A stretch of DNA of 64,000 nucleotides from Saccostrea cucullata. Lineage: Eukaryota. Location of the stretch: positions 248,001 through 312,000 of the forward strand of contig NW_026930562.1 in assembly GCF_032062105.1 (NCBI RefSeq), in the 5' to 3' direction. Below are positions 1-64,000 of this stretch, one piece after another. Position numbers and translations under genes: made by a program. Each line of letters opens with the position of its first letter. Position 1 is the stretch's first letter. The notes beneath the pieces are model-generated. The model worked only from the letters and a program-made list of their open reading frames with translations. It was not told the DNA's origin and made no database searches.

Positions 1-307
1 ATATGATCTTCAATCTATAACTGTAGTTTTGGCGAATACATTATTCCTGGTGACGTAAATATAGTTAATACTATAATGATGATTTTAAACCAATTATTTA
101 AAAAAGGCCAAAATTTAGTGATCCCGATCTATATACTGGCTCCAAATTAAATAAATGTGAAGCATTTTCTTGAAAATAAATTTAGAACATAGAATCTAGA
201 ACATAAAGACAAGCAGAGTAAAGACCACTACATCAACTGTCAAAGCAGTGTTCCTTTGTGTTTTATCGACTAGCAAGCAATAGTGGCAAAGCTGTGCCCC
301 TCCCACT

Positions 308-1626
308 TGTTCAATAAATAATGTCCTGAATTGTATGACATACAAAACAGATATCATATGACATTAAGGTTGACTTTCTCTCATTATTGAATCTTTAATG
401 AATTTATAACAGTTTATGTGACCACTTTTCATCACATAGTTTCATTGTGAGAAGCTGGGAAACAAGGGCTATTCGAGACACTGCATTATAAATGAATGGT
501 AAAGAATCAGTAAACGAGAGTGAAAATAAAAGCTTCATTAAAACTGCCGTAAAACTTGTTAAAAATCCCAAAGAAATATTCACTGAAATATGTGACATTT
601 ACAGCAACCAATGCCTGTTTTATAGACAAATGAGCAGGTGGATTTTAATGATAAAAAACTATATAATGGGCATCAAAAATGGATACCGCCCTTGCCAACA
701 AAAAAATTATAAGAACTTATGTACTGTTTGCCAAGTTTCAACAATATTTGATGATGTATGATTGACTTTAAGACACATAGCAAATTTGATAGACATCCTT
801 TTGGGAGTAGTTTACACTGTTTTTAAGAAACGTTTGACGGTAAAAAAGCTTAGTACTCGAAGGTCACCCTATATTTTGACAAATGAGTGAAAACGACAGC
901 GTGAACGAATGTCTTAACAATTATTTTAAAATATCAGTAATTATAGTTATCCACGTTTGTTTGATATTCAAATAGATAATGGAACTTAAATCTATTGCTT
1001 AAAACCCTCAAAAACAAAATTTAACATAAGATGTACTTGATAAAAACAGCGAAGGTCTGACAAGAGCAAAGAATTGCAAAAGCACAAATACAGATTTATA
1101 TGCAATTTCTTAAATATTTGTGGTATTGTTGTTCAAATTCGTATTCGGGGAGACATATTAATTTCTGGAGGAGTCTAGAAAGCAATTTTTTTTGCAAAAA
1201 AAAGCGAAAGGTTTATCACAGGAAGGACCCAAAATCAGGAATCCACTACATTAAAGTTCTTCATGACAGTGTCCAAACCCGCATGCCCAGAAGATTAAAG
1301 GGGTTTTCGGGATTAACAGAAACTTAATGTTTTTTCACATTAATAACATTCCCCAGATCTTTGACCTTTTGACTTGTTTCTATTTCCAAACTTGAAAAAA
1401 CACCTTTTTGAAGGAAGAAACAAGTCCAGGAAATCATTGGATCTGTCATTTTCCAGTATACCAAGGGTCATACCAAAAATTAGTTCTAAAAAGAATCAGA
1501 AAAATGTTACGGACATGTGTTTTAATTAAAAGAGATTAATAAGTTAAGTCATGAAGACTAAATCATTGAAAAGCGTCTGTTGCTTCTTTCCGAGCACCGA
1601 GGACATTATTTATTGAACAGCCCTCG
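308..1626 (+). mobile_element. Degenerate mariner (Tc1/mariner, ~DD34D) transposon, copy 1; transposase pseudogene
   Basis: Right TIR AGGACATTATTTATTGAACAGCCCTCG followed by TA (1627-1628); partial left TIR TGTTCAATAAATAATGTCCT at 308. Frameshifted transposase motifs: IKTAVKLVKNPKEIF (HTH), LHDS at ~1260, SPDL..FDLFLFPNLK at ~1349-1400. Second and third Asp codons are 106 nt apart. Colinear with the copy at 38495. Confidence 0.85.
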
Positions 1627-1628
1627 TA

Positions 1629-2455
1629 TATCGTCTTTTCAGATCTTTTTTATGCCTTGTCAGAAAATAATGCTGACTTGTCAGATTTTTTTGTTAACTT
1701 GTCACTTATTCACATGTTTAATAATTTGACATGAAAGTGTGGCCATGCCTATGTGTATTGATAACATATTTTTCTGACAATTCGCCATAAAGACCCGAAA
1801 ATTCAAACAAAAAGATCTTACAAGTCAACATGAAGAACTGACAAGTATGTCGACATAATTAATTGCAAGTTAACATGCTTTATTTTCATGTTACATACAT
1901 AAATAAGTCGCTTGTAATCATAATTCTGTTGAATTGTGTATATTTGTGTTAGTTAGTAAGTTTAGCAACATTAAAACCAGAATCTCTGGAATTTGCATGT
2001 CATCATCATTATTATGCAAGTTGATATACATGTAGATAGCTTGCATGATGACAAATTGTTCTAGCATGATAACGTAATTGATTTTGCATGAATGGGGCAG
2101 GAATAACCCACCACTGTTTTATGTTATACATGTGCATAATACATGTCAACATCAATAAGTTACATTGCAACATATTTTTCCATATGTAAATAAACTCCAT
2201 ATCAACATAGATAAGTTTAATCTTGATATGTGGCCCGTCAATATATTTTTCTTTTCTGTCAACATAAATCGGTTGCATGTCAAGATAATTTTGCATCTAG
2301 AATATTCTTCACTGATAATATTTATCTTGTCAAGTTGTCAACATGTATATATGTTACATGTTAAAATTTATATTCCATGCTGATGTTATTATCTTGCATG
2401 TTGACATAACCTATAGAAAAATAACTTGCATACAGGGGACATAAATGTGCCAGTT
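1629..2455. mobile_element. Decayed non-autonomous DNA-transposon-like repeat built of short periodic TTGCATGTTGACATAA / GACTTGTCA units
   Basis: Many degenerate copies of (TT)GCATGT(T/C)(G/A)ACATAA and ACTTGTCA/TGACAAGT in both orientations. Ends are approximate; no TSD read. Confidence 0.5.
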
Positions 2456-3677
2456 TAAATGTCTGAAATGGCAAATGCTTTTGGAGAACATAAATTTTTG
2501 AAAAGTTTACAATGAGTAAAGGTCAAATCCGATTTTAAAAAGAAAAACAAAGAAAAAAAAAAAGAAAAGTGGATTAGAGTTTTTTTTAAAATATGTGTTG
2601 GTAATTTTTTTTTCAGTTTGAGGTAGCGTTAACATTGTGAATTATACGAACACAAGACAAAAAGTATCGTACATCATATTTATGCAAGATGGTTGGACTT
2701 AACAACTGAAAATATCTTAATTCATAGTAAGGAGCGTGGATATGGTTGACTATTTACATAAATGACTTATTAAATGTGTCTTTATGTGGACGGAAAACTA
2801 ATGTAAAACAGACGGAGGTTCCGGAGAGTAGTTAGAGGCGAGCATAAAACAATGATTTAAATGGTAGTTGAGAGGTCGGCAAGGATGCATGCTACAGAAA
2901 ATGCATTTATCCAGGAAACTTTTCGGTTTGTTCTTACAGAATGGGACATCAAATGCAGGTTAATGGGAGCAATATATTCCATAACACTGATTTAGTGTCA
3001 AAATTGGTTGTATTTGAACACAAAAACATTCAAATTGCATCCTCAATGTATCGTCTTTCAATTTAAAAAAGTGTCATTACAAATCCCCCTACTTTATTAA
3101 AGTACAGGTTTACAAGTACCTGCGCAATCTTTTTAATAATGTTTTTCATACATCAAAATATTTATCCAAAATAAAAGAATAATTTTGCTCTCTATCTAAA
3201 ATTTTCAAAAAATGTTTTAAAAGAACAAATAAACTGTACATACACAATGTATGTCAAACAATATGCATAGTACAGTATAATTAAATAATCATGAGAAAAA
3301 CAACAAGCACATTGGAACTCTATAATGTAATGAGAAAAAAAAACTACATGTTAACTTTCGACATAATATCAAAAACAATAAGGAAAGTTACTGTAGATAC
3401 TTATATTTAAACATATCCCCTCCTAAAGCAGGAAGGATAACTCTTAAAGTTATTATTCAATCAATTAAGTCTTAAAATAGAGTTATAATCTGTCATCTTT
3501 ATAGGAAGCAATTTCACTTTTATGCATCTCAATATGATCCAAGTTTTTTTTTTAAGTCTTGGAAACTGATGTGTAAAAGGTGAACATCGCACCCCATTAA
3601 AGATAAAGAAAAATAGAGAACACAAATTTCCTTTAATTTAGCATTAGACACAAATTCTTAAAAAGGATCTGTGATGC

Positions 3678-4232
3678 CTTTCCTTGGTCATTTGCAAAAT
3701 TATTTTGTATAAAACATTTTGATTGTTCACACAAATACCCTAAATTAATATTAGAAAGATGCTTTAGTTTCTGATTGACAGCATATATGTGATTTTTGTA
3801 GACCAGGTCTTCCAACAATCTATTGGAATTCCCATGGGTACCAATTGCGCACCGTTATTAGCAGACCTATTTCTGTATTTATATAAAGCAGATTTTGTTC
3901 AAAATTATACACGTGAATAGAAGAAAACACTTGCTGTGTCCTTCAACTCGACATTTAGAGATATCGACGACGTATTGTCAATTAACAATGGTTATATTTC
4001 CATTCTTATACGATATATATGAGCTTGATATAAAAGATACCACAGATTATGACATCTGTTTCACATTTAATTTACTAGAAAAGCATTAATGGTAAACTAA
4101 AAACCAAAGTTTATTGATAAACATGATGGCTTTAACTTTTCAATCGTCAACTTCCCTTTTTTGCAGCAATGTACCTTCATCACCTGCATACGGAGTTTAT
4201 ATATCTCAGTTGATTCGATAGACAAGAGCATG
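3678..4232 (+). mobile_element. Penelope-like (Naiad-type) retroelement RT fragment
   Basis: Encodes QVFQQSIGIPMGTNCAPLLADLFL and RDIDDV (YIDD-equivalent) with frameshifts; homologous to 35640-37087. Confidence 0.85.
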
Positions 4233-4254
4233 CATACATGTTTAATATTTAAAA

Positions 4255-4784
4255 CTGAACAGACGATATTTTTTTAATAATCAAAATAACTTCATGAGTT
4301 ACATTGGTTTTAAATATTGACTTAAGTCTGATCTCAGTTCATGGTTTTGCAGCCAGGTCCCAGGTAAGCCTAAGTAAAAATCTTTCTGTTGCACTAAAAC
4401 GTTGCCGATGTCAAACAGGCCGAAATCAAACTGTTTAACAAAATTGTTTTAAAGAAGATTTGTTATCTGCAATATAAAAGATTGATTCCATGAATAATAA
4501 ATGTCTTACAGGAGTTTGAAAATTTAACTTAAGTCTAAGTCTGTTTCATGATCCTGGGGCCTGGTCCCGGGATCATGAAACATCTTAAGCTTAAGTCAAA
4601 ATCTTTATTTTATTATAAAATGTTGTAAAGGTCGAGAAGACCAAATTTACAATATTTTTTTAATATTGCTTCTCAAAAGAGTTGTTATCTGCAAATTTCT
4701 AATTAAATTCCTCAATTAATGTATATTTATAAGTGATAGAAATTTTGACTTAAGTCTAAGTTTGTTTCATGATCCTGGGGCCTG
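4255..4784. mobile_element. Tandem array of ~205-220 bp MITEs (one partial + two full), Harbinger-like
   Basis: Units 4357-4560 and 4564-4781. The latter has TIRs GTCCCGGGATCATGAAAC...GTTTCATGATCCTGGGGC; the left TIR of the former is degenerate. Units are separated and flanked by CWG trinucleotides (CAG 4354, CTG 4561, CTG 4782). Confidence 0.7.
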
Positions 4785-5304
4785 GTATCCAAAAACACAT
4801 AGATATTGTCTAGAAACGAGCATTTTTTTATATTTAATCTCAGATTATCTGTGTGTACAAAAGAATTTTTTTACAAAATAATAAATGTTTAGCATGTAGT
4901 ATACTATTGTGTTAAATAAAATTTATAATTTTAATTGTTATGAATATTAAAAGTATTTAATTTTTTTTTTTATTAGTTCCTCCTTAGAAAGAAAGTTATG
5001 GGTATAAGTGGGATTATACCACTTATGGTTTTAAAAAAGTAATAAACCTAATAAAAAAAAGGAAATATATATTTCAATGCGTCCTTCTGATGGATTTAAA
5101 TGAATTCAATTATTCAAAGTCTCTATGCAAATCAAATACGATGCCAATGTTGATGCACCAGATGGTTATGTCTCGTCAGTGATGGTCATGCTGAAACGTT
5201 TGGAAATCCAACAGATTTAAATTTAATCAAATTAATTTCAATGAATTAAAATCAAAATAACTAGTTGAAAAATGGGATTCAACTAGGACAAAATAGGTGT
5301 AATA

Positions 5305-6353
5305 CCGGTGATGTAGAGTAGGGTTTCCCCCATAGCCAGCTTCCCCCCCCCCCCGGAAATCCTACTCAAGAGAAGGCACCAGAGCCAAATTTCCCCCTCT
5401 TTTCGAATTCTTCTCAGAGTAGACTAATTTACAAACTAATTTTCAACAGGTAAATGAGTGGGGTTTTTTTTACCTATGTTGTAAGAATTTATTTTCTAAG
5501 CATATATTTCAAATCATGGAATCTCAACAAAAAAATATAGCTTTCAAAAGAAATGTGTAGATTCTCAAAATATATGATGAAACAAACAAAAATGAATGTC
5601 TGTATTAGTATATATTTTTGGACCTATTTTGCTTTTAAATGATTTTAATAATAATCTTTCTAAAATAAAAAAAATTGTTTTGTCATATTTAATCTCCTTT
5701 TTTTTCTCTGTAGTGTTTGTACGAGAAAGTGTAAGTATAAGTATGGAATGAAAATTACAAAAGTTTTAAAATAATAATTATAATTCTGACACTTGATAAA
5801 TGGCTAAAATTTTATTTTTCACTTGGGTCAAACAATGAAAATATCTTTAGCTGTCTTGCTGTCAATAATTATATTTTGTTAAGTAAAAATTAAAGAGAAC
5901 ACGTTAGCTGCATAGTAGTATTATAGTTGAAAAAAAAAAAATCGTGATCAAGTACAATAGCCCAAAAAAAATCGGATTTGAAATTTTCATGTTCATTTCT
6001 CGTATTCGTATGTTCAATACACCCGGTCACCATTTTGAAGAAGGAACACTTGTAGCAATGTGCCAACCATTCCTCCTAAAAAAATAAGATAAGTAATTAT
6101 ATTTCATTGAGGGAAAATTTGGCTCTTGGGGAAATTGCACTCTATAACTACTACAGAGTGTACACCGAGTAGGATTTCCCCCCGGAGAATGACTCTGATG
6201 TGGGATTTCCGTAGGTGAAATCCTACTCTAGAGCCAGTTTTCCTAGATGGAAATCCTGCTCTAGAGCCAGTTTTCCGGGGGGGGGATTCTACTCTATGGC
6301 CAGTTTTCCGGGGGAAAGATTTTAGGGAGGGCAAGTCTTCTCTACAAGACCGG
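5305..6353. mobile_element. Non-autonomous TIR DNA transposon with TA TSD and internal ~32-bp repeats
   Basis: TA|CCGGTGATGTAGAG...CTCTACAAGACCGG|TA; subterminal repeats AAATCCT(A/G)CTCTAGAGCCAGTTTTCC at ~6215-6320. Confidence 0.75.
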
Positions 6354-6384
6354 TATAAAATTTTAATTTGGAAAGTTAACTTTC

Positions 6385-7020
6385 TTATGAGAGGATCGGT
6401 CCGGCCCTCACACTAAGATCGGTCATGATATTGACAATTTTAGTAAAAAAATTCATTGCTATTTTTAACTTTGCATGAAGTTTATTTCTTAATTCCCAGA
6501 AGAATAGAATTTTTAAGTAAATAATGCATTTTTACTTTTTAATCAAAACCCTGTCCTCACTCAAAAATCCCTGATCCTGTGGCTACGATTTTCATAATTT
6601 TGGTAGAGGCATCTTAATCATACATCTGGTTAATCTCCATAATATATAAAGAAGAGAAGATATTTAGGATTGCATTAATATTAACTTACAAGAACCCCGC
6701 CTAATAGTCAGTAACTATGATCATGGTGCCAAGAATTCCATAATTTTGGTACAAGTCTCAACGCATATTACAATCCTGCTAATAATTTGACGTTTGATGG
6801 CAATGGGTAGAAAAGAAGATATTTAAATATATCACTTATATTTATAATTTTTATTCCAAGCCCTTCAGGAGTCAGGGACCTTGAGATTTAAAATTATTGT
6901 TTTCCCTTTCCTCAAAATTAGTTTGAAGGTTCCAAGGGGAGGCACGTACGGTGCATTGGAATAACAACAGACGAAAAGACATAGCAAATTATAGGTCATC
7001 TGACTGACTCAAGTGACTTT
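6385..7020. mobile_element. Decayed Helentron/Helitron-like non-autonomous element
   Basis: Terminal imperfect hairpin AGGTCATCTGACTGACTCAAGTGACTTT (~6993-7020); internal repeated CATAATTTTGGTA motif. Boundaries approximate. Confidence 0.45.
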
Positions 7021-8589
7021 AGAAATAAGAAGATTAAAGGACACCATCTCTTCTGCAAATATTTTCAGTAAAACAAGTAGATTCCTTTTAATGTTTTGTT
7101 TTGTAAAAAAAAAAAAATCCTTAAAAATTTCATGTCAAAATTTCAGTCATAATAATAAAAGGGTTTGGTTCGGTAAACTTACTTCTCATCACGAGTACGA
7201 AAAGTATAGTGTATGTGCATTGAGGCAGAAAAAATGTGAATTGCTATGTTTAGTTACTAGAAAGACTTTCAACACAATTTCCTATAGACACTATTGATCA
7301 CCATTGAAAAAAAACATGCAAAGCACCGGTTGACAGCGTGTTGATAGGCTTAAATATTTGACCAAGATTTTTGACCTGTTCTTGGATCGATATTTTGAAA
7401 TAGCATAAATGTGTTAAATATCTTATGAAAAGGGGGGAATAAATCTATACTCCCTATGTACATGGAATTAAGTTATAGAATTTATTGTTTAAATTATAGT
7501 GCTTTACTTTTTGCAATCTTTAGATGTTGCTGAAGTTGATATTTGCCGACCCCGGGATCAATAAGCACATTAAGAAATAAATCACATATATATTGATTGA
7601 AAAGAAATCAAGGAAACCTATTTTAATTGAATATCTATGCAAAAACAAATATTTATATCAGTTGTCGTTGGTTTTATTCGTTTTCTCAATGAAAACTTTT
7701 TATTTTGGTTCTTAAGTTACTAAAAATGAAAATTATTCTACACTCTTCTTTTAAAATAAAAACAATAGTTAAAAATGACATGTTAAAATAAGATTACTCT
7801 TGGAGATAATAAAGAAAAACAATCGTTTGTTTATATATTTAATGTGGTTATCATTTTTATTTTAGTTTTTAATGACACATACGACAAAGTATCGTTCATG
7901 TGAAAATAACTTACTTTACACGATTTGAAAGGCATAGTAAGATGAATATATGTTAACTCTGCATTCCACAGAAAAGCGACTGACTTTAAATCGTCTATTT
8001 AATAAGTAAAACAGTGTCAATATATTCAACATTCTGTTTTTAGCAACCACAACGATTTACCACAAGGAAAAGTGATAATTTGTAAATGATCCTACATTAA
8101 CAAACCTGGTCATTCACATTCGGAAGGTATATAATTGATAGTCTAATTAAACTATTTCACAATTCTGTGAATGAATGAAAACGTGGATTTCATGTACATC
8201 CTTAGGGTATACAAAATAAGAGCAACTGATGAGAAAGGAATCGTCTTTCCCGCTTCGAAGAGACCACTTACATTTTGCTTGCAAATCTTTTCTTTTTTTA
8301 GCTAACTACTATTGACAAGGATACTTTTAGTACTTCTTACTGCCATCTATGATATAAATATACAAATATATCTTTTGAAAAAAAATAAAATTGCCGTTCT
8401 ACCATATTTATTTCAGCAAACTTTATTTACGAATACAAAACAAATAAGGCTTCATATCATTCTCTTTGTAGCTTATGTAGTCTTGATTTCCCAACGATAA
8501 TCTGAAATAGTCATACATGACTCTTAATTAGCCAAGACTTCCATCTTTATATGACTGCCTTCACATTTTTTCAATGATACTTTTTAAAA

Positions 8590-8838
8590 CTAGAGGTACT
8601 GTGAGCAATAAGCTCACTAAATGGTACCCCCGCCTCCAATATGAATATAGTGACAGCGTCCATGTTTTGCTATTGGAAACCCAAAATATGTGTCGGATCA
8701 AAAAGTAAAATAGGAGGCAAGATGTATTAAAGATTCTGTAAAAGTGAATTTCATTCAGTGGTATGAGGCGTTGCGGATAAGAGATGGGTACCCCAAAGCG
8801 TAACAGACGGACGGTCGGAAATTCCGATTACTATATAC
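8590..8838. mobile_element. Truncated copy of the ~311-bp Helentron-like element also found at 59728-60350
   Basis: CTAGAGGTACTGTGAGC...GCGGATAAGAGATGGGTACCCCAAAGCGTAACAGACGGACGG...GATTACTATATAC matches the units at 59728 and 60039. Confidence 0.85.
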
Positions 8839-8841
8839 AAA

Positions 8842-9130
8842 TTGGGAGCAGAGAAAACTCGGACCTCTTAAACTCAAATACCATGAAGCAGTGAGCATCC
8901 TCTACCGAACACAACCACCGGGTGCTCTTTGTTATGATGAGGCAACTGGAAAATTCGTAGACAATTTAGTGTGCAAATAAGAGTCCAACAATATGTTTGA
9001 AAAACGTCAATCAACCTTTGACTTTACGATAGATAATATTTGCTAAAAATCTGATGACAAAATTTGTGAAATTTGAATCAGCGACTTATTTTCAATAGCT
9101 TGCCTTTTTTCGAATTTTTTGTAACTTTTG
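8842..9130 (-). mobile_element. Penelope-like element 3' end fragment
   Basis: CCATGAAGCAGTGAGCATCC and CGTAGACAATTTAGTGTG...AAAACGTCAATCAAC match the reverse complement of the element 3' region. Confidence 0.65.
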
Positions 9131-10237
9131 AGTAAATGACAAGAAGTAGATGAACCTATATCTTTTCTTTAAACAACTGCCATTGTGAGTTTGCTTTTAT
9201 ATTAAATAATTTTAATCCCAGATGTCACGAGGAAGAAGAAACGTACACTTATTAAGATGTAGTTTTGAAAATTTCTATCTCTAATCCGATGCAATATCTA
9301 ATTAACAAAAAAGGCATGCATTTATTTTGATTAAAATAGTATGCGTTTTAAAAAGTCCCTAGCTATATTGAAACGACTTACGTAGACCTTTTAAATGTTT
9401 CACCTTTTTGCCTAAATGGTGCCACATAAGGTCCTTCTATGGTTTAAAATACAAAAATGAACTCATGAAATGCTTATTTACAAAGATAAATTGTTTTGCA
9501 TGATATATTGTTATGTCAGAAAATAGACAATTATACTATGAAGGTCTTTTATACAAACATCAATGATTATTTTTAGTTTTAACCACATATTTTGAACCAT
9601 ATTTCTTTAAAAAAAATCATATGACAAGTCTTTCATAAAATGTAAATAGGGGCCGTAAAAGAGTTTTCTTAATTCAAGGTGATGTAATCAGTGTATTAAT
9701 TTTCAGACAAGTTTTCCTGTACAAGAAATGTGTGGTATAAACACAGATTAGGTAGCTGTCTAGTGAGTTATTGAATTTCCGACGATCTGGTTTATACCCA
9801 TCTGAAGCTAACTGGGTAACATTGACAACATTCTTCACCAGAGGGTGCAGTAAAATATGTGAGCTAAAAAAGACAATCCCTCGAACGAACAACGAAGTTT
9901 ATATTAGATTCTACTTAACCTTGGCGAATGAACGCTATTTACAAATGGTTATATAACCCAGTTGTTTGCATAAAATTCCAATAATTTCACAATTTGATTT
10001 GTTTCAGCCCTTATTCTCTTAAGCTTACAATTGCTACAGTAGTTGTGGGATGGTTGACGCTAAGGTTTATTACATTGCTTCGGGGTTATTTTACTCATAA
10101 TGCAACACTAACAATTAAAGGTGCAGTTGCATTGTTTATTAGTCATAGTTACTTGCATGATTATGTAAAAAATTAATTGATATACACTTTTTTCCTTGAC
10201 GGTTGTTTACTTACATAGGAAAATTAAAAAAAATGAT

Positions 10238-10356
10238 CACTCCTTCATGGCACCTGACCCACTTATGTTTTAGAGGTCCGTGTTTGTTCTGCTCCTATTT
10301 TGTAATGACTTATGGACAGTTGAGCTTGAATACTGTTTGTCTCCGTATATTTCATT
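10238..10356 (+). mobile_element. Penelope-like element solo 3' terminus
   Basis: CACTCCTTCATGGCACCTGACCCAC...TTAGAGGTCCGTGTTTGTTCTGCTCC...ATATTTCAT. Confidence 0.75.
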
Positions 10357-10850
10357 ACTAATTCTTGGTCTAATTTATGTTAAGAATATTTTAATCTATT
10401 ACTAATTGTGTGATTAACTGTTAATAACCATTTTTTTTATCTTACTTCTAAGGGCAGATCACTCTAACTGCATAAACTAACATATAAATAAACTCTCCAG
10501 TGTTCAGTGTTTTGAGATTCCTTAAAGCAAGGTGAAATTACTCAAAAGAAAAATTTATTTTGACTCCTCTATGATAAAATGTATCTAATTATGCGAACCT
10601 TATACAATCTAAATATCATCAACGAGGGTAGGTGAGTTTACAAAAATCAATTATGATTACTTATACAATTATATTGATTTTATGTTGTTTTTATATGAGA
10701 ATTTGTCACTCATACAACATGTATAAAAACGTCACCGGATACCGTAAGGATAAGGAAATAAAGTTGATAAACGATTTTCGAGCTTGAAGTCCATTAAACA
10801 ATACAAATCGGTAGCACAGCCTGCATGGGGCTCCAAAAGCATAAAAGATA

Positions 10851-11562
10851 GGATCAGGTGCCACGGAGGAGTGTCTTGCCCTGTCCCCTGCCGACTGGTC
10901 GTACCTCCTATGAACGCCTTGTCATGAGCGAAGAAAAAACCCCGCAAAAATCCTTAGACAATTTAGTGTGTAAATGATGGTCTAACAAAAAGTATATAAA
11001 ACGACCGTTAGCATTTAACTTAAGGATAGGTAGTTTTAGCCGACAAGGTCATTGTATCGACCATAAAACTAGCGAAATGATTACTTCAAACCAGATTGTT
11101 GATATCCCTGATTTATCAACTTATTTGTCATTAACTTGTCTCGTTTTAAAAATTGTTCACACGTATAACATGCGCTGGCGTATTTAAGTAACTGAAAGAC
11201 ATAAATCCCAATATGGAGGGGATGAGAATATATTGCAACATAAATCAGGGAAGTTGATGATTGAAAAGTTGAGATCATGTTCATCGTGAAAAATTTTGTT
11301 AGATGACCGTTAATGTTTTTCCTGGTAAAATATCCAAATATGAAACAAATGTGTCAGATTCAGTGGTATCTTTTATTCCAAGCTCATAAGTTTATTTTTC
11401 GAGTCGGTATATGAATGGGAGTTATACTATTGTTAATTAATAATGAGTCGTCGATATATCAAAATGTCGATCTGAAGGAAAGAATAAGACTTTTATTCTT
11501 CTTCTTATGTTATATTTTTCATTTCTAAATTCTGCTTTATGTGAATACAAAAAGGTCTGCTT
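10851..11562 (-). mobile_element. Penelope-like element, 5'-truncated (RT C-terminal half + 3' motif)
   Basis: GGATCAGGTGCCACGGAGGAGTG motif; ORF 11081-11284 (QLLKYASACYTCEQFLKR) matches the RT C-terminus; YIDD-type GTCGTCGATATA at ~11447. Confidence 0.8.
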
Positions 11563-11799
11563 TGTACATTCAAAATACTACTATTCACAGTAATTATCAT
11601 TCCTTCTCTCTCTATATATATAATTATTTAACATATAAATAGACTTGGAAGCATTACACATTTTCAACAGCACTGGAAAGGCAAGTTATGATTTTTTCCA
11701 CTGAACAAACAAATAATGTCGTCAATTTACACAATTTCCTTAAGAAGGTTTGATTAATATCTGTCATCAAATAACAGTATTTGAAAATAACACTTGCAT

Positions 11800-12573
11800 A
11801 AACATAATTCGACTTCTTCATAAGAAGAGGAAAACACTTGTTGTGGCTTTCATTCCAACAGTTGGATATGTCGACGATGTTTCACTAATAAACATTGTTA
11901 TTTCAATACAAATGCCGACTCGATGTATCCTAGTGAACTAAAAAACACACAGAGTCGGCCACATCTGCTTCATATAAGAATGTTAAAATACTGACTTTAA
12001 AATAGGCGATAAAGGCCAACTAACTATTCAATTCTACATGCATGACAAACAAGATTGCATCAACTTTCCTTATTTGTTTATTAAAATATTACACTATGAC
12101 CTGCTTGTGGTGTGCGTGTATGCCATTTATCCGCTTCTAAAGAGCTTGCTCTGTGTACTATAAATTTTAAAAGGAAAACAAACTATTCTTTGATAAGTTT
12201 ATGTTAAAGGAACTTCAACAACCACCTTTAAATTCGGAATTTTGTAAATTCTATGGTCCCTGTGATGATCGTAGAAGTGAATAAACCTATCATCAATTTG
12301 TAATTTGGTTAAATTGTTACATATCAATTGTTTAATTATTAGACCTTTGCATTTATTCTGAAGTTGACTACTGAAAGTGTCGTCTACTTGATTAATTCAT
12401 ATAAAATGCTCTGGGCGGGTGTGACCGGTCCAAAAGGGATGCTTACTCCTTCCTAGGTATCTGATCCCACTTATTTCAATTTCAGGGATCCGTGTTTCAT
12501 GAACTCTCAAATATGTAATATTTATAGATTTTTTTTTTAGATTGATCACCGTTATTTATCTTCAACTTTACAT
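11800..12573 (+). mobile_element. Penelope-like element, 5'-truncated (RT C-terminal half + 3' motif)
   Basis: KRKTLVVAF...GYVDDV (ORF 11750) and 3' motif GGCGGGTGTGACCGGTC...GGGATGCTTACTCCTTCCTAGGTATCTGATCCCAC at ~12414-12470. Confidence 0.8.
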
Positions 12574-13740
12574 TTTTAACAGAAAATCTCTCCCCAACGA
12601 TGTTTTACACATTCTGTTAAATTCGAGTAAAAAGTGAATTAATATCTGATTTTTTTTTTATCATTAAACAAATAACACACACATTTTTTAAAACACAAGA
12701 AAAGCAAAAACTTAAAACTTTCCTTTTTTAAAAAGATTTATGCGTGATTTCCTAAAATGAACCAAATTCTTAGGTATGGCATTAATTATTCTCACCTTTC
12801 CAAAATTGTTTTATGTACGATAAGATACATAAATTATGAAACTACTTCAATACAAACACAAAAATTTAACTTGTTTATTTGTTTTAACTTTTAAGATTGC
12901 ATAAATATGCATATAAACGTGGTTGGCATTCTTTTCCATCGGCTGTTTACGCTGTTAAAAAAAAAATTAAAAGTTATTAAAGTTTTTGAAGGCAAACTAG
13001 TTAACCGTTTTTGGATTGTACGTACATATGTGATTTAAACAGTGACAATAAATAATTTCACAAAAACGTCATGTTAAAATCTATAATTTTAAGAGGTCTC
13101 TTTAAATTCTTTGAAATTTTTATGTAATAGATGAGTATGGATAAGAATATCTTACTTTGATGAGTTTCCTTCATTTTTTTTTTTATTTTCTTTGAAAGAT
13201 AAATGACGTTATATACGTTATATGATGACTACACCCCAACCCCACCCTCCAACCCCCAACCCCACCCACCCCCAAAATGGATATTTTTATTAGAATTATT
13301 CTCTCACTCTCTTAATTTTCAAAATTCTTTCATCATTTATGTATCATTGTCGTTTCAATTTTTTTCCATTCAAAAAAAGAAATCACCTTTTGGCTTGATT
13401 TAGAGAGGCAAACTCAACCAAGAACTGAATATATAGTTATGTAAGTATACGACAGTAAGGATGAAATATACACCCATTGGTTGTGAGTTCTACCAATCAT
13501 CATAGTTGTCTTTATGTTATGAAGGGGTATATAAATGCTTTTATCTTTAGAGTTTATTTTCATGTAAGGCTGAGAGCAATACATGCTTTATTGTGTGACT
13601 TTTATGGAAAATCAAAGATTATCCGATGTCGAATTTGAATCACAGTAGATCATAGGGTTATCTGCCTAAGAAATATCAATTACTGTCGGAACAATAGCTA
13701 AAGTGAAGTTTGAACAGCTAGGTTGAATACCTACAGAAAA

Positions 13741-39804: not shown

Positions 39805-40530
39805 TTGTCAATAGCTTGAAGAAATTTAGAAATTGTTCATACACAGGCTCATGCGTATCGAATCAAATAAATATAAACCCATATGGAGGCAATAAGGGTA
39901 CTAGTATTTTCCAACATAGGTAAGGGAAGATAATGATTAAAAAGTAGTAATCATGTCTATCATAGTAAAAGTTTAGTTTTTTTACCATTTACGTCTTTTT
40001 CTAGTAAAATATCCTTTTAAATAGATGTGTCAGACTCTATGCCATCTTTTATTTCAAGCTCCTTGGGATATACAAATGTATGTAGTCGAAATATGAATCG
40101 AAGTAACTGTTACTTTAAAAACTGAGGTTGATATATCTAATTGTACATGTAGAGTTGAAGACCATAGCAAGCGTTTTCTTCCTCTTTTGTTTAATTTTGA
40201 ATAAATTCTGTTTCATACAGAATTTTATTTTATGATGCACACACATTTTTGGAAGACCTGATTTCCAAAAACTACATGTACAATGTAAGTCTTACACTCG
40301 AGCATAATTTAATATCAACTTCATAGTACTTGTGTGTACAAGCAGAACAAAATAATTTTTGAAATGACCAAAACAAGGAACATGTAACTATATTTACGAG
40401 TTCCATTTTTATTGAAAAAAAGAGCTGTCTAAAATCTCAAAAAGCCAGGACTTAAATTTATCATGAGAAAAGGTTGTGTAAAGTGTTGAAAAGTCATGCG
40501 TTTTTATGTTATTGATTTCAGATAGAAAAA
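39805..40530 (-). mobile_element. Penelope-like element internal RT fragment
   Basis: Reverse-complement matches such as TGCGTATCGAATCAA, TCTTTTATTTCAAGCTC, GGAAGACCTG and GTAAAGTGTTGAAAAGTC (DFSTLY). Confidence 0.75.
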
Positions 40531-41845
40531 AATTGTTATATAAAAAGAGACTTGATTAAGGTGCACTCCTAGCCAAAGAGTAAACTCACAGCTCTTACAT
40601 AGTTCTTTATATTTAAAACTCGTTTGTTTTTCTCTCTCCAAAATTGCAATTTATATTTACAAAATAACCCTAAATTTATGTAGCAATAAAATAGGCTAGT
40701 ATATTCGCAGATATTCGTTAGTTTCACCGTGACAAATATTTCTCAGTTCTAAAGGAGAAAAGTAAACTGTTCACTGAATAAGTTTAATGGTCAGAAAAGT
40801 CTACGAAAAAAACGTTGATCAGAGCATACGTATTTTGGTTTCTAAAAAAAATCCATACCGTTCCATTTTAAGTTTCCCTAGAATATATATGAAAAAAATT
40901 TATATATTCAGCTATTTCAAATGTGTGATAATCTAGACAAAATAAGACTGATTATTCTTTTTAACTTAATAATAGGCTTAATAAGATCCATTTAATGAAA
41001 ATTCCAAGTCTAAAAGGTCACCGACATCTCGAGTTCAGGCAGATTTTTGTCAAACATGTAACTCCAAGAATCTTTTATTTAAAACTATAAATATATACTT
41101 CATAAGAATGTAATATTTTCAGGGAAACCGAGGTCTACAGTTACAGCAGTCGACAGAGGATAATGTTATAATGTTGCTGTCAAGAGGGTGGCAAGAGGGA
41201 GAACTCCAAAAACTTATCAGAACTTCTTGGGGTGTAGTTATGGTAGTTTGAGCTTATACTAGTATGCAAAGAATGAAGATGACTAATGTGATCTTAGTTT
41301 CCGTAATAATCAAAGTTTATAAACTATAAACATAATGAAAATTGGGTTTGCTATTTATTGCCTCAAGATGCCAAAATGAAATTTATTGTTTATATCTTTA
41401 AAAAAAAAAGTCAGTTATTCTGATCAGTGAAATGAAAAAAAAAAGAGCTTTTTGTGTCTTGTGTGTATCTTTATTTTTTTTTTCAAACTCTCCTCTCCCT
41501 GTAAACTTAAGTTGGAATTTCAGGTTAGGTCTTACATGATGTAATTCAAAAATTTCTAGTTTTACTTAACATACTTATATCAACAATAAGAGATATAATT
41601 AAAATACTGGAAGGAATGTAGAATTTTTGCAAATGAAAAAGTTGAAACCTGTTGCCATTGATGAGACAGTAAGTAAATCAAAATAATCAATTTAACAAGA
41701 ACAATGTATAACAGTGCCCAAACAAAAAGCAGAAAAAGGTGATATCACTGGAGTCATATACATGGAAATTGTTGATATCTGGGGAGGTTCCATTTCCAAG
41801 ATGACCTGTTTAGTTCCCTTCAGACCTGTTTGTATGGTAGATTTA

Positions 41846-41953
41846 GTGCTTACTCCCCAGTGGCACCTGATTTCACCTTTGAGAGACCCGTGTTTGCTCT
41901 ACTAGAAAACCTAGATCTCAATTTGATTACTGTTCGTTATCTCCATATTTCAT
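41846..41953 (+). mobile_element. Penelope-like element solo 3' terminus
   Basis: TGCTTACTCCCCAGTGGCACCTGATTTCACC...ACTGTTCGTTATCTCCATATTTCAT. Confidence 0.7.
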
Positions 41954-42709
41954 TTGACTAAATGTCTTTCTCCTTTTCTATGAGAGGTAAAGCAAAAAAA
42001 TTTAGTTACTTTGAAAATTGAAATTGTAACGATTAGGAAATGCGTTGTGCAGCATATTCCTATGTCTTCAAAGATGAAAACAAAAGAAAACAAGTTATGC
42101 AATGCATATGGTGATTGATCTTAATCTAGTTTTTTTTACACCTAGACACTCACACATCGGAGGCTTGATATGTTCCACCACCCATGGAGACTTACCATTC
42201 TACTCAGTGCACTACTGGGTGTCACATGTTGTGGTAGATATCTTCGCAGGAGGGTTGGTCTTGTCAAAAAAGAAAAGAAATGTTAGTAACAGATAAATAT
42301 GAATATCTGTAAATGTAGATATCTGAAAATCTACATGCAAACAATGACAGTAAAATTATTTATCTTATCTTAAAATTATCCAAAACGCCCGCTAAAAAAA
42401 TTAGCACTATGGGAGCGATACTTACTATTAAAATCCTTTACCTTAGTGTGTCGATTTATGATTAGGCCTAATTCCATTGAAAAATGGTTATGCTGGGAAA
42501 GAAGTACTTTCAAAAAAATTGTATCTTACAATAAAACCGGACTTAACTGAAAGCGATGAGAGTACAAAAGCCTTAGAGTAACATGAAACGATAAACTTAA
42601 ATCTTATACACTTTTGTCTAGTGTACATTTTATTATATTTTCGTAAAACTGTGATTTTATAAGGCTTAATAAGGCTTAATAAGGCTTAACAATTAAGTAA
42701 TATACTGAA

Positions 42710-42898
42710 AGGTCCACTGTTATTTCCCGATCATGACAAGGGGTTCATGGCAGGTGTGACCGGTCGGCAGAAAATGCACCCACCTTCATGGCACCGGATC
42801 CCACCTCTGATGATTTAGAGGTTCTTGTTTGTTCTGCTCCAAAGTTTTTATTGTTTAATGGACTTTTGGAATACTGTTCGTTATCTCCATATATTTCA
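42710..42898 (+). mobile_element. Penelope-like element solo 3' terminus
   Basis: CATGGCAGGTGTGACCGGTCGGCAG...CATGGCACCGGATCCCACCTCTGATGATTTAGAGGT...GTTATCTCCATATATTTCAT. Confidence 0.8.
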
Positions 42899-43622
42899 TT
42901 ATATGCATGAGGACAGTAAGTTATTTAAAACATCATTCCGAATATATGACATTAGAGCGAGAAAAAATCTTCTTTGATTAATAACAGACAACAATCTATA
43001 ATATGCAACTGAACGCATATATTTCTTAAGCATTGAAGAGGTGTGTGGTGAAACACTGCTTGATAAATCTTGATCTGCTAATCGTTTTAACACCACAACA
43101 CAAGATGTGATTTCTCAGTTTGCCGATTTATCTTCGGTAATTAGAACTTATCCCTCTCTTGTCTGAGTAGGGAAATTTGGAGCTAAATGAAGCGTCTGAT
43201 AACCCCGCGGAAACTGAAAGGTCTGAGACACCTGTTCTGGGGTCTTTAGTTTTCTCTGACAGGAAGTTGGTGGTCATGGTGAGCATATTGGTCATCACAG
43301 GATAATTAACGACAAGTTCTGTCTTACTCATGGTTATGTCGTAGAAAAGGCCATTAAATTTTAATGAATTGAGACATCAGCTGACTAAATTTAAACTTTT
43401 ATTGGCACTTTTTAAATTTTTTTATGTTTACGCCGTGTTTATGAAAAAATACTCTCTTTAAAAATAACCATTTTAGATAAATAAGTCTTGAACTATTATA
43501 CTGAAGAATTACATTCCAGTCTGATGTCACTTCATTAAATGTCTTCATATTTGATTGAAATAAAATATCAATGACTTATTTCAAAAGCTGAGTATTCAAA
43601 AAGGCACTCACGTGTGTGCATA

Positions 43623-43844
43623 CTGTGAAATCACTAATTTTCGTGGGGTTTAATTTTCGTTGTTTTCGAAGTATAGAGAGACCCCCGAATTCATGACCAC
43701 CACGAAATATCAAATGTAATATGCCTTACTACTCAAAACTTCTCTAACCACGAAATTAAATCCCCACATATCAATAATTTTTTTTCTTAAACCTCGAAAA
43801 TGTGTCCCCACGAGAATATGTGAAGAGAATATGTGAATATACAG
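43623..43844. mobile_element. MITE with CTGT...ACAG termini and internal CCACGAA/TTCGTGG repeats
   Basis: TA|CTGTGAAATCAC...GTGAATATACAG|CA (right TSD mutated). Confidence 0.6.
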
Positions 43845-44058
43845 CATTCATATATAACGAAAAAGTCAAAGATATATGAAGGAGGAAAAATGAGCCCATG
43901 GCAATTCCAAAGACTGATGGATACAGGATGAACTTACACAATGCAGTCGACTCAAGTGTCACTGAAAGCTCTGGAAAAGTCACTGCATAGCAGAGCTCTG
44001 CGTTCATTAAACAATACAAAATTGGAGTAGCATACAGGGACTTCCCAAAAATAATCAC

Positions 44059-45345
44059 AGATGGGATCAGGTTTCATGTAGGAGTGAGTACACCTGCCGA
44101 CTGGTCACACCCACCCTGTGCTCCTTGTCATGCCCGATAAATAACGGAACAATCCGTAGACAATTCAGTGTGTAAATAATGGCCTAACAATCAGTGTGAA
44201 AAAAGTCAGTCAGCATTTGACTTAATGAAAAATTGTATTTTTTGACAATTGTATTGACCATTGAACTTACGCAATGATGATTCTAAAAGAGACCGCTGAT
44301 ATTTTTTGCTTCAGCAAATTGTTTGTCAATAATTTACCTAGTTTTAAAAATTGTTCATATACGTAGGGAATCTCCATATGAGTGAAAAATTCTCGAGAGG
44401 GATGTTAAACAATATACAATCAATCAATCAATCATATACGTAGAGCATGCACTGGCGTATCGAATCAACTGAGGGATATAAACCCCGTATGCAGGTGATG
44501 AAGGTATATTGCTGTATAAGTAAGGGTATTTGACAATTAAAAATTTATGTCATCACGTTTATTATAGAGCTTGGTTGTTTGATTACCACAAATGTCTTTT
44601 TCAAGTAAAATGTCCAAATGTTTCAGACTCTGGTATCTTTTATTTCAAGCTCATCGGGATATATCGTATCGACATAAGAATGGAAATAGCCATTGTTAAT
44701 TGACAATAGGTCGTAGATTTTCTGAATGTCTACATGTATAAGAGTTTGGACAAATTCTGTTTCATACGAATACAAAAATAGGTCTGCTAATAAGGGGTGC
44801 AATTGGTAAACATTGTAATTCCAATATATTGTTGGAAGATATGTTCTCCAAAAACCATAAATATATTGTCAATCAGAAACTCTAGTATCTATTAATGTCA
44901 ACTTCAAAGTACTTAACAAAATAATTTTTTAATGAACAATGGAAAAGGTAAGTAAATTTACGACTTCCATTTTCATTTAAAAAGCAGCTGTCTATGATAC
45001 CAAAACATCTGGATTTTAATTTATCGTAAGGTATATAAAGTTGAAAAGGCAAATGGTTTTATGCTGTTGATTTTGGTAATTTCTTGTGATTTAAAATTGT
45101 CCAAAAGTTCCTGGGAATTTTTAAGAATCCACATCCGAATTACTTTACTTCTTATACGTATATGTTGTTGCACAATACATTGTACTCTTGAAGTTTCTCC
45201 TTCACTACTGTTAATTTCTAAGTGAGGAGTAAAGAAAGAGGCTTGGTAGAACATTTTCTCGAACCCGCTATGTATCTTTGTTTGGATTTTTGTGGAGCTT
45301 TGTAATCCAATATAGATGTGGTAATTCAAATTCAATATGGTTGTT
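44059..45345 (-). mobile_element. Penelope-like (Naiad-type) element, fragment extending furthest 5'
   Basis: LPHLYWITKLHKNP, MWILKNSQELL, SIKPFAFSTLYT (ORFs 45268 and 45021) through to the 3' motif GGGATCAGG...GGAGTGAG...CTGCCGACTGGTCACACCC at ~44063-44112. Confidence 0.85.
44367..44431 (+). mobile_element. 5'-truncated SINE/LINE tail with (CAAT)n end and 12-bp TSD
   Basis: TCATATACGTAG duplicated at 44355-44366 and 44432-44443; insert TCTCCATATGAGTGAAAAATTCTC...(CAAT)4; the same tail occurs at ~48119-48150. Confidence 0.8.
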
Positions 45346-46748
45346 GGAAATATTAAAAATATTCAAAACTGGCATGATTTTCAAGAATTCCCGCCTAATA
45401 AAGGGAGCAAGGGGTTTAAGTTGGGTTAACACTAATAGAATTAAATCCAAATTTTTCTGCAAGCTCAATTTTATTTAAATTGACTTGCAAAAACATTTCT
45501 TACTTTTCAAAGTTTACAAGCTTTAGAACTGCACATTATATAAAAAATTTCATCAATGCATTGTCACCCACCCTAGGTTCATACGTTATGTATTAGATTT
45601 GCTGCTACGGAATTCTAGTGATTTTTTGAAATTCTCACGTACTGTGCCATAAAAATTATTATAATAAAATACGGCATCAGAAGAAAGTGCCTGACTGCCT
45701 GTAAAATATCTTGGCGTAACAGAGAAATCTTCAATAAGCAATTTAGCAGCACAGTTGATCTCATTTTGAATAATAAACTTATCTCAAATTCATTTCGGTC
45801 AAATCTTGATTAAAACCGGATCCCAGCTTTCGTATATCTTGATAATGTGCGATACTTGCTCTCGCGATCACAGGGCACGAGTCGTTTTACGCAACGCTGG
45901 GTGATCGATCAATGTAGGCCATGGAAACCCGAGCCCCGGGGAAGCGAGGCACTCTGTCCGTATCTACTCCGTCAAATTCTTACCACATGTTTTTCTCGTG
46001 CCGTATCATCCATGTCTTTTGGTTTCCATAGCGACGACTCCTTCTCCCCCTACTACAATGTCACTTTCGAAGATTTATCAAGCTATTTTATATGGTAAAG
46101 CACGTGCTTTTCGAGGCACGCAAGCATAAAAACCTAGATCTGTAAAGTTGTTTGAGAATTAAAACAATTATGTAGTCGGAAACTTAACTCCACGCGCAAT
46201 GAGAATGCAATGAAACCATGAATGGCACGATAAAAACGATCACATATGTTCTCAATGTTCTGAAAACCAAGAGTAAAATTGTTTTTAATCGTGTGATAAT
46301 AAGGGGAAAATGTAAATGTCTTTACAACCTTTACAATTGTTCCTGTATATTTTTTTAAATTCCTCAGAAAGATTTTTGCAGATATTAAACTGTTTACTTT
46401 TACTAGTCAATTTAAAAAGAGTATTTTTAAATAATACGGAGTCAATTTAAATTTTAAATTGACATGTAATATTTAAACTGATGTATTCAAAGGTCAATGC
46501 AGTAAAAAAAAGTTATAAAAATATAACAGAATGGCATTCAGTTTTTGCAATTTTGCAAAAAAGACATCTATCCTTTCCGGCGGTTTTTGGACAGTAGTGG
46601 GAGTTGTTTTGCCTTTGACACTTGTTGCGCGTGCTTCTTGGCAGCACTGCCAGAGAAGGCTTGTCTGCCAGAAGATCGACAGCAAGCGCACGTGCTGCAC
46701 GTAAACATTCACCATCGGCACTCATTTCATGTCACCTGGAAATTTACC

Positions 46749-49651
46749 ATGCCAAAATCCTTTTTATTGACAAATCGGAGGTTTCTAATTGAAAAGAAGA
46801 AAAGCAAAGAATTATCTGCAGGTAATTACTTTCTATTGCTTATTTTTGCAAATGAGGATTAATTCTAAGAAATAAAATATCAGATCTCTTTATGAAAGAC
46901 AAATTTACCAATATGTAATATATTATTTCATTTTGTAAGTTCAGTATTTGTATTTCTGAGATGAATTGGCCACCAGAATCGTTAATTAAAGTATACTTAA
47001 GTGTGCCTGAAAGTAACTTATCCTTCCAGATACTTTTTGGGTCATGATTGCTTTATGTCAAATTGTAAGTTAATAGGGGGCTATTGTAAGTTTGTTATAT
47101 CAGCTGTTACAACAATTCCTCCTGGTAATTATTCTCTTGTCCATTAGGTTTTACAAGGACATGGCTTCATATATATTTATTTTTTTTTAAAGTATCTACT
47201 TTATGTAGACTTTGCAAAACAAATTCAAGTCATATTTTATATGTGAAGTGAAAAGCTGAAAGCTTTTCATATTTGCTAACAATATGTACATTTTCACTGG
47301 TGAATATATTTTTCTGTTTGCTGCATATGTTTATGATAAAGGAATTTATACAGAAGAGCAGACTGTCATATTTCAAAAGTTCTCAAACCTCTTAAAGTTA
47401 TGTGGTATAGAATATTACAAAGTCGTGTCCGCGCAGCGGGGAGCTCAGACGGCACCGCTCCGATCTATACCATGTATACCGCCTCATTTTGATTTCACGA
47501 TAATTACCCGAGTCTGCAAACTCATGCAGTGTAAATACTGGTCTTATGTTTTGCCGTGTGTCGTAATTTTATGGCTGACCCCTAGTGAGGCTGGAGGGCT
47601 CACAAGGTCATGAATCACCTGCAGTCTCATCGCCACTGCTGATGTGATTATATGGTATCTCTCGCCAAGTGAATCATCTGTAAATGTACAGCTGACAAAT
47701 GCCTTCTGACACCTCTCTGCATCGTTTGCACACTCATCATTGAACACCTGGTGTGTTTATGTATCCAGTAAATAGACCTATAATAAAGACACCTTTTCTG
47801 ACACCTCTGACAACTAGATCCCACCTGAGACACTACTTTTTGATATAGCTTCCGTAAAGAAGCATTGAGAAAAAAATTATTAATATTGAATTTCCTTTAT
47901 TTCTACTGTCGCCCGCATGTTAGAGCGTCTGTGCCATAGTCACAGAGTAAGGAACTGATCCTTACGTCGCGGGATCACTATCGGACATTGGTGACCGGTT
48001 CTTCGTATGAGAACGTATTAACCAAAGTCCCATGCCGCATAAGGTGTTGGCACGAAAAAAGATTCTTCACTGCTCAATGATCCTTAATGCCGACTATATA
48101 GGTATAAATTTTCAGGCGTCTCCATATGAGTAAAAAAAATCTCAAGGAAACTGTTTAGACTGTCAAGATTTTTCTAAGCTCTTTAGATATATCGATGCCG
48201 TTTGATCAATTGATTTATTTTCAAATGCATTTATTAAAATTTCAGATACTAGTAACAAAAATGCAGAAATTAGGAAAGATGAAAGTCCTTTCGAAGCTGG
48301 AGAAACGCAGCAAAAGTGGGAAAACAATCCCGCCAAATCAAATCTGCAGCACAATTTAGAATTTGTGGACTATCGTCAGATATTTTACATCGAACACGAC
48401 AATAAATTACTCCCAAACAGAGACAATTTAAACGAAATAGACACCGATAATGACTCCCCGAAAGATTTGTCAACAAAAAGAAGAACTTCACCAATACGAT
48501 CATCTGATGCTGATCTCTCGAGACTCTACGAGAGCAACACTGTCTCTCGTAAAATTTCGAACGCTCCTACCCCACCTTTCGTCACGGGACCGCGCTCATC
48601 TTATTCGTACTTTCAGTTTCCGGATGACACTGGTGGATGTAGAGACTACTCAACTGAAGCAGTACCGGAAATGAAGCGGGCAACACAGACCCAATCACTG
48701 GTATCAGACCCCAGGACGGAAGTGGAAATGTCGCCGTATAACCGGTACTCCGACTTCAGTGCAGAGTTACGACCCGAATTTTCGCCCATAAATCGCTGTC
48801 ATGCGGAGTGCTCCGATCATTTTTCGCTTTTGTATGAGCTAATAAGAAACACTAATGGTCTTTTGGAGCATAGAGAACAAATGGATGCTCCAATAAATGC
48901 TAAAAGAGTACTTAATTTCGACAAACCGACTTACTCGCCCATTATCGAACCAATATCACCAAGACCAACATCTACAACAGAGCATGACGAATATAACAAT
49001 TACCCTTGCGAGGAGTGTGGCAAGCATTACAGCACTTCGAGTAACCTGGCCCGTCACAGACAAACACACAGATCGGCAAGCGACAAGAAAGCTCGAAAAT
49101 GTCCACACTGCGAAAAGGTGTACGTATCAATGCCAGCCTTCAGCATGCATGTCCGAACTCACAGTCAGGGGTGCGAGTGTCCATACTGTGGAAAAAGATT
49201 TAGCAGGCCCTGGCTACTACAGGTATTATATGGCATATAACTGTTTGTATTTAGGACAAATTAGATAAGGAGCAAAGTTCTCTTTAACATAAATTGATCG
49301 AATGTTTGGTAAATTAATGGAAATTTTATGGTATTTTAGGGTCATATAAGAACACATACTGGCGAAAAGCCCTTTGATTGTCCCAAGTGTGGAAAATGTT
49401 TTGCCGACAAGTCAAACCTCAGGGCGCATGTGCAGACTCATTCAACAGAAAAACCATACGTTTGTGGAAGGTGTGGCAAGGCGTTTGCTTTGAAGAGCTA
49501 CCTGTACAAGCATGAAGAATCCTCTTGTATGCGCGGTCAACGAAGTCGCTCTAAAGAAGAGAGGTCATCGGATGTGCGCGCGCACAAACACCGGAACAGA
49601 CAAAACTCAAATCAAGACTCATCACCAAGCATCCCAGAAAGCTTGGCATAG
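46749..49651 (+). CDS. scrt: Scratch-family (Snail superfamily) C2H2 zinc-finger transcriptional repressor, ScratchB/Kahuli-like, 453 aa
   Basis: Exons 46749-46821 (SNAG-like MPKSFLL), 48246-49222, 49340-49651; GT-AG, in phase, 1362 nt. Five fingers: [101 protein letters not shown]. Confidence 0.95.
47610..47830. promoter_or_regulatory. Candidate intronic enhancer: E-box and T-box-like site cluster in scratch intron 1
   Basis: CANNTG at 47616, 47666, 47675, 47689, 47696, 47745, 47822 (three CACCTG); TGACACCT at 47707 and 47799. Confidence 0.45.
47915..48155 (+). mobile_element. Decayed SINE-like remnant in scratch intron 1
   Basis: GGTGTTGGCACG...TCACTGCTCAATG...TCTCCATATGAGT tail shared with the insert at 44367; left boundary uncertain. 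Confidence 0.5.
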
Positions 49652-52600
49652 TCAACCATGGCATGGTAAATTTTCCAATCATCACGACCAAGTTCATTGT
49701 CTTCTTTGTATCTCAACACGTTTGTCACTACACAATTTTCATTTTTAATGCATTTCAAATCTAGACTGGACCATTCCAAAATACGTGTCGTACAATTGTA
49801 TGCATTGTATTTTTGCTTTTACATAATCTATCAAAATGGATATTTTTAAAGACAAGCAGCATTCCACGGCATAAAGTATTATTGCCAGATTTCCGTTGTC
49901 AGTTCGCACATTCATTTATTTCATCTAAATATAAACAGAACGGAATTTTGATAAGTAATCAATTAAGTGTAGTTTTTGGTTTTGGTTTTGATTGGATTGA
50001 ATAATATTTTTAATGGGAAAAAAATCTTGGAACTAGTCATAGAACTATTTAAAGTAACAACGTACTACTTCAATCTACGAAATGGAAAATCCTTGGTATG
50101 AAGTTACAAAAGTGGTATTTATGAAATACAAATTATGAATGCTAATAAAAATGATCTTAAGATTGACGGTTTATTTATAAATGGTACCGATAGAATATAC
50201 AAGTAAATAAGAACCAAATAGAACAAAGCATTCAAATTTCCATTGGTCTTTACTTGGTCGTCATTGATATTCACCCGAAAACGTCATTATGTCGCCTCAT
50301 GTGGTTTTCATTAAGTCGTTCCTCATGACACTTTCGTTTTTAGTTGTTGTCCGTCCGAAATTGACGATAAAGCTATCTTTCTGTGTCTGTTAGAAGGGCT
50401 GTCTTTGTTCTCGAGCTAATCTGAGACTCCCCTTTTAAGCATGATGGGAAACAGCTTCTTAATTGTGGAATATACCTATTGTGATGTAACAACATCCAAA
50501 TGACCTAAAATATTACAGAATTTTCATTCAATATTTCGCGCATTATAATTACGTTTTAATGCAACTTTTTTGAATGTTAAAATTAAACAAAATTAAGAAA
50601 TTTTAGATATAAAAAGAACAATTGATAAAATAATTTTTTAACCGATTTTGCAATTAATTTTATCCTTTTCTTTGCAATATAAAAATAATAAAGAAAAAGT
50701 CATAATCCTTGAAATTTAAAACAGTAAGGATTTTTTTATGTTTTTTTTTTGTTAATCCATTGTTTACGTTATATTTTGTAGTACTCTATAAAAGTAGTAA
50801 AATTTGCTAATTTTTCTGTATTTTGAGATGCCCCCTCTGTTAATAAAAAATGCATATATTGTATAATAAAGTATACAACATTATAGTTTAAACAAAATGT
50901 CTATTATTTGTATAATTTGCTTTAAATAAAAAAAAAATTAAATATATGAATAAATATATATTAAACTTTAAATATATAGTTACATATGGTATAAAAATGA
51001 AGAGTTTCGCTATTGTAGTTTTCATACAATAAAACTATAGTCGGCCCCCTTAAAATTGTTATCCTTTTCTTTGCAATATTACTGTCAAATCCAACAGTAA
51101 GGATTTGAAGTCTATAATCTATACTTGTACTCGAGATTGGCATAAAAAATGCTTGATGAACAACTTAAGCGTATTCGATAAAATAAAAAAAATTAAATAT
51201 ATGAATAAATATATATTAAATAAATATATAGCAGATAAATAGGTCTTTAAAAGATTTGATAAAGGCTAATTTATTTGTGAGCTTGTGATTTCTAACTAGT
51301 GCTAATCATAAGAATATGTCTTCTTACAATGCAATAACTTCTTTAAAGTTTCCAGTAAATTACTGGTTCATATTTTGAAATGTTTGTAATTGTTTGAATA
51401 AATCAATTCGCCTATTTATAACCTTCTACATGCAAATGACTGTTTTTGTGAGTCCATATTTAACATCCAAGTGCTTCAAAAGATGTAAAAAAAAAAAATG
51501 ATTTTGACATTTTCATTGTATATAATACGAATTTTTTTGAGAGCGTGCATTTTTTTGTCAACCCAAAGTGCTTTATAAGTGAGTTAAATGATGTGTGATT
51601 ATTTATTTTTATTTATTCTGTCTGGAGTGTTGTGTGTTGCATATTTATTTTGAAATAATTTTATTTATTACTTTTTTTTTAATTTTCCATGTTTGCCATA
51701 TTTTTAAAGTCCTGTACACTATACATTACTCAAGTAAGTTATTTTTAAGGTGCTAAACATTTATATATTTTACATTCAGAGTATTCGATACAATTGTTTT
51801 TTTTTTGTTGATGAGTATTTTCATTAAATCAATTCTTCAAATATTTCCTTATCTACTGTTCGGTATATACTTGTACAGTAGATACGGTAGTAACCGACCA
51901 ATAAAATCTATCCATGCAGACAGATCGGTTGCTGGAGAGACCGTCGTGTATGCAGTTTGGAGTTTGTTGTTTTTTCTATTTTTATACATGTATATTTATT
52001 GAAACGTATTTTTACCCTTTTGTTTGGTGCGCTTGGCCTCTGCCAATTTGACAACTCTTTTTGAAGGCATCGACATTTTGTATGAAAAGCAAATCCTGTA
52101 GTCTTTACTTCTCCATAATATTATTTCTTACATCGTGAAAAAGTTCTGAAAGATACACTGTACATATATTTTTGATTTGATGTTAGCTTTTCGTCTTTTA
52201 CATGCTCATTTTTTTCTAATTATTATGATTATTAACAAACATAAATAATTTTTTCGAAGCAATGTCTCTATCAGAAGGAAAATATACGTTTCTCAAAATT
52301 TCCCAAGAATAAAATCTGGCACTTTTGGACGGTTTCCTTTGTTTATGTGAGATGCTATCGTACATGTGGGACGGCAGAAGATCTGCAGCATGTCGATGTG
52401 TGAAGTGATGCTAGCTACGGTAATTGTGGCCGAAAATCTAGATAAACAAATGATTAATTGTGACACTAAGCGGCCCCAATGTTTGGAACACGCCAATGGT
52501 AGCGAGTCGCTTGTGTCATTTATAACAGCAAACGTCTTCAGAAGAGGGATCTTTCTGACAATTTATGATTGAAAAATATTCCATGTGTTCGTGTTAAACA

Positions 52601-55004
52601 CACAAGCTTGTGACCTGTGCGGGGAAGAAGAAGCGTTTTCCTATTTTGTACAAGAACGAGTCTTGTATCAGAATTACATTTCAAGGTCGTCTGTCCCGTT
52701 CAGTAACAAACATAAAACAGAGGCAGTGGAAATGCTGAGCATTGCATAATTATAATTACCAGGAATCTTTAAATGGTCGTGCTGCTCGCTGAACGTCAAA
52801 CTATACTAATAACACATGTTCCCTTTTATAATTTCATTCTATGACGATTTAGAATAATTAACCAAAGTATACTCTGCTCATAGGCAACCCTTAAAATTTT
52901 GACAGCAATATATGCTTGTCTAATGAAACTGATTTAAAAAATGAAACTTGGATAAATCTGACATATAAATTATTATTTTTATTTTATGAATGAAATAGCA
53001 CTTCCTTTCCATTATTCCCACGGTTGCGTAGAAATAATATGTGTAGTAGGCACTTTTCCAAGACCATATTCTCGAAGAACAGTGTAAAAAAAACAGCTGT
53101 CAAATCACGGAATAACTTCCGCTGTTTATATTTTACACAAAAAACATAAATGAGGAAATCTCTATTGACGGAATGCATCTTCCACGTTTTTCTTGAACCA
53201 CTGTGCAAAAAGTTCTGCATAATGTTTGTTTACAATAGCGTGGGAACGAGAGGTCGTATTATATACTGATGACGCCTGTTAAAGATCGGGATCGAGTACG
53301 AGCAGACATGCACAAAAGTGATCTTCAATGGCTTCAAAAACTATCCACAGACAGCTAAAGCTGGGAGACACTTTTTACGCACGCTCTTTATGAGAAACAC
53401 GTGTTCACCGCGATTTTACTTGCATAATGGATTTTTGCAAACATTCTGTACGAAGATTGTATAAAATTAAGACAAGGGTAATTTACTCGCATGTTTTCTC
53501 GCGTGCCATTGCTGCACGAGTCAACATCAGCTCGTCTTGTAAGCATAAAAATCTACTCAATCTCGGAAGGCGATACTTATGTAGGCCTCTGGTCTTAATT
53601 AACAATGAAGAATTGACATAATTATGGGTGTCAGAATTGGGTGTCGACTTTCCACAACAAGAGTATGCTTTTACACTAGGTCACCTATATCACTTTGCAG
53701 GCCTCGGTTCCAGACTGCAGACTCTTGCATACCCGAAACATTAGGAGTCTGTATTTACAGCACACGCCCTGTGTAATTTTCCGGGAGGAGAGAGGTCTTT
53801 TGATGTTGCGTTAGATAATATAAATATGACAAAGACATAGAGCATTAATGAGGCTCTCTTTGACAGTCCAGATGTCGTTATGTTCGTAACAAGTCTGATT
53901 TACTTATAACAAAAGCCATGCAATCACTTGATCTTGTCCTACAGGAAAGTCCATTCCTCTACTGAGATGTGTGTTAGGATTCCGCTGTTTTGTAGAAATT
54001 CTAGACAAATGACATAACTCGACATAGCAGAAGACTGACTAACATCTTGTCTCGTTCAAACAGAAGACATTGTTTTCTATGTTTTTATTACTACACAGTG
54101 TTACACAAAATCGACTTAACGTTGGCAGGGTACATTTGACCTTTCCTAAATTTCTCGAAGATCCAATCCTCGACTTCCTGGTGATATTTGACCTGATATT
54201 CATAATTTAAAACGCGAGTTGATAAAATATATCATGTAAGAAATATTGAGTACAGATGACAAGTTTTCATTTCCGTTATTTCTGCACGTGCAGGATCGCG
54301 CAAGTGATAACCCTCTCCCTCAATGCCAAGCTAATGCGAGCTCTCAAGTGGGTTTCTGTGGTTTTTGCAGTTCTGAATTAATTTTCTGATTTCTCATTCA
54401 TTTAACTAAATGCAGTGACATTGAAAGTTATCTCTTTCTGTATATTTTTTCTGTCTGGGCTTTAAAGTGAAGTGTTTATTTTGAAAATAATTATTTTGCA
54501 GAAAAAGTAAACTAACCTCTTTGCTAATTTCGACAAGATAATACAAGTACTACAAATGTAAATACATCATGTCATGTATAAGCAAATGTACGACATTTCA
54601 TAGTATAAGGACTAAACTTAGATAAATTTACTTAAACAATTTTTTGAAATTTTTGATTTTCAACTTTTTTTTCATCTAAAATTATTATAAACAATGATTC
54701 GTTTTTTTTTAAATATGGTTACATATGCGATGACTGTTTTTGCGACGCAGTAATAGTATATTTATCAGATAATTATAAGGAGGCGTGCTAGTGTAATAAA
54801 ATATACTAGTTGAAATCCTGCAGTGTCAATGCCGCACCGCTGGAGAGAGCAGAGATGAAAGGTAAAAATCACGTGGTTATAAATGAAATATCTTCTATAT
54901 TTATTATAGAAATCTTAATGTGAACTTAAAAGTTTGATTATTATTTCACAATTCAAATTGGTGTGTTCTGGTTATGTTTGCAAGAAATTGTAACTTGCAA
55001 ATGA

Positions 55005-55480
55005 AATGAAGTATGTGGAGATAACGAACAGTATTCAAAATAAAAAGTCCATTAATTAAACAAAAGAAATTTTTTAGCAGAACAAGGACCCGGTGGGATC
55101 AGGTTCAATGGAGGAGTGAGCATTCTGCCGTGTGTCCTTTGTCATGATCGGGAAATAACGGGAAAATAGGTCGAAAATTCAGTGTGTAAATAGGTTGAGG
55201 CAATCTGGTACCGCCTGCAGGTCGGCGGACAGGAGTGTGTAATAATGGCCGAACAATTAGTATGAAAAACGTCAGTCATCATTTAAATTAATAATAGATT
55301 GTATTTGCTGTTAAGGCCATTGTATCGACCATAGAACTGACGAAATGACGATTTTAAACGTGACTGCTGATATTCTTATTTCAACAACTTGTTTTGTCAA
55401 TAACTTACCTCGTTTTATAAAATGTTCACAGGTAGGGCATGCGCATCGAATCAATTGAAAAATATATACCCCACATACAG
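55005..55480 (-). mobile_element. Penelope-like element 3' portion
   Basis: GGAGATAACGAACAGTATTC...GGTGGGATCAGGTTCAATGGAGGAGTGAGCAT...AAAAACGTCAGTCA...TGTATCGACCATAGAACT. Confidence 0.8.
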
Positions 55481-56822
55481 ATGAAAGCGATTCTGTTATT
55501 TCATTCCTCTCGTTTTTTATGTCTCCATAATCGAAGATTCGGAATTATATAATTAGTTTTATCCACTTATTTGTTTGTCTGTTTATAGTTTCTACGCAAA
55601 AAACTCTAATCTTGGCCTTAACTATAAAACGATAGTTGCTCGGACTATCATATTGCACCAAATTGATTCCTTTCTAACAAACCCTTCTTTGGGTATCAAC
55701 AATTATTGGAGTTTGGCCTACTTTTGTCAAACTTATATCTTGAAACAAAACCCTTTTACCGGTGCCCAAATTTCTTATTTTGGATTATGACATTTTTCAT
55801 TAACTTAGGCCCAGCGTTTGAATTGTTGCTACTAGTGCTTTCATTATGCATCCGTGTGCTCCTTGTTACAATACTTTTTTTGGATACAATCCTTTTAACT
55901 CTATGGCCTTGACTTTGGAATGTTGTCTATCTTTTCTTAATGTCATACGTTGGCATCAGTGTTTCACAATAAGATTATTTTTTTAACAAAAATATTCACA
56001 ATTCCAATTCAACATTCAGTCGATGTTATTTTCTTTTCAATGCATCAATTTATGTGTGTAACAAAATAATTCTTTGCTTATAAAATCAAAATAAAAACGT
56101 TGGAATTGTAAATTGACTGTAAAACATTTTCAGGAAAATAAAATAACGATAAAACATAAACTATCGCTGTTGAATTTATCAAAGCCTGGGTGATGTGTTA
56201 TATTTTCACATGTACTTTACAAATGGGCTAATTTGATAAGATAGCGCTGCCAATTGAAAACCTTATCAAGAGAATGACTAACACTGTTTTCCCTGATAAC
56301 GATGACTAAGATGTTTTGTCGGAGAAGGCAGGTTTCTCCAGACACCTTGTATCCCAGAGAAAATATTACAAATATCGTGGGGGTCGTGTATAAGATGAAT
56401 TATTGCTTTATGATACTTATATCAATAATTTTGAATAAAAAAAAAATGACACAGTGAAGTTCGGGTAAACTGAACAGCACGTCACTTCCGGTGACTTATT
56501 TATTTCATAATTACTATGACAACATAAGGCAAATTATGAAAATACTTTCAAACATATGTAAATGCATGTAAAACAAGCTATTAAAGCATACATCTTCACC
56601 TGATTTATTATAAAGGAAAATGATGTTTCAATAGTTTAATTAAGAATTGTGCTACATGTATTACCATTGATACATACATAATACAAGTAATTAAAAGTGT
56701 ATGTACATGCATTTAAATATCTTTTAATAACTGAAATTTTAAATGAACGTCATGAAAATAATAGATTTTAAATGTCTAATACTTTAGCACATCAAGAACT
56801 ATAAAGCAATTCTGAAAAGAAT

Positions 56823-59800
56823 TCAATGAAATATTTTGGAGTTATCGCGCTTCAAAAGCCCAACTCTCCTTTCATGTACCCTTAAAATCTTGTCTTCAGG
56901 TAACACATTGCAATCGATTAAAACCGTCACCAAATTAAACTTTACTCTGCATCTATTGAACAGCACTTGTTCAATATAGGAAGATAACATGGATGCATTC
57001 AGAGAAAATGTCTTAATTGGGTTCTCTGACAATTCTAAATATTCCAAATACGGAAAGTTAGAGAAATCTGTGGATTTCAGAGAAGAAATTCTGTTATGTT
57101 GTAGGTTTAAAACCCTGAGGTTGGACTTAGACTGGTTATGTATCACGCTCATCTCTTCTATAAAATTAAAAGCCATTTCAAGAGTTTGCAATGACTGAAG
57201 GTCTTTTATTCCTCTTGGATGTTGTAGTCTGTTGCTCGAGAGATCGAGATGCTTAAGCTTGGAAAACCGACTTAATGACGTCCAGTTCACTGATTGTAAT
57301 TGGTTGAAACTCAAGTCTATATATTCCAGATCCGTTTTGTTTGTGTTTTGCAGTAAATTGTCAATTTGTCCTTTTGTGTAATTCCTTATAACCATCTTCT
57401 GTACGGGCGATTGGGAGAGATTGGATAGACTTTTAGAAGGATGAACATCTGATGTGAGAGCAGACTTTCCTAGGAGACATACAAAACAAAGGATGCACAA
57501 CATCATAATGACAACGAGAAGGAGTGAAAGCAAATAATACACCACTGCCCTTGATTTCTCTGGCAAATAACTTAAGTCTTGACATCCACCATTAAAAGTC
57601 TCATTGGGATCTGCTTGCTTATAATCTTTCACTCTTGATGCTGATTTTTCGGTGGAATTCCCTGAGTCCTTTTTACTTTTCATACTCTCCATCCAATCCT
57701 GTTTTAGGAAACTATTTTCTTTCAGAGGTTCTCTTAGAGGAAGAGGCTTGTCAAACATCATCCCACCTTCAGAAAAAATGTTTTAATTAGTAAAAAAGGT
57801 AACCAAAACGTTCAAGTATACAAACCAATACTTCAAATATTTCATGAAATAATTAACATCAGGGATATAGGCTGTGTCGTTTAAATGTTAAATATTTACG
57901 AGTTTGGTGTTTCTCATCCGCTTTGGAATCTGTTGTGAATTCTGCATGGATTCGAAGTTCTCCGCTCACTCCCCCGATATCCTGTCCAGCTGCACCCGAT
58001 ACAATGGCAGACACCAAGTCTTTCTTTCTCTCAACAGATAAAGATTGCACCGTGTTGGCCGGAGAAAGGAACAACTCAATGTCTGTGATTATATTTTGAA
58101 AAGAGATTCAAAAGATTATATTAAAAATTCAAATCATACCAAATGTAAACAAAAAAGATTTAACAGTAAATTACAATACATACAGCTTTTGGCGGATCAT
58201 ATTATTGTCATTAAAATTCTTCATTCTTTTGAATTTGTTAAATTCATACTTGAAAATATTTGTTCTATACAAAAATGGTAAATATAATAATCCAATTTCT
58301 CGTTTTCTCTGTCTCATGGTTATCAGAATATCGTACGTACCACGTGTCTTTTGAAATCTTTCTACGTCATCAGAATCTCCCATAGCAATATCGATGCGGA
58401 AAGATATCGCAGATATATCTTCACTGGAAATTCCAGCGAAACCGAATAAAGCTACCAAGAATTGTTCCAAAAAGCAGGTATCTAACAGACGTCTGGTAGA
58501 GAAGTTTTTAATTCTGCGCAGCACTAGAACTATGCAGCCTTTTCTTTGAACCACGATCTCTACACCAAACTTGTCCTTTAGAACAGCGTTGACAGTCTGC
58601 AGCTTTTCCCCGGACAGCGACCGGAGGACCTGCTCTTCTATGTGGGCGACGTAGATTCCAGGGGAGGTTTCCATGTGGAGAATCATCTTAACAAGATCCT
58701 TGGATTCACAGCTGGTTTGGCCGTCTGCTTGTGTGTGATCGAAAACTTCAACATTCAAGACACAACTGTTATTGTTCCCGACTTGCACGATAACACCTTG
58801 TCCATGGTTTACAATACGAAGGTTGGAGGGACGCGTACCTGAAATAGAATTAAATAAAGATAGATATCTTTGTAATGTGTTTGTTTTCTGTTTCTCTTTT
58901 AAAATTTGAGTTACAGATATGTAAAATATTTTATCACTAAAAGAAATTAAAACAAGATGAGTTTGTAAAACACAGATGCCCCCGTATGGCATCATAGCGA
59001 AGGTTAAATTTTCTCAAATGCAAATCAAATGTGTTGTTACCCAAAGTAAGGCCTTCTCACAAGCCCTACCACCACTTGTTCAAATGTTTTGGCAATGTTA
59101 AAGTTTATTAAGGTATGTCAAACTCAAGGCCAAGGCCGAAGGGTCACAGCTGTTAGTTTTTAAGAAAAAGTCTTGTCACAAGGATTAGATATGTGAATTA
59201 CAAGAGCCCTATAGTCTTAACCATTCAAAGGTCATGTCCAAGGTCAAAGTAATGTGAAGAAGATGGGTGGATAAGGCGGAAAGAATGCCTATGGCATCAG
59301 ATATTAAGAAATCACATTTGATATGTAAATTGAGTATTTAAATTTACCCCTCATTATTGAAATTTATGAAATTATTGAGAAGAAAACCTTTTCTGAGAGA
59401 AAATAAATCTCTTTAAAAAATTTCATATATAAAAAATATTAGATGGTATACGTGGGATTCGAACCCCAGCAATAAAATACCGATGTATTATTCTGCTTTG
59501 GGGCTAACGCGCTAACCACTATGCGATATGGCTCATGATGATTAGGGGCATTTCATTCATGTTTGTGATATGACCCTTAACTTAATGGACTTGAAGTATT
59601 TCTCGGAAAGATACGAATGTGTTGTCATAAAAGTGTACTTTTAAGAGTAAGTGGGTCTTCGCTCCATTTTTTTTGTAAACCAAAAAATATTTATCTTATC
59701 GCAAACTTTTAGGATTATCTTTAAAAACTAGAGGTACTGTGAGCGATGAGCTCACTAAATGATACCCCCCGCCTCCCATATGGTTATAACTGGTGAAAAA

Positions 59801-61589
59801 GTCCATGTTTTCCTGTGGCCGGGAAATTCAAAATATGTGTCAGATCAAAAAGTAAAATAGGAGGTGCACAATGGCAATATGTAATAAAGATTCTGTGAAA
59901 GTTTCATCAAATTTCATTCAGTGGTATTAGAGGAGTTGCGGATAAGAGATGGGTACCCCAAAGCGTAACAGACGGACGGACGGACGGAATTAACGATTAC
60001 TATATACCCTCCCACTTTTCAAGCGGGGGGTATAAAAACTAGAGGTACTGTGAGCGATGAGCTCACTAAATGATACCCCCGCCTCCATATAGTTATAATG
60101 GCAAAGTCCATGTTTTGCTGTGGCCGTGAAACCCAAAATATGTGTAGGATCAGAGAGTAAAATAGGAGGTGCACAATGGCAATATGTAATAAAGAATCTA
60201 TGAAAGTTTCATCAAATTTCATTCAGTGGTATGAGAGGAGTTGCGGATAAGAGATGGGTACCCCAAAGCGTAACAGACGGACGGAAGGACGGACGGACGG
60301 AATTAACGATTACTATATACCCTCCCGCTTTTCAAGCGGGGGGTATAAAAATGGAGCGAAGACCCACTCATATTGAAAAAGTTTGTCAAAGTATATGAAA
60401 AAATGATCGTTTTTGTTCTTTTTAGTCTGTGTATGCTTTTTCGTTGGCGAATATTTTCTGTCTTTGTGAGATTTTTGTAAATTATAGAGATTTTACATTA
60501 AGTATACTTTAATATTAGGTGAAATATGAAATAAAATTTGGATATAATTGAGATTGAATTTTCACTTCTTATCTGTCCCGCTATAGGCATTCTGCCCGCC
60601 TTATCCCCCCATCTTCTTTTGTAAAAGTGGGTCGAAGTCCAAGGTCAAGAGTTCAAATTTGGTGGTACCTAAAGAATGGTCTTGGCACAAGGAATACACC
60701 TGTGAAATATAAAAGTCATATGCAGAGCCCCATCCATTCAAAAGTAATGAGCAAATTTAAAGTTTTCGTGGACAGATAGACAGATGGACATGCAGGTAAA
60801 GCAAAAACTGTGTATCCCCAAATCTTCGATTACGGTGGCATAAAAAAGAATCATTGAACCATGCAATATAAAAAAGTTTCATGAACATAAAGGACTTATT
60901 CTAAAAATATAGTGGAATTTTTCAAGCAATAAGGAAGTTTTTCTTTTTTTAATTGTTTATTTTATTCATTAGAATTTCTTCCTCTTTTTACTTCCTGTGT
61001 TATCCATCAAACAATCATCCCACAAAAATTAAGCAATTAAAGATCAAAAATGAAATCTACCTTTTCCACCCAAATCCCGATTGATTGATTCCTGAAAACC
61101 TTTTCCAAAAGCAAAAAGGTTTACAAGGTTATCCCCGATGTCCGTGAGTGTCCCCACACATCTATTATACAGCTCATCCGACACTGTAAACGATCTGTTG
61201 ACCACATTCCACACTGACATCAAAGTCTCTATATTTTCTCCCACGTGCTCCTGTTCAAACTGTCCAGAGAGACAATTTCCACACCAAGAACAATCAGGTT
61301 GTCTTATTGCTGTGAATCTTTTTAACAATTCAAACAGCTGATCCAACTCCAGGTTACAAAATGTGTTTTCTGTGTCAAGTGAGATTAACGATTCTTGTTC
61401 TTCTTGAGGAAGACTGGAGAAATACTCGGACTGAATGACCGCTCTGTATAAACGCTCAGGAGACGTATAAACCTCCAAAACTTCCTGAAAAAAGTCCCTT
61501 CCAGAGGAAAGGTAAAAATTTAACAGTCGTATTTTATTATCCACCATCCTTTTTCTCCTTAAGCGTTGTTTCTCCATTGTAGACGACAT
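56823..61589 (-). CDS. Predicted type II membrane protein: DZIP3-like HEPN domain - putative TRADD-N-like domain - TM - 5 LRRs, ~717 aa, 4 coding exons
   Basis: Exons (minus) 61589-61061, 58838-58341, 58082-57900, 57766-56823; all phase-1 GT-AG junctions, 2154 nt, joining four ORF-track ORFs in frame. TM AVVYYLLSLLLVVIMMLCILCFVCLL. LRRs LEYIDLSFNQL, LKHLDLSSNRL, LQTLEMAFNFI, LRVLNLQHNRI, LEYLELSENPI. Alternative in-frame ATG at 61682. N-terminal domain names are by-eye calls. Confidence 0.8.
59444..59533 (-). other. tRNA-derived (pseudo-tRNA / Pol III promoter-like) segment inside the TIR element
   Basis: Minus strand has A-box-like CGCATAGTGGTTAG and B-box GGTTCGAATCC; acceptor and anticodon stems do not form well. 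Confidence 0.45.
59728..60350. mobile_element. Head-to-tail dimer of a 311-bp Helentron-like element
   Basis: Units start CTAGAGGTACTGTGAGCGATGAGCTCAC at 59728 and 60039; each has (GACG)n and a terminal hairpin TATACCCTCCC(A/G)CTTTTCAAGCGGGGGGTATA. Confidence 0.9.
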
Positions 61590-63137
61590 GGCGAGCAAAC
61601 AAATATACGCACATGTGCTCGTCCTTTTAAAGTACGGGTAAATACTTATTAAAAGCAACATCCATGCTATGGATTTCCCCATGTAGCTATTCTTAAATGT
61701 GACATGGTCATTTAATCTGATAAAACCAATTCAAAACAAAATTAACCAACCAGTGACAAGCAAAATCTTTCTAGAAAAAATCCCCGGTATATTTTTTTGC
61801 GGAAAGGACTTTAAGAGTTCGTTGTGATGAAATATCTCTGAATTGCACAAACGACCAACGCCTTTCTGAATAAAAGCATATAAAACACTTTAGACAGAAG
61901 ATGTCGAGATCTAGATATATGTATCATTTAATTGGGTAGCAAAACTTATTGTGTGAGGCATTTACATTTGGGATACTTCAGATGCTAGTAATATTGTTTG
62001 ATAAACAATGATACTTGAAAATCTTTAAGTGCTTTGTCGAACCTTTGTCGAGAAAACAAATCTGCTTAGTTAATAACAATAATACAGTTTCTACCTAAAG
62101 AGAAGAAAACACGAAAGACAGGTAAAAGTACATTTTTCTTTGTTAGAGTGAACATTGAATCATATTTTATCATTTACCACTTTCTCATCACTTTAATGTA
62201 TGTATTCTTCATTGGAATACATGTATGTCTTCGAAAACCTGAAGTAGATTAATAAAGGATTAGCAAAGGACTACTTCAGAGTCATCTAAGTATTCATTCT
62301 ATATATACATGTATATAGCATTGAAATATCAACTTTGTTCCATCTCACACAGGTAACAAGATATTTAAATTAAATATACTATACAGAGAAAAAAGTCAAT
62401 ATGCGTACATATATGATATGGCCTCAAAGACACCTTAGTTAAGGTCATCTTTAAAATATTGTTTGCCATTTCCCGACTGACTGCCTAAAAATGACTCGAC
62501 TCAAAACTTCTTTAACCTCCTGGAAACAAATATTTGTTTCCTTATTTTTTTTAGGGTTTTATCGTTCACGTACCTACTGACCTCAACAGTTTTACTGAGT
62601 CGGGAGAGGACAAACAAATTTTAGTTTCAAGATTGCCAGACGTTTTAAAAAAGAATTTTAGCTAAGTATTATTGCTCCCATCTCTGGTCTACGTTTCTTT
62701 ACTGGGCTCATATAAATTAAATTGTTCTTACATGTAACCGTTTGCTTCCAAACCCTGTACATTTCTTGATTCTACTGAAATTTTCTTATTCCAAAAAAAA
62801 ACTTTTATCAAATATCTTGTACCAGTATTTTACACTCTCTTGACCGCAAATTACAGACTGGAATGACTTTTGCAGTTTCAAAATAGAATTAACGAGACGA
62901 TGTTATGCCTCTAACTGTTTTCCTTATGAACTGTTTCTTTTCTTGATAAGGTAACACGGAATTGATAGCAAATTTATCCACTAAAATTTAATTTTATTTA
63001 AATTTAAAAAAAAATTATCCAAGATATTTGAAAATGAATATTTTATTATAAAAATTGTTTTGAATAAAAATTAAGCAAACTATTAATAATAAAGATTTCC
63101 TTGTTTGAAACTATTAGCAGTACCTTCACTTAAGTTA

Positions 63138-63470
63138 CGAGGGCCGTTCAAAAATTACGCGGATTGTGCTATTATTTACTCTTACAGACGTCATATAGTT
63201 ATGAAATTTCACAGAAATACGTATCTTATAGATTCGAATAAATTTTGGGCAAAATTTCTGTATTTCAAAAAAATTCTACGAAAATTATCGGTATGTTGAT
63301 ATCGCTGATGGAGAGGTACGGAGCACGACAAAAAATTGAAGCAAAAGCATGCTGAATCCAAAATTTAACTCATTAATTTTCTATAATTAGCGATATTTTT
63401 CGACAATTTTCTCAAACGTATCTTTAAATTGTTCTATTATTATGTATTTAGATTTCTTGCATGATATTAG
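63138..63470. mobile_element. Left end of a mariner-like element
   Basis: TA|CGAGGGCCGTTCAAAAAT resembles the mariner TIRs at 38495 and 27617; no right end found. Confidence 0.45.
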
Positions 63471-63473
63471 AAG

Positions 63474-63818
63474 TACGGTGGCTGGTATAGGACATGGTAT
63501 GAGAATTTTTTTTATTAATTCGTGGCCACGAATTAAAAATTTGTGGGAACGAAATAAAAATTCGTGGCCACGAAATCAAATTCGTGGGAACGAAATAAAA
63601 ATTCGTGGGAACGAAATAAAAATTCGTGGCCACGAAATAAAAATTCGTGGGAACGAAATAAAAATTCGTGGGAACGAAATAAAATTCGTGGCCACGAAAT
63701 AAAAATTTGTGGGAACGAAATAAAATTCGTGGCCACGAAATAAAATTCGTGGGAACGAAATAAAATTCGTGGCCACGAAATAAAATTGTGTTATATAATG
63801 TCCTTTTTAGCTTCATTC
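63474..63818. mobile_element. Small TIR element containing a 20-21 bp palindromic minisatellite
   Basis: Left TACGGTGGCTGGTATAGGACAT, degenerate right ATGTCCTTTTTAGC; ~13 units AAATTCGTGG(CC/GA)ACGAAATAA at 63517-63786. Confidence 0.65.
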
Positions 63819-64000
63819 AAGATGAACGGACTTATTTTTATCATTCAATTGGACTGAGCAAAATGGATTTTTGTTTAAAATCGTTATGGGTATTGAATAA
63901 TATGCCTGAATCATCATTAATTATTGAAAATTGCACACATTGGCGTCACGAACCCGATCTGTCAATACATGCACTAGAATCTTTATCTTTTATTTCGTTC

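What the first reader, a model, noticed from the sequence alone, without database searches (positions are those of the whole stretch)
56823..61589. Candidate novel immune receptor: HEPN-like + TRADD-N-like cytoplasmic region fused to TM and C-terminal LRR ectodomain (inverted-TLR topology)
Seen: four separate ORFs splice with clean phase-1 GT-AG junctions into one ~717-aa frame with a single hydrophobic helix preceded by basic residues (EKSR). The helix is followed by five LRRs, and six N-X-S/T sequons (NLS, NYT, NKT, NWT, NQS, NAS) lie C-terminal to it. Knowledge: animal TLRs are type I (N-terminal LRR, C-terminal TIR); DZIP3-like HEPN domains are usually fused to intracellular NACHT, ankyrin or death-fold proteins. 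Inference: exon 1 follows the DZIP3-HEPN pattern (RLL..G.D.F, SPERL, LELDQLFELLKRF..I.QP..SW, VGENIETL...N, VSDELY). The protein would then be type II, with an extracellular or luminal LRR sensor coupled to a cytosolic HEPN-fold effector. I do not recognise this architecture as described.
Basis: partly seen in the sequence, partly recalled or inferred. Interest (0 to 1): 0.85.

Follow-up and report, generated by a model that had tools for sequence, protein, structure and literature searches.

The report
Oyster dead-HEPN, TRADD-N-like, membrane LRR protein
This is a real, transcribed rock-oyster gene for a single-pass membrane protein. It probably carries a catalytically dead HEPN domain and a TRADD-N-like adaptor domain inside the cell and a short leucine-rich-repeat sensor outside, an unusual but not unprecedented build among bivalve immune-type genes.

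Summary
Four minus-strand exons join through phase-1 GT-AG junctions, and all three junctions appear in RNA. The same model is already in NCBI as an uncharacterized Saccostrea cucullata protein (LOC134229108). A 729-aa S. echinata orthologue has the same build.

- **Exon 1** is a divergent DZIP3-type HEPN domain (hhalign 94.7%, E 5.6e-8). The catalytic Arg and His of the Rx4-6H motif are missing in both species, so it is unlikely to be an RNase effector.
- **Exon 2** belongs to a very narrow family with no Pfam hit. Its model has an RRM-like fold with kinked helices and a Gly-Cys/Ser turn between strands 2 and 3, which are TRADD-N hallmarks. Profile and PDB searches stay weak, so I rate this about 65% likely.
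- **Exon 4** has one strong membrane helix and five LRRs.

Type II topology is likely:
- The signal-peptide-like upstream start has no RNA cover and is not conserved.
- All six sequons after the helix are conserved, against one of five before it.
- The charge rule does not support type II.

Published relatives include HEPN+TRADD-N pairs and one GT4+TRADD-N+TM+LRR protein. This is therefore a new variant of a known kind. Function is untested. The scan noted other HEPN immune-type genes on other pieces of this genome, but not this one.

The parts
61061..61589 (-). Exon 1: start codon at 61589, 176 codons plus 1 base. Encodes the divergent DZIP3-type HEPN domain.
   Evidence: Sequence. RNA cover reaches about 61642. 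100% match to P0021. The S. echinata orthologue starts at the same Met.
61125..61496 (-). HEPN core (exon-1 residues 32-155) aligned to bona fide HEPN_DZIP3 exons of the same genome.
   Evidence: hhalign probability 94.7%, E 5.6e-8. Score 53 against shuffles 13 +/- 2.3, maximum 19.6. The templates are PF18738 at E 1e-15 to 1e-24. ESM features score 0.92.
61191..61232 (-). Degenerate active-site stretch. Trp stands where the catalytic Arg should be, and a 3-residue gap lies where His should be.
   Evidence: Alignment. The paralogues have IERIRLIRNxxxGH. The S. echinata orthologue also lacks both residues.
58839..61060 (-). Intron 1 (2222 nt), GT..AG, filled with high-copy repeats.
   Evidence: Joint seen in 3 contig sets and 11 raw reads. 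Summed depth is up to 1e5 over 59600-60800.
58341..58838 (-). Exon 2: 498 nt, phase 1 in and out. Encodes the TRADD-N-like domain.
   Evidence: Single copy in this genome. Only 7 representatives among 1.84 billion.
58357..58707 (-). RRM-like beta-alpha-beta-beta-alpha-beta core with two kinked helices (exon-2 residues 44-160).
   Evidence: AlphaFold2 model with 17-row alignment: pLDDT 76, pTM 0.74. Atlas fold match TM 0.58 to a mollusc HEPN_DZIP3+TRADD-like_N cluster.
58534..58539 (-). Gly-Cys in the strand 2 to strand 3 turn (Gly-Ser in the other family members). This is the 'uS' motif position of TRADD-N.
   Evidence: Gly is invariant and the next residue is Cys or Ser in A3. The turn lies between strands 92-98 and 102-108. 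The motif is defined in PMC8195603. It aligns with the GS of a true PF20694 exon.
57900..58082 (-). Exon 3: 183 nt, phase 1. A 60-residue linker module with no recognised family.
   Evidence: 72% identical to the orthologue, dN/dS 0.45.
56823..57766 (-). Exon 4: linker, membrane helix, LRR region and stop codon (56823-56825).
57471..57545 (-). Single transmembrane helix (25 hydrophobic residues).
   Evidence: Kyte-Doolittle peak 3.26, the only strong peak in the protein. Present in the orthologue.
56826..57470 (-). Region after the helix (215 residues), with six conserved N-X-S/T sequons and a conserved Cys pair near the C-terminus. Predicted to lie outside the cytosol.
   Evidence: Sequons conserved 6 of 6 against 1 of 5 before the helix. 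Nearest solved sequences are extracellular LRR ectodomains. dN/dS 0.29.
56979..57329 (-). Five leucine-rich repeats.
   Evidence: Pfam LRR_8 E 2.3e-18, LRR_4 E 1.2e-14.
61590..61682 (-). In-frame upstream ATG (61682) and 31-codon hydrophobic extension used by the NCBI model. Probably not translated.
   Evidence: Zero RNA depth over 61659-61800 in four runs. In S. echinata the matching ATG runs into a stop after 24 codons, and the stretch has indels.

Best explanation
**What it is.** A real, expressed, single-copy gene found, as far as the databases show, only in Saccostrea rock oysters. It encodes a single-pass membrane protein of about 717 residues, most likely type II.

**Predicted layout.**
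- Cytosolic side: a DZIP3-type HEPN domain that has lost its RNase residues, followed by a TRADD-N-like RRM-fold adaptor domain and a poorly conserved linker.
- One membrane helix.
- Outside the cell or in an organelle lumen: a short, glycosylated five-repeat LRR domain.

**Inferred mechanism.** The LRR domain binds a ligand and clusters the protein. The TRADD-N-like domain then recruits a partner through its exposed sheet and G-C/S turn, as TRADD-N recruits the MATH domain of TRAF2. The dead HEPN domain would serve as a dimerisation, RNA-binding or regulatory module rather than as a nuclease.

**Shown:** gene structure, transcription, HEPN homology, loss of the catalytic residues, the LRRs, the helix, and purifying selection on all modules.

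**Inferred:** TRADD-N membership, topology, ligand sensing, partner recruitment and any role in immunity.
For: - **Gene model.** GT-AG phase-1 junctions. All three joints are in RNA, and one contig spans exons 3-2-1. The NCBI model is identical. The 729-aa S. echinata orthologue has the same order of parts.
- **HEPN.** More than 60 weak hits in this genome all fall on one family. The six of the eleven aligned exons that were scanned are all PF18738. hhalign gives 94.7%, E 5.6e-8, about 18 sd above shuffles. ESM features agree at 0.92.
- **Dead site.** Trp replaces Arg and His is deleted, in both species. In a pearl oyster, 194 of 202 such domains keep the motif (PMC9646362).
- **TRADD-N-like.** The model has pLDDT 76 with an RRM-like core and kinked helices. 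Gly is invariant and followed by Cys or Ser in the strand 2-3 turn, the family hallmark. Atlas fold matches reach TM 0.58 and 0.44/0.54. ESM features score 0.85 with 190-195 shared. The score against a true PF20694 exon is 25 versus shuffles 12.9 +/- 2.0, with the turn in register.
- **Topology.** The upstream ATG has no RNA cover and its frame is not conserved. Sequon conservation is 6/6 after the helix and 1/5 before it. The nearest solved LRRs are ectodomains. By established knowledge, a 477-residue folded N-terminus without a signal peptide is not translocated.
- **Constraint.** dN/dS is 0.24, 0.21 and 0.29 for the HEPN, TRADD-N-like and LRR parts.
Against: - Pfam's own HEPN_DZIP3 and TRADD-N models do not hit exons 1 or 2, even at E 1 to 10.
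- The exon-2 profile shows no similarity to the DEDD-clade TRADD-like_N profile (probability 0.2%).
- The flank charges around the helix slightly favour the opposite orientation.
- There is no Cys-rich N-terminal LRR cap of the kind usual in ectodomains.
- The RNA runs differ from the window by 3-5% in the exons, so they come from another strain or a very close relative. Missing 5' cover is therefore not absolute proof.
- No SignalP or DeepTMHMM run was possible.
- There is no functional or induction data.
Confidence: 0.55

Rival explanations
1. Type I topology. Translation starts at the upstream ATG (61682), as in the NCBI model. The 31-residue hydrophobic extension acts as a cleaved signal peptide. 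The HEPN and exon-2 domains would then be outside the cell and the LRRs in the cytosol.
For: The NCBI model P0021 begins at that ATG. The extension has a short basic start and a 12-residue hydrophobic core (read directly from the sequence). The flank after the helix is slightly more basic than the one before it.
Against: RNA depth is zero over 61659-61800 in all four runs, although the neighbouring bin is covered. In S. echinata the equivalent frame stops after 24 codons and carries indels, and that species' model starts at the downstream Met. Sequons are conserved only after the helix. HEPN_DZIP3 and TRADD-N domains are known only from cytosolic contexts (PMC8195603).
Confidence: 0.1
2. Exon 2 is not a TRADD-N domain. 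It is a lineage-specific RRM/ferredoxin-like domain of another origin, and the Gly-Cys/Ser turn is coincidental. The protein would then be a dead-HEPN plus unknown-domain membrane LRR protein with no TRAF-type signalling.
Against: The best Atlas fold matches are mollusc HEPN_DZIP3+TRADD-like_N proteins and a TRADD-like_N cluster. The turn motif sits exactly where the family definition puts it, including the known Ser-to-Cys substitution. There is an above-shuffle profile link to a true PF20694 exon. The HEPN-then-TRADD-N order is a known pairing.
Confidence: 0.3
3. The protein is not a pathogen sensor. It could be a decoy or negative regulator that pairs with active HEPN paralogues through its dead HEPN domain. 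Alternatively, it could be an adhesion or developmental LRR protein that merely reuses immune-type modules.
For: The catalytic residues are lost but the domain is under purifying selection (dN/dS 0.24), as expected for a non-enzymatic role. The LRR part is also constrained (0.29) rather than diversifying. The gene is single copy and not expanded.
Against: Nothing tested here speaks directly against this. The companion domains are otherwise found in immune and apoptosis contexts (PMC8195603, PMC9646362).
Confidence: 0.25

Closest known systems
GT4-GTase+TRADDN-DEDD2+TM+LRRs protein of Saccoglossus kowalevskii (XP_006823290.1), listed in Kaur et al. 2021, eLife, Figure 4 source data
   Same: The order of parts is the same: an N-terminal effector-type domain, then TRADD-N, a membrane helix and C-terminal LRRs.
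   Different: The N-terminal domain there is a GT4 glycosyltransferase, not a HEPN domain. Its TRADD-N is recognisable as DEDD2 clade, whereas ours is not. It comes from a hemichordate.
HEPN+TRADD-N pairs of cnidarians and molluscs (Kaur et al. 2021; ESM Atlas mollusc cluster with PF18738 and PF20694)
   Same: A DZIP3-type HEPN domain is followed directly by a TRADD-N-type domain.
   Different: Those proteins are soluble and are fused to macro/PARP, ankyrin or other modules. Their HEPN domains normally keep Rx4-6H. Here the motif is lost, and a membrane helix and LRRs follow.
Crassostrea virginica transmembrane TRADD-N expansion (Cys-rich ectodomain, TM, DED, NCOA6-clade TRADD-N, variable C-terminus)
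   Same: It is an oyster membrane receptor-type protein with a cytosolic TRADD-N domain, sometimes with a HEPN domain.
   Different: The orientation is opposite (type I, with an N-terminal ectodomain). A DED is present there and absent here. The ectodomain is Cys-rich rather than LRR.
Toll-like receptors
   Same: Both are single-pass membrane proteins with an exoplasmic LRR sensor. The nearest solved LRR sequences include TLR3 and TLR8.
   Different: There is no TIR domain. There are only five repeats. The LRR domain is C-terminal and has no conserved signal peptide. This protein is not a family member.
TRADD N-terminal domain bound to the TRAF2 MATH domain (PDB 1F3V)
   Same: The predicted RRM-like sandwich with kinked helices is shared, as is a small-residue plus Ser/Cys turn at the position of TRADD Ser67, which contacts TRAF2.
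   Different: There is no detectable sequence similarity, and the entry is not among the listed structural matches. Binding is untested.

Membership tests
HEPN_DZIP3 (PF18738) | Significant sequence or profile similarity to family members | tested here: met
   hhalign against 11 same-genome exons gives 94.7%, E 5.6e-8, about 18 sd above shuffles. Six of the 11 exons were scanned and all are PF18738. The Pfam HMM itself gives no hit at E 1, so this is a divergent member.
HEPN_DZIP3 (PF18738) | Rx4-6H catalytic motif | tested here: not met
   Trp aligns with the Arg, and the His falls in a 3-residue gap. The S. echinata orthologue is the same.
HEPN_DZIP3 (PF18738) | All-helical HEPN fold | not tested
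TRADD-N (PF20694, PF13820, PF09034) | Match to a curated family model | tested here: not met
   No TRADD-N family appears for exon 2 or any of its 16 relatives at E up to 10.
TRADD-N (PF20694, PF13820, PF09034) | RRM-like two-layer sandwich with four antiparallel strands and two kinked helices | tested here: met
   In the AlphaFold2 model (pLDDT 76, pTM 0.74), the strands are 48-57, 92-98, 102-108 and 144-152. The helices are split at 73/76 and 118/120. This is a predicted model only.
TRADD-N (PF20694, PF13820, PF09034) | Tiny residue plus Ser (sometimes Cys) in the strand 2 to strand 3 turn | tested here: met
   The Gly is invariant. It is followed by Cys in Saccostrea and Ser in the other members. 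The definition comes from PMC8195603.
TRADD-N (PF20694, PF13820, PF09034) | Profile similarity to bona fide members | tested here: inconclusive
   The DEDD-clade profile gives 0.2%. One true PF20694 exon of this genome gives 8.6%, score 25 against shuffles 12.9 +/- 2.0, maximum 20.7.
TRADD-N (PF20694, PF13820, PF09034) | Structural match to TRADD-N models or structures | tested here: inconclusive
TRADD-N (PF20694, PF13820, PF09034) | Binding to a MATH domain partner | not testable with these tools
No complex job was run.
Leucine-rich repeat proteins | Tandem LxxLxLxxN repeats matching curated models | tested here: met
   LRR_8 E 2.3e-18 and LRR_4 E 1.2e-14, with five repeats.
Toll-like receptors | Cytosolic TIR domain | tested here: not met
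   No TIR hit appears in any exon or in the full database proteins.
Type II (N-in, C-out) single-pass membrane proteins | One membrane helix and no cleaved signal peptide | tested here: inconclusive
   There is one strong helix. The signal-peptide-like extension lacks RNA cover and is not conserved. No signal-peptide predictor was available.
Type II (N-in, C-out) single-pass membrane proteins | More positive charge on the N-terminal flank | tested here: not met
   The N flank is net 0. The C flank is net +1 (S. cucullata) and +2 (S. echinata).
Type II (N-in, C-out) single-pass membrane proteins | Signs of exoplasmic exposure of the C-terminal part | tested here: met
   Six of 6 sequons are conserved after the helix against 1 of 5 before it. 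There is a conserved Cys pair near the C-terminus. The nearest solved LRRs are ectodomains. This is supportive, not proof.

The most novel reading that the evidence does not exclude
Saccostrea oysters may have a type II 'inside-out' pattern-recognition receptor. A C-terminal exoplasmic LRR sensor would signal through a cytosolic TRADD-N-type adaptor to TRAF proteins. A catalytically dead HEPN domain would act as the assembly or regulatory module. This would be a receptor class with neither a TIR nor a Death domain.
Probability: 0.25. Interest if true: 0.7.

Novelty: new variant of a known kind. Interest (0 to 1): 0.42.

Why it matters
Bivalves carry very large, fast-changing sets of HEPN, TRADD-N, NACHT and Death-fold genes, and almost none has been tested. 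This gene is a compact, single-copy, intact and expressed example. It joins an outside sensor directly to two of these inside modules, and it has a clean orthologue pair for comparison.

It offers a tractable test of two questions:
- Do invertebrate TRADD-N-type domains really recruit TRAF proteins?
- What does a HEPN domain do once it has lost its nuclease residues?

It also shows that Pfam misses both inside domains. Counts of such architectures in oyster genomes are therefore likely to be underestimates.

Tried and rejected
- **Pfam scans.** Exons 1, 2 and 3 gave no relevant hit. Scanning all 17 exon-2 family members also gave nothing.
- **Paralogues in this genome.** Exon 2 (single sequence and profile) and exon 4 each found only themselves.
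- **Bridging search.** I looked for exon-2-like exons within 10 kb downstream of 20 canonical HEPN_DZIP3 exons. None was found, so those genes do not link the families.
- **Context of distant family members.** Logan and ENA contigs carrying distant exon-2 relatives held no other exon of this gene. The build of the wider family stays unknown.
- **Profile against PDB sequences.** Only noise was returned.
- **Fold searches against the PDB.** Foldseek, VIA second look and VIA wide gave only generic ferredoxin-like folds.
- **hhalign against the DEDD-clade TRADD-like_N profile.** No similarity.
- **Single-sequence fold of exon 2.** The model was unusable at pLDDT 41.
- **Joining the exons.** Whole-protein work used the database proteins P0021 and P0001 returned by the tools. 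In scripts, the exons were translated and analysed separately.


Full report
**1. The observation**

Each intron begins GT and ends AG. All junctions are phase 1, and the coding length is 2154 nt (717 codons plus stop).

I laid four public runs on 56700-61800. All three joints are present in contigs of three runs and in raw oligo-dT reads of a fourth: 4, 3 and 11 reads from several start points. One 1199-nt contig from a run recorded as RNA covers exon 3, exon 2 and exon 1 in one piece. The one- to three-base offsets reported at two joints come from SNPs next to the cut, not from different splice sites.

The runs differ from the window by about 3-5% in the exons, so they come from another strain or a very close relative. 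Intron 1 is full of very high-copy repeats.

**2. The gene is already modelled**

A search of 1.84 billion representatives with exon 2 found a 729-aa protein of Saccostrea echinata, LOC133204991, with exon 2 at residues 178-343.

A further search found a 748-aa protein of Saccostrea cucullata, LOC134229108. It is 100% identical to the window's exons 1 and 4 and to exon 2 over the residues aligned, and it uses the same junctions. So the window is S. cucullata or indistinguishable from it. Both proteins are named 'uncharacterized', and only LRR families are recorded for them.

Whole-protein analyses used these two database proteins.

**3. Exon 1 is a divergent, catalytically dead DZIP3-type HEPN domain**

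- Pfam gives no hit.
- In the oyster's own genome, exon 1 has more than 60 weak matches. All cover residues about 35-130 in open frames of about 220 residues.
- Six of these frames, when scanned, are clear HEPN_DZIP3 (E 1e-15 to 1e-24).
- Exon 1 against an alignment of eleven of them gives hhalign probability 94.7%, E 5.6e-8. The score is 53 against 13 +/- 2.3 (maximum 19.6) for 60 shuffles and 15 for the reversed sequence.
- Language-model features also point to mollusc HEPN_DZIP3 clusters (0.92, 184-187 shared features).

The paralogues carry the usual IERIRLIRNxxxGH. In exon 1 a Trp stands at the Arg position, and the His falls in a three-residue gap. The S. echinata orthologue is the same.

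In the pearl oyster, 194 of 202 such domains keep the motif (PMC9646362), so the loss here is unusual. The domain is nevertheless constrained (dN/dS 0.24 between the two species). That fits a retained non-enzymatic role.

**4. Exon 2 is probably a TRADD-N-type domain, but this is not proven**

The family is tiny. There are seven representatives in 1.84 billion. A profile search found sixteen in 5.8 billion, all short exon-like products from read assemblies without names or Pfam hits. Exon 2 is single copy in this genome.

With a 17-row alignment, AlphaFold2 gives pLDDT 76 and pTM 0.74. The model has a beta-alpha-beta-beta-alpha-beta core over residues 44-160. Both helices are broken in two, and a less confident N-terminal hairpin precedes the core.

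Kaur et al. 2021 define TRADD-N by three features:
- an RRM-like sandwich;
- kinked helices;
- a tiny-residue plus Ser motif, sometimes Cys, in the strand 2 to strand 3 turn, which contacts TRAF2 in PDB 1F3V.

The exon-2 family has an invariant Gly in that turn. It is followed by Cys in Saccostrea and Ser elsewhere.

Further support:
- The best Atlas fold matches are mollusc proteins carrying HEPN_DZIP3 plus TRADD-like_N (TM 0.58 and 0.51) and a TRADD-like_N cluster (0.44/0.54).
- Language-model features give TRADD-like_N clusters at 0.85 with 190-195 shared features.
- A true PF20694 exon of this genome aligns to the family profile with score 25 against 12.9 +/- 2.0 for shuffles, with the GS turn over the GC turn.

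Against:
- There is no Pfam hit for any member.
- There is no similarity to the DEDD-clade profile.
- PDB searches give only generic ferredoxin-like matches.

I put TRADD-N-type membership at about 65%.

**5. Exon 4 and topology**

There is one strong hydrophobic helix (Kyte-Doolittle 3.26) and no other. Five LRRs follow (LRR_8 E 2.3e-18).

The flank before the helix is net 0, and the flank after it is net +1 here and +2 in the orthologue.

The NCBI model starts 31 codons upstream at 61682, with a stretch that looks like a signal peptide. If that stretch were real, the protein would be type I, with the orientation reversed. Two results speak against it:
- No run gives any depth over 61659-61800, although the next bin is covered and contigs end at 61618 and 61642.
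- In S. echinata the matching ATG runs into a stop after 24 codons and the stretch carries indels. The sequence from the downstream Met onward is conserved.

Other evidence for type II:
- Without a signal peptide, a folded 477-residue N-terminus stays in the cytosol (established knowledge of signal-anchor proteins).
- All six sequons after the helix are conserved between the species, against one of five before it. My hand calculation gives a Fisher probability of about 0.015.
- A Cys pair near the C-terminus is conserved.
- The nearest solved LRR sequences are almost all ectodomains: LRRC32, IGFALS, LGR5, TLR3 and TLR8.

I put type II at about 70% and the type I rival at about 10%.

**6. Selection and copy number**

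dN/dS between the two species:

| Part | dN/dS |
|---|---|
| HEPN (exon 1) | 0.24 |
| Exon 2 | 0.21 |
| Exon 3 | 0.45 |
| Linker before the helix | 0.54 |
| LRR part | 0.29 |

The LRR part is not visibly diversifying. The gene is single copy in S. cucullata. S. echinata has a partial tandem copy upstream, with a broken exon 2.

**7. Comparison with what is known**

Kaur et al. 2021 (PMC8195603) describe large lineage-specific expansions of TRADD-N proteins in oysters and other sessile marine animals. Architectures differ even between close species. Examples include:
- HEPN-bearing forms;
- type I membrane forms in Crassostrea virginica;
- 41 'HEPN+TRADDN' entries in their table, with the examples shown from cnidarians;
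- X+TRADD-N+LRRs forms;
- one 'GT4-GTase+TRADDN-DEDD2+TM+LRRs' protein in Saccoglossus.

I found no HEPN+TRADD-N+TM+LRR entry, but the stored table is truncated. The present gene is therefore a new combination within a described theme, not a new kind of system. It is not a TLR, because it has no TIR domain.

**8. Mechanism**

The best-supported reading has three steps:
- an exoplasmic LRR sensor;
- a cytosolic TRADD-N-type adaptor that recruits a MATH/TRAF-type partner through its sheet and turn;
- a pseudo-HEPN domain used for assembly, RNA binding or regulation.

Only the parts list is shown. Every mechanistic step is inferred. A decoy or regulatory role is a serious alternative.

TRAF MATH exons exist in this genome, but they could not be fetched. 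The binding test was therefore left for later.

**9. Verdict**

This is a new variant of a known kind, of moderate interest.

Earlier notes of this scan record other HEPN immune-type genes on other pieces of this genome, and one HEPN-like/TRADD-N-like/ankyrin gene. None is this locus.

Noticed in passing
window 58923-60803 (intron 1): The intron is packed with very high-copy repeats. Summed RNA contig depth is hundreds to over 100,000, with many internal joints and strand switches, which suggests transcribed transposable elements.
   Followed up: no
L016 679-1176, 3945-4076, 4206-5168: The S. echinata locus holds a partial tandem copy about 5-9 kb upstream of the orthologue. It has an exon-2-like stretch (55% identical) broken by stops, an exon-3-like piece and an exon-4-like piece (64% identical). 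S. cucullata has no second copy.
   Followed up: partly
window 61191-61330 (exon 1): A Cys-x-x-Cys-x-x-Cys stretch replaces the Gly-Trp-Gly-Gly of canonical HEPN_DZIP3 paralogues. It is conserved in S. echinata, along with a further upstream Cys. It could be a metal site or disulfides.
   Followed up: no
window 61612-61614: An out-of-frame ATG lies in the likely 5' UTR and opens a short upstream reading frame of about 26 codons. It is not conserved in S. echinata.
   Followed up: no
window 61690-61800 versus L016 9760-9885: Blocks of near-identical sequence lie upstream of the gene in both Saccostrea species. A conserved TTTAAAAGGACG element lies further downstream, near 61622-61634. These may be promoter elements.
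   Followed up: no
window 48365-49240 (+): A 291-codon open frame has C2H2 zinc fingers (Pfam E 2e-13). It is the only other long open frame in the window.
   Followed up: partly
window 58707-58836 (exon-2 residues 1-43): A conserved Gly/Asn-rich N-terminal stretch (four invariant residues across the family) precedes the RRM-like core. It is modelled with low confidence as a hairpin and is not part of the canonical TRADD-N description.
   Followed up: no
L039, L040, L041, L042: Exon-2-like exons (37-44% identical) occur on short contigs from unnamed read assemblies (ERR139135xx, ERR13913702, ERZ27292764). No other exon of this gene is nearby, so the wider family may sit in other architectures.
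   Followed up: partly
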